DNA from: a virus
Taxonomy: Duplodnaviria; Caudoviricetes
Length of the DNA stretch: 51,883 bases
Virus record (IMG/VR): IMGVR_UViG_3300030380_000566
Coordinates: 1 to 51,883 of that record
Reading direction: 5' to 3' (one strand)
Shown here: piece after piece, positions 1 through 51,883 of the stretch
Layout of the letters: each line of letters opens with the position of its first letter
Position numbering within the stretch: the stretch's first letter is position 1
The notes under the pieces: model-generated
What the model was told of the DNA's origin: nothing
Seen by the model: the letters and a program-made list of their open reading frames with translations, nothing else
The model's database searches: none
Translations under genes and position numbers: made by a program

Positions 1-2
1 GA

Positions 3-296
3 GGAACTACTAATTTTGGTAGAAGTCCTGCTAATAGTGGTTCTTATTATGATGGATATATAGCAGAAGTAATAGTTGTTGATGGTTCAGCATCTTATAC
101 AGATGTAGGTGAATTTAAAAATGGTGTCTGGATTCCTAAAAAATATACAGGAAGTTTTGGAAATAATGGATATCATCTTAAGTTTGAAAATGCAAGTGAT
201 TTAGGTAATGATAGTTCAGGAAACAATAATGATTTTACAGCAAATAACATGGGTGCAGACCATCAAGTGACTGATAGTCCAACATTTGGGAGTTAA
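3..296 (+). CDS. C-terminal part of a LamG/concanavalin A-like tail protein (partial; probably the same gene as 51662-51883)
   Basis: Not in the ORF track. Open frame from the window start, GTTNFGRS...YDGYIAEVIVVDG...GVWIPKKYTGSFGNNGYHLKFEN...LGNDSSGNNNDF...DSPTFGS*, a typical LamG-type phage tail C-terminus. Confidence 0.75.
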   Translation, partial: GTTNFGRSPANSGSYYDGYIAEVIVVDGSASYTDVGEFKNGVWIPKKYTGSFGNNGYHLKFENASDLGNDSSGNNNDFTANNMGADHQVTDSPTFGS

Positions 297-298
297 TT

Positions 299-2125
299 AT
301 GGCGAGTAGTGGAAATTTTTGTACGATAAACCCTTTAGGAGCACAAGGAGGAGGAACAACAAGTCCTAGTGCTTTATCTAATGGTAATACTGCAGCAACT
401 ATTCAGACTGACACACTTTTAGGAAATTTTGGTGTAACAAGTGGAAAATGGTATTGGGAATGGGCTTTGACTGGTAGTAGTACAAGTGGACAAGCAGTAG
501 GTTGGGCTAATCAACAAGTAAATACATTAGCAGAACTTGGATATAATAGTCCTTCATCAGCAACAGGAGCACAAATAGTTTATATGTATTTATCTAAAAA
601 TCCACCAGAAATAATATCTGATGCTCCTAAAAGTGGATCTAGTGGTACTGATTCTGATATGAGTGCAGCAATAGCACAAAATGATATTATAGGTTTAGCT
701 GCAGATTTTGATAATGATAAATGGTATTTTTCTATAAATGGTAGTTTTACAAATATGAGAAGTGGACAAAATCCTTCTGATGGTAGTAATCCTATGTGTA
801 GTGCATCTGGTGGAGGTGGATTAGTAACCATAGCTAGAACAGCAGGACTTACTTGGTTTCCTGCAATGGGAAATTGGTCTGCAGCTACAAGAGATATTAA
901 AGTTAATTTTGGTCAAGATTCTACATTTTCTGGAAGTTTTTCAGCAGGTGGTAATGCAGATGGTAATGGCTTTGGTGATTTTAAATATTCTGTACCAACA
1001 GGATTTTTAGCTTTATGTTCAGCTAACGTACCAACATCAGATGACATAGACCCTGCTGGAGATGATGGAGAAACAGAAAACCCTACTAAACAATTTAATA
1101 TACTTACTTATACAGGTAACTCTACAACAGGACAGTCACTAACTGGATTAGGCTTTAAACCTGATCTTATATGGGCAAAATGTAGTAGTCACGCACAAAA
1201 CAATCAATTATATGATTCTTCAAGAATGAATACCAGAGGAACACCTACACCATTTGGATTAAGAAGTGATACTAATGGTGCAGAGTTTGATGACCAATCA
1301 ACAGGAAACACTAATCCTATTATATCTTCTTTTGATACAGATGGTTTTACTTTAGGAACAAGTGGAAGTGGACCAAATGATAGTGGTAGAGAATATGTTG
1401 CGTGGTGTTGGAAAGCTAATGGAGGCACGACAGCTACGAATAATGAAGGTAATCATACTTGCACTTTACAAGCAAATGCAAAAGCAGGATTTAGCATAAT
1501 GACATTAGGCAATTATACAAGTGCTAGTGGAGTTACTATAGGTCATGGACTTGATACTGCTCCTGCTTTTTATATTCATAAATCTCGTGCATCATCTGGT
1601 GACTGGCATGTCTATCATAAATCTTTAGGTGCTACTAAAGCTTTGATATTAAATTCAAAGACTCCTCCTTTAACAGCAATAGGATATTGGGCTAATACAG
1701 AACCAACTGCTGATGTATTAAGTTTAGGAAATACATTTGCAGGAACAAATAATGGAGTAGTATATGCGTGGTCAGAAGTTGAAGGGTACAGTAAGTTTGG
1801 AAAATATATGGCAAATTCTAATGCAGATGGACCATTTATCTACACAGGGTTCAGACCCAGAATGGTATTTATAAAAATGGGTGCAGTTGAACAAGATAGT
1901 TGGTACGTTATGGATACCGAAAGAAGTAAATTTAATCAAATAGATAAATCATTAAGATGGAATCTTACGGATGCTGAACAGCAAGTATCACACACACGTA
2001 TAGATTTTTTATCTAATGGTTTTAAAATAAGAAATAATGAAGCATCATTAAATAGCACATCTTATGACCCATATTACTGGGGTGCATGGGGAGACGTGCC
2101 ATTCAAATATAACAATACTTTTTAG
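299..2125 (+). CDS. Tail fibre / receptor-binding protein with SPRY/ConA-like domain
   Basis: 608 aa, G/S/T-rich. Motifs SGKWYWE, NFGQDSTF, GFKPDLIWAK, YVAWCWKA, GPFIYTGFRP and IDFLSNGFKIR are typical of marine phage lectin-like tail proteins. Confidence 0.7.
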   Translation: MASSGNFCTINPLGAQGGGTTSPSALSNGNTAATIQTDTLLGNFGVTSGKWYWEWALTGSSTSGQAVGWANQQVNTLAELGYNSPSSATGAQIVYMYLSKNPPEIISDAPKSGSSGTDSDMSAAIAQNDIIGLAADFDNDKWYFSINGSFTNMRSGQNPSDGSNPMCSASGGGGLVTIARTAGLTWFPAMGNWSAATRDIKVNFGQDSTFSGSFSAGGNADGNGFGDFKYSVPTGFLALCSANVPTSDDIDPAGDDGETENPTKQFNILTYTGNSTTGQSLTGLGFKPDLIWAKCSSHAQNNQLYDSSRMNTRGTPTPFGLRSDTNGAEFDDQSTGNTNPIISSFDTDGFTLGTSGSGPNDSGREYVAWCWKANGGTTATNNEGNHTCTLQANAKAGFSIMTLGNYTSASGVTIGHGLDTAPAFYIHKSRASSGDWHVYHKSLGATKALILNSKTPPLTAIGYWANTEPTADVLSLGNTFAGTNNGVVYAWSEVEGYSKFGKYMANSNADGPFIYTGFRPRMVFIKMGAVEQDSWYVMDTERSKFNQIDKSLRWNLTDAEQQVSHTRIDFLSNGFKIRNNEASLNSTSYDPYYWGAWGDVPFKYNNTF

Positions 2126-2138
2126 GAGGTGAAATAAT

Positions 2139-2774
2139 ATGTGGGCTTATATAAAAGATAATAAAATAGAGGAAATAATAGCTAGACCAAAAGATATGGT
2201 CATCGATGATATTAGACATTCTCGAAGAATATTTAGTGCATGGACTTGGGATGAATTAAATGCCATAGGTATTTATACAGTAGAAGCAGGAACACAAGGT
2301 GATGATAGGTTTGAAACAACAAGTCAACCTACATACACTTTTAGTAGTTCTGATAAAAAAGTAACTACTAAATATACTACATCTGATAAAGCTTTAGATG
2401 ATGCAGAAGCTAAAGATGAGGATGGTAAAAATATATTAGACATTAATGGTAATAAAGTAATTAATTATGGATTAAAAACACTAGCTAAAAATCAATGTAA
2501 GATTACTGCTAATGAATTAATAGCTAGATTTAATTGGTTAGTAGAAAGAAGTATTTATGATAGTAGTAAAGCTATACCAGATGCAGTAAAAACTTATGTT
2601 GCTTCAATACGAACAGATTGTGCAGAAATAGAAACAGCAATAACAAATGCAAGTGATATGGATGCATTTAAAGTATTGTATACAGACGAGTTAAATAGTG
2701 ATGATACAGTAAAAACAGTAGCAAGAATACATAGGTGGACAAGTGATAGCACAGTTAAAAACTATATTAGGTAA
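2139..2774 (+). CDS. Tail-fibre-associated protein (possible assembly chaperone)
   Basis: 211 aa with SD AGGAGG, directly after the fibre gene. The ELNAIGIY and C-terminal W..ER...IPD.V..Y...IR patterns are seen in fibre-associated proteins. Confidence 0.5.
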   Translation: MWAYIKDNKIEEIIARPKDMVIDDIRHSRRIFSAWTWDELNAIGIYTVEAGTQGDDRFETTSQPTYTFSSSDKKVTTKYTTSDKALDDAEAKDEDGKNILDINGNKVINYGLKTLAKNQCKITANELIARFNWLVERSIYDSSKAIPDAVKTYVASIRTDCAEIETAITNASDMDAFKVLYTDELNSDDTVKTVARIHRWTSDSTVKNYIR

Positions 2775-2853
2775 AATAAAACAAAGACTATTTGGTAAAC
2801 TTTGTGAGTGTAAGCCTAAGAAAAAAAGAGGCAGACCGAGGAAGGCTAAATAA
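2743..2853 (+). CDS. Tiny basic protein with AT-hook (36 aa)
   Basis: Not in the ORF track. GTG start after AGGTGGA; MIAQLKTILGKIKQRLFGKLCECKPKKKRGRPRKAK*. The stop overlaps the holin start (TAATG). Confidence 0.55.
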   Translation: MIAQLKTILGKIKQRLFGKLCECKPKKKRGRPRKAK

Positions 2854-3236
2854 TGGCATTATTAAGTTTAATTGGTCCTGCGACTAAATTAATCGGTAAG
2901 TTTGTAAAAGATAAGGATAAACAAGCTCAACTTGCTCATGATTTATCTACTATGGCTGAAAGGCATGCTCAAGAACTAGCCTTAAAACAAATTGAAGTAA
3001 ACAAAGCTGAAGCACAAGGCAATTGGTTTCAATCTTCGTGGCGACCTCTAATAGGTTGGATCTGCGGATTATCATTAGCTATAAATTATATGGTAGCACC
3101 TATATTTGCTGGGTTCGGTGTAATTATACCACAAGCTGATATGAGTGTAATGATGCCGTTATTATTTGGTATGTTGGGTATTGCTGGTATGAGGTCATAT
3201 GATAAAACTAAACAAACAGACACAAAAGGAAAATAA
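2853..3236 (+). CDS. Holin (3TM holin family)
   Basis: 127 aa with the family pattern QIEVNKAEA...WRPLIGWICG...MMPLLFGMLGIAGMRSYDK and hydrophobic segments. Confidence 0.8.
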   Translation: MALLSLIGPATKLIGKFVKDKDKQAQLAHDLSTMAERHAQELALKQIEVNKAEAQGNWFQSSWRPLIGWICGLSLAINYMVAPIFAGFGVIIPQADMSVMMPLLFGMLGIAGMRSYDKTKQTDTKGK

Positions 3237-5081
3237 ATGCCTTTAACTGGTATAGATTTTAAACCTGGAATTGTAAAAGATATAACTACTTATTCTGCTG
3301 GTAAGGTTGGACCATATTGGACTGATGGGGATAAAGTAAGGTTTGTAAATGGCTTACCAGAAAAAATAGGTGGTTGGGTAAGAGAAACTACAACACCTAC
3401 TACTTTAACTTCTCATGATACTGTTGTTGCTGGTAGGTGTAGGGCTATGGTTAACTGGAGAGGTTTAGATGGTACAGATTTTGTAGCCTTTGGCACTGAG
3501 AAGCAATTACTAATATTATTAGGTGGTCAATTTTATGATATAACACCTTTAAGATCTACAAGCAGTTTAGGTAGTAATCCTTTAGCTACTACAGATGGTA
3601 GCAACGTAGTTACAGTAACTGATAACAGCCATGGAGCAGTAGCTGACGAGATTGTTACTTTTTCTAATGCTAGTGCTTTTAATAATGTTACTATTGAAGG
3701 TGCTTATCAAATTACTGAAGTAGTTAATGCTAATAGCTATAAAATAACTGCTGCGACTACTGCTAATGCTACTGGTGCTGGTGGTGGTGGTAGTATAACA
3801 GCTAAACATTTAATCGGTAAAAGTGAAGGATTATTGAATGCTTCTGCTTCAACTGCTCTTGGTTGGGGTACTGGTACTTGGGGTAGTGGCACATGGGACA
3901 CAGCCAGAAGCACAGGCTCTGTAACCTTAGAGTTAACAATATGGAGTTTAGAACTTTGGGGTGAAGATTTAATAGCTACAGTTAATAATCATAAAATGTA
4001 TTACTGGGATACCAGTGGTGGTGTAACCAGTAGGGCTACAGTAATAAGTAATGCACCTATAAAAAATAGATTTAGTATTATATCTTTCCCAGATAGACAT
4101 TTAGTGTCTATGGGTGCGTATGATAGTGGTGTTAGTGCACAAGATCCTATGTTAGTAGCTTTTTCAACACAAGGTGATTTTAACAACTGGACAGTATCAA
4201 CATCCACTACAGCAGGTTCTCAAAGATTGCAACTAGGTACTAAGATAATGGCAGCAGTATCAACTCGTGAGGAGATATTTATTGGTACGGATGAAGCGAT
4301 GTATGGTATGGCTTTTGTTGGACCACCATTTACTTTTGCTTTTAGATTGTTGGGTACTGGTTGTGGACCAATATCACAAAGGTGTATGGTTAATGAATCT
4401 GGTACAGTGTTCTGGATGGCTAGAGATAACTTTTTTATATTTGATGGTCAAGTTAGAGAGTTGCCTTGTCCTGTTCAGTATTTTGTATTTAACGATATGA
4501 ATAAACAACAAGTACAGAAAATATTTGGAGCTCTTAATAGAAAGTTCAAAGAAGTTATGTGGTTTTATGTTAGTAAATCAGCTAGTGATGAAGAGCCTGA
4601 TAAATATGTAATGTATAATTATGAACAAAATGTTTGGTCTATAGGTAGTATGACGAGAACTAATTGGAGAGATTCTTTTGGTATAAGAGAGGTGCCTTTT
4701 GCTACTGATAAAGAAGGTAGACTGTATAATCATGAAACTGGTACAGATGATGCTGGGTCTGCATTAACTGCGTTTATAGAAAGCTCTCCTGTTGAGTTAA
4801 GTGTGCCTAATGCACCTGATGGAACTAACTTATTTATGATAGATAGGCTTATACCAGACGCAACAATAACAGGCAATATGAAAGTAGAGTTAAAATCTAA
4901 AAAACACCCTTTAGGAACAGAAGTGACCAAAGGACCATTTACTATTTCACCATCTACCAGTAAAGTAAGTTGTAGGGCTAAAGGTCGGCAGATACAAGTT
5001 AAACTATCTAACACAGATGTTGGTGATACTTGGGCTTTAGGTAGATTTAGGATTAATTTAAAAGCAGATGGGTTACGATGA
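3237..5081 (+). CDS. Tail nozzle / packaged-DNA stabilisation protein (P22 gp10 or tail tubular B analogue)
   Basis: 614 aa, beta-rich. WTDGDKVRF..GLPEKIGGW N-terminus and C-terminal RAKGRQ...LG.FR; lies just before the ejection genes. Confidence 0.65.
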   Translation: MPLTGIDFKPGIVKDITTYSAGKVGPYWTDGDKVRFVNGLPEKIGGWVRETTTPTTLTSHDTVVAGRCRAMVNWRGLDGTDFVAFGTEKQLLILLGGQFYDITPLRSTSSLGSNPLATTDGSNVVTVTDNSHGAVADEIVTFSNASAFNNVTIEGAYQITEVVNANSYKITAATTANATGAGGGGSITAKHLIGKSEGLLNASASTALGWGTGTWGSGTWDTARSTGSVTLELTIWSLELWGEDLIATVNNHKMYYWDTSGGVTSRATVISNAPIKNRFSIISFPDRHLVSMGAYDSGVSAQDPMLVAFSTQGDFNNWTVSTSTTAGSQRLQLGTKIMAAVSTREEIFIGTDEAMYGMAFVGPPFTFAFRLLGTGCGPISQRCMVNESGTVFWMARDNFFIFDGQVRELPCPVQYFVFNDMNKQQVQKIFGALNRKFKEVMWFYVSKSASDEEPDKYVMYNYEQNVWSIGSMTRTNWRDSFGIREVPFATDKEGRLYNHETGTDDAGSALTAFIESSPVELSVPNAPDGTNLFMIDRLIPDATITGNMKVELKSKKHPLGTEVTKGPFTISPSTSKVSCRAKGRQIQVKLSNTDVGDTWALGRFRINLKADGLR

Positions 5082-5332
5082 GTTCAGGAGTTAGAAGAGG
5101 TAGATTACCAACACCACCAAGAACATATGATGCAACTTGGGCAAATCAGTTGGTTAATCAATTAGAATTAAATTTATCAACTACTAATTTAAGTTCATCT
5201 AAAGAGAGGTTTAATGTAACTAATGTTACTGATGATAGAACCTATGACGCAGACAGTACAACACTAGCAGAATTAGCAGATGTACTAGGTACACTAATAA
5301 ATGATTTAAGAGCAAGAGGATTAATAGGATAA
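5078..5332 (+). CDS. Small virion protein
   Basis: 84 aa, coupled to both neighbours (ATGA, TAATG); RLPTPPRTYD N-terminus. Confidence 0.6.
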   Translation: MSSGVRRGRLPTPPRTYDATWANQLVNQLELNLSTTNLSSSKERFNVTNVTDDRTYDADSTTLAELADVLGTLINDLRARGLIG

Positions 5333-6786
5333 TGGCAGTAGATGATAAAATATTAAGTGAACAAGATTTAGGTCTTAGTGGTATGGGTGGTTTAGGTAGC
5401 CTAAAATCAGAAGAAGGTATCCCTTATAAAACGTCTCAAGAAGTTGTACCACTATCAGAAGGTGGAGGATATTTTTACGGAACATCCGCAACCCCATCTC
5501 AAAGGTTTATATTTAGAAAAATAATGACAGACGCAGAGGGTAATCCTCAAAAGTTATTTGAAAACTTTAATACTTTAGATGATATTGAAAAACAATTTAT
5601 AGCTGAATCTGACCAACGCAGAGAAGAATTAACCCCAGAAGAACTTTCTACTTTAGATTTATTAAAAGACGCAGGAATAATAACAGCTGTTGAAACAGGC
5701 AAACCAGCAGTTAAAGCAGGGCTACAAACTTTAGTAGAAGGTGGCACGATGGATGCAGCTAAGGATGCAGCTAAAGGTGCATTACCTTTTGTACAAAGTG
5801 ATGCAGAAATTAGTAAGTCTATTACAGACCAGTTTACTTCTGATTATACTTTTGATGCTGGTGCTAGTGCTACAATAAGTGATACTCTAACTTCAGCACA
5901 AAAAGACCAACTTGTAAGAAGTGGTGATGCAACTAAAATTAAATTAAGAGATGGAAGCACAGGTTATGCTGTAGACCCTAATAGTGTATCAGGTAAAGAC
6001 TTTATAAGTCAAGGTAGTACAACTTATAGTAATCTTCCTCCTGGTGCAGGTGTTTCATATAGTACTCCTGGAGGTAGTGCACCTAATGTTAATTCTCCTA
6101 ATTACACTAGTGCTTATGAAACTCAAACAGCAATAGGTGGTGTTCCAACAACAGGAACATCAAGTTCAACAGGTGGATTTTTTAGTAAAGGTTCTGTTAA
6201 AGCTAGATATGACCAAGCTTTTAAAGCAGAGACTTTAGGGACTAATTTTGCTGTAGACTTTGCAGTAAACTTGGCTCTTGGTGATGGTAAGCCTAAAGAA
6301 AGAATAGAAGCAGCAGCAAAATCAGCAGCACTTTCAACTGCTGGTACAGCCATAGGTACAGCCATAGGTGGACCAGTAGGAGGTTTTATAGGTGGCACTA
6401 TTGGTAGTGTTGTGGCGAGTGGTGGGAGTGTTATATGTAGCGAATTATATAGGCAAAGATTAATTACTAAAGAAGATTATTTTATAAACCTAAGATTTAC
6501 AAGGTCGCATTTAATACCACAAAGAGGTTATAGCATTTTACAAGGATATTGGTTCATGGCTATACCTGTAGTAAAGATTATGCGTAAAAATAAAACAATG
6601 ACAAGAATATGGAAGCACATCTTCCAAAAAAGAACCTCAGACCTAAAATGGAGATTAGGTAAAGGTAAATTTAATTTATTAGGTAGAGTGTATAGTTTAG
6701 TTTTTGAGAACACTTGTGCTGTACTTGGTAAATTTTGTAGTGAGCAAGATTATCAAATATTATATAAGGAGAAAGCTAATGGCTGA
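5332..6786 (+). CDS. Putative internal virion protein with glycine zipper and C-terminal VICSELY domain
   Basis: 484 aa. A G-zipper (AGTAIGTAIGGPVGGFIGGTIG) is followed by a basic domain starting VICSELYRQ. Confidence 0.6.
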   Translation: MAVDDKILSEQDLGLSGMGGLGSLKSEEGIPYKTSQEVVPLSEGGGYFYGTSATPSQRFIFRKIMTDAEGNPQKLFENFNTLDDIEKQFIAESDQRREELTPEELSTLDLLKDAGIITAVETGKPAVKAGLQTLVEGGTMDAAKDAAKGALPFVQSDAEISKSITDQFTSDYTFDAGASATISDTLTSAQKDQLVRSGDATKIKLRDGSTGYAVDPNSVSGKDFISQGSTTYSNLPPGAGVSYSTPGGSAPNVNSPNYTSAYETQTAIGGVPTTGTSSSTGGFFSKGSVKARYDQAFKAETLGTNFAVDFAVNLALGDGKPKERIEAAAKSAALSTAGTAIGTAIGGPVGGFIGGTIGSVVASGGSVICSELYRQRLITKEDYFINLRFTRSHLIPQRGYSILQGYWFMAIPVVKIMRKNKTMTRIWKHIFQKRTSDLKWRLGKGKFNLLGRVYSLVFENTCAVLGKFCSEQDYQILYKEKANG

Positions 6787-7114
6787 ACAAGATATGAAAA
6801 AAGATATGCCTATGCCCAAGCCAACAATGCCAATGCCTCCTGAGGGTGCTAGAACTTTAAATGAAGCTATGCCTCCTGAGGGTGTTGATGTTATGAAAAG
6901 ACCAGACCAATCTATACAGATGGTTCTACTTTCAAGGCTAGAAAGCATGTCACCAGAAGAACTAAAAGAATTAGATAGAGCAATAGACAGTAAAACTGCT
7001 AAAGTATTAATGAAATTACTACCAGAACTAGAGGAACTTATAAATAGATCTATGAGTGCTAAAGGTGGTGCACCTAAAGATGATATGGGTGCTCTTGGTG
7101 GTATGATGGGATGA
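6779..7114 (+). CDS. Met/Pro-rich hypothetical protein
   Basis: Start moved to ATG 6779 (SD AAGGAG; MAEQDMKKDMP...). MPPEG occurs twice. Confidence 0.6.
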   Translation: MAEQDMKKDMPMPKPTMPMPPEGARTLNEAMPPEGVDVMKRPDQSIQMVLLSRLESMSPEELKELDRAIDSKTAKVLMKLLPELEELINRSMSAKGGAPKDDMGALGGMMG

Positions 7115-7545
7115 CTATAAGGTCTGCTAACCTTTTAGATACATCCGCATTAATATTAATGATTATGAAGATGCACACAGAATCAAAAGCTGATATACCA
7201 CCTCTAAATGTTAGTAAAGTTAGTGATGCTGTTACTGGTGCTATAAAGACTGGGTTAGTATACGTTGCTCTTGAGAAAGAGAACTTAATAGGTTCTATAG
7301 GTGGGGTAGTATCTACTGATTGGTTCTCTGAAGAGAAGATTTTAGGTGATTTATGGTTTTATGTAGATGATAAACATAGATCCTCAAATACAGCAGTTAG
7401 ACTAATAAAACAATTTATTTCTGCTGGTAAAAAAGCTAAAATAAAAATACGATTAGGACATATTTATTTTGGTGATATGGAACGTAAAGATGCTTTTTAT
7501 AATAAGTTAGGTTTTAATTTAATAGGACAAATATATTCGGAGTAA
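7111..7545 (+). CDS. GNAT-family N-acetyltransferase
   Basis: IRSA start, WFYVDDKHRSSNTAVRLI (motif A-like) and FYNKLGF (motif B). Confidence 0.75.
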   Translation: MTIRSANLLDTSALILMIMKMHTESKADIPPLNVSKVSDAVTGAIKTGLVYVALEKENLIGSIGGVVSTDWFSEEKILGDLWFYVDDKHRSSNTAVRLIKQFISAGKKAKIKIRLGHIYFGDMERKDAFYNKLGFNLIGQIYSE

Positions 7546-7548
7546 AAT

Positions 7549-8619
7549 ATGGGTGGTTTTTGCACAACAGGAACTCAAACAATACCAACAGAAACAGATG
7601 TATTAAAAGGCACCGAGATACCAGAGTATGTATCTCAAGGTGGTCAATTATTATTTTCTGAAGCTGTAAACTTAGCTGAACAACCTTTAGCTACTTTTGA
7701 AGGTTCTAGGTTGCCAGTGTATGGTAAAGTAGACCCAACAACAGGACAGCCAGCAGAACTAACTTATGAAACAATAACAGACCCAGATACAGGTGAAGAA
7801 ACTAGAAGGCTAACAACACCAACAACAGACTTATCTAAATTATCTCCAACAGAACAAATAGCACAACGCAAGTTATTAGACGCACCAGAAAGTTACGAAA
7901 GATTTATAACAGGAGGTCAAGGAACTCCTGGATTTGAAAATTTAATGGGTGATTTTTCAGCTAACATAGGCAACCTACAACCTACAGAGTTTGGTACAGC
8001 AGACGTTAATAAATACATGCCTACTTTTTTAACTTCTGTTGACCCAGCATTACAAGATGTATCGGATACATTTACAAGAAGAAGACAAGAGCTCGAAGGT
8101 ACTATGGGTGGCAGTGCATATGGTAGTTCTAGAATGGGTGTTGAGTCTGCAGAGCTCGCAAGAGGTGAAGCAAGAGAGCGAGGAAGATTGCTCGCTGATG
8201 CTGGGGCAAGAGGTCTAGAATTTTCTGCTGCCCAAGCAGAACGAGACAAGAATCGTGAAGAAAGAATATTTGATGTAACTCAAACTGCCAGACTAACAGG
8301 AGCAAGATCCTATCAAGATATTGTACCTGTTGTACGTTCTATAAGAGAATCTGAGGTAGCTGGTGAGTTAGGTGTAGGTGAAGGTCAAAGAATGTTAGAC
8401 ACACAAGCCTTAGAACTAGCCTACAGAGATTTTGTTGAACAGAGAGAGTATCCTTTTAGTGCTTTGAACTTTGCTATAGGTGCATTGAAGGGTATACCTT
8501 TTGAAACTAGAGAGTTTGCTCTACAAAGAGGTGGTGAAGTAGTACAATCACCTAGTGTATATGGTCAAACTATCGGTGGTTTAGGCACATTGTATAGTGC
8601 TTATAAGATGTTGAGTTAA
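7549..8619 (+). CDS. DNA ejection / internal virion protein 1
   Basis: 356 aa; GSAYGSSR motif, helical Q/A-rich middle and hydrophobic G-rich C-terminus. First of three ejection-type genes. Confidence 0.6.
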   Translation: MGGFCTTGTQTIPTETDVLKGTEIPEYVSQGGQLLFSEAVNLAEQPLATFEGSRLPVYGKVDPTTGQPAELTYETITDPDTGEETRRLTTPTTDLSKLSPTEQIAQRKLLDAPESYERFITGGQGTPGFENLMGDFSANIGNLQPTEFGTADVNKYMPTFLTSVDPALQDVSDTFTRRRQELEGTMGGSAYGSSRMGVESAELARGEARERGRLLADAGARGLEFSAAQAERDKNREERIFDVTQTARLTGARSYQDIVPVVRSIRESEVAGELGVGEGQRMLDTQALELAYRDFVEQREYPFSALNFAIGALKGIPFETREFALQRGGEVVQSPSVYGQTIGGLGTLYSAYKMLS

Positions 8620-8621
8620 TT

Positions 8622-9923
8622 ATGGTAGATATAAGTAATACAAATAAATTAGGTGCTAGTGAAACAGACCCAAAAGATTTACCTAACAATTTAGGTACAC
8701 TAGCTTTATTTCCTCAAGCTGCACAGTTTGCTGAAACTTTAGTTCCTAAAACTACTACTATATCTCCAGAAGAACAAGCCTTTTTATTCTTTACTAAAAT
8801 GGCAGCAGAAGCATCTAAACCAGGAGCCACTGCTATAGGTGCTGCTGGTGAAGCTGGGCAAGATTTAGTTAAAACTAGAATAGCACAAAAAACCTTAGAT
8901 AGTAAAAGAGCAGGTGATGTGGCGAGTGTTGCGAGTTCTATATTTAGTGCTATAAAGCCTAAAGTGGGAGCACCTAAGAGTGTTATAACTGATATAGCTA
9001 AAGATGTAACTACAAATAAACCTAAAGTAAATGATGCTGGTAAACAATTATATGTTTACACTAATTATGGTCCTAATGGTGAAATATTAGGAACTTTTGA
9101 AGCACCTAAGAGTGATGCTAGTACAACTGTTAACTTAGGTGGAGATGAAGCTGAAAAGATATTCGGTAAAAAGAAAGCTGAAGGTGTAATAAAATTTTAT
9201 GAAGGTGCTGGTACTGGTGATACTTTTAAACCAGGAGTTCCAGGACAAGCAATAAAAGCAGTAGACAACTTAACTAAAATAGAAACGATTGAAGCTTTTT
9301 TATTAGACCCAGAGGTTCAAACAGGTTACGGACAGCAATCTATTAATAAAGGTAAGCAACTTTTAAATAGAATAGGTTTTGGTGATTTTAATGAGCAGGC
9401 AATAGGTAAAGCTCAATCTGCAGAAGCTTTAACTAGTCAAATGGTTTTAGAAAGTGTACAGCAAATGAAAGGTGCATTGTCTGATAAAGAACTAACATTC
9501 TTACAAGAAATGCAAGGATCTGTAGGCAATACTAAAATAGCTAACTATTTAATTTTACTAGGTGCTAAACATGGTTTAAGAAAAAATTTAGAGTGGAATG
9601 ATTTCTTTAAAAAATTTAAAGAAGAAAGAAATCTTGACCCAGATGCTTCTCCATTAAGTATGGGCACTGATACTAAATCTAATTTAAAATTAGCTGAGAC
9701 TCTTAGGTCTAAATGGGAAAATTATGTAGTAAAAGATAGAGACAATATGTACGAGTTTCTAAAAAAAGATGCAGATAAATTTGTTAATGATTTAGAAGCA
9801 CAAGGTAAAAGTGATGATGAAATTGCTACAGCTTATCAAAATAAATATACTTTTATGGATAAAGGTAAAAGAGTCGACTCTTTACAATTAGTTGAGAGTA
9901 TATTTAATAGGATTAATAGATAA
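8622..9923 (+). CDS. DNA ejection / internal virion protein 2
   Basis: 433 aa, helical. QMKGALSDKELTFL motif is typical of podovirus ejection proteins. Confidence 0.55.
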   Translation: MVDISNTNKLGASETDPKDLPNNLGTLALFPQAAQFAETLVPKTTTISPEEQAFLFFTKMAAEASKPGATAIGAAGEAGQDLVKTRIAQKTLDSKRAGDVASVASSIFSAIKPKVGAPKSVITDIAKDVTTNKPKVNDAGKQLYVYTNYGPNGEILGTFEAPKSDASTTVNLGGDEAEKIFGKKKAEGVIKFYEGAGTGDTFKPGVPGQAIKAVDNLTKIETIEAFLLDPEVQTGYGQQSINKGKQLLNRIGFGDFNEQAIGKAQSAEALTSQMVLESVQQMKGALSDKELTFLQEMQGSVGNTKIANYLILLGAKHGLRKNLEWNDFFKKFKEERNLDPDASPLSMGTDTKSNLKLAETLRSKWENYVVKDRDNMYEFLKKDADKFVNDLEAQGKSDDEIATAYQNKYTFMDKGKRVDSLQLVESIFNRINR

Positions 9924-12295
9924 TGGATGAAGAAAGCTTATTAGATAGAATACAAAAAAAAGTTATGGGTTCTCCTGATAAGAGTAATGTAACCACTTTT
10001 GACCCAGATGAAGAGTTTAAAGAATTTACACCTAAAGAAGAAAAAGCTGATAGTTATTTAGAATTATTAAATAATAAATTTAGTGGTGCTGCAGATTTTA
10101 TAAGTAAAGTCCCAGGACTTATAAAGCAACTACCACCAGCAATACGCAGAGCAACACTAGGCTTAGAAGTAGGTGAAGATGGAGTAGAAAGACCAAAGCA
10201 ATTAGAATATGACTTCCCAGAAATTAGTGATGCGGAAGATCTAAGTTTTCTTGAAAGTTTAAATACAACTAATCAAAAAGCATTATTAACTTCAGACACT
10301 AATGAGAAAATAGACATATTAAATAAAGGCTATGCTGATGATGAAAGATTCGGTAGCGAAGGTAAAAGAACAGTCCAAGTAGATAAATTTGGTAATCCTA
10401 TAATTGTGTGGAAAGGTAAGCCTTATTATTTAAATAAACCAGGATTTTCAGAAGTTGACTTTGATAGCTTACTTGCACAAACAATTTATTTTCTACCTGC
10501 TGTAGCTCAAAGAGATAAAAAATTAATGAATAGAATATTAACCACAGGTGCTAAAACTGGAGGATTAGAATTAGGCAGACAACTTCTTACTAAAAAAGAT
10601 GGAATAGACAAAGGTGAATTAGCTACTACTGTTGGTGTTGGTGCTGCGACTGAAGCTTTGCCTTTTGGTAGGTTTACTAAATTTATTGCAGATAGAGTTA
10701 GAAAAAATGCAGAACAAATAGCAAAACTACCTGTTTATAGTGCTATACCAGCAGAAAAGCAACTTACTTCAGCTATACAAGGTCAACTAGTTGCACCTAA
10801 AGATACTACAACCATGGTTGATAAATTAAAAGTTTTAAATAAAACTAAAGGACAACGCACAGGTAAAGACAAAGATTTATTAATGGAAGATTTAATGCGT
10901 AACACTGAATTGTATGGTGTTAGGTCTCAAGAGTTATTAAAAGACTTTGACGCAGAACAACTACAAATTATAACTGATAATATAGATATATTGTTAAATA
11001 ATATAGGTGCTGGTAAAGTTAAAGTTGGAGAAGGTAGTGCTGTAGATATCGGAGAACTTATAACTAAAGAGATACAAGACACTGCTTCACAATTAAAAAA
11101 TTTAGGTAAAGAAGCATACAATGAAGCTAGTAAAATGGCACCTACGTTTTTATCTGGTCCTGGAGTTTTAGGTCTTGCGCAAAGTTTAAAACAAAATGCT
11201 ACTAATTTTATGCAAGGTGGTCGGCAAGTTAAAATAGATGCCAGCAGACTTGAAAGAATGCCTATAGTTCAAAACAACATTAAATACTTAAATAGAATTA
11301 TAAAAATATACAGCAACCCTAAAGCTAAATCAGTTAATTTTAATGCTATAGAAGATTTTAGAATTAGATTAAACTCTGATATAAAAGGAGCAACTCCAGG
11401 ATCCCCAGAACAATTAGTTTTACAGCAAATGAAAAGAGGTCTGGACGATTACATGAATGAAGCTGTTGAAAATGGATTATTATTTGGTGATGATGAAGCT
11501 GTAAATTTAATTAAAAATGCTCGTAAATCTTACAAGGCTTATAAAGATTTTCAAATTGGTGCTGGTTCAGCAAAGAATCAAATGCCTAAAATTATTGATG
11601 GTAACAAGTCAGCTTTGGAAGTTACAAATATAATATTTGGTGGTGCTAATAAATTAAATGATAAAGGTTTAGGTATAGACATTATAAAAAGAATAATAAA
11701 AGCTGAAGGGCAAAATGGTCCAACTTCAGAGTTGCTTAAAAATGCTATACTGTTAAGAACTTTCTCAGACCCTAAAGGTGGTATAACTAGAGCAAAAATA
11801 GTAGGTAATTTTAAAGATAATTTTATTAAGAATAAAGAAATTACAAAGTTATTATTTACAGGAAAAGAAATACAAGGTTTAGATTTATTTGTTAAAGATG
11901 TAGCTAAAACTTTACCAGTTGAACAAAAGTTAAACCCTCCAGGATCTGGTTACACTGCTGTAAATGCTGCTCTGCAAAGAGGAATTATAAAACCTATATT
12001 AACTAAATTACCTATAATAAGGAATGTAACTGAAACTGTAGGTGAAGTTGCAGAAGGTTTAAGAGGTGGTGGTGCAGCTCAAGGAGTGATTGCCCAACCA
12101 GGAGATGATTTAAAAAACTTTTTAAATTTAATGTTTTCACCTATACGAGCACTACCTACAGCAGCAACCCCAGAAGGCACTATGGAAAGAGACATGGAAC
12201 AAAAACCTGATGAAACAAGTCAATCTTCTAGCTTAAATAAAATAATGAGTAACCTAAAGCCTGACACTATGCAAAAGCTTCAATCGTTTATTTGA
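9923..12295 (+). CDS. Large DNA ejection / internal virion protein 3
   Basis: 790 aa, helical. DKFGN....GKPYYLNKPGFS and NPPGSG motifs; last gene of the late operon. Confidence 0.6.
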   Translation: MDEESLLDRIQKKVMGSPDKSNVTTFDPDEEFKEFTPKEEKADSYLELLNNKFSGAADFISKVPGLIKQLPPAIRRATLGLEVGEDGVERPKQLEYDFPEISDAEDLSFLESLNTTNQKALLTSDTNEKIDILNKGYADDERFGSEGKRTVQVDKFGNPIIVWKGKPYYLNKPGFSEVDFDSLLAQTIYFLPAVAQRDKKLMNRILTTGAKTGGLELGRQLLTKKDGIDKGELATTVGVGAATEALPFGRFTKFIADRVRKNAEQIAKLPVYSAIPAEKQLTSAIQGQLVAPKDTTTMVDKLKVLNKTKGQRTGKDKDLLMEDLMRNTELYGVRSQELLKDFDAEQLQIITDNIDILLNNIGAGKVKVGEGSAVDIGELITKEIQDTASQLKNLGKEAYNEASKMAPTFLSGPGVLGLAQSLKQNATNFMQGGRQVKIDASRLERMPIVQNNIKYLNRIIKIYSNPKAKSVNFNAIEDFRIRLNSDIKGATPGSPEQLVLQQMKRGLDDYMNEAVENGLLFGDDEAVNLIKNARKSYKAYKDFQIGAGSAKNQMPKIIDGNKSALEVTNIIFGGANKLNDKGLGIDIIKRIIKAEGQNGPTSELLKNAILLRTFSDPKGGITRAKIVGNFKDNFIKNKEITKLLFTGKEIQGLDLFVKDVAKTLPVEQKLNPPGSGYTAVNAALQRGIIKPILTKLPIIRNVTETVGEVAEGLRGGGAAQGVIAQPGDDLKNFLNLMFSPIRALPTAATPEGTMERDMEQKPDETSQSSSLNKIMSNLKPDTMQKLQSFI

Positions 12296-12696
12296 AGTAC
12301 ATAAAACTCTTCTGGTTCATTATATAACCATTCAGCTTTATAAATAGTAGTCTTACCTTTTTTAGATATTAGTTCTGTGGCTATGTAATCTTGGTGTTGT
12401 GGTTTGTAAAAACATTTATTTTCAGCTACTAACTGTAAGGCTAATAATTTAATGTCCCATTCTATAAATCGTACTATCATGTGCCAGTGTTCTGGTTTAG
12501 AGCAATAGTATCTTGTTGAGTCTTTAAATAAACCTTTTAGCACTCTTCTTGGTTCTTGGTCTGTCCAAGTTAATTCTGTGTAATCGCAATCTTTACTACA
12601 ACGCATAATTTTTTTAGACTTTATATTCTCTGCTAAACTATAAGTTGTAAAAGTCAGTGCAAATATGAATAGCCAAATTATTCCACTTTTCTTCAT
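12280..12696 (-). CDS. Hypothetical exported protein
   Basis: MKKSGIIWLFIFALTFTTYSLA reads as a signal peptide. Start could be 12711 or 12696. Confidence 0.5.
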   Translation of the reverse strand: MKKSGIIWLFIFALTFTTYSLAENIKSKKIMRCSKDCDYTELTWTDQEPRRVLKGLFKDSTRYYCSKPEHWHMIVRFIEWDIKLLALQLVAENKCFYKPQHQDYIATELISKKGKTTIYKAEWLYNEPEEFYVLQIND

Positions 12697-13054
12697 CCAT
12701 GCTCCCTTCATTAACCCAAACAGCTTTCATTAGAAGATATTCTCTTTTATAGCTTTTTGTTAAATCTTCTGCCCCATCAAATAATAATATTGTAGTATCA
12801 GCTTTTAATAATATCCAACATTTTCCTCTTTGAGATTTATAATCTTTTAACCAAATGTGTTGTTCTTGTTTTAAGCCTATATTTATTTTTTTATCAGGCT
12901 CAAAGCTTTTAACAAACTTTAATTCTATCCAACCAGAGTTGCCACTCTTTACAAAATGTATATCAGGCATACCCTTAGAAACTTTATTCTCTACCCTATA
13001 CATTTTTATAGGTAGAATTCCTCTCATATAAGACCAAAAGTTTTTCTCACTCAT
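12638..13054 (-). CDS. PD-(D/E)XK nuclease (VRR-NUC / Holliday junction resolvase-like)
   Basis: RVEN...GMPD...WIELK...QHIW motif set; SD AGGAGG before ATG 13054; follows the SNF2 helicase. Confidence 0.75.
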   Translation of the reverse strand: MSEKNFWSYMRGILPIKMYRVENKVSKGMPDIHFVKSGNSGWIELKFVKSFEPDKKINIGLKQEQHIWLKDYKSQRGKCWILLKADTTILLFDGAEDLTKSYKREYLLMKAVWVNEGSMDEEKWNNLAIHICTDFYNL

Positions 13055-14732
13055 TATCACCTCCTAGGAAAGAGCATTTAGGATCTTCATTAACCATATC
13101 AGCTAAAGACTTCTTTTTGCGTAAAGCTTTTATTATATAAGTATCTAATGTGTTATTAGCTTCAATGTCTATATAAGTAACATTGCTGGTTGTACCTATT
13201 CTATGACATCTATCTTCAGACTGTAAACGCATCTCTAAATCAAAACTATTAGAGTAATACACAGCATATTGTGCAGCAGTAAGGTTTAAACCTAATCCAC
13301 CAGCTTGAGCATGTCCTATAAAGTATTTTATCTGTGGATTTTCTTGAAATAGCTTTATATTGGTCGCTCGTTGGTCATTAGGTATATCTCCATAGTATAA
13401 CACACAAGAACCCTTTAACATGTTGTGTATGGCCATTATATCAGCTCGAAATCGACACCAGATGATTGTTTTTTGGTCAATTACACTTAAAACGTCTGAT
13501 AATGCTTTTAGGCGAGGATTATTTTCTTCTATGGGTTTTAAGTCTTTATCATAAGGAAACCAATTACAAACTACTTGTTGTAATCGTAACATTCTAGTTA
13601 TAGTTTCAGGTACAGAAACTTCTTCTCCATTAAGTTCGGCTACAAATTGCTCTTTTAGTGAAGTGTATAATCTTTTTTGTTCTTTTGATAATTCATATTT
13701 ATGTCTTTGATATATTTTAGGTGGTAGGTCTAGGCATTCTGATTTTAATACTCTGAATGAATGACCTTTAATGCTATGTATTAATTCATCAGTGTTTCTG
13801 TAACCTACTATCCATCTACGACCTTCATGCTCCCTAGTTATACAGTAGTTAGCTTTAAAGGTATAAAAGCTATCGTATCCTAATATGTAAGGATCTAAAA
13901 AAGTAAATTGTGCGTATAGATCTTCTACACCTTTTGTTACTGGTGTGCCTGTTAGTATTCTTTTATATTTAGCTAGTTTACCTAGCTTAGTTACAACTTT
14001 AGTTCTGTTGGCTCCAGGAGTTTTAATCCTAGAACTTTCATCAACCACTAATAATGTCTCATGTGAGAGTAATATTTTTTCTAAATAATCCTTAGACTTT
14101 TTAGATACAAAAGATTCAATATTAAAAGCAAAAACTTTTAAGATCTCTTTTTTAGCTATTAGTGCATTGAACTTTGTTTCATGGTTCTTATTCATACCAG
14201 AGTAATAATGTATACTCTCATGTATGCACCAATCAGGCATATGGTCTGGTAATTGTTTATCTAACCATTGGTTATGTACACCATTAGGTGCTATAATGAC
14301 TAGGCAGTTAATTCTACTTTTACTGTATAAGTATGCAGCAGTGTCTATGGCAACTTTTGTTTTACCTGTACCTTGTTCCATGAACAAGCCGAAGTTGTCT
14401 TTATCTCTACTTAGGTAAAATGCTTTCCTTTGATGTTCGTAAGGTTTAGTCTTGAACATAAAGTCATCCGTATCAGGAGTAGTAAAGTTACGAGTATCAG
14501 TAGCACTTTTAACTACATCACTATATTGTTCTAAAAATACTAAAGCATCATTATCCCAATCAGCTGATGGCCAATGCTTTTTAACATACTCAATATTAGC
14601 ACCTGTTGGGCTAAATGCTACATGCCTACCAACCCACTTTCTAAATCCTGGTAGGTTGGTAAACAATTGCATATTCTCTGAAGTTAAAGGAAACTTAGCT
14701 AATAAAAATTTACCTTGAACATTTATTTGCAA
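13047..14732 (-). CDS. SNF2-family (SF2) helicase
   Basis: MEQGTGKT, DESS, LTGTP, GLNLT and QSEDRCHRIG motifs; TTG start with SD AGGGAG. Confidence 0.9.
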   Translation of the reverse strand: MQINVQGKFLLAKFPLTSENMQLFTNLPGFRKWVGRHVAFSPTGANIEYVKKHWPSADWDNDALVFLEQYSDVVKSATDTRNFTTPDTDDFMFKTKPYEHQRKAFYLSRDKDNFGLFMEQGTGKTKVAIDTAAYLYSKSRINCLVIIAPNGVHNQWLDKQLPDHMPDWCIHESIHYYSGMNKNHETKFNALIAKKEILKVFAFNIESFVSKKSKDYLEKILLSHETLLVVDESSRIKTPGANRTKVVTKLGKLAKYKRILTGTPVTKGVEDLYAQFTFLDPYILGYDSFYTFKANYCITREHEGRRWIVGYRNTDELIHSIKGHSFRVLKSECLDLPPKIYQRHKYELSKEQKRLYTSLKEQFVAELNGEEVSVPETITRMLRLQQVVCNWFPYDKDLKPIEENNPRLKALSDVLSVIDQKTIIWCRFRADIMAIHNMLKGSCVLYYGDIPNDQRATNIKLFQENPQIKYFIGHAQAGGLGLNLTAAQYAVYYSNSFDLEMRLQSEDRCHRIGTTSNVTYIDIEANNTLDTYIIKALRKKKSLADMVNEDPKCSFLGGDNE

Positions 14733-14850
14733 ATTTAATCTCCCTTAGTTTATCTAATACTTTTGACCAATAGTTGTAAGCCCAAGTATCTCTTTTTAGA
14801 TAGGTGAGGTGTTTCCTCACCCTTTCTATTAGTTTATCTATTTGTCCCAT
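14710..14850 (-). CDS. Small hypothetical protein (46 aa)
   Basis: Not in the ORF track. MGQIDKLIERVRKHLTYLKRDTWAYNYWSKVLDKLREIKFANKCSR* fills the gap and overlaps both neighbours. Confidence 0.45.
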   Translation of the reverse strand: MGQIDKLIERVRKHLTYLKRDTWAYNYWSKVLDKLREIKFANKCSR

Positions 14851-15539
14851 TCTACATGCCCTTTCTTTACATCCCAAGTTAAGTCTTTAGCCCTACCACC
14901 TTTTTTAATAAAGGCTTCATATTGAATACCATCAGGATTATCTAAAATTATTTGCATAGAGTGCCAACCGAATGTATTAACTTTTCTAGGATTATCTTTT
15001 ACTTTAGGATATATCATAGTAAAGCTTTTTTCTAGAACTCTTTTAAATTGTCTTTTAGGTAGTATCTCAATAACTGATACTACTTTTTTATTCTTACCCC
15101 AGAACTCGTGAATAGGTTGACTACCACCTTGGTCTATGACCCAGCCACCCTTTACAACTTGTACATGACGAGTGGTAGTGATGATATAGGTTGAAGTAAA
15201 GTTACAACTCCACTTTACATACTTTTGTAAACTTACAGGATAATATTCAAAATTTAATTTGCTACGTTTTGTAAGTCTACCATTTATAGTTATATTTTCC
15301 CATGTTTTATGCTCTCTAAACTTAGCATTTAATTTATGTAACACTAACATTCTTTCACCATCATAAGTGCTACCCTTCCACTTATTAGATTTTTTACCAA
15401 CTCTTTTATGTAACTCCCATGACTGTTTAAAAGTTATTCCCATGGCTATAGCTATAGCAGTCACACCACAATTAGGACCACCACGCTGGTCATCAGGATT
15501 TACAAAGCCTTCAGGTTTTTCATTAATAATTTTTTTCAT
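14838..15539 (-). CDS. Two-domain early protein (possible Cys-His peptidase-like N-domain plus NPR...DLxWD C-domain)
   Basis: NCGVTAIAIAMG...TRHVQVV...VID; C-terminus NPRKVNTFG...FIKKGGRAKDLTWD. Has its own promoter and SD. Confidence 0.55.
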   Translation of the reverse strand: MKKIINEKPEGFVNPDDQRGGPNCGVTAIAIAMGITFKQSWELHKRVGKKSNKWKGSTYDGERMLVLHKLNAKFREHKTWENITINGRLTKRSKLNFEYYPVSLQKYVKWSCNFTSTYIITTTRHVQVVKGGWVIDQGGSQPIHEFWGKNKKVVSVIEILPKRQFKRVLEKSFTMIYPKVKDNPRKVNTFGWHSMQIILDNPDGIQYEAFIKKGGRAKDLTWDVKKGHVEWDK

Positions 15540-15610
15540 TTTATTCCTTTCTCAATTTATATATTTATTATCTCTTATTTGAGCAGATAAGTAAACAATA
15601 ATCGTCCCCC
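15540..15610 (-). promoter_or_regulatory. Sigma70-type promoter, palindromic operator and strong SD
   Basis: Minus strand TTTACT-17bp-GATAAT. The spacer holds TATCTGCTCAAATA (15576-15589). Leader TTGAGAAAGGAATAAAATG. Confidence 0.7.
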
Positions 15611-15621
15611 ATGGAGACTAA

Positions 15622-16269
15622 TTAAAGTCCCCAATTATCACGACATATTGGACCCATGCCCAAATCAATACTAACTTTATTAGTTAGAGTTCTGCTACAC
15701 ATACAACATCTGCCTAATCTCTGACCATATTCTTTAGCCATTTTAAATGGATCTTTAGCTATATCATATAATCTGTTAACAGTATTTTCATCAGCTGTTG
15801 ATGAATGGTAAAAAATATTCTCAACAATTTTACCTTGATAATAATTGTAGCCACCTTTTTTAATAGCCACATACACAGCACCAGCATTAGCACTCTCTGG
15901 TTTAGCTAATGATAAAATAAGGTCATCAAATTTAACAATAGGTCTTTTTAAATTATTACCCACAGCATCATCAAACATTTTATGTATTCTTGATAAAGGA
16001 GCAGTATCACCAAATTTATCAGCAAGGTGCTCAGACTTACACTTTTGCTCTTGCTTATGTTTTTTATTTTGCTCCATTTTAATAAACATTGTATTAGCAG
16101 CAAACTTTTGCTTATCAGATAAAAAGCCTTTGGTGTTGATTTGCTCTACTAAACTTTTAGCAAAATCATTCCATGAAGTCATACTTAATAACTTTTCAAA
16201 AAGTTTTACATTTTCTTGGTTGTTATTGTTATCAGTAAATTGGTCTTTATAAAATTTATATTGTGTCAT
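15622..16269 (-). CDS. DUF6011-like zinc-finger protein
   Basis: C-terminal RCCMCSRTLTNKVSIDLGMGPIC; N-terminal FAKSL...LSDKQ motif. Confidence 0.65.
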   Translation of the reverse strand: MTQYKFYKDQFTDNNNNQENVKLFEKLLSMTSWNDFAKSLVEQINTKGFLSDKQKFAANTMFIKMEQNKKHKQEQKCKSEHLADKFGDTAPLSRIHKMFDDAVGNNLKRPIVKFDDLILSLAKPESANAGAVYVAIKKGGYNYYQGKIVENIFYHSSTADENTVNRLYDIAKDPFKMAKEYGQRLGRCCMCSRTLTNKVSIDLGMGPICRDNWGL

Positions 16270-16342
16270 TTTTTATTCCTTTCTCAGTATATACCTATAG
16301 TATCGTTTATTTGAGCAGAAAAGTAAACAAAAATCGTCTCCC
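16270..16342 (-). promoter_or_regulatory. Second copy of the promoter/operator/SD cassette
   Basis: TTTACT-17bp-GATACT. 16307-16342 matches 15575-15610 at 33 of 36 positions. Leader CTGAGAAAGGAATAAAAAATG. Confidence 0.7.
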
Positions 16343-16379
16343 GCAAATGCCTATAAAACCAACCTTTTTAAAAAAAGTT

Positions 16380-19166
16380 TTAAGTTAATTTTCTCCACTT
16401 GTCTACATACACTTTTCTAAAGCCTTTTTTAACAAGACCTTTTACTAAATACCAATCACCTATTTTACCCTCTTCAACTATCTGTTTACCTATGCGAGTA
16501 TATTTAAATCTATCAATGGTACTTATAATTGGACCAGTGTCATCTTCAAAAGTTAAGTTTAACCATAAATGATTTCTATCAACTCTACGTCCACCTCTTT
16601 TAGCTAAGTTGACTGTCTCGTTCATATCTCGTAAGTTTTTCTCTGTTAACTTGCCGAAGAATACAAATCTTCCTGGTCGGTCTGCATCTAGTTCAGATAT
16701 GTCAGTAATGTCTGAAACTATGCCATGCTTCTCTGGTTCTTTTTTAATATGGCCAAACCTTCTCTCACATTCAAATATATCATCATATGGAGTAGTGCCT
16801 TCATTTAAAAGTTTTTCTTGTCTTGGGGTAAGGTTTATTTTTTCAATGCGTCTATTAATAATATCTTCAGCAACTTTTAATCCTACACCTTTTATATTTG
16901 TTAGCCCACCTATTAGTTTACCTTCTTGTACAGACCAATTTAGTTGAGATAAAAATTTATCAAAAGGTCTATACTCAAAACCTTCCTTAACTAATTCTCT
17001 TAATAATTTTATCCCTTGAGTTTCATCCCTAACATTTCGCAAACATGCAGCAGCAAACTCAAGAGGAAACTTAGACTTAAGAACACAACACCAATAAGAA
17101 AGTAAACCATAACTAATAGCATGAGACCTATTAAAAGCCCAAGACCCCATAGTGTTGATATTATCCCATATCCTTTTTGCATCAGCTTCTTCAAGACCAT
17201 TTTCCTTTGCTCCTATTTTAAACCTTTCCCAATATTGGTCAAAGAACTCTTGACCTAATGATTTGCTCATGGCTTTACGCAGTTGTGATATATCTTCCCA
17301 AGATAGCTTACCTACATGACGACCTATTTCCATAACTTGTTCTTGGTATACAACTATGCCATAAGTTATTTCAGTTATATCTTTTACTATTGGGTGAAGA
17401 TACTCTACTGGTTTTGCTCCTGTGTGCCTACTTATATATTGAGTAGTTCCTCCAGAAACTAATGGACCAGGACGACCCAAAGCAGTCAGAGCAGCAATCT
17501 CTTCAAACTTATAAACTTTCATTTGTCTAGTTAAAGACTGTAGAGCATAACCCTCAAACTGAAATATACCAGAATACTTTTCATCATTTAAAACTTTAAA
17601 AGCTAGTTTATCATCTAATGGATAGTCTACTAATTTTTGTCGTTCCCATTTGACTTGGTCTAATACATCTTGAAGAACTGATAGAGTTCGTAAACCTAAA
17701 GCATCTATTTTAAGTAGGTTTAATTTTTCTGCATCATATTTATCAACTTGTAAGGCTTGGGTTTGTTCATTGAAAGAACAATATTTATTAACAGCATTTT
17801 CAGTAACAACTATACCAGCAGCATGTACCCCATTGTGCCTAGCATGAAACTCCATTTGTGAAGCTATGCGCATTTGAGGATACTTTTTTAATATTTCTCT
17901 ACCGATATCTAAATCATTAAATGTATCCATAATACAAAAAGCAGCACGAGCATCACCACCACTCCTTTCAATAATAGCACCTTTTAAATCATTAACTTCC
18001 CATTGTGGTATATTTAATTCTTTAGCTACTTCAGTGATAGTGCTTTTAGCTTTATATCTACTTATTGTACCTAGCTTAGCAACATTAGCATTACCATACT
18101 TTTCTCTCAGATAATCATATACCATATCTCTTCTATCATCTTGAAAATCTATATCAATATCTGGTAAGTCTGCTCTGTTAAGATCTATAAATCTTTCAAA
18201 TAATAAATTATGTACCAGTGGGTCAACATCAGTAATGCCTAACAAATAACAAACTAAAGACCCAGCACTACTACCTCTAGCTGGTCCAACTAGCATATGT
18301 TCCTTAGCATAGTTAACCATATCAGCTATAACAAAAAAGTAATCCTCATACTTTTTATTATCTATTAAACCTAATTCATAAACCAATCTATCATAGTATT
18401 TTTTGTCTTTTAGGTTGATGTTTAATTTAGTGGCACCTTCTTGGCAAAGTTGTAATAATGTCTTTTTACTGTTAAACTTAACCATATTGGCTTGTTTTAA
18501 TGTCGCTACGCACACTTTAGCTATTGAATAGGTATTATCTATTGCCTCTTTTGGAGCCCAATTTACACAATCTTTATATTCCCACTCGTTTAAAATATGC
18601 ATAGGTTTTGTTCTATCTGTTCTGTTTCTACCTACTAAAACCTGATAAACTTTTCTATCGGATATGGTTGGGTAGTAATTATCGCTGGTAGCTACTAATG
18701 GGAACTTTTTAGTTAAACAACTCTTATCACTTATAGGGCTACATTCAGCAAATATGTTTTCATTAGCTTTAGGTAACAATCCCCAATTAGGATTAGGACC
18801 ACTAAATATTATAACATTATCACTCACATCAAATAATTGTGTATAGTCTAATCTAGGCACATAGTAGAAATTTTCTTTCTTTAATGATTCAGAGTTTAAC
18901 CTATATATCTCTTCAAGACCTTTATTGTTCTTAGCTAAAAATGTCATATAATTGATAGGTTGTTTTGTACGTTCTTTACTATCTTCAACAAAACCTATCT
19001 CAACTCCGTAGATTGGTTTTTTGCAGATCTTCGAAAATGGCACATGTCCCCATGTACTGTTATCTGTTATAGCTACAGTATCATTATTACAAGTCTCTAT
19101 AACTTTATTAAGTGGACCATAAGCTTTACGGAAAGAATATTCTGTGCGTACTTTTAAATTAATCAT
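16380..19166 (-). CDS. dnaE: DNA polymerase III alpha subunit (family C)
   Basis: GPARGSSAGSLVCYLLGIT, LLFERF, PDIDIDF, HAAG, KIDALGL, YQEQVM and FNRSHA motifs; degenerate PHP domain; C-terminal OB fold (LTFEDDTG). Confidence 0.95.
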   Translation of the reverse strand: MINLKVRTEYSFRKAYGPLNKVIETCNNDTVAITDNSTWGHVPFSKICKKPIYGVEIGFVEDSKERTKQPINYMTFLAKNNKGLEEIYRLNSESLKKENFYYVPRLDYTQLFDVSDNVIIFSGPNPNWGLLPKANENIFAECSPISDKSCLTKKFPLVATSDNYYPTISDRKVYQVLVGRNRTDRTKPMHILNEWEYKDCVNWAPKEAIDNTYSIAKVCVATLKQANMVKFNSKKTLLQLCQEGATKLNINLKDKKYYDRLVYELGLIDNKKYEDYFFVIADMVNYAKEHMLVGPARGSSAGSLVCYLLGITDVDPLVHNLLFERFIDLNRADLPDIDIDFQDDRRDMVYDYLREKYGNANVAKLGTISRYKAKSTITEVAKELNIPQWEVNDLKGAIIERSGGDARAAFCIMDTFNDLDIGREILKKYPQMRIASQMEFHARHNGVHAAGIVVTENAVNKYCSFNEQTQALQVDKYDAEKLNLLKIDALGLRTLSVLQDVLDQVKWERQKLVDYPLDDKLAFKVLNDEKYSGIFQFEGYALQSLTRQMKVYKFEEIAALTALGRPGPLVSGGTTQYISRHTGAKPVEYLHPIVKDITEITYGIVVYQEQVMEIGRHVGKLSWEDISQLRKAMSKSLGQEFFDQYWERFKIGAKENGLEEADAKRIWDNINTMGSWAFNRSHAISYGLLSYWCCVLKSKFPLEFAAACLRNVRDETQGIKLLRELVKEGFEYRPFDKFLSQLNWSVQEGKLIGGLTNIKGVGLKVAEDIINRRIEKINLTPRQEKLLNEGTTPYDDIFECERRFGHIKKEPEKHGIVSDITDISELDADRPGRFVFFGKLTEKNLRDMNETVNLAKRGGRRVDRNHLWLNLTFEDDTGPIISTIDRFKYTRIGKQIVEEGKIGDWYLVKGLVKKGFRKVYVDKWRKLT

Positions 19167-19701
19167 TTAAGTGTCCTTCTTTTTTATACCATTTTAAAAC
19201 TTCAATAGTAGCCTTAACATCGTCTATGGCTCTGTGAGCACCTTTGTGTTCCTTACCTGTTACCTCTAAATAGATGTCTGTAAGCTTTCTTTTTATACCC
19301 CAAACTTTTTCTCCTACTTCTATTGTACATAAATGTTTAGGTGGCCATGGGAACTTTATCAACTTATCAATTCTAATTAAATTATACTTTAACACATTGG
19401 AATCAAAAGGTAAGTTGTGTGCAGCTAAAACTTTTTCTCCTATAAAAAATTCTACTAACTTATCATAGTAAGCTATGAAGGGTGGTTGGTCTTTTAGGTC
19501 TTCATTTTTAATACCTGTTATTTTAGTTATCTTGGGTGATAGTTCTTGGTTGGGATTAACTAAGAACCCCAACTCCTCTTTTACATTTAAATCTTTATCT
19601 AACTTAACAGCACCGAACTCTATTATATAAGGTTGCTGTTTTATATCTACTGCATCTGGCATAACTAAGCCAGTAGTTTCAAGATCCATTACTATCATCA
19701 A
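19159..19701 (-). CDS. DEDDh 3'-5' exonuclease (epsilon/DnaQ-like)
   Basis: DLETTG, AHNLPFD and HRAIDDV motifs; overlaps the dnaE start. Confidence 0.9.
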   Translation of the reverse strand: MMIVMDLETTGLVMPDAVDIKQQPYIIEFGAVKLDKDLNVKEELGFLVNPNQELSPKITKITGIKNEDLKDQPPFIAYYDKLVEFFIGEKVLAAHNLPFDSNVLKYNLIRIDKLIKFPWPPKHLCTIEVGEKVWGIKRKLTDIYLEVTGKEHKGAHRAIDDVKATIEVLKWYKKEGHLND

Positions 19702-19969
19702 TATCCTCCAAAATAAATGAATAAACTCCTAAGTCATGTATTGAGTCTTGGTGCTTGTCTGACCATTGATTACAGTACCTAATTAATTTAGTTACCATCA
19801 TGTTTACTGCACCTAGCCTATTCCAATCTTCTACTGAATTACATTTTAAACCATTAGGGAAAAGACTTTTCATAACCTCCCCATGTATCATGTAAGAGTG
19901 TCCATATCTTTTACCTTTATACTCTGCAGTCTTTAGAGCTGTTTTAATTTTATCAGCGAGCATCTTCAT
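19679..19969 (-). CDS. Small all-alpha protein, DUF1599 / nucleotide-modification-associated-domain-like
   Basis: K...YG.S, KLIR and DSIHDLGVYSFIL resemble the D..xDL..Y signature of DUF1599/MazG-like helical proteins. Confidence 0.5.
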   Translation of the reverse strand: MKMLADKIKTALKTAEYKGKRYGHSYMIHGEVMKSLFPNGLKCNSVEDWNRLGAVNMMVTKLIRYCNQWSDKHQDSIHDLGVYSFILEDIDDSNGS

Positions 19970-20168
19970 CTCCTTCTAATTTAAGTTGAGCAATCTCGTC
20001 TTGAAGTTCATGACAAGTATCCATGAGTTGTTCTATTTTAGCTTCATGGTCTTCATAATTATTTATTATATCTTCAAGCTTATCTCTCAAAGTAGGTCTC
20101 ACATCTAATATACGAGCAACAGGCTCTCTATCTAATTCAATATTATTATTTATTATTCTTAGTTCCAT
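19953..20168 (-). CDS. Hypothetical coiled-coil protein
   Basis: 71 aa, acidic heptad pattern, SD AAGGAG. Confidence 0.55.
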   Translation of the reverse strand: MELRIINNNIELDREPVARILDVRPTLRDKLEDIINNYEDHEAKIEQLMDTCHELQDEIAQLKLEGDEDAR

Positions 20169-20618
20169 TTAATAATCTCCTTTGTTTACTTGTAGACAAG
20201 TTAAGCCTAAGTCTTCTCTGTACATTTGTACTACATCATCTCTATCTTCTAATACAAACCAAACTCTTTTAGGATTAACATATTCTTTTACAATTTTTAA
20301 TTTAACATCCGCATCAGAGTTTTTATCCCCATCATTACGCATTAATAAATTATCATAAGGTATTTCATTTAATCTTAGCCAGTGTTGAGTTATCTTCTTC
20401 CACTTTTTCTCTCTGGCTGTAATTAAATAAATTTTAGTTTCTGCATCTTTTAGATTCCTTACAATATTAGCTATATCTTCAATACAACCAGATGTTGTTG
20501 ACCGAGCATTAAACTCATCATAATCTTTTTCAGTGAGTTCATCTTTTTCTAATATTTTAGCCCTGTCACCTATAGTAGCTAATGTACCATCAATATCGCA
20601 TAATATAATTCTTTTCAT
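20169..20618 (-). CDS. HAD-family phosphatase (like the phosphatase domain of polynucleotide kinase)
   Basis: DIDGTLA, LITAR, LLMR...D..VK, EDR and CLQV motifs; no kinase domain. Confidence 0.85.
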   Translation of the reverse strand: MKRIILCDIDGTLATIGDRAKILEKDELTEKDYDEFNARSTTSGCIEDIANIVRNLKDAETKIYLITAREKKWKKITQHWLRLNEIPYDNLLMRNDGDKNSDADVKLKIVKEYVNPKRVWFVLEDRDDVVQMYREDLGLTCLQVNKGDY

Positions 20619-20619
20619 A

Positions 20620-21273
20620 TTACACCTTTTTGTTTAATGGTTTAGCCATTGAAGGAGCAGACCACTCTTTTGGAGTTAAAAATGGTTCTGCCCAATCATG
20701 TACTTTAATAACTTCAGCTACCATAAGCTTGAAGACCTCTCTGTATTCACCTTGTGCTCTTGGGCTTAATCTAGACTTAGCCATTTCATGCAAAGTTCTT
20801 AAATTAAATTTAGCTACGATATTAGTGTGAATATTTGTAGGCAATATACCTCTAGCATCTTCTGCATTTACTCCTGAGTTTCTTAACTTTTGATAATACT
20901 CATTTATAGTTTTCATAGCTTCATCATAATGATGTTTACCTGCTGGGTACTTTTCTATTTCTTCAGGTACAAAATAACCGAAGCCTTGCATATCCACTGT
21001 ACGTTGTGATTGTTGTGCGTAGCTACCTTGTCTTGTGCGTACAAACTGATGAGTAAAGCCACGAGTAACTTCTCTAATATCAAATACATAATCAACAAAC
21101 TCCCATGATGATTTTATAGTATTTAGCATATAATCCAGTTCAGCTTGTTTTTTATCTTCTGGCCAATCTTTAATTTTAGCATACGCATCATCTTCATTCA
21201 TTAACCTAGTATTCTTAGTAAACAATAAAAGGTTTTTAGCATCGCTAGTATAATTTATTAATTTAACCTTCAT
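20620..21273 (-). CDS. thyX: Flavin-dependent thymidylate synthase (variant motif)
   Basis: HQFVRTRQGSYAQQSQR (ThyX motif with RTR in place of RHR), EDARGILP, NLRTL and R....AQGE.R. Confidence 0.85.
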   Translation of the reverse strand: MKVKLINYTSDAKNLLLFTKNTRLMNEDDAYAKIKDWPEDKKQAELDYMLNTIKSSWEFVDYVFDIREVTRGFTHQFVRTRQGSYAQQSQRTVDMQGFGYFVPEEIEKYPAGKHHYDEAMKTINEYYQKLRNSGVNAEDARGILPTNIHTNIVAKFNLRTLHEMAKSRLSPRAQGEYREVFKLMVAEVIKVHDWAEPFLTPKEWSAPSMAKPLNKKV

Positions 21274-21712
21274 TGTCTAACTCCTCTATCAACTCATTGG
21301 TAAACTGATGAGGAACAGCCAACATTACATAAGCCTCAAAATTACTACCACTCTTTTTAATATTAACTTTAACTCTTTCAAAGTTTTCAATACGCATATT
21401 AATAGTTTCAATAAAAGCTACTTCAGTATTTTGAGCTGAACCTCTTGATAAATAATATTTTGATTTGCCTTTTACTTCACTAGCTATCATATCAGCTGCT
21501 GTACGTTTTGCTGCCATTGTTGCCATATCTAAGGCAAGTTGTTTATGTTTAGATTTACCATACCCACTGACTACAGTGCTACCTTCTACTGTTGGTGGGT
21601 CAATGTACCATATTGGGTCAGGAGAGTTAAAGTTATAAGAACACCCTCCTAAAAATTTTATTACTATGACAAATATTACAATGCCTATAAATAATTTTAT
21701 GTATTCTCTCAT
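21263..21712 (-). CDS. Lipoprotein (LPP20-like)
   Basis: Hydrophobic signal ending in lipobox LGGC; P.WY..PP and G.G.S...QLA...A...AK pattern. Confidence 0.6.
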   Translation of the reverse strand: MREYIKLFIGIVIFVIVIKFLGGCSYNFNSPDPIWYIDPPTVEGSTVVSGYGKSKHKQLALDMATMAAKRTAADMIASEVKGKSKYYLSRGSAQNTEVAFIETINMRIENFERVKVNIKKSGSNFEAYVMLAVPHQFTNELIEELDNEG

Positions 21713-21713
21713 A

Positions 21714-22634
21714 TTATATTCCTTTCTTACTGTGTAGTTGAATTAAATAATTATCACCAATCATATTATCAATAACATTTATATCATCAACAATATCATC
21801 AAGCAATAACTGCCTCCATGTAGCAAACCTACCCACAGAAAAAATATTATACTTTTGTGTTAAATACAAAATAAATTCTTTACGAACTTTTTCTTCTATT
21901 GGTAAAAGTTTACCATACTTCATCTCAGACACTGTTATGTATTTTAACTCATATGGCTTTACACCAAAATCATCTTTTAAAAAACTAAAAATATCTGAGC
22001 CGTCTTTTGTTGGTCTAGAAATGTACTCTGCCATAACTACATTACCAGTTATTGATACTCTGTAGCAATCTGTTATATCACTAGGATAATAAACAGTCTG
22101 ATACAAAGATGTTTTAGGATTAGTTATAACAGCCCTTTTAGACCAAATAGTCTTAAACTTAAAATCAGGTTTATTTGGCCAACTAATTATCTTCATCATA
22201 GTCGGCATAGGTATTGTGGATAAAATAGGTTCTCTAAAATTGTTACAAGCTTCATAATTTAAAATTTCATTATACTCAATATTTAAACTATTAGCCATTA
22301 AGCTTATAAATTTTAAAGGTGCTATGTATCTGTGTACTGGTTCAAGATTACTAATAGACCTATCATAATAAGCACCTGTTACTTTTAAAGAATATTTATT
22401 GCTTAAAAATAAATCAGGTTTAGTAATCAACCTATCTTCATACTTTATAGCCTTACTAACTTTTACCTTTTTAAAAGGGATACCAGTGGCTATAGCTACC
22501 TTATCAGACCTAAACCTTAACAATGCGTCATGGTTGTTGGGTAATGAAGGTTGTCCTTCTTTTATAGTTGGATTATATCTGCGTAACATATTAGCAGTTA
22601 ACAGACCACCCATACCTGCACCATAGATAATCAT
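21714..22634 (-). CDS. FAD/NAD(P)-binding oxidoreductase-like protein
   Basis: N-terminal Rossmann motif IIYGAGMGGLLTA, internal STIPMP and C-terminal VGRFATWR, like the GR motif of the UDP-galactopyranose mutase / amine oxidase fold. Confidence 0.7.
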   Translation of the reverse strand: MIIYGAGMGGLLTANMLRRYNPTIKEGQPSLPNNHDALLRFRSDKVAIATGIPFKKVKVSKAIKYEDRLITKPDLFLSNKYSLKVTGAYYDRSISNLEPVHRYIAPLKFISLMANSLNIEYNEILNYEACNNFREPILSTIPMPTMMKIISWPNKPDFKFKTIWSKRAVITNPKTSLYQTVYYPSDITDCYRVSITGNVVMAEYISRPTKDGSDIFSFLKDDFGVKPYELKYITVSEMKYGKLLPIEEKVRKEFILYLTQKYNIFSVGRFATWRQLLLDDIVDDINVIDNMIGDNYLIQLHSKKGI

Positions 22635-23200
22635 CTCTTGAACCTAATTCTGCCTTTTGCTAGATCCCATGCTAGGTCTTGACGTCTACCACCTTTAGCT
22701 ATAAAATCTTCATATGTTAACCCTTTATTTTTAATAACAATATCTAAAGAACTAAAGCCATGACTTTCTCTACGTCTTGGGTTTACAATTAAGTCTGTGG
22801 TAAGCTTTCTGCCTTTAAAAAATGACTTACGTCCTCGAGTTTCTTCACCATTTAAACTTCTATTAGACTTAGGTTTTTTATTAGTAGGTTCTGGGTCAAG
22901 CTTACGGATGATACCTTCAGTTCTTAGTTTTTCAAAAAGATTCATTAGTCGCTCTGCTCCAGTCCTGCGGTCAGCGAATCTTCTAACCCTTTTAACTTTT
23001 GTTCTATCGGTATAACTATTATAAAGTTCTACCATATCATCAGAAGTTATTGTACTGTAATTATCAATTAGGTCGTTTATGTTTCTAATTAATATACCTG
23101 ATTTAGCGTCGTCTTTAGCTTGAGTTATTGTATCAAAACAAGCCACAGTGCTAAGTTGATTCTTACTATACTTTTTTAAAAATAATTTATATATCGCCAT
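22631..23200 (-). CDS. Basic hypothetical protein with NPR...DLAWD C-domain (possible DNA binding)
   Basis: C-terminus NPRRRESHGFSSL...YEDFIAKGGRRQDLAWD is paralogous to that of 14838-15539. Confidence 0.6.
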   Translation of the reverse strand: MAIYKLFLKKYSKNQLSTVACFDTITQAKDDAKSGILIRNINDLIDNYSTITSDDMVELYNSYTDRTKVKRVRRFADRRTGAERLMNLFEKLRTEGIIRKLDPEPTNKKPKSNRSLNGEETRGRKSFFKGRKLTTDLIVNPRRRESHGFSSLDIVIKNKGLTYEDFIAKGGRRQDLAWDLAKGRIRFKR

Positions 23201-23414
23201 TATCTGCTCCTTCCTCTTCTTTAAGTTTTGATAAAATATTATCTTGTGAAGTTAAAAAACTTTGTACCATGTTCAACATACGTTCTTGTTGTGCCATAGC
23301 TTTTACAGTATAATCTATATATTCATAATAATCTTTTTTTAATAGATCGTACTTTTCTTGTGTTGTTATTTCAGCTACATCTATAGCCTCAATATATTTT
23401 TTTACATAATGCAT
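23187..23414 (-). CDS. Hypothetical protein
   Basis: 75 aa; leader TTGAGAAAGGAATAAATTATG. Confidence 0.6.
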   Translation of the reverse strand: MHYVKKYIEAIDVAEITTQEKYDLLKKDYYEYIDYTVKAMAQQERMLNMVQSFLTSQDNILSKLKEEEGADNGDI

Positions 23415-23468
23415 AATTTATTCCTTTCTCAATATTGTTAGTATTATTTAAAATCATTTTAATTACAA
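23415..23468 (-). promoter_or_regulatory. Candidate promoter with palindromic spacer, and SD
   Basis: TTGTAA-17bp-AATACT. The spacer contains palindrome TTAAAAT-N-ATTTTAA (23448-23462). Shares the GAGAAAGGAATAAA leader. Confidence 0.5.
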
Positions 23469-23481
23469 CATTTATTTTACG

Positions 23482-24957
23482 TCAGTTAAAATCAAAGTGT
23501 TTCAAAGTTCTTGGTTGTACGATGTATAATTTATTTTTCGCCCTAGTTATAGCCACATACCAAACTCGTAACTCTTCATCACTATAAATATTATCAAAAC
23601 TTTTTTTGCCCATATCTGTCAATAATAATACATTATCAGCTTCACCACCTTTAATTTGATGGATGGTACTAATTATTATTTTAGGCTTATCACTAAACTT
23701 TTCTCCATTGCGTAAACATGCTCTTAAATATTCTCTATCTTGAAGTGGGATTAATTTTAAAACTTTAAGCCATGATTGTTTTAACATATCTTTAGGTAAA
23801 CCGATATCATTAACTCCATAAGTTTCGAGATCTTCTAATTTGTGTTTTATTGGAATAAATTTTAAAACATTTTTAGCTTCACTTATAGATAGCTTATTAC
23901 CTTTGCGTAAACTTTCCCAAGATACTATAGCTTTAGTTATATCTGTACTTAGGGAACTATTGTTATGTATGATGTAACCTCTGCCTTGTTGTATGGCTAC
24001 TTGTTTACATCGGTTGAGTAAATACTTTGACCTAGCTAATAAAAGCCAATCACCTTTTAAATTAATTTCTTGTTCACTAGCCACCCACTCAACTGCACCT
24101 TCATATTCTCTAGGGTGCCAAGTTTTAGAATATCTCTTTTTTATTCTTTTTAATATTTTATTAGCTAAGTGATGAATGGTTGATGGTATTCTATAAGATT
24201 GTGGTAGGACTATCTTGTTCCCTTTTAAAGATAAAAATTTATTAACATCAGCACCAGCCCATCCAAAAATAGCTTGGTCATCGTCACCTGCTATAAAAAC
24301 TTTTTTTGCAGACTTGGCTAACCTTATACCTAGCTTGTATTGCAAAGAAGATAAATCTTGTGCCTCATCAAATATACAAACATCAACAGGTAGTGTGCCT
24401 TCATACTTTTCTAACATATCAGTAAAATCAAATAACCCAAACTCATGTTTATATTTTTTTAAAGTTTGTTTGTATTGTTCTACCGCATGATATGTTAAAT
24501 CTGTTACATTAGATAATTCAAATTGTTGCTCAGTTGTGCGCATTGTCATCCTAGCTAGTGCATCTATTCTAGCACATTTATCTCCAAGACCATCGCCCAC
24601 AGGTAACATTGTAACCTCGTCATAAATACCTTTAAAAGTTAAACCCATAGCCCTACCAAATTTTTTATAATGACTAGGTGTCATAACTTCATCAGACCTC
24701 AACCCTAATTGTTTAAAAGCTAAAGAGTGTATTGTTCTAAAGAATGGCATTCTATCTTCATCAAACCCAAACCTAGCTATGGCACGTTCTATGGCTTCAT
24801 TTGCAGCTTTACGAGTAAAAGCTAAAAATGCAATACGTTCCGGAGGTATACCACTCTCAATAGCTTCATCCACTATATTTAATAGAGCAGTAGTTTTACC
24901 AGTTCCAGGAGGACCAAGTATTATATTAACCCTGTGTGAAGTCTTTAATTTTACCAT
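23482..24957 (-). CDS. UvrD/Rep-like SF1 helicase
   Basis: GPPGTGKT, AFTRKAA, TIHS, DEAQD, GDDDQAIF, QSYR, STIHQIKGGEAD and YVAITRAK motifs. Confidence 0.92.
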   Translation of the reverse strand: MVKLKTSHRVNIILGPPGTGKTTALLNIVDEAIESGIPPERIAFLAFTRKAANEAIERAIARFGFDEDRMPFFRTIHSLAFKQLGLRSDEVMTPSHYKKFGRAMGLTFKGIYDEVTMLPVGDGLGDKCARIDALARMTMRTTEQQFELSNVTDLTYHAVEQYKQTLKKYKHEFGLFDFTDMLEKYEGTLPVDVCIFDEAQDLSSLQYKLGIRLAKSAKKVFIAGDDDQAIFGWAGADVNKFLSLKGNKIVLPQSYRIPSTIHHLANKILKRIKKRYSKTWHPREYEGAVEWVASEQEINLKGDWLLLARSKYLLNRCKQVAIQQGRGYIIHNNSSLSTDITKAIVSWESLRKGNKLSISEAKNVLKFIPIKHKLEDLETYGVNDIGLPKDMLKQSWLKVLKLIPLQDREYLRACLRNGEKFSDKPKIIISTIHQIKGGEADNVLLLTDMGKKSFDNIYSDEELRVWYVAITRAKNKLYIVQPRTLKHFDFN

Positions 24958-25171
24958 TGCGTATTTTTTCCAATATTATTTTAGCAGTGCTAACCCAACC
25001 GAAGTCATCAGTTTTGAATGTACCATTTTCTAAAATAGTTTCTAAAGCCATAAATAATTCAGCTATATCGTCGTCTGTTAAATCTTCTCTAACTCTACGG
25101 AACAGTTCTACATTTTCATGCTTGTTCTGCCAGTTAGTTAATCTCCATGATTCAATTGGTGGTATTGTCAT
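24926..25171 (-). CDS. Hypothetical protein
   Basis: 81 aa between primase and helicase; SD AGGAGG. Confidence 0.55.
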   Translation of the reverse strand: MTIPPIESWRLTNWQNKHENVELFRRVREDLTDDDIAELFMALETILENGTFKTDDFGWVSTAKIILEKIRNGKIKDFTQG

Positions 25172-26704
25172 TTAAAAATCCTCCTGTATTGTTGATGGTA
25201 AGTCTAGGTCTTCTTCTTCATAAAACTCTGGTGCTGTAACGGACCAGACCTTGACAGGTTTACCTTTTATTTTAAAAGTTTTACGTTCTGCTCCTGCATC
25301 TCTAAGCCAAGACCATATTTGATGTTGGTTAGAATATTTGTACCTTCTAGTTTCTAAGTAGATGAAAAGATCTTCAGATCTAAAAAATACTCTTTTAGTT
25401 TCTATATCATGATAAGGTTTACCATTCATTATTTCATCTCTATGACGAGCCTGCACCTTACCAGTTAAGAATGTATCTAAGAATCTTTCAAACTGACCTT
25501 TAGGTGAAGCATCATCAGGATCTTGTACAATCTCTACTACTTCAAGTAATTCATTTATACGATGCTCCCACCTTTGAGCAGGCATAGTGGATGGGCATTT
25601 GTTTAATCTTTCTACACAAAGTTTTTGTAACTTGCGTTGGTCTAATAATTGGTCGGTGTTTGTTTCAATACGTTCCCCACCTATTTCAATATACCATCGT
25701 ACAGATTCTTTATTTGTAGTTTCATATTTAGTAATACTATCTATTTCAATACTAGCCCCAGACATATTAGACCCAACCCCAAACTTACGTTTAATACATT
25801 TAACTCTTTCACAATAGTTACAGATGGGTGCTTGTTTGCAGGTATATTCATAATCCTTTTTAGCTACACCTTTAACTATGCCACTAACCTCTGAAGCTGA
25901 TAGGGGAGGTTTAACATATTCATAGTTATGCTTCATGACGTCTTCTTGCCAATCGTCTGGGTTCTTTTTTCTATAGTAAACTCCTATATTAAATAAGGAC
26001 ACATTCCTAGTACCCTCAGGAAAGCCCATAGTAGATAAATGTTGTAAGCATGGTGGACCATCTTCAAACATATCTATGAGTCTTGGTTGATAGGATTGTA
26101 ATTTTTCTAAGGTTGTTGTTTTACTTTCTGCATAATCTAAAAATTCTTTTAGCGATAATTTTTTACCATCTTTAATAGCATATCGCTCTGAGTTCTCGCC
26201 ACCATGATAACATAAGTTAATCCAATTACCTCTATCACGTTCATTGGCTCGATTAGTTTGTTTAGGAAATATCTCTACACCACCATAGCCTAATTGTGCT
26301 GCGAACTCATTTAGCTTACTTACTACCTTAGTAGCTTTGACTGGTGGGTCTAAGAATAAATAAAGATGGGCTCCTCCACTTTTACTACGGCACAGAACTA
26401 ATGGGGTATCTTTTATTCTTTTTTCAAGATCTTCTAATTTTTCATTTAAAGTTATAGCACCTTTAATATCTATATCAATCGCTCCAAAGCTACATGTATT
26501 ATCACTCTTTAACATTATAATACCTAATATATAGTCTTCACCATTGAGGTGGTCTTGATAATTTTTAATGGTGGGAGGTTCGGATATAGTTAAAGCCCTG
26601 CCAGATAACTTACCTTCAGCTGACTTGTTGAATACTTTATATTGACCATAAGCATGTTCATAGCCACTAAAGAGTTTCATAAACCTTTTAATGTTATCTG
26701 GCAC
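25172..26704 (-). CDS. DNA primase (AEP-like N-domain plus PriCT-like domain)
   Basis: GAIDID, RSKSGGAHLYLF, EIFPKQ, GNWINL, PPCL, EGTRNVSLFN and a Cys cluster C...PIC..C....C. Confidence 0.8.
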   Translation of the reverse strand: MPDNIKRFMKLFSGYEHAYGQYKVFNKSAEGKLSGRALTISEPPTIKNYQDHLNGEDYILGIIMLKSDNTCSFGAIDIDIKGAITLNEKLEDLEKRIKDTPLVLCRSKSGGAHLYLFLDPPVKATKVVSKLNEFAAQLGYGGVEIFPKQTNRANERDRGNWINLCYHGGENSERYAIKDGKKLSLKEFLDYAESKTTTLEKLQSYQPRLIDMFEDGPPCLQHLSTMGFPEGTRNVSLFNIGVYYRKKNPDDWQEDVMKHNYEYVKPPLSASEVSGIVKGVAKKDYEYTCKQAPICNYCERVKCIKRKFGVGSNMSGASIEIDSITKYETTNKESVRWYIEIGGERIETNTDQLLDQRKLQKLCVERLNKCPSTMPAQRWEHRINELLEVVEIVQDPDDASPKGQFERFLDTFLTGKVQARHRDEIMNGKPYHDIETKRVFFRSEDLFIYLETRRYKYSNQHQIWSWLRDAGAERKTFKIKGKPVKVWSVTAPEFYEEEDLDLPSTIQEDF

Positions 26705-26715
26705 GAGCTCTTCCT

Positions 26716-27537
26716 CTACATTACGTCAGAGTCATTATCATCATCTTTAGAATCTTCTGGGGCAACTTTTACATCGCCTGACTTAATTTGGTCTCTGAAG
26801 GCTCTAGCTGATAAATAGATTTGGTCACCATTTTTAAGTTGCTTCATGATGCCTCCACTATCACTATCAAACATAGGCTCAACATCCCAACCAAACCATT
26901 CACCTTTATCATTACTCATAGGCACAGTCTTTAACTTATAAGCATTATAAAAGATAGCAGGATTAAACACCCCATTACCATCAGGCTTAGGAACTTGTAG
27001 AGCAGCAGTCATACTATTCCATCTACGAGCAACCTTTAACATACTACTTGTCATAGATATTAAAGCTTGAGTAGTGGCTCCTGTTTTTTCATCATACAAG
27101 TACACAAAGTACTCTGCTGTAGTTACTACTTCATTACCCTCAGTGGTGATGTCTTTCATTGAACCTTGAGGCTTCTCACACATCTCAAGGATACTGCTAT
27201 TAGTGCCATGGTCTTTAACTAAACCACCACCAGCATCTCTAGGCTTCCACTCAATGTACTTTCTATTATAGTTAACTGGGATTACTGTTACACCCTTTTC
27301 TCCACTATAGATATCTTTAGTTACTGAGTTCATAATATCCCCAACCTCAGCACCTTCAATATACTTACCATCCCTTTTATTAACTTGTGGGGAATTAGTT
27401 TGTAAGACTTGAAGTCTGGGTATCATGTAGTCTTCGTTGGTCATACCTTCTTGACCGACACTAGCATCTTCCATTAGCATAGCTGGGTCAATTGTTGATA
27501 CTGTAGTATCATTCTTTTTTTGTACTGCTTTCACCAT
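26716..27537 (-). CDS. Putative ssDNA-binding / annealing protein
   Basis: IPRLQVLQ..SPQV, YIEW, N.KG.WFGW and an acidic tail (EDSKDDDNDSDVM); upstream of the primase. Confidence 0.6.
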   Translation of the reverse strand: MVKAVQKKNDTTVSTIDPAMLMEDASVGQEGMTNEDYMIPRLQVLQTNSPQVNKRDGKYIEGAEVGDIMNSVTKDIYSGEKGVTVIPVNYNRKYIEWKPRDAGGGLVKDHGTNSSILEMCEKPQGSMKDITTEGNEVVTTAEYFVYLYDEKTGATTQALISMTSSMLKVARRWNSMTAALQVPKPDGNGVFNPAIFYNAYKLKTVPMSNDKGEWFGWDVEPMFDSDSGGIMKQLKNGDQIYLSARAFRDQIKSGDVKVAPEDSKDDDNDSDVM

Positions 27538-27538
27538 A

Positions 27539-28132
27539 TTAATTACTCCTTTTTATAACGGCACGATGGCCAGTGAAAATTTTAAAAACGTCATAGGGAA
27601 CTTCTTTACCATTGGCTATTTGTTCTTTGAGCCAAGAGTTAAGTCTCCTAGGATTTACTTCAGACTTGTTAGCAAAGTCTAATTCTTTATCATTTAATAT
27701 CTTTTCAAATTCTAAAGCCTTAGTATCTTCACCAGTTTGAAACTGAACTACATAGTTGTTACTAATTAAAGACTCAGCCTTATTACTTCTAAGGTAAGTG
27801 TAACAGCTATCTTTACGTTGTACGAGTTCCTGCTTGAGTTCACCTTTGGCTCTATCTATGGCACCATTACTCGGTGTACTACCAGAAACTACATCATTCA
27901 CTGAAACCTTTGTACCATCATTTAACTTAAACTCTTTTACGTTAAGGTTGTTCATTAACTCTGGTAAGTCTATTTCAGAAACTTGTCGTAAGTTCTGCTT
28001 CGCTAGTTTGAGTTGTTCTTCAAGACGGATTACCTCATCTTCGAGTTGGATCTGTCTTTCAGCTAACTCACTACATGCACCTATTTCATTGGATGAAGGT
28101 GCTACATCCTCTAGCAAGTTTATTTTAGTCAT
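27539..28132 (-). CDS. Conserved replication-module protein
   Basis: Coiled-coil N-terminus, LPELM...FKL.DG.KV and V.P..L..W.KE motifs. Confidence 0.6.
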   Translation of the reverse strand: MTKINLLEDVAPSSNEIGACSELAERQIQLEDEVIRLEEQLKLAKQNLRQVSEIDLPELMNNLNVKEFKLNDGTKVSVNDVVSGSTPSNGAIDRAKGELKQELVQRKDSCYTYLRSNKAESLISNNYVVQFQTGEDTKALEFEKILNDKELDFANKSEVNPRRLNSWLKEQIANGKEVPYDVFKIFTGHRAVIKRSN

Positions 28133-28499
28133 GCTTTATTTCCTTTCTAAATTCCAAGGTGGTCGGCATGTACCAGCCAGCTCTTCTATCCCTATCACCT
28201 TGCTCGATGTTACGTTCCCATCTGAGAACATTAATGATTGGAGATACTTCTGCAGCCAAAGCTGATACTATCATCACTGCTATTGGATCTCCACCTCCTG
28301 CCCAAAGTATATAGTCATTGGGACTGAAGTCTTTTAATAACCTACGAGCTTTCAAGATGGATGGTCCTGTTAAGAACTGAGGCTTTTCATTAGGCTCAAA
28401 TATAACCTTCATTGAACCATAACGAGTAGCATCTGTTAAATCAGGAGTCCATCCAAATTTATTCTCTCGTGGTCGTTGTACTAAGTAGACTGTTGCCAT
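28125..28499 (-). CDS. Conserved hypothetical protein (alpha/beta, GDP motif)
   Basis: VYLVQ...DLTDATRYG...DYILWAGGGDPIA...LRWER; coupled to both neighbours. Confidence 0.6.
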   Translation of the reverse strand: MATVYLVQRPRENKFGWTPDLTDATRYGSMKVIFEPNEKPQFLTGPSILKARRLLKDFSPNDYILWAGGGDPIAVMIVSALAAEVSPIINVLRWERNIEQGDRDRRAGWYMPTTLEFRKEIKHD

Positions 28500-28786
28500 G
28501 GATCTGTTTCTTTTATCTTATCATAATTGTTAGGTGATACATCTAAATAGAGTTTTGTAAAATCCTGCTTGGTTGAACTTTTAGTCCACTTAAAGTTTTT
28601 AGGATCTTTTGGGCTCATTATAATTAACCTAAACTCATCATTATTATGAGGCATTGCAAAAGTAACAGGGTACACCATGTCGTCTTTTAAATTATCTATG
28701 TAGCCTTCTTTGATGTTTCTATTACGACCTACTTTTATAGATTCATCATTAAAGTCTTTTAATTGTTGCTTAGTTAAATATTGCAT
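28481..28786 (-). CDS. Hypothetical early protein
   Basis: Start moved to ATG 28786 (MQYLTK...), which follows the TTGAGAAAGGAATTAACT leader. Confidence 0.6.
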   Translation of the reverse strand: MQYLTKQQLKDFNDESIKVGRNRNIKEGYIDNLKDDMVYPVTFAMPHNNDEFRLIIMSPKDPKNFKWTKSSTKQDFTKLYLDVSPNNYDKIKETDPWQQST

Positions 28787-28845
28787 AGTTAATTCCTTTC
28801 TCAATAATATTGTTATACTATATATAGAAAATAATTTAAAGTAAA
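28787..28845 (-). promoter_or_regulatory. Leftward promoter of the replication operon, and SD
   Basis: TTTACT (28840-28845)-17bp-TATAGT (28817-28822) on the minus strand. Confidence 0.65.
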
Positions 28846-28867
28846 ATATTTTTTTCCTAGGATCTGG

Positions 28868-28978
28868 GGTAACTTGGTAACTGCGGTAACTTAATCTCTG
28901 TAAGCCTTAGTTAGTAAGGATTATATCTGGGTAACCAGAGTAAGAATCTGTTGGTAACTTTTTTAATACTTTGGTAAC
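28868..28978. repeat. Six GGTAAC direct repeats with short inverted repeats (candidate replication origin)
   Basis: GGTAAC at 28868, 28876, 28885, 28930, 28953 and 28973. CCTTA-N5-TAAGG and TCTGG-N4-CCAGA also lie in this non-coding divergent gap. Confidence 0.7.
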
Positions 28979-28985
28979 TTTAGGC

Positions 28986-29042
28986 TTTACTTATTTGAAC
29001 AGATGGCGTATAACATAGTTATAACTGAGAAAGGAATAAATT
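28986..29042 (+). promoter_or_regulatory. Rightward promoter with operator, and SD
   Basis: TTTACT (28986)-17bp-TATAAC (29009). The spacer holds TATTTGAACAGATG. Leader CTGAGAAAGGAATAAATTATG. Confidence 0.7.
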
Positions 29043-29684
29043 ATGATAGTACAATATGATTATAAAGGCGAACCAATTCAAACTTTTAGAAGAACTTTTG
29101 AACATAGAAAAAAGTACACTGGTAATGAGCCTACTAAATGGGAACACTTTAAGGATGACTTCAATCAAATCAGAAAACATTTTGAAACTGGTCGTTGTAG
29201 ATTTTATAATGATGATGAGAAAAAAGTTTATGTTCACTCTAGAAAGATAGTAGACCATGTAGAGAAATATGGTGAAGAACCTATGGACGTTTGCTTAAGT
29301 GATGTTTGGGATTTAAGTGATTTAGTTAGTTTTGTTTTAAAAACTTTAGAACATAGAAAGTCTCCTGTTCATTATAACTATGCTAACCATATGGGTTGGA
29401 CTGATGTTAACCCTTGGGAGGTTACTATGATAGTTAGTGAGAAGACTATTGAAGTTAAAGAGATGACTGCTACTAAAGATGATTCTGTTAAACTTAAATG
29501 GGTAGCTGGAGGGTTTGCTGGTCATTGCGTTAATCAAAGAGACCAAGAATGGTTTATAGAATCTAATCCTAATGGTGCAAGAAAAAGAATCCGTAGAAGA
29601 AAAGATGGATTCTGGTATGATAAATATAACAACAGATTTGTATTATCATTTGAACCACATAAGTTTTACGACTATAACTTTTAA
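29043..29684 (+). CDS. Hypothetical early protein
   Basis: 213 aa, aromatic-rich, ends KFYDYNF; has its own promoter and terminator. Confidence 0.7.
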   Translation: MIVQYDYKGEPIQTFRRTFEHRKKYTGNEPTKWEHFKDDFNQIRKHFETGRCRFYNDDEKKVYVHSRKIVDHVEKYGEEPMDVCLSDVWDLSDLVSFVLKTLEHRKSPVHYNYANHMGWTDVNPWEVTMIVSEKTIEVKEMTATKDDSVKLKWVAGGFAGHCVNQRDQEWFIESNPNGARKRIRRRKDGFWYDKYNNRFVLSFEPHKFYDYNF

Positions 29685-29703
29685 TAATTATTTTCATAAT
29701 AAT

Positions 29704-29758
29704 AAAGGGCTACTTACTCCTTAATTCTTACTCCAATCAAGTAGCCCTTTTTATTTTT
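29704..29758. terminator. Bidirectional terminator-like hairpin between convergent genes
   Basis: AAAGGGCTACTT (29704-29715) pairs with AAGTAGCCCTTT (29739-29750); 23-nt loop; A/T tracts on both sides. Confidence 0.65.
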
Positions 29759-30062
29759 TCTTTTGTTGTTTATTTTTTAGAACTTGTTTAGCTTTCTTTG
29801 CAATTTTAACTACTTCATTCTTGCCCATAACTTTTGCCCTTTGTTCCATTACAGTTAAGATTTGAATCTTTCTTGCATATGGTTTAGAAATCTTTTTAAC
29901 TTTCTTTACAGTTTCTCTGGCATCAGATGGAGTAGCAAATTTTATTTTTACAGTATCTTTAGGATTCTCATCTGTATATAATCTTCTTGAAGACCCTTTA
30001 GGTTTTCTACCTGTACCAACTTTAGGATCTTTCTTTTTTCTTTTTGTAATTTTATTTGCCAT
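29751..30062 (-). CDS. Lys-rich small protein
   Basis: 103 aa; KDPKVGTGRKPKGSSRRLYTDENPKDTV motif. Confidence 0.65.
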   Translation of the reverse strand: MANKITKRKKKDPKVGTGRKPKGSSRRLYTDENPKDTVKIKFATPSDARETVKKVKKISKPYARKIQILTVMEQRAKVMGKNEVVKIAKKAKQVLKNKQQKKK

Positions 30063-30066
30063 AATA

Positions 30067-30166
30067 TTTTAGCCGAAGCAGTAAACTAAACACAACATAT
30101 AGTAATTTATCCCCAAATTATCATAACAATTGTTATTAATGGTTTTAAAAAATACTTCGGCTAAAA
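30067..30166. repeat. 12-bp perfect inverted repeat with a 76-nt spacer
   Basis: TTTTAGCCGAAG (30067-30078) and CTTCGGCTAAAA (30155-30166), in the gap before terS. Confidence 0.7.
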
Positions 30167-30310
30167 ATAATTATCTTATTCCAATAAATAAAAATAAAGT
30201 GTTAATTAAGTTATTAATCAAATAATTCTGCACATATAAATTAAAAGTGTTGATTTTCATAAGTTATTTTTTATTTTAATTAGGAATTGCAACATTTATG
30301 CGAGGATAAA

Positions 30311-30877
30311 GTGTCGGAAGAAAATACAGAAAATAAAAGAAAAAGAGGAAGACCACCAAAGCCACCAGAACCAAAGGTTCAAGTGCAAAGACCAATTAAA
30401 AATGGACCACACAATAAATTCAATGGATCTTTTAAATCTGTAGAGCCATTAGGCACAGAAAAGGTTTTTAGGAAAAAGAGATATAAGTGGAACCATCAAG
30501 CATTAATAAACTGGATTATGGGACAAGCAGATCCTGCAGGCTTTCTTGGTGCAGTGATGACAGGCAAAGAAATATTCCCAGTATACAAGCAAGATGGTGA
30601 AGGTAAAGTAGAACATGTAGGCAAAGTATCAGCTGACCCAGAATTAAGAGTTATGGCAGCAAAAACTCTGTTAGGTAAATGTGTTCCTGATTTAAAAGCT
30701 GTAGAAATTAATTCAACAGTTGAGCAAAAGAAAGTAATTGACATAACAAGGATATCAAGCGATGACCTCAATACCATTGAACGAGCTCTTGAGCACTCTG
30801 TCATTGAATCAAGTGAAGGCAGAGAAGAGCAGGAGGAGTCTGAAGGAGTTTATCAAAAACAGCTGGACAACAGTTGA
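30311..30877 (+). CDS. terS: Terminase small subunit
   Basis: Directly upstream of and overlapping terL. KRKRGRPP N-terminus, AAKTLLGKCVPDLKAVE motif. GTG 30311 after GAGGA is a more likely start than TTG 30287. Confidence 0.7.
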   Translation: MSEENTENKRKRGRPPKPPEPKVQVQRPIKNGPHNKFNGSFKSVEPLGTEKVFRKKRYKWNHQALINWIMGQADPAGFLGAVMTGKEIFPVYKQDGEGKVEHVGKVSADPELRVMAAKTLLGKCVPDLKAVEINSTVEQKKVIDITRISSDDLNTIERALEHSVIESSEGREEQEESEGVYQKQLDNS

Positions 30878-32264
30878 ACCTGGAAGAGACTTCCACGACA
30901 ATTGGCACATTGATGCTATATGCGAACACTTACAAGCAGTAGTTGAAGGTGACATTAGGCGATTAATAATAAACATACCACCAAGACACATGAAGTCAAT
31001 TACAGCATCAGTGGCACTACCAGCATGGTGCTGGACTAAATATCCTAACAAGAGATTTCTGTTTGCTAGTTATGCCAACTCTTTGTCAATAAGAGATTCT
31101 GTAAAATGTAGAAGATTAATAGATAGTAAATGGTATCAAGAGCATTTTGGAGATATGTTTGATTTAACTACTGACCAGAACCAAAAGCAAAGGTTTGAGA
31201 ATAATAAAACTGGGATGCGCATAGCTACGTCAGTTGATGGAGCATTGACTGGTGAGGGTGGTGACATTATAGTTATAGATGACCCACACAATGTCAGAGA
31301 AGCAGAATCTACAACAGTACGTGAAGGTGTTCTTGATTGGTGGGACCAAGCCATGCAGACCAGACTCAATGACCCAAAGACAGGTGCATTCATTATTATC
31401 ATGCAACGAGTACATGACAATGACCTAACTGGCCATATACTTAGCAATGACTATGATTGGGACCATTTATGCCTACCAGCCAGACATGAAGCAAACCACC
31501 CATACCCATCAACCTCTACTATAGGCTTCAAAGACCCACGCACTGAAGAGGGAGAATTACTTTGGCCAAACAGGATAGACGAGTCCACACTAGACAAGCT
31601 TGAGCAATCACTAGGCATGTATGCTGCTTCTGGTCAATTACAACAACGACCATCACCCAAAGGTGGCTCAATATTAAAACAAAGATGGTGGCGAGAATGG
31701 GAAAGTGCAGACTTACCTTCTGTAGAATATGTGATACAATCATGGGACACTGCCTACTCAACAAAAGAGAAGTCAAGTTACTCTGCTAGAACTACTTGGG
31801 GTGTTTTTAAATATGAAGGTTGTTGGAATGCTATTGCTCTTGACTGTTGGTATGATAGAGTAAGCTATCCTGACCTCCGCAGAGAAGCACAAGAAGCATA
31901 TGACGATTATGAACCAGACGTTGTTCTAATTGAAAAGAAGGCTAGTGGTCAATCCCTAATACAAGACCTTAGGATGAGTGGTGTACCTGTGTTACCCTAT
32001 ATGCCAGACCGAGACAAAGAAGCACGTGCCCATGCAGCATCTGCACTTTTAGAAGATGGTAGAATCTGGTACCCAGCAAAAAAGAAGTGGGCAAAAGATC
32101 TGATTGAAATATGTTCTTCCTTTCCAACAGGAGAAAATGACGATATAGTAGATACATGTACACAAGCATGGCTCAGGCTACGCAAGTCTTGGTTCTTGAC
32201 CCACTCAGAAGATTGGGAAGATGAAGACCAAGAAATTATAGATAGGAAACCATTATATGGCTGA
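30762..32264 (+). CDS. terL: Terminase large subunit
   Basis: NIPPRHMKS (Walker A), IVIDDPH (Walker B), IMQR, QSWDTA, IEKKASG and DDIVD nuclease motifs. Confidence 0.95.
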   Translation: MTSIPLNELLSTLSLNQVKAEKSRRSLKEFIKNSWTTVEPGRDFHDNWHIDAICEHLQAVVEGDIRRLIINIPPRHMKSITASVALPAWCWTKYPNKRFLFASYANSLSIRDSVKCRRLIDSKWYQEHFGDMFDLTTDQNQKQRFENNKTGMRIATSVDGALTGEGGDIIVIDDPHNVREAESTTVREGVLDWWDQAMQTRLNDPKTGAFIIIMQRVHDNDLTGHILSNDYDWDHLCLPARHEANHPYPSTSTIGFKDPRTEEGELLWPNRIDESTLDKLEQSLGMYAASGQLQQRPSPKGGSILKQRWWREWESADLPSVEYVIQSWDTAYSTKEKSSYSARTTWGVFKYEGCWNAIALDCWYDRVSYPDLRREAQEAYDDYEPDVVLIEKKASGQSLIQDLRMSGVPVLPYMPDRDKEARAHAASALLEDGRIWYPAKKKWAKDLIEICSSFPTGENDDIVDTCTQAWLRLRKSWFLTHSEDWEDEDQEIIDRKPLYG

Positions 32265-34671
32265 AGATAAAAATGTAATACCCTTTACCGAAGGTGCTCC
32301 TCCTGACGACCTTGAAGTAGAGGAGACAAATGATGGTAATGTTCTTATAGGTGAAGCAGAAGAAACCACAGAACCAAAAACAGATTTTTACAGTAACCTA
32401 GCAGAACAAATCGACGAAAGAGAATTATTAGGACACTCCTCAGAGTTGCTAGACTACTACCACACAGACCGAGAAGCAAGATCCAACTGGGAAGAAAGAT
32501 ATAAAGAAGGTTTAAAAACTCTTGACCCAGACGGAGGTCTACAAGAAGACGACTCAGAAAGAGCAGCAAGAGGATTAAGCCAAGTTGTGCATCCTATGAT
32601 AGCTGAAGCTGCAACACAATTTCAATCTAGGGCTATAGCCGAACTGTTTCCTGCTGCTGGTCCTGTAAAGACTGTAACAGTAGGTGAGTCAGACGAAGCA
32701 GTCAAAGAACAAGCCACTAGAGTTAAAGATTATATGAATTACCAACTTCTAGAAGAGATGCCTGAGTACTTCCCTGATATAGACCAGATGTTATTTCATC
32801 TACCACTCATCGGGCAAACTTTTAAAAAAGTATGGTACGACCCATCCATGGGCAGAGTGACGAGTCGCTTTGTTAAAGCTGAAGACTTCGTGGTTGCTGC
32901 AGAGAGTACTGACCTTTTAACTTCTCCTAGATATACGCATGTTATTCAATTACCTCGTAACGAATACAATAGGTTTGTACAAGCTGGGTATTATCTGCCT
33001 GTGGATAGTTATTCTGGTGATGGTGGGGATAGTTATGATGAAACTGTATACGAGGTCGAAGGTGTAAGCCCAGAAGGTTCTGAAAGCATAGATGAGCAGA
33101 TGACCTTACTAGAGATGCACACTTATAGAATATTAGATGGTATTGATGGAGCCAATGTTGAGGACGAGAACTTTGTTGCTTTACCTTACGTGATAACAAT
33201 AGATTCAGGTTCACAACGCATTGTCTCTGTAAGACGTAACTGGGACGAACAAGATGAAGATAAAAAGAAACGTAACTGGTTTGTAGAATATAAGTTCTTA
33301 CCAGGATTAGGATTTTATGGCTTTGGACTTTACCACTTGATTGGTGGGCTGGGTCGTGCTGCTACTGGTTCACTAAGAGCATTACTAGACTCCGCAGCAT
33401 TTTCAAATATGCAAGGTGGCTTTAAATTAAAAGGTAGAGTTCCAGGAGGAGACATGCAAATCAATCCTGGAGAGTTTGTTGATTTAGATGCTGCGGTTGA
33501 TGATGTGAATAAGGCTATATTGCCTTTACCTTTTAAAGAGCCTAGTGGTACATTATTTAATTTATTAGGTTTTATTGTTGATGCTGGTAGAAGGTATGCA
33601 GCAGTAGCAGATTTAAATGTAGGTGATGCTAATCCTAATGCACCTGTGGGCACAACTATAGCAATGTTGGAACAAGGTTCTAAAATATTCTCAGCTATTC
33701 ATAAAAGACTACACTACGCACAAGGTCAAGAGTTTAAAATGATAGCTAAGTTGAACTCCGAGACGTTGCCTGAGGTTTTTAAGTTTGCTGCGAGTGGTGC
33801 GAGTAAGATGATTAATGCTGCGGACTTTGATGATAGAATAGATATTATCCCAGTTAGCGATCCTAGTATTTTTAGTTCTACTCAACGTATCGCACAAGCC
33901 CAAGCTATACTACAACTCGCTCAATCAGCACCGCAACTCCACGATGTATATGAAGCTTATAAAAGAATGTATGAAGCTATACGAGTGCCCAACATTGATG
34001 AGATATTAAAAAAACCTGAGCAGGCTCCAAAGCTTGACCCAGTAGACGAGAATATTGCCGTCATGTTAGGTAAACCTATAAAAGCCTTCATAGACCAAGA
34101 CCATGAAGCACACATCGCTGTACACATGCAGTTTTTATCAGACCCATCCTTAGCTGGTAATAAGTTAGCACAAAAGACTATTGGTCCTGTATTGATTGCC
34201 CATATTGCGGAACACATGGCTCTACTTTATAGAGTCAGGATGCAAAAAGCTATGGGTGTAGAATTACCACCACTACCAGATATCAGAGATCCTAAGTTTA
34301 AGTTTGAAGATGTGTCGCCACAGATGGACAATATGATTGCTGAAAGAGCAGCACAAGTCATACAACAAGCTCCAAAGATGAAGCCAATCCCAGGAGTAGA
34401 TAAACTAGGTGGAGGAGACCCAATGAATTATGCACAACAACTCGCTAAAATTGAAGCCGAAGCAGTTAAGGCAAGGACTCAAGCCGAAATCCAAGCTGAC
34501 CAAGCAAAGGCAAAATCAGATATCCAGATTGACCAAGCTAAAGCACAAGTCGATATTCAAAAATCTATGCAAAAGCTAAAAGCTGAACTTGAAGGTAAAA
34601 TGGCTAAACTTCAAGCTGAAATACAAATAGCCAGAGAAAAAGAAATTATAAAAGCTAATAAGGAGACTTAA
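32257..34671 (+). CDS. Portal protein
   Basis: 804 aa after terL. HPMIAEA, FKKVWYD, GFYGFGL and PLPFKEPS motifs; long Q/A/K coiled-coil barrel at the C-terminus (P22-like). Confidence 0.9.
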   Translation: MAEDKNVIPFTEGAPPDDLEVEETNDGNVLIGEAEETTEPKTDFYSNLAEQIDERELLGHSSELLDYYHTDREARSNWEERYKEGLKTLDPDGGLQEDDSERAARGLSQVVHPMIAEAATQFQSRAIAELFPAAGPVKTVTVGESDEAVKEQATRVKDYMNYQLLEEMPEYFPDIDQMLFHLPLIGQTFKKVWYDPSMGRVTSRFVKAEDFVVAAESTDLLTSPRYTHVIQLPRNEYNRFVQAGYYLPVDSYSGDGGDSYDETVYEVEGVSPEGSESIDEQMTLLEMHTYRILDGIDGANVEDENFVALPYVITIDSGSQRIVSVRRNWDEQDEDKKKRNWFVEYKFLPGLGFYGFGLYHLIGGLGRAATGSLRALLDSAAFSNMQGGFKLKGRVPGGDMQINPGEFVDLDAAVDDVNKAILPLPFKEPSGTLFNLLGFIVDAGRRYAAVADLNVGDANPNAPVGTTIAMLEQGSKIFSAIHKRLHYAQGQEFKMIAKLNSETLPEVFKFAASGASKMINAADFDDRIDIIPVSDPSIFSSTQRIAQAQAILQLAQSAPQLHDVYEAYKRMYEAIRVPNIDEILKKPEQAPKLDPVDENIAVMLGKPIKAFIDQDHEAHIAVHMQFLSDPSLAGNKLAQKTIGPVLIAHIAEHMALLYRVRMQKAMGVELPPLPDIRDPKFKFEDVSPQMDNMIAERAAQVIQQAPKMKPIPGVDKLGGGDPMNYAQQLAKIEAEAVKARTQAEIQADQAKAKSDIQIDQAKAQVDIQKSMQKLKAELEGKMAKLQAEIQIAREKEIIKANKET

Positions 34672-35142
34672 ATGGACGAAAAAACTTTTATGGACAAGTA
34701 CATGGCAGCATTTAGTAAATTTACAGATGCTCAAGCCAAAGGTGAAGATGTTAATCAAGTGTTTGCTGATATGAAAAAGAATATGCCAGGAGCAATGACT
34801 GATAAAGAATTAGATTTTATGTCAAACAAAGACAGATACCCAGTAGATAAATCAGGACCAGTTAGTGATAAAGAATTAGAATTTATGAACAAGATGGCTG
34901 ACCCAGGACCATCCGCAGACTACACAACAGGACCAATAGAGATTCCTGAAGGTGTTGACCCATCAATGTTTAATGAAATACCAACAACAAAAGAAGACAT
35001 GGGCTCACTACCAGGACCAGTTAGTGATAGAGACATGCAGTTTATGCAAAAAACAATGCCACAAGCAGTCAGCCCTATGGGTAGTATGATAAACAATGTA
35101 GAAGATTTTTTAAGTAACTTAGGTAGAAAGGTAGGAAAATAA
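34672..35142 (+). CDS. Met/Pro/acidic repeat protein
   Basis: Three imperfect repeats: GAMTDKELDFM, GPVSDKELEFM, GPVSDRDMQFM. Confidence 0.65.
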   Translation: MDEKTFMDKYMAAFSKFTDAQAKGEDVNQVFADMKKNMPGAMTDKELDFMSNKDRYPVDKSGPVSDKELEFMNKMADPGPSADYTTGPIEIPEGVDPSMFNEIPTTKEDMGSLPGPVSDRDMQFMQKTMPQAVSPMGSMINNVEDFLSNLGRKVGK

Positions 35143-35381
35143 TGCCAAATAATGTAGATGTAATGGGAATGTTTGAAGCTAAGATGGGCTTTTCAGCTAG
35201 TGAAGTACCAATGACCGAAGAACAAGTAACACAGTTCATGCTCCTCTGTCAGCAACAAATGTTAGGTTTACCAGAAGAAGAACACATGGAAGACGAAGAA
35301 CCTATGAAGAGTGGTTCTGTAAAAATAATTAAGATAGGCAAAGGTTCATCAATGATGGACAATATGCTAGAAGATGGCTGA
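35142..35381 (+). CDS. Small acidic hypothetical protein
   Basis: 79 aa, translationally coupled. Confidence 0.6.
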   Translation: MPNNVDVMGMFEAKMGFSASEVPMTEEQVTQFMLLCQQQMLGLPEEEHMEDEEPMKSGSVKIIKIGKGSSMMDNMLEDG

Positions 35382-36060
35382 TAAAGTTACAGGAGTTTTA
35401 AACCTTTTAAAAGGTTTAGTAAAACAAACCCCAACTTCTAAAAGTACAGACCTAGTCATACCCACTAAAGCTGAGTTAGAAAAATTACCTCCAGACGATT
35501 TAGAAAAAATATCTAACCAACTTAAACAAGCCACCAATGTAGACCGAAGAGAGCTCATGAGAGGTGCTTTAGGTACTATAATGAATACAGCTATGGATGT
35601 AGGCACTTTAGGTAAAGTTGTTAAAGCTATTGAGCCACCTAAAAAAGTTAAACCAATAAAAGAATCTATAGACCTTATACCTAAATTTTTTGATGACTTT
35701 AGAGAAGATCTTCGTGAGAGATTAGTAGATAATAAAATAGATGAGTTTATGGCTGAAGAAGGCATAGATGATTTAGATGCATATGCTGCTGAAACAGGTG
35801 TTGAAATTGACCCTGTAATAGATTCTTACGAGTTAGACCAACCTTTAGTAGAACTTTGGATGTATTTGAAAAAACCTAAAAAAGACATAGAGTATGAATA
35901 TTTAGATAATGAATTATCAGATATCGAAACATTTATGAAAGATAATAATATATCTAATGAAGAGATGATTAAAAAAATAGAAGAGCAAGGTTTAAAACCC
36001 GATAACCAAGAATTAAAAGATTATGGTTTAGAAGAACTTATAGAGAAAAAAGATGGTTAA
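35374..36060 (+). CDS. Acidic hypothetical protein with N-terminal leader shared with the next gene
   Basis: 228 aa; LNLLK...KQTP...IPTKAELEK leader; very acidic C-terminal half. Confidence 0.65.
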   Translation: MADKVTGVLNLLKGLVKQTPTSKSTDLVIPTKAELEKLPPDDLEKISNQLKQATNVDRRELMRGALGTIMNTAMDVGTLGKVVKAIEPPKKVKPIKESIDLIPKFFDDFREDLRERLVDNKIDEFMAEEGIDDLDAYAAETGVEIDPVIDSYELDQPLVELWMYLKKPKKDIEYEYLDNELSDIETFMKDNNISNEEMIKKIEEQGLKPDNQELKDYGLEELIEKKDG

Positions 36061-37195
36061 ACTTACTCCAGGAGCATTGCTTAATTTATTAAAGCAAACA
36101 CCAAAAACTAATCCACCTTCAGGTACAATATCTAAAATACCTAATAAACAAGAACTTGAAAGAGCATCAATTAGAGATCTTCAATTATTTAAAATGAATA
36201 AAGGTAGAGAGCCTACTCCTGAAGAAACTAAACTCATATTAGACAATAATATAGGTGCATTAGGTTTTGTAAATTTAAGCGACTTAGTAAACAGAGGTGC
36301 ACTAAAAGATATTTATAGAAGTCCAGGAATATTAAGAGAAGGATATGCTGATGATTTAGGTCAAGTTGGTAGACCTACTCCCAAAACTTTAAGTCGTGAA
36401 GGTACAACTAAATCAACTAGCTTAATTGATACTGGAGATGTTGAGTTGAATGACTTTGTTAATAGTCTGCGTTTAGATCCTAATAGTGGTGATGGTGGTC
36501 TCGCAGATACTATAAAAGGAATATTATATGATAAAGCTAATAAAGGTGCTGGGTTTTACGAACAAGATTTTTATACAGACATTATTACTAATAGTAAAGG
36601 TGAACGCATGGGCTATAGGAATAGTGATGAGTATAAAGAAGCTATGTTAGAGTATGATGACTTTGATGAAATGCTTAATCCTCAAGTTCGTATAAGAGTT
36701 CCAAAACATAGTAAAGTAGTTAATTATTTCAAAGACACTGCTAAAAATTACTTAGATGAAAAAGGTTTAGGAGATAAAATTTATTTATTTAGACAAGGCA
36801 GATTAGACAAAGGCGAGATAAAACATGATCCTGACCCAAAAGAGCCACTGTCTTTTTCATTAAGCCCAGAGCCTAAAGGTAATATTTTTCAAGTAAACTC
36901 TCGTGTTGATGTGTACGTTATAGACAAAAACGATGTACAAGCTTTACCAAACCTTCATAAAAGAGGAGGTTCAGACTATGCTCTTGAAGAAGAAGTTTTA
37001 GCTGCAGGTGAAGATGTAGCTTATGTAGGTTCAATAGGTGATTATACTTTCGAAAGTGGTATTAAAATTAAAGATGTTGATGGTAGTAATCCTTACATCT
37101 ATAAAGACAAACAAGGCAATACTATTGAAGAATTAAGTAAAAAAGCTAAAATAGATTCAGAGCAATTTTTAAATCAACTCAAAGGAGATAAATAG
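36053..37195 (+). CDS. Putative ADP-ribosyltransferase-fold protein (R-S-E type)
   Basis: C-terminal IYLFRQG...LSFSLSP...EEEVL; same N-terminal leader as the previous gene. Confidence 0.5.
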   Translation: MVKLTPGALLNLLKQTPKTNPPSGTISKIPNKQELERASIRDLQLFKMNKGREPTPEETKLILDNNIGALGFVNLSDLVNRGALKDIYRSPGILREGYADDLGQVGRPTPKTLSREGTTKSTSLIDTGDVELNDFVNSLRLDPNSGDGGLADTIKGILYDKANKGAGFYEQDFYTDIITNSKGERMGYRNSDEYKEAMLEYDDFDEMLNPQVRIRVPKHSKVVNYFKDTAKNYLDEKGLGDKIYLFRQGRLDKGEIKHDPDPKEPLSFSLSPEPKGNIFQVNSRVDVYVIDKNDVQALPNLHKRGGSDYALEEEVLAAGEDVAYVGSIGDYTFESGIKIKDVDGSNPYIYKDKQGNTIEELSKKAKIDSEQFLNQLKGDK

Positions 37196-37464
37196 TGGCT
37201 AAACTACCTAAAGTAAAAAAAGTAAAAACTCCAGGAGGTTACATGGTACCAGCTAAGTATGTGGCTGGGTTAAGTGGTGAACAACGTAAGAAGAGATTAT
37301 TAGCCCTTGAAAAAATGCGTAAATCAGGTAAAGTTCTAGGAGATCTTCCAGGAGATAAAACACCTTCTGGTAAAAAAAGGAAAACAAAAGAATCTATATA
37401 CACTAAAAAATTTAGGAAAATGTATGGCAATAAACGCAAAACAAAAAAAGGCTCTAAAAAATAA
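37195..37464 (+). CDS. Lys-rich protein
   Basis: GTG start, SD AAGGAG; VPAKYVAGLS...LPGD...KTKESIYTKKFRKMYG. Confidence 0.65.
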   Translation: MAKLPKVKKVKTPGGYMVPAKYVAGLSGEQRKKRLLALEKMRKSGKVLGDLPGDKTPSGKKRKTKESIYTKKFRKMYGNKRKTKKGSKK

Positions 37465-37717
37465 AGCAGAAAAAGCCAACGCACCACTAGGTGCTCTAAC
37501 TACTATTTATAATAAAGGGTTAGGTGCTGCTGCTAGTGGCGGTCGTCGTCCAGGAGTCTCACCTTCAGCTTGGGCTATGGCTAGAGTTAACTCTGTATTG
37601 ACAGGTGGTAAAGCTAGACAAGTTGATAAAAAGCAGTGGGAACAAATACAAGCTTATCGTAGGAAGAACAAAGGTAAGAAAAAGAAAACATCACCAACAA
37701 AAAAAGGAGGTAAATGA
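37424..37717 (+). CDS. Lys-rich protein (DUF5824-like)
   Basis: IYNKGLGAAASGGRRPGVSPSAWAMARVNSVLTGGKA motif. Confidence 0.6.
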   Translation: MAINAKQKKALKNKAEKANAPLGALTTIYNKGLGAAASGGRRPGVSPSAWAMARVNSVLTGGKARQVDKKQWEQIQAYRRKNKGKKKKTSPTKKGGK

Positions 37718-37839
37718 TGTACGGAAAAAAGACAATGAAAAAGAAGACAACTAAAAAAATGACCATGAAAGAAAAAATGGCAAAGCTTAGAAAAATGAAG
37801 GGCAAAAATAAAAAGAAGAAAACTTCTTCTTATAGCTAA
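37714..37839 (+). CDS. Tiny Lys/Met-rich protein (41 aa)
   Basis: Not in the ORF track. SD AGGAGG; MMYGKKTMKKKTTKKMTMKEKMAKLRKMKGKNKKKKTSSYS*. Confidence 0.6.
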   Translation: MMYGKKTMKKKTTKKMTMKEKMAKLRKMKGKNKKKKTSSYS

Positions 37840-37973
37840 TGCCAGTCAGAAAAGTCAAAGGTGGCTATAGGTGGGGTAGTAAAGGTAAAATCTACCCTAC
37901 TAAAGCTTTAGCAGAAAAGCAAGGCAGAGCAATCATGGCTTCTAAAGGAAAAAAGAAGGGTGGCAAAAGCTAA
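37839..37973 (+). CDS. Tiny basic protein (44 aa)
   Basis: Not in the ORF track. TAATG coupling; MPVRKVKGGYRWGSKGKIYPTKALAEKQGRAIMASKGKKKGGKS*. Confidence 0.65.
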   Translation: MPVRKVKGGYRWGSKGKIYPTKALAEKQGRAIMASKGKKKGGKS

Positions 37974-38124
37974 AAAAATAATCCAAAAAGACGGCACAAC
38001 CAGTCATTGGAAAAAACTAATACAGCACAAAAGTTGCTCCTTCTGTTCAAATGAAGCTATGCATTATGAAAAATTTAAGTATTATTGTAAACAGTGTTAT
38101 AAGGAGAAAATAAATGGCAAATAA
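37960..38124 (+). CDS. Small CxxC-CxxC zinc-finger protein (54 aa)
   Basis: Not in the ORF track. GTG start; ...KSCSFCSNEAMHYEKFKYYCKQCYKEKINGK*. Confidence 0.55.
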   Translation: MAKAKKIIQKDGTTSHWKKLIQHKSCSFCSNEAMHYEKFKYYCKQCYKEKINGK

Positions 38125-38299
38125 AACAGTATTAGCACCTAAAGGTTTTCATTGGATGAAAGCAGGTAAAGGTTATAAGTTAATGAAAGGTGATTATAAA
38201 CCTCACACAGGTGCAGTTAAAAGAGCATCTTTTGAGATACAAAAGGTACATAAAAATGGCAAAAGCAAAAATAAAAAAGGTGGCAGCAGCAGAAATTAG
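38114..38299 (+). CDS. Small basic protein
   Basis: SD AAGGAG; APKGFHWMK...KLMKG.YKPH.GA motif. Confidence 0.65.
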   Translation: MANKTVLAPKGFHWMKAGKGYKLMKGDYKPHTGAVKRASFEIQKVHKNGKSKNKKGGSSRN

Positions 38300-38447
38300 A
38301 GCTGCAAAAAAATTTTTAGAACGTAAAGGATTTAAAGCTACTGATATTCCACCAAGACTTTTTGCTATGGCTGCAAAAGAACTTGATAAATCTTTTACTC
38401 AAACTCTACAAGTATTAGCACAATCCCAAACAGCAGGAACAGTTTAA
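38256..38447 (+). CDS. Small basic protein
   Basis: Start moved to ATG 38256 (MAKAKIKKVAAAEIRAAKKFL...). Confidence 0.6.
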   Translation: MAKAKIKKVAAAEIRAAKKFLERKGFKATDIPPRLFAMAAKELDKSFTQTLQVLAQSQTAGTV

Positions 38448-38683
38448 TGACTATAGATCCTTTTTTGGTTTGGAATATAGTTTTGTCTTTTATAGTTGTG
38501 CCTTTTGGATGGGCATTTGGCAAGATGTTTTCAGAGGTAAAAAGATTGCAAATATTATTAAACAGAACAAGAGAAGATTACGCAACAAAATCCGAGCTTC
38601 GCAATGAAACAAGAGAAATCAAGGAATTAGTAATTCGCATAGAACAAAAGCTTGATAGATTCATTGAGAAGCAAAATGGTTGA
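38447..38683 (+). CDS. Small membrane-anchored coiled-coil protein
   Basis: N-terminal TM (LVWNIVLSFIVVPFGW), LLNRTREDY and RIEQKLD. Confidence 0.65.
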   Translation: MTIDPFLVWNIVLSFIVVPFGWAFGKMFSEVKRLQILLNRTREDYATKSELRNETREIKELVIRIEQKLDRFIEKQNG

Positions 38684-39320
38684 ACCTGTAACAGCTGTAC
38701 TAACAGGTATAGCTTTAGTAAAAAAATCTGTAGATTTTATTAAACAAAATATACAAACCTGTAATGATATAGGAGATATCATTGGTCATATAGATAAAGC
38801 TATGACTGGTGAACAACAAGTTATAAAAGAAAGAGATAAATCTGGTGCAGATCCTTTTGCTGTGGGTACTGTGGCTCAAGAAATTATAGATGCTAAATTA
38901 GCCAGAGAACACTTAAACCAAGTGCGCAATCTTGTTAATTTAAGGTTTGGTCCTGGTACATGGGAATATATATTGCAAGAACGTAAAAAACGTATTGATG
39001 CACAAAAACAAGCTATCAAAGAAGCAAAAGCTGCAAAATTAAAAAAGCAGCAAGAAATAGCAGAGTACATTAAGTACGGATTAATTACTATTATAACTTT
39101 AGCTTTTATAGGAGTAGCTATAGGTATTACATTTAAATTTTTTGTATCAGCAACTAATAAAGTATATGCACACAATATTGAGCAAGATGATGGGAGCTGT
39201 AGGCTTTACGATTATAAATATTTTTTAATATGTATGAATGAAGGCAGAGATTATGCAGATACAGAATTATATTTAGATTATAAAAAGCAGAAAGAGCAAT
39301 GGATTGAAAGTATTGATTAA
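38676..39320 (+). CDS. Membrane protein with coiled coil
   Basis: Start moved to ATG 38676 (MVEPVTAVL...); RFGPGTW motif and one TM helix. Confidence 0.6.
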   Translation: MVEPVTAVLTGIALVKKSVDFIKQNIQTCNDIGDIIGHIDKAMTGEQQVIKERDKSGADPFAVGTVAQEIIDAKLAREHLNQVRNLVNLRFGPGTWEYILQERKKRIDAQKQAIKEAKAAKLKKQQEIAEYIKYGLITIITLAFIGVAIGITFKFFVSATNKVYAHNIEQDDGSCRLYDYKYFLICMNEGRDYADTELYLDYKKQKEQWIESID

Positions 39321-39347
39321 TTTATCATTTAACAGTATAAATAAGAT
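39313..39347 (+). promoter_or_regulatory. Candidate promoter giving a leaderless mRNA
   Basis: TTGATT-17bp-TATAAA ends at 39341; ATG at 39348 has no SD. Confidence 0.4.
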
Positions 39348-39551
39348 ATGAAGCCAGAGAACTTAGATAAATGGCGCATATGGCCAAGACTGTTAATTAC
39401 TCTTTATGGTTTAGCTTTTTTTAGAGTAACAGAGTGGTTTATGCAACTTGAAGATCCAACTAATGCACAGTCTGCTTTTGTTAGTGTTTTAGTAGGAGCA
39501 GGTGCTGCATGGTTTGGTTTATATTGTGGGACTGGTAAGAAAAGTGAGTAA
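39348..39551 (+). CDS. Two-TM membrane protein (holin-like)
   Basis: WRIWPRLL...WFM.L..PT..Q.AFVS...GAGAAWFGLY; close to the lysozyme gene. Confidence 0.6.
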   Translation: MKPENLDKWRIWPRLLITLYGLAFFRVTEWFMQLEDPTNAQSAFVSVLVGAGAAWFGLYCGTGKKSE

Positions 39552-39882
39552 CAAAGAAGCTAAACTTAAAAAGTATGGTTTAAAAGGTTTAAATAAACCT
39601 AAACGAACCCCAAACCACCCAACAAAGAAAGGTATAGTAGCAGTTAAAGATGGTGAAAAAATTAAAATTATTCGCTTTGGCGACCAAAAAATGGGTCACA
39701 ACTATAGTGACGAAGCTCGTAAAAACTTTAAACAACGGCATGCTAAAAATATTAAAAAAGGTAAAACAAGTGCTGCATTTTGGGCGAACAAAGTTTTTTG
39801 GTCTGGTGAAAAGGGCTCTAAAAAGAATCCACCAAAAAGTCAAAAGCATGTTAAAGGGAGAGTAAAAGGTGGCAGATCTTAA
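39544..39882 (+). CDS. Lys-rich protein (DUF5754-like)
   Basis: GTG 39544 is the likely start; KIIRFGDQKM...RKNFKQRH...SAAFWANKVFW motif. Confidence 0.55.
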   Translation: MSNKEAKLKKYGLKGLNKPKRTPNHPTKKGIVAVKDGEKIKIIRFGDQKMGHNYSDEARKNFKQRHAKNIKKGKTSAAFWANKVFWSGEKGSKKNPPKSQKHVKGRVKGGRS

Positions 39883-40333
39883 AAGTAAATTAATAGACTT
39901 AATATCTTTACATGAAGGTGTTAAGTATAGAGTGTATGATGATGCTAATGGTAAGGAGATTAAAGCTGGTGATACTTTAGTTGGTCATCCTACTATTGGT
40001 GTTGGTAGGAATGTGGCTAGTGATGGGCTAGGTTTAAGTATAGAAGAAATAAATTTTATTCTAGTCAATGATATTAACAGAGTAATAGGAGAAGCTAAAG
40101 ATTGGGTATTTTTTAATGGGCTAAGTGAAGTAAGACAAGCTGTTATTATAGATATGCTCTTCAACATGGGCAGAACTAGATTCAATCCTGGTAAATGGCC
40201 GAACTTCTTCGGAGCAATAAAAGACCATAACTGGGAAAAAGCTTCTAAAGAGATGTTAGACTCTTCTTGGTCAAAGCAAGTCAAATCAAGAGCTGAAAGG
40301 CTAAGTAAAATGATGTTAACTGACCAATGGTAA
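39869..40333 (+). CDS. Endolysin, T4-lysozyme-like (GH24)
   Basis: HEG....YDD, TIGVGRN, DMLFNMG and EMLDS.W..QV..RA.RL motifs. Confidence 0.88.
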   Translation: MADLKSKLIDLISLHEGVKYRVYDDANGKEIKAGDTLVGHPTIGVGRNVASDGLGLSIEEINFILVNDINRVIGEAKDWVFFNGLSEVRQAVIIDMLFNMGRTRFNPGKWPNFFGAIKDHNWEKASKEMLDSSWSKQVKSRAERLSKMMLTDQW

Positions 40334-40364
40334 TTTTACTTTTAAATAATTGTGGTTATAATAA

Positions 40365-40454
40365 ATGACATTAATTAGAGCAAAGTTTAGCAAACTTTTA
40401 AAACCTAACAAAAAGAAGAAGAAGAAAAGGAGAAAAAAGAAAAATGCAAAATGA
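40365..40454 (+). CDS. Tiny poly-Lys peptide (29 aa)
   Basis: Not in the ORF track. MTLIRAKFSKLLKPNKKKKKKRRKKKNAK*, immediately after TTTACT-16bp-TATAAT. Confidence 0.4.
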   Translation: MTLIRAKFSKLLKPNKKKKKKRRKKKNAK

Positions 40455-40596
40455 TGTAACAATTAATGTAACTGGAGTTTCTTCAAAAAGCGAGGTGCAA
40501 CTTGACAATAACAGACCTACTGGAGAAGATAAAGAAGACGTTAGAAAGCCAGAGACAAAATCTAGCGAACGAGATGATAGAGGGCAGGATAAGTGA
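40444..40596 (+). CDS. Small protein (50 aa) overlapping the next gene
   Basis: Not in the ORF track. SD AAGGAG; MQNDVTINVTGVSSKSEVQLDNNRPTGEDKEDVRKPETKSSERDDRGQDK*. Confidence 0.4.
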   Translation: MQNDVTINVTGVSSKSEVQLDNNRPTGEDKEDVRKPETKSSERDDRGQDK

Positions 40597-40699
40597 TTTT
40601 GCTCAATATCAAAAGACTGTCGGTATTGCTGAAGGCTTAAAACAAGCCACCATCGAAATCGATAGAGTTTATAAACAATTAGATAGAGAGGATGAATAA
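40502..40699 (+). CDS. Small conserved head-module protein
   Basis: TTG start with SD GAGG; G...DF..Y...VG...GL pattern, typical just upstream of phage GroES. Confidence 0.65.
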   Translation: MTITDLLEKIKKTLESQRQNLANEMIEGRISDFAQYQKTVGIAEGLKQATIEIDRVYKQLDREDE

Positions 40700-40701
40700 A
40701 C

Positions 40702-41100
40702 ATGGCTCATCTCCATGCAGCAAACTGGGACAACGACCCAGAAACAAACGTTCCTAAAAACTTACCAGAACCTACAGGATGGCGAGTTTTAATTCAACCA
40801 CAAGCCCCAAAAAAGAAAACCACAGGTGGCATTTATTTACCATCACAATCTCAAGACAATGAAGAGTATTTAACAGCACATGGTATTATATTAGCTGTTG
40901 GTCCTCTAGCATGGTGCGAAAGAGCATCAGGCAAACCATGGGAAGGTGGTAATTGGGCTAGATGTGGAGACCATGTTACCTTTGGAAAATATGCAGGACA
41001 AAAGCTTATCATAGAAAGAGTAAAATTATTACTTTTAAATGATGACGAGATTACTTCTGTATTACCATCAGGGTGCAACATACAAAATTATTTACCATAA
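40702..41100 (+). CDS. groES: Co-chaperonin GroES (phage-encoded)
   Basis: PTGWRVLI, KTTGGIYLP, AVGP, GD.V.FGKYAG and LLNDDEI motifs. Confidence 0.88.
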   Translation: MAHLHAANWDNDPETNVPKNLPEPTGWRVLIQPQAPKKKTTGGIYLPSQSQDNEEYLTAHGIILAVGPLAWCERASGKPWEGGNWARCGDHVTFGKYAGQKLIIERVKLLLLNDDEITSVLPSGCNIQNYLP

Positions 41101-41121
41101 CTTAATGAAAGGACGTGGCTC

Positions 41122-41994
41122 ATGACCATGGAAAATGAAAAAGAACAAGAAGAACTTGAAGTAGAAATAGAAGAAAATAAAGCTGAAGAACCTGAAGTAG
41201 TAGAAGAATCCACTCAACCAACAAAACAAGAAGTAACTCCAACAGAAGAAGATGAAGAATACTCTCAAAGGGTTCAACGTAGAATAAATAAATTAGTACA
41301 ACAACGTAAAGAGTCTGATGCTAAAGCTGAAGAAAAAGACCAAGAACTTACAGCATTAAAACAAAGACTAGAAAGACTCGAACAAGGTGAAACAGTAAAG
41401 GCTCAAAAGCAGTTTGAAGACAGATATGTTTCTGTAAAGCAAGAGATGCAAAAAGCTATAGAAGAAGGTGACACAGCTAAACAAGTTGACTATGCAGAGC
41501 AATTAGCTGATATCCGTGCAGCAATGAAAGTATCAGAACTTCAAAGGCAACAAACTGTTCAACAAAAAACTCAATCACCTACTGTAGGTCGTGCTGCCCA
41601 ACCTCAAGCACCAAAAAAGGCTATGGACTGGTGGGGTAAGAATCAGTGGTTTAACTCAGCTGGATATGAGAGAGAAACTGCTGCTGCTAGGTCTATAGAT
41701 GTTCAATTAGATTTAGAAGGCTATGATAAAGAATCTGACCAATATTATGAAACTTTAAATAATCGTTTACAAAAAATATTTCCCGAGTTAATATCAAAAA
41801 CAGATATGCCAGTTAAAACGAGACCAAAAAGCAGTCAAACAATAGTCGCACCATCTGCAGGTGGGTCAACAAAAACAGGTAATAGAGTTAAGATGACAAA
41901 GGAGCAATTACGCATGGCTAGAGAAATAGGTTTAACAACACCTGACCAAATTAAAGCTTATGCAGAAGAACTAAAAAAACAGGAGAGAACCTAA
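41122..41994 (+). CDS. Capsid scaffolding protein
   Basis: Acidic N-terminus, YSQRVQRRINKL coiled coil, W..KN.WF and C-terminal A..IG.T...YA; upstream of the capsid genes. Confidence 0.7.
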   Translation: MTMENEKEQEELEVEIEENKAEEPEVVEESTQPTKQEVTPTEEDEEYSQRVQRRINKLVQQRKESDAKAEEKDQELTALKQRLERLEQGETVKAQKQFEDRYVSVKQEMQKAIEEGDTAKQVDYAEQLADIRAAMKVSELQRQQTVQQKTQSPTVGRAAQPQAPKKAMDWWGKNQWFNSAGYERETAAARSIDVQLDLEGYDKESDQYYETLNNRLQKIFPELISKTDMPVKTRPKSSQTIVAPSAGGSTKTGNRVKMTKEQLRMAREIGLTTPDQIKAYAEELKKQERT

Positions 41995-42476
41995 TGGTAG
42001 AAAAAAGAAATGTAAGAGCTCAAGAAACTCAATCTAATTCTCGTGAGCAAAATGCTCGTGACAATACAAGCTGGAAACCACCATCATTACTGGACGCTCC
42101 TCCAGCACGACCAGGAATGGTGCAAAGGTGGATAGCTACCTCGATTCTGGGGAAGGAAACTCCCGACAATGTTTATAAAAGAAAAAGAGCAGGTTGGGAA
42201 CCAAGACCATCAGATACAGTGGGAACTTTTGCAGTGCCTACTTTGAATCATGGTCAGTGGGCAGGATGTATCGGTGTTGAAGGCATGATACTTTGTGAAA
42301 TGCCAGAAGAAAAATTCAGTCAAATGAAGGCTTATTACAAAGAAAAAGATATAGAACAAAACATGTCTGTAAGCAGTGATTTACGAACTGCAGAAAGAGC
42401 TGGTGGTATTCCGATTCAGGAGACAAGAAAAAGTAGTGTTAGTCGTGGCAGAGACATATCCGTCATGGACGATTAA
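41994..42476 (+). CDS. Conserved head-module protein
   Basis: WKPPSLLDAPP.RPG...RWI...GWEPR...G.I.VEGMILC motif. Confidence 0.65.
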   Translation: MVEKRNVRAQETQSNSREQNARDNTSWKPPSLLDAPPARPGMVQRWIATSILGKETPDNVYKRKRAGWEPRPSDTVGTFAVPTLNHGQWAGCIGVEGMILCEMPEEKFSQMKAYYKEKDIEQNMSVSSDLRTAERAGGIPIQETRKSSVSRGRDISVMDD

Positions 42477-42507
42477 CAATTTTTAATTTTTTTATAGAGA
42501 GGTAAAT

Positions 42508-43059
42508 ATGGCAAACGTAGATTCACCATTTGGTTTTGTACCATCTAGGCATATGTCTGGTTCTCCTATAAGAACAAACAAATATACTATTACTAGTGGA
42601 TTAGCTGAAAACATCTTTAATGGTGATTTAGTTATTCTAACTGCTGATGGGGTTATAACACCTCACACAGCTACAGAAGTAAATAATCTCGGTGTATTTG
42701 CTGGAGTGTCTTATACAGCTTCAGATGGTTCTTATCAATATAGCGAGTACTGGCCATCAGGCACAACTGGTACAGATATTATAGCTTATGTGTATGACGA
42801 TCCTTACATTATATACAAAGTTCAATCAGACGGCTCACCAGCACAAACAGATCTTGGTGCTTGTGCAGATGTAGTAGCTGACGCAGGTTCAACAACTACT
42901 GGACAGTCTGGTTTTCAACTTAATTCAAGCATGGGTACAGGTACAGCAACATGTAAGATTATAGGACTTTATCAATCCCCAGAAAATGCATTTGGGGCAA
43001 ACGCAGTTGTGGAAGTGTTAATTAATGAGCACATCCTCAAAGCAACAGCAGGAATATAG
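42508..43059 (+). CDS. Capsid-associated (decoration/cement-like) protein
   Basis: MANVDSPFGF.P, IFNGD, GVFAG, V.DDP and GSTTTGQS motifs; directly before the major capsid gene. Confidence 0.6.
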   Translation: MANVDSPFGFVPSRHMSGSPIRTNKYTITSGLAENIFNGDLVILTADGVITPHTATEVNNLGVFAGVSYTASDGSYQYSEYWPSGTTGTDIIAYVYDDPYIIYKVQSDGSPAQTDLGACADVVADAGSTTTGQSGFQLNSSMGTGTATCKIIGLYQSPENAFGANAVVEVLINEHILKATAGI

Positions 43060-43070
43060 GAGATTAAATT

Positions 43071-43982
43071 ATGGCAATGAATAGAGCACAATTTGCTAAA
43101 ATGCTAGAGCCAGGATTGAATACCTTATTCGGGCTAGAGTATGCAAGATACCCTGAAGAGTATCAAAAAGTATTTGAATCAAATACTTCTAACAGGGCAT
43201 TTGAAGAGGATGTATTGCTTGAGGGATTCGGTAATGCACCTGTAAAAGGTGAAGGCGCACCTGTAAGTTATGACTCAGCGAGTCAAGGATTTACAGCTAG
43301 ATATCAACATGAAACTATTGCATTAGCTTTTAGTATCACTGAAGAAGCAGAAGAAGATGGACAGTATGGTTCAATTGCTGGTAGGTATACTAAGGCTTTA
43401 GCTAGGTCAATGGCTTCAACTAAAGAAATCAAAGCTGCAAATATTTTAAATAATGCCACATCAGCAGGAGCATTTGCTGGTGGAGATGGTGTTGCTTTAC
43501 TAAGCACTAGTCATCCAACTAGAGCTGGTAACCAAAGTAACACATTAGCAACAGCAGCAGATTTAAGTGAGACATCTCTTGAAACTATGTTAATTAACAT
43601 AGCTGATATGAAAGATGACAGAGGACTAAGAATCGCAGCACAAGGAACAATGTTAATTATTCCTACTGCTTACATTTTTACTGCTCAAAGATTACTTGAG
43701 TCTACTCTAAGAACTGGCACAGCAGACAACGATCTTAATGCAATTAACTCTGGTAATTATTTACCACAAGGGTTTCATGTAATGAGAAGACTGTCTGATA
43801 GTGATGGTTTCTTTATTAAGACAGACGTACCTGACGGACTTAAAATGTTCCAAAGAACTGCCTTGAAAAAAGGTATTGAAGGTGAGTTTGAAACTGGTAA
43901 TGTTCGCTACAAAGTTAGAGAAAGATACAGTTTCGGTTTTACTGACTGGAGAGGAATATTCGGTACCGAAGGTGCTGCTTAA
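43071..43982 (+). CDS. Major capsid protein (HK97 fold, Mu gpT-like family)
   Basis: MAMNRAQFAKMLEPGLN..FG, S.RAFEE, ARY.HETIALAF.ITEEA.ED and RERYSFG..DWRG.FG motifs. Confidence 0.9.
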   Translation: MAMNRAQFAKMLEPGLNTLFGLEYARYPEEYQKVFESNTSNRAFEEDVLLEGFGNAPVKGEGAPVSYDSASQGFTARYQHETIALAFSITEEAEEDGQYGSIAGRYTKALARSMASTKEIKAANILNNATSAGAFAGGDGVALLSTSHPTRAGNQSNTLATAADLSETSLETMLINIADMKDDRGLRIAAQGTMLIIPTAYIFTAQRLLESTLRTGTADNDLNAINSGNYLPQGFHVMRRLSDSDGFFIKTDVPDGLKMFQRTALKKGIEGEFETGNVRYKVRERYSFGFTDWRGIFGTEGAA

Positions 43983-43999
43983 TATATTCACCCTAAAGG

Positions 44000-44022
44000 T
44001 AGGGGAGTTACATACTCCCCTA
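44000..44022 (+). terminator. Stable hairpin after the capsid gene (weak terminator, attenuator or mRNA stabiliser)
   Basis: TAGGGGAGT-TACAT-ACTCCCCTA; no U-tract follows. Confidence 0.5.
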
Positions 44023-44029
44023 ACTTCAA

Positions 44030-46906
44030 ATGGAATTAAACCTAAATAAAAAAGACGGAGCTCTTCCGTCCGCTGAAGAATTAAGCACAGTTAAAAAAAT
44101 TTTTCCAAATAGAGATCCTTTAGAAGCTTATCAATGGTGGGATTCAGTTGGCTTCCCTGTTACAGAGTTAATGAATGCAGTAACACCAGTTGATACACCT
44201 ATAGATGAGTTACCAGAAGGACTAGCTAAATACTATGCTAATAAAAGATTATCAGGCACTGGCATGAGTGGTAGCGAGTTAGCGATGCTACAAAATCAAG
44301 ACAAGCTAGGAGCAATACCAGAATTAATGAATCGTTTTGCTAGAGAAGTTCCTATAGTAGAATTTACACCTGAAGATGCAAAATTTGGAGTATTTGGTGA
44401 TGTATCTTTAGGTAGAGTAAAAACGAAAGCTGAAGATTTTACAGAACAATCAGCACAAAAAACAGCTGATGCTTTTACAGCAGGTTATGGTTTAAAAACT
44501 TTACCTCTTTATGCATTTCCACTCACTGAACCTGTAGCTATAGGCATAGACATATTGGAGGGTATAGCTACAAGAGACCCAATTCAAACAGGTACAGCAG
44601 CATTATTATCACAATCTATGAGCCCTAAGGCTCAAGCTATAATTGCTGGGGCTTCTGTATTTATGCCTTTTGATGCTGAGGCAGTTAAGATAGTTGGTTC
44701 TCCTGAATTATTTAGTGGGGTAGTAGAGAAAATAAAAGGTGCTCCTAGTAAAGTCAGAGGAGAAGAACTCAAACAAAAGCCTGAGAACTGGATGGGTGGT
44801 ATGTTAAAAGGTGGCACTACTCTTAAAATTAACAATATGGAAATACCTATAAAAACTAGTGAAGTTGAAAATATGATGAGGCTTATTAAAAATAATAAGC
44901 TGGACGATAAATTATTGTCTAGGGATGAGATGGTAAAAGTTTTAGAAGACCAATATTATACATCCTTTATATCTGAAAAAACTAGCCCTAATTATTTTAA
45001 TAGGTTAGGCAATATGGAAACTACTAAAATAGAATTACCTAAAGATGGTGATGTACCTAAAGATTTATTAGAAATAGCTAACTATCTAACTAGAGATGCA
45101 GGAGTTCACCATGGCGGTGAACAAGGTATCATAAGCCACTCACTAATTAAAAAAGATACTAATTTTGGTAGTGATATTGATACAAGAACTATTAATTACG
45201 AAATTACAGAGATACAAAGTGACATGGCTTCAGATGCACATAAGTTCGGTATATTCGGTAGTCCTAAAAATAATATGTATCAAGACCTTAAACAGTCTTA
45301 TAAAGATATACGTGGTCGAGCTAAATATTTAAATTTAAGTCCTGCTGGTGGAAAATTACCAGATTTAAATTCAGTATATTTACCTACTAATAGAGATAAA
45401 ATAATAGAAAAGTATGGTGCAGGTGATGCTGTAGGTGGTGGCAATAGAGTAGACAGCTATGCTGCTGCAGTATTTGATAGATATAAAGGTGCATTACAAG
45501 AAGTTGATAGTCTTTATACAGACGAATATTTAGGTAAGCTTTACGACTTATCTACTGATAAATTATTTAAAAATAAATATGAAAAAGATGAATTTATAGA
45601 TCTTACTAGAAAACGCATGAAAGATAGAATAGTCAATAGCTTAGACTCAGGAGAGACTAACGGAGCAAATGTTATACAGTTATTAGACATGACAGCTAGA
45701 GGTTACACAACTTCTCCTAGATCTTTATATAGTTCTGTTTATAATGCTTTACAGAAAAAAGTTAACGACTTACACCCTTCTTATAACAGAGATGATTTTA
45801 ATACTTTAGGATTTAATTCAGAACAAGAAGAAGTATATGATGTATTTAAAAAAGTAGAAGGAGGTATAAAAGACTTTGATACTCTATCAAGGGCTAATCC
45901 TATAAATCAAGGTAGTGTACCAGCTCAAACTCCTTTAATGAAAAATTTAGATTATGTTGAGTTTGAAATAAAAAAGCACCTTGTAAAAGCTGCAAATGAA
46001 GATGCTAGCAAATTTATACTTCCAGGAGAAGAACCTGTAAGATATTGGTCTCAGAGAGGGCAAAATGAACAATTTTTAAATACTATATATAGTTTAGTGC
46101 CTGATAGTAAAAAAGGTTACAAAGGTAAAATAGGTCAAGTTCTAACTAAACTCAGTAAAAAGTACAACATACCTTTTAGGCTAGAAGGTGATGTAGATGT
46201 TAAAAATACAACTATGAACAATATATTTAAAAAAGATTTAAATGGTTTAAGGAATTTATCAGATTTAAGTGGTGAAGATGCTATAAGCACTGTTGATAAT
46301 CCTGGTAATCCTTTAAATGAAATTATGGAATCAACAAACTCTACAATTAAACAAAGAGTTAGAGATTATAAAAGAGATTACATACAAGACTATTACCGAA
46401 GAAATAATATAACAGAAGATGATTTCATGGTTTATGAAGGCAATGCTATCGACGAATTTAATACTTTTGTAAGGGACAACCCTAATGAATTAATAAAAGA
46501 GACTGAGATGTTAGATATTGTTGATTGGGATGGCATAGGTAAAGGTTTTGATGCGATGGCTAAAGGTAGTGAATTTAAAGATGTAAAACTAGCCTCAGAC
46601 ATGCTAATGCAAATATCAGGTAATACTAGAAACATATTTGATTATACTATACAGAATTTAAAAGGTTCAGATGGTTGGAATTTTGGAAATATTCAAAATC
46701 TTGAAGAACTTATGCAAAGTAAATTAAAAGAAGCTATAAAACGAGGTAAACGAGAATTTTTAGATACTCTCCCAACTTCTAAGAAAAATGAGTTATTAGA
46801 AGCAGGAGTTATAGGTTTAGATGAAAATGCTAAATTTGTAGTTGAATTAGATGATGTTCTAAAAGAGCAGATTATTGAACAAGGCTTTCCAATAACTGGT
46901 TTATAA
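44030..46906 (+). CDS. Large hypothetical protein with EIQSD motif, inserted after the capsid gene
   Basis: 958 aa; H...HSL...YEITEIQSD, PLMK and A.NE....F.LP segments recall large virion polyvalent proteins. Confidence 0.6.
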   Translation: MELNLNKKDGALPSAEELSTVKKIFPNRDPLEAYQWWDSVGFPVTELMNAVTPVDTPIDELPEGLAKYYANKRLSGTGMSGSELAMLQNQDKLGAIPELMNRFAREVPIVEFTPEDAKFGVFGDVSLGRVKTKAEDFTEQSAQKTADAFTAGYGLKTLPLYAFPLTEPVAIGIDILEGIATRDPIQTGTAALLSQSMSPKAQAIIAGASVFMPFDAEAVKIVGSPELFSGVVEKIKGAPSKVRGEELKQKPENWMGGMLKGGTTLKINNMEIPIKTSEVENMMRLIKNNKLDDKLLSRDEMVKVLEDQYYTSFISEKTSPNYFNRLGNMETTKIELPKDGDVPKDLLEIANYLTRDAGVHHGGEQGIISHSLIKKDTNFGSDIDTRTINYEITEIQSDMASDAHKFGIFGSPKNNMYQDLKQSYKDIRGRAKYLNLSPAGGKLPDLNSVYLPTNRDKIIEKYGAGDAVGGGNRVDSYAAAVFDRYKGALQEVDSLYTDEYLGKLYDLSTDKLFKNKYEKDEFIDLTRKRMKDRIVNSLDSGETNGANVIQLLDMTARGYTTSPRSLYSSVYNALQKKVNDLHPSYNRDDFNTLGFNSEQEEVYDVFKKVEGGIKDFDTLSRANPINQGSVPAQTPLMKNLDYVEFEIKKHLVKAANEDASKFILPGEEPVRYWSQRGQNEQFLNTIYSLVPDSKKGYKGKIGQVLTKLSKKYNIPFRLEGDVDVKNTTMNNIFKKDLNGLRNLSDLSGEDAISTVDNPGNPLNEIMESTNSTIKQRVRDYKRDYIQDYYRRNNITEDDFMVYEGNAIDEFNTFVRDNPNELIKETEMLDIVDWDGIGKGFDAMAKGSEFKDVKLASDMLMQISGNTRNIFDYTIQNLKGSDGWNFGNIQNLEELMQSKLKEAIKRGKREFLDTLPTSKKNELLEAGVIGLDENAKFVVELDDVLKEQIIEQGFPITGL

Positions 46907-46920
46907 GGTATAAATAATTA

Positions 46921-46996
46921 TTCTGGGAATTTTAAGCTATAAGGACTGTCCCAGCAGACTCTCAAAAGACCTTATAGTAAACCCTTTTTGAGGAGG
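46921..46996 (+). ncRNA. Structured RNA with two pseudoknots (possibly the Mu-gpT-DE motif or a relative)
   Basis: CTGGGA/TCCCAG, GCTATAAGG/CCTTATAGT, CTG/CAG and CTCAAAAG/TTTTTGAG pairings interleave. Preceded by TTTCCA-17bp-TATAAA. Confidence 0.6.
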
Positions 46997-47001
46997 TCAA
47001 T

Positions 47002-47484
47002 ATGGCTAATACAACTTTTAATGGTCCAGTCCGTTCGGAGAATGGATTTAAAACTATTATAAAAAATTCTACTACTGGTGCAGTTACCAGTGATATGACT
47101 TTATCAACTTACAGCACTTCAATAACTGTTGCTGCTACTGGTACTGACCACAAAGAAACTTCTATAGGCATACCAGCAAACTTTATACCCATGGGTGTAG
47201 CGATAACTGTAACTAGTGCTTCAGCTAATGCAGTTAATGTGGTCGACATAGGCACTGAAGATGATGATGATGGTTTTGTTGATGGTATAACAGCAGCACT
47301 AAACAGCACAGGCTTTAAAGGTTTCTTTCCTTGTAATGGAGTTTTAGGTATGAGTGGTGGTACAACAACTGCTGCTACTGCAACACCTGACGAAGTTCAA
47401 CTTGTAGTTTCTGGCACAGCTGGTGCTGGTGGAGTAGTCGCACTTAAATTTTTTGGTATATCTTCTGATTCGCCAACAACTTAA
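47002..47484 (+). CDS. Virion structural protein
   Basis: MANTTFNGPVRSENGF N-terminus; SD GAGGAGG. Confidence 0.7.
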   Translation: MANTTFNGPVRSENGFKTIIKNSTTGAVTSDMTLSTYSTSITVAATGTDHKETSIGIPANFIPMGVAITVTSASANAVNVVDIGTEDDDDGFVDGITAALNSTGFKGFFPCNGVLGMSGGTTTAATATPDEVQLVVSGTAGAGGVVALKFFGISSDSPTT

Positions 47485-47496
47485 TAGGAGTTTTAA

Positions 47497-47910
47497 ATGG
47501 CTAACATAGTAACAACCACTAAACTTTCTGAAAATGTAAATGAGGTTGTTTTTGCTTTTCAACTTCAATATGTTGACACAAGTGATGAATCAGGTGTAGT
47601 GAAAGTAGACGTATCAACTTTAGAACCAAACTCTAATGGAGATGCTTGTACTGGAGTTAAGATATTGGAATGTACTTGGGTTATATCAACTATGACTGTA
47701 CAAGTAGAAGCAGCAGCAGACACTAGTGTTATAATGCTTCACCTTACAGAGAACCAATCAGGCTATGTAGATTATAGGTCTATAGGAGGTTTACCTAATA
47801 CTAAAACTTTAGGCACAAACCCAACAGGCGATATTAAATTCACTACTACTGGTTTAGGTGCTACTGGTGATTCATATCAAATTGTAATGAGATTGAAGAA
47901 GAAATATTAA
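47497..47910 (+). CDS. Virion structural protein
   Basis: DES.V.KVDVS.L...GGL.N...TGDI.FTT...Y.IV..L.K; beta-rich. Confidence 0.65.
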   Translation: MANIVTTTKLSENVNEVVFAFQLQYVDTSDESGVVKVDVSTLEPNSNGDACTGVKILECTWVISTMTVQVEAAADTSVIMLHLTENQSGYVDYRSIGGLPNTKTLGTNPTGDIKFTTTGLGATGDSYQIVMRLKKKY

Positions 47911-48578
47911 TGGCAACTTCAGGAACAGTAGCATACAGACCTAATATAGAAGAAGTTATAGCAGAGTCTTTTGAGCGATGTGGCATAGATCCACAAACTC
48001 AAACAGGTCAAAAAGCTACCAGTGCCAGAAGAAGTTTAAATTTACTTTTTACTGAATGGTCTAATAGAGGTTATAACTATTGGACTGTTCAGTACAATAC
48101 TATAACTTTAACTGCAGGTACATCTAATTATAGCTTAACTGCAGGCATAGTAGATGTAATAGATATGGTCTATAGAAATAATAGTAATGACCAACCTATG
48201 CAAAGAATATCAATCTCTGAATATAATCAATTACCAGATAAAACTACATCAGGAAAATCATCACAGTTCATGTTAGACCGCCAATATACTCCAACAATAA
48301 ATGTATGGCCAGTGCCTGATAGTGCTGATGATACTATTAGATATTACGGTGTTTATCAACTTGAAGATGTAACAGCATCTTTTCAAGATACTGATGTTCC
48401 TTATAGGTGGACAGACGCAATGTGTGCAGGCTTAGCAGCAAAATTAGCAACTAAATTTGCACCTGAAAGGGCTGAAGGATTATATGTTCTTTATGAGAGA
48501 GCTTTTAAATTCGCTTCAGATGAAGAAGGTGCGAGTGTAACTTTGAGGGTTAGACCTTCTGGTCTAAATTTATACTGA
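47910..48578 (+). CDS. Head-tail adaptor (P22 gp4 / tail tubular A-like)
   Basis: MATSGT, ARRSLNLLFTEWSNRG, VWPVPD, VPYRW...M.AGLA motifs. Confidence 0.75.
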   Translation: MATSGTVAYRPNIEEVIAESFERCGIDPQTQTGQKATSARRSLNLLFTEWSNRGYNYWTVQYNTITLTAGTSNYSLTAGIVDVIDMVYRNNSNDQPMQRISISEYNQLPDKTTSGKSSQFMLDRQYTPTINVWPVPDSADDTIRYYGVYQLEDVTASFQDTDVPYRWTDAMCAGLAAKLATKFAPERAEGLYVLYERAFKFASDEEGASVTLRVRPSGLNLY

Positions 48579-48579
48579 T

Positions 48580-49416
48580 ATGGCTAGGCATGCAAAAGGC
48601 AAACGATCTTATGCAATATCAGATCGCAGTGGCTTTAAAGTACGTTATAGAAATCTAAAAACAGAGTGGAACAATCTAAGAGTTGAGCCATCAGAGTATG
48701 AGCCTAAACATCCTCAACTTACTCCACCTAAAAATATAATAGATGCTCAAAGTTTATTTCAACCTCGCCCAGATAACGATCCTGAAAATATATCTATATT
48801 TATAGGCTTTAATTGGTTTGCTCCTAAGCAGAGTATGATGGCTAGTGATTATGATGCTCCTCGTACTATAGGTATAAGGGCTGAAGGTAATGTAGGTAAA
48901 GTAGAGATAGAATTTAATAAAGAAGTTGTAGTAACAGGAGTAGGTGCTACTATTTTATTAGATGCTAATAATGAAGATGAAAGACAAGCTATAACTAATC
49001 CAACAGGTTTAAATGCTACTGGTAATGTAGGTGTTGAAAGTTTTGAAACTGAGCAAGTTGTAACAGGTGTTGCTGGTACTAGTGCTGTAGCAACTGTTGG
49101 TAGTAATTTAGGAATAAATATTTTAGTATCAGGAGTTGAAGCTACTGGTAATATAGGAACTGAACTAATAGAACAAGATAATCCTTCATGGGGAACAGGT
49201 ACATGGGGTGGTGGTGCTTGGGGTATTAGTCTTACAACAGTTGATGTTAGCAATGTAGGAGTTGAAGCTACTGGTAATATAGGTACAGAAACACCAACAA
49301 TAGAATTAACTGAAACAGGAGTAGCTGGTACTGGTACTACTGGTAGTGAATCTATTAACATTGACACATCTTCATGGGGTGATGAAGCTTGGGGTGAGGA
49401 CAACTGGGGACAATAA
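48580..49416 (+). CDS. Virion protein with TG-rich repeats and WG motifs
   Basis: SDRSGF...EWN.L.V...EYEPKHPQL N-domain, followed by GVEATGNIG repeats. Confidence 0.65.
   Translation: MARHAKGKRSYAISDRSGFKVRYRNLKTEWNNLRVEPSEYEPKHPQLTPPKNIIDAQSLFQPRPDNDPENISIFIGFNWFAPKQSMMASDYDAPRTIGIRAEGNVGKVEIEFNKEVVVTGVGATILLDANNEDERQAITNPTGLNATGNVGVESFETEQVVTGVAGTSAVATVGSNLGINILVSGVEATGNIGTELIEQDNPSWGTGTWGGGAWGISLTTVDVSNVGVEATGNIGTETPTIELTETGVAGTGTTGSESINIDTSSWGDEAWGEDNWGQ
49131..49283 (+). repeat. 27-bp perfect direct repeat inside a CDS
   Basis: AGGAGTTGAAGCTACTGGTAATATAGG at 49131-49157 and 49257-49283. Confidence 0.85.
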
Positions 49417-49417
49417 A

Positions 49418-50041
49418 ATGAATTTTACAAATTTAGTAACAAATATTAAAAATTTTATAGAGGATGATAGTACAGAGTTTGATACTTCTATACCTACTAT
49501 AATAACACAAGCAGAAAGACTTATATTTCAAAGAGCACCAAATTTACCTTGTTATAGAAATATAACCACTGGTACATTAACTGCAGGTACTGAAGATTAT
49601 ACTATCTCTACAGCTAGGATGATTAGAAATGTTTCTATAATTGTTAGTAATGAAAGAGTATTTTTAAATCATAGAGTAGATTCTTATTTACATGATTATT
49701 GGAAGAATAGTTCAACTCAAGCACAACCAGAAATATATGCAACAAAACAAGCAACAACATCTGGTGTAATTATTAAACTTGCTCCTACACCAAATTCAAA
49801 CTATACTTATTTTGTCGATTTTATTAAACCAGAAACAGGTTTGTCGGCTAGCAACTCTAATAATTGGGTTGGTGATAATGCGGAGAATGTTTTGTTAAGT
49901 GCTTGTTTATATGAAGCTAGTGCATTCCTAAAAGCACCAGAAACATTAGCAACATACAAGACTCAGTTTGATGAAGCAATAACTTTATTAGGCGAAGAAA
50001 TGAAAAGAAATTATCAAGCAGAATATGACGGAGGAATATAA
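49418..50041 (+). CDS. Second adaptor-like neck protein
   Basis: Start moved to ATG 49418; I.QAE..I, LAPTP...Y and LL.ACL.EA..FLK motifs. Confidence 0.65.
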   Translation: MNFTNLVTNIKNFIEDDSTEFDTSIPTIITQAERLIFQRAPNLPCYRNITTGTLTAGTEDYTISTARMIRNVSIIVSNERVFLNHRVDSYLHDYWKNSSTQAQPEIYATKQATTSGVIIKLAPTPNSNYTYFVDFIKPETGLSASNSNNWVGDNAENVLLSACLYEASAFLKAPETLATYKTQFDEAITLLGEEMKRNYQAEYDGGI

Positions 50042-50043
50042 CC

Positions 50044-50460
50044 ATGGCAATAACTCAAGCAATGTGCACCAGCTTTAAAGCTGAAATATTGGACGAACAA
50101 CACGACTTAGTAGCTGACACTATAAAAATAGCTTTGTTTACTAGCAGTGCTAGTTTAGGAGCATCAACCACAGCCTACTCTACCAGCAATGAAATATCAG
50201 GCACTGGTTATAGTGCTGGTGGTGAGGCATTGACAAGTAAAGTAGTAACTACCACAGGAACAACTGCATACTTTGACTCAGCTGACCCAACCTGGACAGG
50301 AGCAAGTTTTACAGCAAGAGGTGCATTAATTTACAATAGCACCAACAGTGATAAAGCTATAGCAGTTCTAGACTTTGGTGGTGATTTTACAGTTAGTGGT
50401 GGTACATTTAAAATAGTGTTCCCAGCAGCAGGAGCCAACGCAATAATAAGGATAGACTAA
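50044..50460 (+). CDS. Tail structural protein
   Basis: MAITQAMCTSFK, GTGYSAGG, ARGALIYN and VLDFGGD motifs. Confidence 0.7.
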   Translation: MAITQAMCTSFKAEILDEQHDLVADTIKIALFTSSASLGASTTAYSTSNEISGTGYSAGGEALTSKVVTTTGTTAYFDSADPTWTGASFTARGALIYNSTNSDKAIAVLDFGGDFTVSGGTFKIVFPAAGANAIIRID

Positions 50461-50461
50461 T

Positions 50462-51649
50462 ATGGCAAGTTCATACTCAACAAATTTTAAAATAGAAAAA
50501 ATGGCTACAGGTGACCAATCAGGCACTTGGGGCACAACTACTAATCACAACTTAGATATACTTGATAGGATCGCAGCATTTAAAGCAGTAGCTTTATCAG
50601 ATTCAGCAACAGCAACTTTAACAGTAGCAGCAGGTTCACCTAGCAGTGGCTCTAGTAATGTACAAGATGGGATGTTTAGAGTTATTAAATTTACAGGATC
50701 TTTAAGTCAAGCTTGTACAATAACTATAGCACCTTCAACTACAACAGCTTACTTTATTATTGAAAATGGCACCACTGGTAGTCAGAATATAATTATGAAA
50801 CAAGGCTCAGGTGCACAAACTGTTACTATTGCTGCTGGTAAGTCTGATATAATATATTGTGATGCTAGTGATGAGGTTATATCAGTAGGAACTAAAATAC
50901 CTATAACTTTTAATGTTGTTGAAGATACTTCTCCTCAACTAGGTGGTAATCTTGATATGAATGGTCAAGACATTGTTACCACATCTAATGCTGATATAGA
51001 TTTAGCACCTAATGGAACAGGTAAAACAGTATTAAAAGGCAATACTAATCCAGGAACAATGGTTTTTAACTGTGAGAGCAACTCTCATGGACAAACAGTT
51101 AAATCACAACCTCACTCAGCTAGTGTTACTAATGTATTAACACTTCCTCCTGGAGGTGACCAAGAGATTGTAGGTACAACAGCTACACAAACTTTAACAA
51201 ATAAAACTATAGGAGTAGCACAATTATCAGGTCAAGTTGCCATAGCTAATGGTGGTACTGGAGCAACTAGCTTAGCTGGTGCTAATATTGTTGCTTCTAA
51301 TGCAAACACAACTTTTACAAAAGCCTTAAGAGGATCTACTCAAACAGCAGGTTCTCAAACTGGTAGTGTCACCTTAGATTTTGACACATATCAAAACTTC
51401 GTGCTGACAGCTACTGGTAATGTTACTTTAGCTAATCCTAGTACAGAAGCAGTAGGACAATCTGGTATTATAGTTTTCATACAAGATGGCACTGGTAGTA
51501 GAACATTAAGTCTTGGTACAGATTATGAAACTGCTGGTGGTGCTGGTTTAACTATAAGCACTGCTGCGAGTGCAGTTGATGTTATACCATATTTTGTTAA
51601 GGCTTCTGGGTCAATACAATTAGGAGCACCACAACTTGCGTTTGCATAG
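50462..51649 (+). CDS. Tail fibre protein
   Basis: TGDQSGTWG..TN.N N-domain, DTSPQLGGNLD, QTLTNKT, IANGGTGA and QDGTGSRT fibre motifs. Confidence 0.8.
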   Translation: MASSYSTNFKIEKMATGDQSGTWGTTTNHNLDILDRIAAFKAVALSDSATATLTVAAGSPSSGSSNVQDGMFRVIKFTGSLSQACTITIAPSTTTAYFIIENGTTGSQNIIMKQGSGAQTVTIAAGKSDIIYCDASDEVISVGTKIPITFNVVEDTSPQLGGNLDMNGQDIVTTSNADIDLAPNGTGKTVLKGNTNPGTMVFNCESNSHGQTVKSQPHSASVTNVLTLPPGGDQEIVGTTATQTLTNKTIGVAQLSGQVAIANGGTGATSLAGANIVASNANTTFTKALRGSTQTAGSQTGSVTLDFDTYQNFVLTATGNVTLANPSTEAVGQSGIIVFIQDGTGSRTLSLGTDYETAGGAGLTISTAASAVDVIPYFVKASGSIQLGAPQLAFA

Positions 51650-51661
51650 GAGAAAGTATTA

Positions 51662-51883
51662 ATGCCAGTACAAGGTGAATTTTTTCAAAATCCTGGTTCA
51701 GGTGGTAGTGGATTTTATTCACATCAGATAAACCACTCAGTTAGATTTGATGATGGAAGTAGTAGTTATTTATCTCGTAGTAATAGTGGAACAGCTACTA
51801 ATGAAGATGTAGGTTTAATATCTTTTTGGTTTAAAAGAGGTAATAATCTAGGTTCTACAACTAATGAAGCTATAGCAGGAGGT
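51662..51883 (+). CDS. N-terminal part of a LamG/concanavalin A-like tail protein (runs off the window end)
   Basis: Not in the ORF track. SD AGGAG; MPVQGEFFQ...FYSHQINHSVRFDDGSSSYLSR...ISFWFKRG. Confidence 0.75.
   Translation, partial: MPVQGEFFQNPGSGGSGFYSHQINHSVRFDDGSSSYLSRSNSGTATNEDVGLISFWFKRGNNLGSTTNEAIAGG

Follow-up and report, generated by a model that had tools for sequence, protein, structure and literature searches.

Gene content and layout of the locus

The window analysed here, a 51,883-nucleotide stretch of DNA from an uncultured marine phage, carries a minus-strand operon that runs from position 23200 to 16380. Its tightly overlapping genes encode, in order, a 306-aa flavoprotein, a lipoprotein-like ORF, a variant ThyX, a HAD phosphatase, a 71-aa ORF, a DUF6378-like protein, a DnaQ-type exonuclease and DnaE. 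Neighbouring genes overlap by 4, 11, 17, 23 or 8 nt, or abut, and no minus-strand terminator-like site was found before 15618-15604, barring one weak site within dnaE (17479-17463; three G-C pairs). The initial annotation had described a tightly coupled minus-strand block leading into the exonuclease and dnaE genes, and every ORF that it named was recovered in place; its account of the gene content was incomplete, as it omitted an ORF of 149 aa and a coiled-coil ORF of 71 aa.

The last two genes, on the minus strand like all those described here, encode a DnaQ/RNase T-type 3'-5' exonuclease (19159-19701; PF00929, E 3.5e-30; phrog_192) and a DnaE-type DNA polymerase III alpha with PHP, NTPase and finger domains (16380-19166; PF07733, E 9.5e-70; PF17657; PF02811). 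The stand-alone HAD phosphatase (20169-20618), recognized as such from the start, combines a DIDGT nucleophile motif with an above-cut-off match to the PNKP-phosphatase type (PF25109 HAD_PNKP, E 1.4e-26) and matches to phrog_415 and phrog_505, 'polynucleotide kinase'. Pbunavirus, Wifcevirus, Carpasinavirus and Rhizobium phages have the HAD and a DUF6378-like domain as one fused protein. The 71-aa coiled-coil ORF (19953-20168) lies between the HAD and DUF6378-like genes, at the linker position of these fusions; it is kept in most related loci and gave only weak coiled-coil Pfam matches, under cut-offs. The adjoining 96-aa protein (19679-19969) was modelled by AF2 as four helices (pLDDT 90) and matches phrog_4889 at positions 242-324 (E 2.8e-12). 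A helical character had been proposed correctly for this protein, together with a D..DL..Y motif, which we correct to D-x3-D-L-x2-Y, and a likeness to DUF1599, which we reject: Pfam places its relatives in DUF6378 (PF19905, matched by 9 of 15 family members, best E 1.2e-5). The window's own copy gave no Pfam match at E<=1, and a structure search with the model returned no informative match.

Two further ORFs accompany these genes. A 189-aa lineage-specific ORF (22631-23200) flanks the block, its stop overlapping the flavoprotein start by 4 nt; it gave only a weak phrog_4730 match, is kept within the marine lineage and has no match in the named phages; its membership in the cassette is not supported. 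The 149-aa lipoprotein-like ORF (21263-21712) has a signal-like N-terminus with a Cys and a weak LPP20 match in Pfam (E 0.048, under the cut-off). It is an accessory gene outside the conserved cassette: only 16 of the 80 related loci have a homologue, and the named phages have none.

The arrangement as a whole is beyond chance, since its order repeats in related loci and in other phages. Of 80 related IMG/VR loci, 78 have ThyX next after the flavoprotein gene and two end less than 450 nt past that gene. The same gene order was also seen in phages of Vibrio, Pseudomonas, Escherichia and Xanthomonas. Some relatives carry extra genes inside the cassette. An SDR and a 170-aa glyoxalase-like protein are inserted both in marine relatives and in Wifcevirus/Carpasinavirus (48% and 53-54% identical, respectively, between the two groups), the SDR of the relatives giving weak Epimerase and RmlD matches. 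Vibrio phage VA-RY-3 holds a sulfotransferase-like gene; methyltransferase-like genes also occur in relatives, as does, between ThyX and HAD, a glycosylase gene of the T4 endonuclease V type (PF03013, E 1.8e-9). The window itself has neither the SDR/glyoxalase-like pair nor any recognizable transferase.

Pairing of a flavoprotein with a variant ThyX

The variant ThyX (20620-21273) is a clear Thy1 protein (PF02511, E 5e-39) and has the altered motif noted initially, R-T-R in place of the canonical R-H-R. Residues were read from an alignment to chain 3n0b (T. maritima numbering). E58, Q75, R78, R80, S88, R90, R147, N163, R165 and R174 are retained, comprising all dUMP-binding and most flavin-binding residues; H53 is replaced by I, H79 by T, E86 by Q, Y91 by T, N169 by E and H178 by R, which removes the folate-stacking His53, the RHR-motif His and the catalytic Tyr91. 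At the level of conserved residues, the variant ThyX is still a protein that binds dUMP and a flavin. Published accounts describe H53 as a conserved folate-stacking His and report that Y91A cuts the rate of carbinolamine consumption more than 100-fold (PMC11940539, PMC8316439). H53, H79 and Y91 are missing in eight out of eight aligned ThyX linked to the flavoprotein, and the clade alignment revealed identical losses in the Vibrio, PB1-like, WFC, Rhizobium and XcP1 copies. Of three phage ThyX used for comparison, those of Bacillus phage Wes44 and Staphylococcus phage MVC keep H53, RHR and Y91; the third, from mycobacteriophage Hawkeye, is a variant too, lacking H53 and Y91.

The flavoprotein (21714-22634) matches phrog_4828 (E 1.8e-61) and no Pfam family, GLF included. 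Both motifs by which it had been called a Rossmann FAD protein are present, the N-terminal MIIYGAGMGG with its GxGxxG dinucleotide-binding motif and the C-terminal GRFATWR at residues 268-274. Comparison of the AF2 model (pLDDT 85) by VIA-align gave UDP-galactopyranose mutase (UGM) 4dsg_A as the closest fold, with 297 of the 306 residues aligned at Z 20.1 and rmsd 3.6 Å; 2ivd reached Z 18.9. The margin over PPO (Z 18-19) and amine oxidases (Z ~16) is small, and Foldseek listed UGM, PHBH and renalase as top matches. The modelled fold is of the UDP-galactopyranose mutase / protoporphyrinogen oxidase / amine oxidase type. The family comprises 1121 clusters at 50% identity and is nearly all viral in the protein atlas, where the closest named clusters are small amine-oxidase-family proteins. 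Over 19 divergent members, 23 residues are invariant, including H35, R40, R42, Y81, R92, R102, R192, K242 and W273, and one member, P0136, is fused to a YfbR-like 5'-deoxynucleotidase (PF12917, E 8e-12).

Searching 50,697 phage records by tblastn, we found 362 records matching the flavoprotein (E<=1e-5) and 362 matching this ThyX clade (E<=1e-25). The flavoprotein and ThyX tallies run in parallel through Pseudomonas (292/290), Escherichia (27/27), Serratia (9/9), Rhizobium (8/10), Xanthomonas (6/6), Pantoea (3/3) and Vibrio (2/2) phages. At a looser E<=1e-10, ThyX also matches Gordonia (22), Bacillus (18) and Sulfolobus (7) phages, all of which are absent from the flavoprotein tally. The flavoprotein and the dUMP-binding ThyX clade hence co-occur almost one-to-one over distant phage lineages. 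The initial statement that PB1-like Pseudomonas phages carry a comparable block was likewise accurate, as judged by the 292 Pseudomonas records and the synteny seen.

This pairing is hard to reconcile with a non-base target, that is, with a flavoprotein and partners that act on a sugar nucleotide, cofactor or RNA and are merely carried in an early operon. The best structural match is indeed a sugar-nucleotide mutase, the nearest named atlas clusters are amine-oxidase-like, and the SDR of the relatives has weak Epimerase and RmlD matches; nevertheless, the deoxynucleotidase fusion, the nearly all-viral family and the lack of a GLF or any other Pfam match also speak against this explanation, which we consider very improbable.

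Of the proposed co-occurrence of oxidoreductase, RTR-type ThyX, DUF-type gene and DnaE, the flavoprotein-ThyX pairing held and the dependence on DnaE did not. The window DnaE is 37-45% identical to that of Vibrio, Xanthomonas, Escherichia and Pseudomonas phages, and DnaE, the exonuclease, an SNF2 helicase and a Pam3 gp34-like protein are common to the window and to PB1-like, Wifcevirus-like and Vibrio phages; vertical descent of the replication module as a unit could account for much of the gene order shared with them. Within 7 kb, Rhizobium jumbo phage MN988524 encodes the flavoprotein, the variant ThyX and a HAD-DUF6378-like fusion (42% identity, E 9e-22), adjoining dUTPase, NUDIX and RNR genes. 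It gave no DNA_pol3_alpha match in a search that matched F8 and the Vibrio phage, and its polymerase is of family A, ~75 kb from the cassette, which argues that the cassette is independent of DnaE. In Hawkeye, conversely, DnaE adjoins the variant ThyX with no flavoprotein within 4 kb, indicating that the variant residues alone do not demand the partner. On both counts, the link to DnaE lacks specificity.

A candidate route to modified thymidine

In our preferred reading, to which we assign a probability of roughly 50%, the product of the block is a non-canonical deoxyuridylate substituted at C5. The ThyX paralogue, binding dUMP and flavin through its conserved residues, would add to C5 of dUMP a substituent other than the plain folate-derived methyl, or would stop at a reactive intermediate, for example a hydroxymethyl or exocyclic-methylene species; a non-methyl product is suggested by the loss of the folate-stacking and methylene-transfer residues. 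A further flavin-dependent reaction, either on that nucleotide or on the moiety destined for it, may fall to the flavoprotein; its strict co-occurrence, its numerous invariant Arg, Tyr and His positions and the one fusion to a 5'-deoxynucleotidase suggest this. The HAD phosphatase and its DUF6378 partner would strip phosphate, with two conceivable substrates: the attached moiety and a competing canonical dNMP. The product would then enter phage DNA as a non-canonical thymidine and protect that DNA against nucleases of the host, the effect reported for Pbunavirus (PMC12191111), and the type of incorporating polymerase would not be essential to the cassette. It is an evenly balanced question whether the block is a conserved phage cassette for nucleotide tailoring in its minimal form, with four genes (flavoprotein, variant ThyX, HAD phosphatase and DUF6378-like protein) that are transcribed together with replisome genes.

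The main rival is ordinary thymidylate supply. Here, the divergent ThyX would make dTMP, perhaps from formaldehyde or another donor in place of folate, or with another reductant; the flavoprotein would serve it exclusively as redox partner, replacing the lost NADPH/folate site, for instance as a flavin reductase or oxidase that depends on NAD(P)H, and the HAD would be a T4 PNKP-type 3'-phosphatase/nucleotidase recycling host DNA breakdown products. Several of the usual markers of base modification are missing, as had been stated: a ThyA-type enzyme gave 0 matches in the window (the positive control was detected in 10 of 14 genomes), and a PHROGs scan of 49 window ORFs yielded no glycosyltransferase, transferase or kinase annotation. 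Without ThyA, ThyX is the phage's sole thymidylate synthase candidate. It scores far above the Pfam Thy1 cut-off with its dUMP and flavin contacts largely intact, T. maritima ThyX is reported to methylate dUMP from free formaldehyde and reduced flavin without folate (PMC8316439), and the loss of Y91 and H53 could mean changed kinetics or another carbon donor. The position beside the polymerase would suit precursor provision, and the Rhizobium phage neighbours belong to ordinary nucleotide metabolism. Canonical ThyX, however, needs no partner flavoprotein, and phage ThyX that keep H53, RHR and Y91 have none; the SDR, glyoxalase-like, sulfotransferase-like and methyltransferase-like insertions in relatives are hard to explain by dTMP supply; and in Pbunavirus F8 and 14-1, the carriers examined chemically, thymidine is modified and the cassette enzymes are the only candidates. 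We regard plain thymidylate supply as a tentative alternative.

Evidence from these two phages bears on the C5-substituted deoxyuridylate reading. Both carry the cassette, which in F8 consists of ORF065 (flavoprotein), ORF059 (ThyX), ORF057 (HAD-DUF6378), ORF056 (exonuclease) and ORF055 (DnaE). According to a preprint (Yee et al. 2025, PMC12191111), about a quarter of T in their virion DNA is hypermodified thymidine in TG context, with modified nucleoside masses of 362 and 390; the preprint describes Pbunavirus as without known modification genes and does not assign the mark to genes. No paper in the literature searched assigns it to the cassette genes, and the tie between mark and cassette is one of guilt by association. 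Between F8 and 14-1, the flavoprotein is 97% and ThyX 94% identical though the adducts differ, so that the choice of adduct may depend on a step encoded outside the cassette. Among the genes compared, ORF070 diverges most (56.5%); it is without a homologue in the window, and a Pfam scan of 10 further F8/14-1 proteins gave only a weak MazG-like match and a Pam3 gp33-like one.

The TG context suggests at least one step after replication rather than simple incorporation by a polymerase. Of the earlier proposal that the block makes a modified pyrimidine incorporated by the phage DnaE, the idea of modification is strongly favoured by the Pbunavirus thymidine, and the DnaE link is not specific. In another reading, the flavoprotein, and possibly the ThyX-fold protein, could act on thymine or uracil in DNA by sequence context instead of on free nucleotides. 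A mark confined to TG and present on about a quarter of T is what enzymes acting at the DNA level typically leave, and flavin oxidoreductases do act in thymidine hypermodification, as initially noted: PaMx11 gp47 is reported to be an FAD enzyme active on DNA oligonucleotides (PMC8989533). The many invariant Arg and Lys of the flavoprotein and the glycosylase gene of some relatives would fit such an activity. In contrast, ThyX keeps the phosphate-binding Arg typical of a mononucleotide substrate, the 5'-deoxynucleotidase fusion and the dUTPase/RNR neighbours indicate the nucleotide pool, and neither Pfam nor structure comparison revealed a recognizable DNA-binding domain in the 306-aa flavoprotein. 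Purely post-replicative modification is thus unlikely.

Comparison with known systems

Compared with canonical ThyX (T. maritima TM0449, 1kq4/3n0b), the window protein shares the Thy1 domain, the dUMP phosphate/uracil residues and several flavin contacts, but differs in the six replaced positions and in the second flavoprotein gene that accompanies its clade. The flavoprotein, in turn, has the N-terminal dinucleotide fold of UGM (T. cruzi 4dsg; bacterial 3hdq, 1i8t) and a C-terminal G-R-F-x-x-W-R that aligns with the equivalent UGM segment; yet it is shorter (306 versus 360-510 aa) and 12-16% identical, a sequence match that is not significant (E 0.25). The HAD phosphatase resembles T4 polynucleotide kinase/phosphatase in its phosphatase-domain fold and DxDxT motif (PF25109), but has no kinase domain, and other lineages fuse a DUF6378-like helical domain instead.

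Like the 5-hmdU pathways of M6, ViI, SP10 and PaMx11, as far as these are described in PMC8989533 and PMC5889632, the block clusters near replication genes and would make a C5-substituted thymidine, and a flavoprotein takes part in one of them (PaMx11 gp47). In those pathways, however, the first enzyme is a dUMP hydroxymethylase of the ThyA family, joined by a P-loop 5-hmdU DNA kinase and by aGPT-Pplase transferases; the window gave no ThyA match and its 49 scanned ORFs no kinase or transferase annotation, and the window flavoprotein is not of the MnmC1-like gp47 subfamily.

The Pbunavirus module is the closest parallel, with the same gene families in the same order on a single strand, identities to the window of 32% (flavoprotein), 39% (ThyX), 38% (exonuclease) and 41% (DnaE), and the same residue losses in ThyX. 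It differs in joining HAD and DUF6378 in one protein where the window splits HAD, 71-aa ORF and DUF6378, in five small ORFs between flavoprotein and ThyX where the window has the lipoprotein-like ORF, and in the highly variable ORF070 of F8. The DNA chemistry is known for Pbunavirus only; the window comes from sequencing runs that are stored solely as assembled contigs. Sugar-decorated thymine was recently found in these Pseudomonas phages, the genes behind it not being known, and the shared block makes the cassette a testable candidate for that pathway.

Layout of the cassette and its surroundings

The window represents the whole virus record, 51,883 bases and about 95% complete according to CheckV, and parts of it occurred in 20 of the 21 public runs listed, which were available as assembled contigs rather than raw reads and were labeled marine, seawater or viral metagenome, or carried no label. 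On the minus strand, 19 ORFs of at least 90 aa run from about 28.8 kb to 12.3 kb. In transcription order, a Pam3 gp34/gp33/gp32-like trio (26716-28499) precedes an archaeo-eukaryotic-type primase and a UvrD-type helicase, followed by a 189-aa unknown ORF (22631-23200), a 306-aa flavoprotein (21714-22634), a 149-aa lipoprotein-like ORF (21263-21712), a ThyX with a Thy1 domain (20620-21273), an HAD phosphatase (20169-20618), a 71-aa coiled-coil ORF (19953-20168), a 96-aa helical protein (19679-19969), a DnaQ-type exonuclease (19159-19701) and DnaE (16380-19166). A DUF6011 protein, a 233-aa unknown protein and an SNF2 helicase are encoded beyond DnaE. Since neighboring genes from 23200 to 16380 abut or overlap by 4-23 nt and the first convincing minus-strand terminator-like site lies at 15618-15604, the tight block described in the initial annotation, leading directly into the exonuclease and dnaE genes, was borne out. 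The genes named there were present as well, although two ORFs had been overlooked and one family label proved wrong. A promoter scan was uninformative, returning 80 sites compared with 87 expected from shuffled sequences.

The gp34-like and gp33-like proteins have counterparts in the Pbunavirus F8, namely ORF051 and ORF052. The 189-aa ORF and the 233-aa ORF (14838-15539, minus strand) have a C-terminal domain of 49 residues in common (45% identity, E 1e-13), and this pair flanks the cassette and replisome genes, one copy before the flavoprotein gene and the other after DnaE. The lipoprotein-like ORF between the flavoprotein and ThyX has a signal-like N-terminus with a cysteine and a weak LPP20 match (E 0.048); it was present in only 16 of 80 related loci and may be a moron. 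At 20168-20169, the stop codon of the HAD gene is followed immediately by the ATG of the 71-aa ORF, with both genes in one frame; we nevertheless consider read-through between them unlikely, because the spacing is out of frame in relatives such as locus L012. Elsewhere in the genome, an acetyltransferase-like ORF lies among the tail genes (7111-7545; phrog_1249, E 7.6e-17) and a GroES-like co-chaperonin ORF ahead of the head genes (40702-41100; phrog_3188, E 5.7e-13).

Residues and folds of the four cassette proteins

The window ThyX clearly passed the PF02511 gathering score (134.4 bits versus 24.8, E 5e-39, profile positions 1-189 of 191), and a Thy1 search of the whole record returned the same single locus. 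We aligned the protein to the Thermotoga maritima chain, subtracting 12 from the chain index to obtain the usual residue numbering. E58, Q75, R78, R80, S83, S88, R90, R147, N163, R165, R174, Q180 and E182 are kept, among them all of the dUMP-binding or dUMP-activating residues (R78, R80, S88, R90, R147 and R174), while H53 is replaced by I, R74 by H, H79 by T, E86 by Q, Y91 by T, N169 by E and H178 by R. The signature R-H-R...S...S-x-R accordingly appears with R-T-R at its start, its flanking arginines and serines being retained. All eight flavoprotein-linked ThyX proteins aligned carry T or N at the central histidine position and lack both His53 and Tyr91; these three residues are missing from the ThyX of a Vibrio podophage, a PB1-like phage, Wifcevirus WFC, a Rhizobium jumbo phage, XcP1 and two marine relatives. 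The central histidine is present in the T. maritima chain, Bacillus phage Wes44 and Staphylococcus phage MVC, and the ThyX of the two phages also retains H53 and Y91. In Mycobacterium phage Hawkeye, a ThyX-like gene adjoining DnaE encodes R-Q-R, lacks H53 and has F at position 91. No flavoprotein gene was found within 4 kb of it, so the variant ThyX type extends more widely than the cassette.

In published work on canonical ThyX, H53 is called 'the conserved histidine' and described as stacking on both the pterin of the folate and the reduced flavin (PMC11940539), Tyr91 is assigned a catalytic and His53 a folate-stacking role (PMC11940539, PMC8316439), and R174 is reported to activate dUMP (PMC8316439). 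The latter source also describes use of free formaldehyde together with reduced flavin by ThyX (PMC8316439); on that account, folate-free aldehyde chemistry at flavin N5 is established for the ThyX fold. Judging from the kept and the replaced residues, the window protein looks built to hold dUMP and flavin, and the residues that deal with folate and the leaving group in the usual reaction are gone. The main rival to a role in base modification, which we regard as less likely, is that an unusual ThyX simply supplies ordinary dTMP and the flavoprotein serves as its redox helper; the intact dUMP site would suit such a role.

The flavoprotein matched no Pfam family at E<=0.1, hence not GLF either, and fell into phrog_4828, a PHROG of unknown function. 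Its relatives numbered 939 at 90% clustering and 1121 clusters at 50% identity, 1018 of the latter at E<=1e-10, and the family is almost wholly viral (95-100% in the atlas clusters). We aligned an AlphaFold model built from 34 sequences (mean pLDDT 85) against 48,161 PDB representatives. UDP-galactopyranose mutase (UGM) of Trypanosoma cruzi was the best match (Z 20.1, rmsd 3.6 Å over 297 residues), yet protoporphyrinogen oxidases (PPO) came close behind (Z 17.8-18.9), as did amine and amino-acid oxidases (Z about 16), with renalase at Z 14.4; Foldseek ranked UGM, p-hydroxybenzoate hydroxylase and renalase together. The phage protein is also 60-200 residues shorter than UGM. Single-sequence and profile searches against the PDB gave nothing significant, the best being UGM 4dsg at E 0.25, an alignment confined to a C-terminal G-R-F-x-x-W-R stretch and an S-T-I-P strand. 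Because these folds lie so close together and the sequence match to UGM is not significant, the model places the flavoprotein among the FAD-type two-domain proteins of the UGM/PPO/amine-oxidase superfamily, a level at which identity with UGM is not demonstrable.

Across 19 members from six lineages, 23 flavoprotein residues are invariant, including H35, R40, R42, Y81, R92, R102, R192, K242, W273 and D279, a make-up that would suit an anionic, nucleotide-like ligand. In one representative (P0136, 506 aa), a YfbR-like 5'-deoxynucleotidase domain (PF12917, E 8e-12) is fused N-terminally to the flavoprotein; no fusion longer than 536 aa was found, which is weak evidence. A predicted complex of two ThyX chains with the flavoprotein scored 0.00 in both runs, a result that says nothing for or against binding.

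The HAD protein carries a PNKP phosphatase domain (PF25109, 93.8 bits versus a cut-off of 27.6, E 1.4e-26) with the DxDxT nucleophile motif as DIDGT at residues 8-12. It and the 96-aa protein match the N- and C-terminal parts of phrog_4889, respectively, and the two form one polypeptide in Pbunavirus, Wifcevirus, Carpasinavirus and the Rhizobium phage. The small protein had been labeled DUF1599-like (PF07659). None of 15 family members matched that family and nine matched PF19905 (DUF6378); the window protein itself had no Pfam match at E<=1. Its model is a confident four-helix unit. A MazG-like fold found no support: the family profile hit only POU domains in the PDB, at chance level (E 0.06-0.2), Foldseek returned nothing at E<=0.001, and the best VIA-align score, Z 8.0, is noise for a helical bundle.

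Distribution, gene neighborhood and accessory genes

The flavoprotein matched 362 of 50,697 phage records. ThyX at E<=1e-25 also matched 362, with near-identical organism tallies; relaxing the threshold to E<=1e-10 raised its count to 428. The additions came from phages of Gordonia, Bacillus, Sulfolobus and the like, none of which the flavoprotein search had matched. Among the best 80 of 521 confirmed IMG/VR loci, ThyX followed the flavoprotein in 78, while 77 contained the HAD gene and 75 the DUF6378-like gene, and the loci without those genes stop shortly past the last gene found (about 100 nt past the flavoprotein gene in L004 and about 420 nt in L058). All 80 loci come from the lineage to which the window belongs and so amount to a single observation. 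The same gene order was found in Vibrio phage VA-RY-3, Pseudomonas phages Banzai, F8 and 14-1, Escherichia phage WFC and Xanthomonas phage XcP1. DnaE, the exonuclease, the SNF2 helicase and the Pam3 gp34-like protein are also common to the window and these phages, so part of the synteny may stem from a replication module that was inherited intact.

Rhizobium phage RHph_TM3_3_6 (207 kb) encodes the flavoprotein, the variant ThyX and an HAD-DUF6378 fusion within a 7-kb stretch, with dUTPase, NUDIX and ribonucleotide reductase genes as neighbors. Its record gave no DNA_pol3_alpha match, F8 and VA-RY-3 being positive in the same search, and its family-A polymerase lies about 75 kb from the cassette. 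The cassette therefore forms an independent unit, linked with nucleotide metabolism instead of DnaE. The initial annotation had cast DnaE as the dedicated incorporating polymerase, for which we found no support; of the co-occurrence it suggested testing, the pairing of flavoprotein and ThyX held, but the link to DnaE proved not to be specific, given the Rhizobium phage and Hawkeye. Action on some unrelated substrate would be compatible with the UGM-like fold of the flavoprotein and sits poorly with its close co-occurrence with ThyX; we consider it very improbable. We define the Pbunavirus-type cassette, undescribed in print, by gene content, as a phrog_4828 flavoprotein, a ThyX without H53 and Y91, and HAD plus DUF6378-like sequences on one strand within a few kb. 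The window carries all of these.

Relatives carry additional genes within the cassette. Many marine relatives encode a short-chain dehydrogenase/reductase (SDR) and a protein of ~170 aa between the DUF6378-like gene and the exonuclease (L015, L016, L017 at 13138-14309, L020, L023, L042, L057, L066, L079, L080 and L082). These are 48% (SDR) and 53-54% (~170-aa protein) identical to the genes that occupy this position in Wifcevirus and Carpasinavirus (WFC gp066/gp065, XcP1_046), values above the flavoprotein's own, and the ~170-aa protein is glyoxalase-like, its Carpasinavirus copy giving a weak Glyoxalase_4 match (E 0.008). In VA-RY-3, whose cassette is the podophage version, a sulfotransferase-like gene lies between the HAD-like gene and the exonuclease (L001, 8265-9020; PF13469, E 5.8e-7), and class-I SAM methyltransferase-like ORFs occur in a few relatives (L014, 12786-13349; L027, 10917-11432; L033, 10902-11438; Methyltransf_11, E 1.4e-6 to 6e-3). 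A T4 endonuclease V-type pyrimidine-dimer glycosylase lies between ThyX and HAD in L019, L021 (2125-2649; PF03013, E 1.8e-9), L023, L027, L029, L030, L033, L036, L038 and others, often beside a small HTH-like ORF, and one sub-lineage has an MraZ-like gene between the exonuclease and DnaE (L066, 5941-6330, and L067-L070; PF02381, E 1.1e-22). The SDR, ~170-aa, sulfotransferase-like, methyltransferase-like and glycosylase genes are all absent from the window, which thus carries the minimal version. The glycosylase gene would fit a cassette acting at the DNA level, a reading that accords less well with the dUMP site kept in ThyX and that we judge improbable.

Pbunavirus thymidine adducts and the likely role of the cassette

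Which restriction and other nuclease defences a phage escapes depends on hypermodification of its DNA, and therapy against Pseudomonas draws on Pbunaviruses more than on most other phages. A preprint by Yee et al. on two of them reports that F8 DNA resists enzymes with TG in their sites, that about a quarter of thymidine in F8 and 14-1 digests is replaced by new nucleosides with masses of 362 and 390, and that the two phages make different adducts, which its authors read as tetrose sugar-alcohol and cyclised aldopentose derivatives (PMC12191111). Homologues of known modification genes are missing from the Pbunavirus family according to the same preprint (PMC12191111), and we found no later gene assignment for the adducts in the accessible text of the literature, including the Banzai paper and a 2026 Pbunavirus preprint.

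Between F8 and 14-1, the flavoprotein is 97% identical, ThyX 94%, HAD-DUF6378 80% and the flanking replication genes 94-99%, compared with 56.5% for ORF070 (398 versus 434 aa); none of the other F8 proteins in this set of 37 diverges nearly as much. With the flavoprotein and ThyX nearly identical and ORF070 diverging, the choice of adduct could lie outside the cassette, which may make a common reactive base that other genes then decorate. ORF070 matched no Pfam family and has no homologue in the window. When 10 F8/14-1 proteins were scanned with Pfam, ORF070 and ORF066/069/071/075/076 among them, no enzyme family emerged; the hits were limited to a weak MazG-like one for ORF049 and Pam3 gp33-like for ORF052. 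The cassette supplies the only enzyme-like candidates for the Pbunavirus adducts, and it is widespread, as the 1121 flavoprotein clusters indicate.

On balance, the most likely explanation, at roughly 50%, is that the cassette tailors nucleotides and provides phage DNA with a non-canonical deoxyuridylate substituted at C5. Gene content, residue pattern, fold class and co-occurrence are observed, whereas the enzymes' substrates, the sequence of the steps and any modified base in the window phage are inferred. The explanation is directly testable, because ThyX has lost exactly the folate-handling and methylene-transfer residues. One specific, decidedly speculative version is that the ThyX paralogue would be a C5-alkylating enzyme instead of a methylase. 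It would use reduced-flavin N5 carbinolamine/iminium chemistry, as known for ThyX and UGM, with an aldose or aldose phosphate replacing the folate-borne methylene at C5 of dUMP. Opening or activation of the sugar, or else re-reduction of the flavin, would fall to the UGM-like flavoprotein and removal of the sugar phosphate to the HAD phosphatase, and the product would be a C-linked polyhydroxyalkyl- or C-glycosyl-deoxyuridine, a base for which four genes would suffice in the marine lineage. Both Pbunavirus masses fit this version. By our arithmetic, 362 results when a 1-deoxypentitol-1-yl group (C5H11O4, 135) takes the place of H in deoxyuridine (228), and 390 when a C-hexosyl group (C6H11O5, 163) does so; the elemental compositions equal those of the preprint's thymidine derivatives.

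The thymidine hypermodification pathways that proceed through 5-hmdU differ from this arrangement in their ThyA-family dUMP hydroxymethylase (PF00303), which had 0 matches in the 51,883-base record, the control being positive in 10 of 14 genomes. No glycosyltransferase, kinase or known hypermodification enzyme appeared among 49 window ORFs compared with PHROGs, 19 of them also with Pfam, a set that likewise contained no 5-hmdU DNA kinase or aGPT-Pplase annotation. Abundant marine phages carry a stripped-down four-gene form of a cassette that is separable from the DnaE replisome. If confirmed, it would represent the first thymidine hypermodification route that does not begin with a ThyA-type hydroxymethylase, and a new reaction for the ThyX fold.
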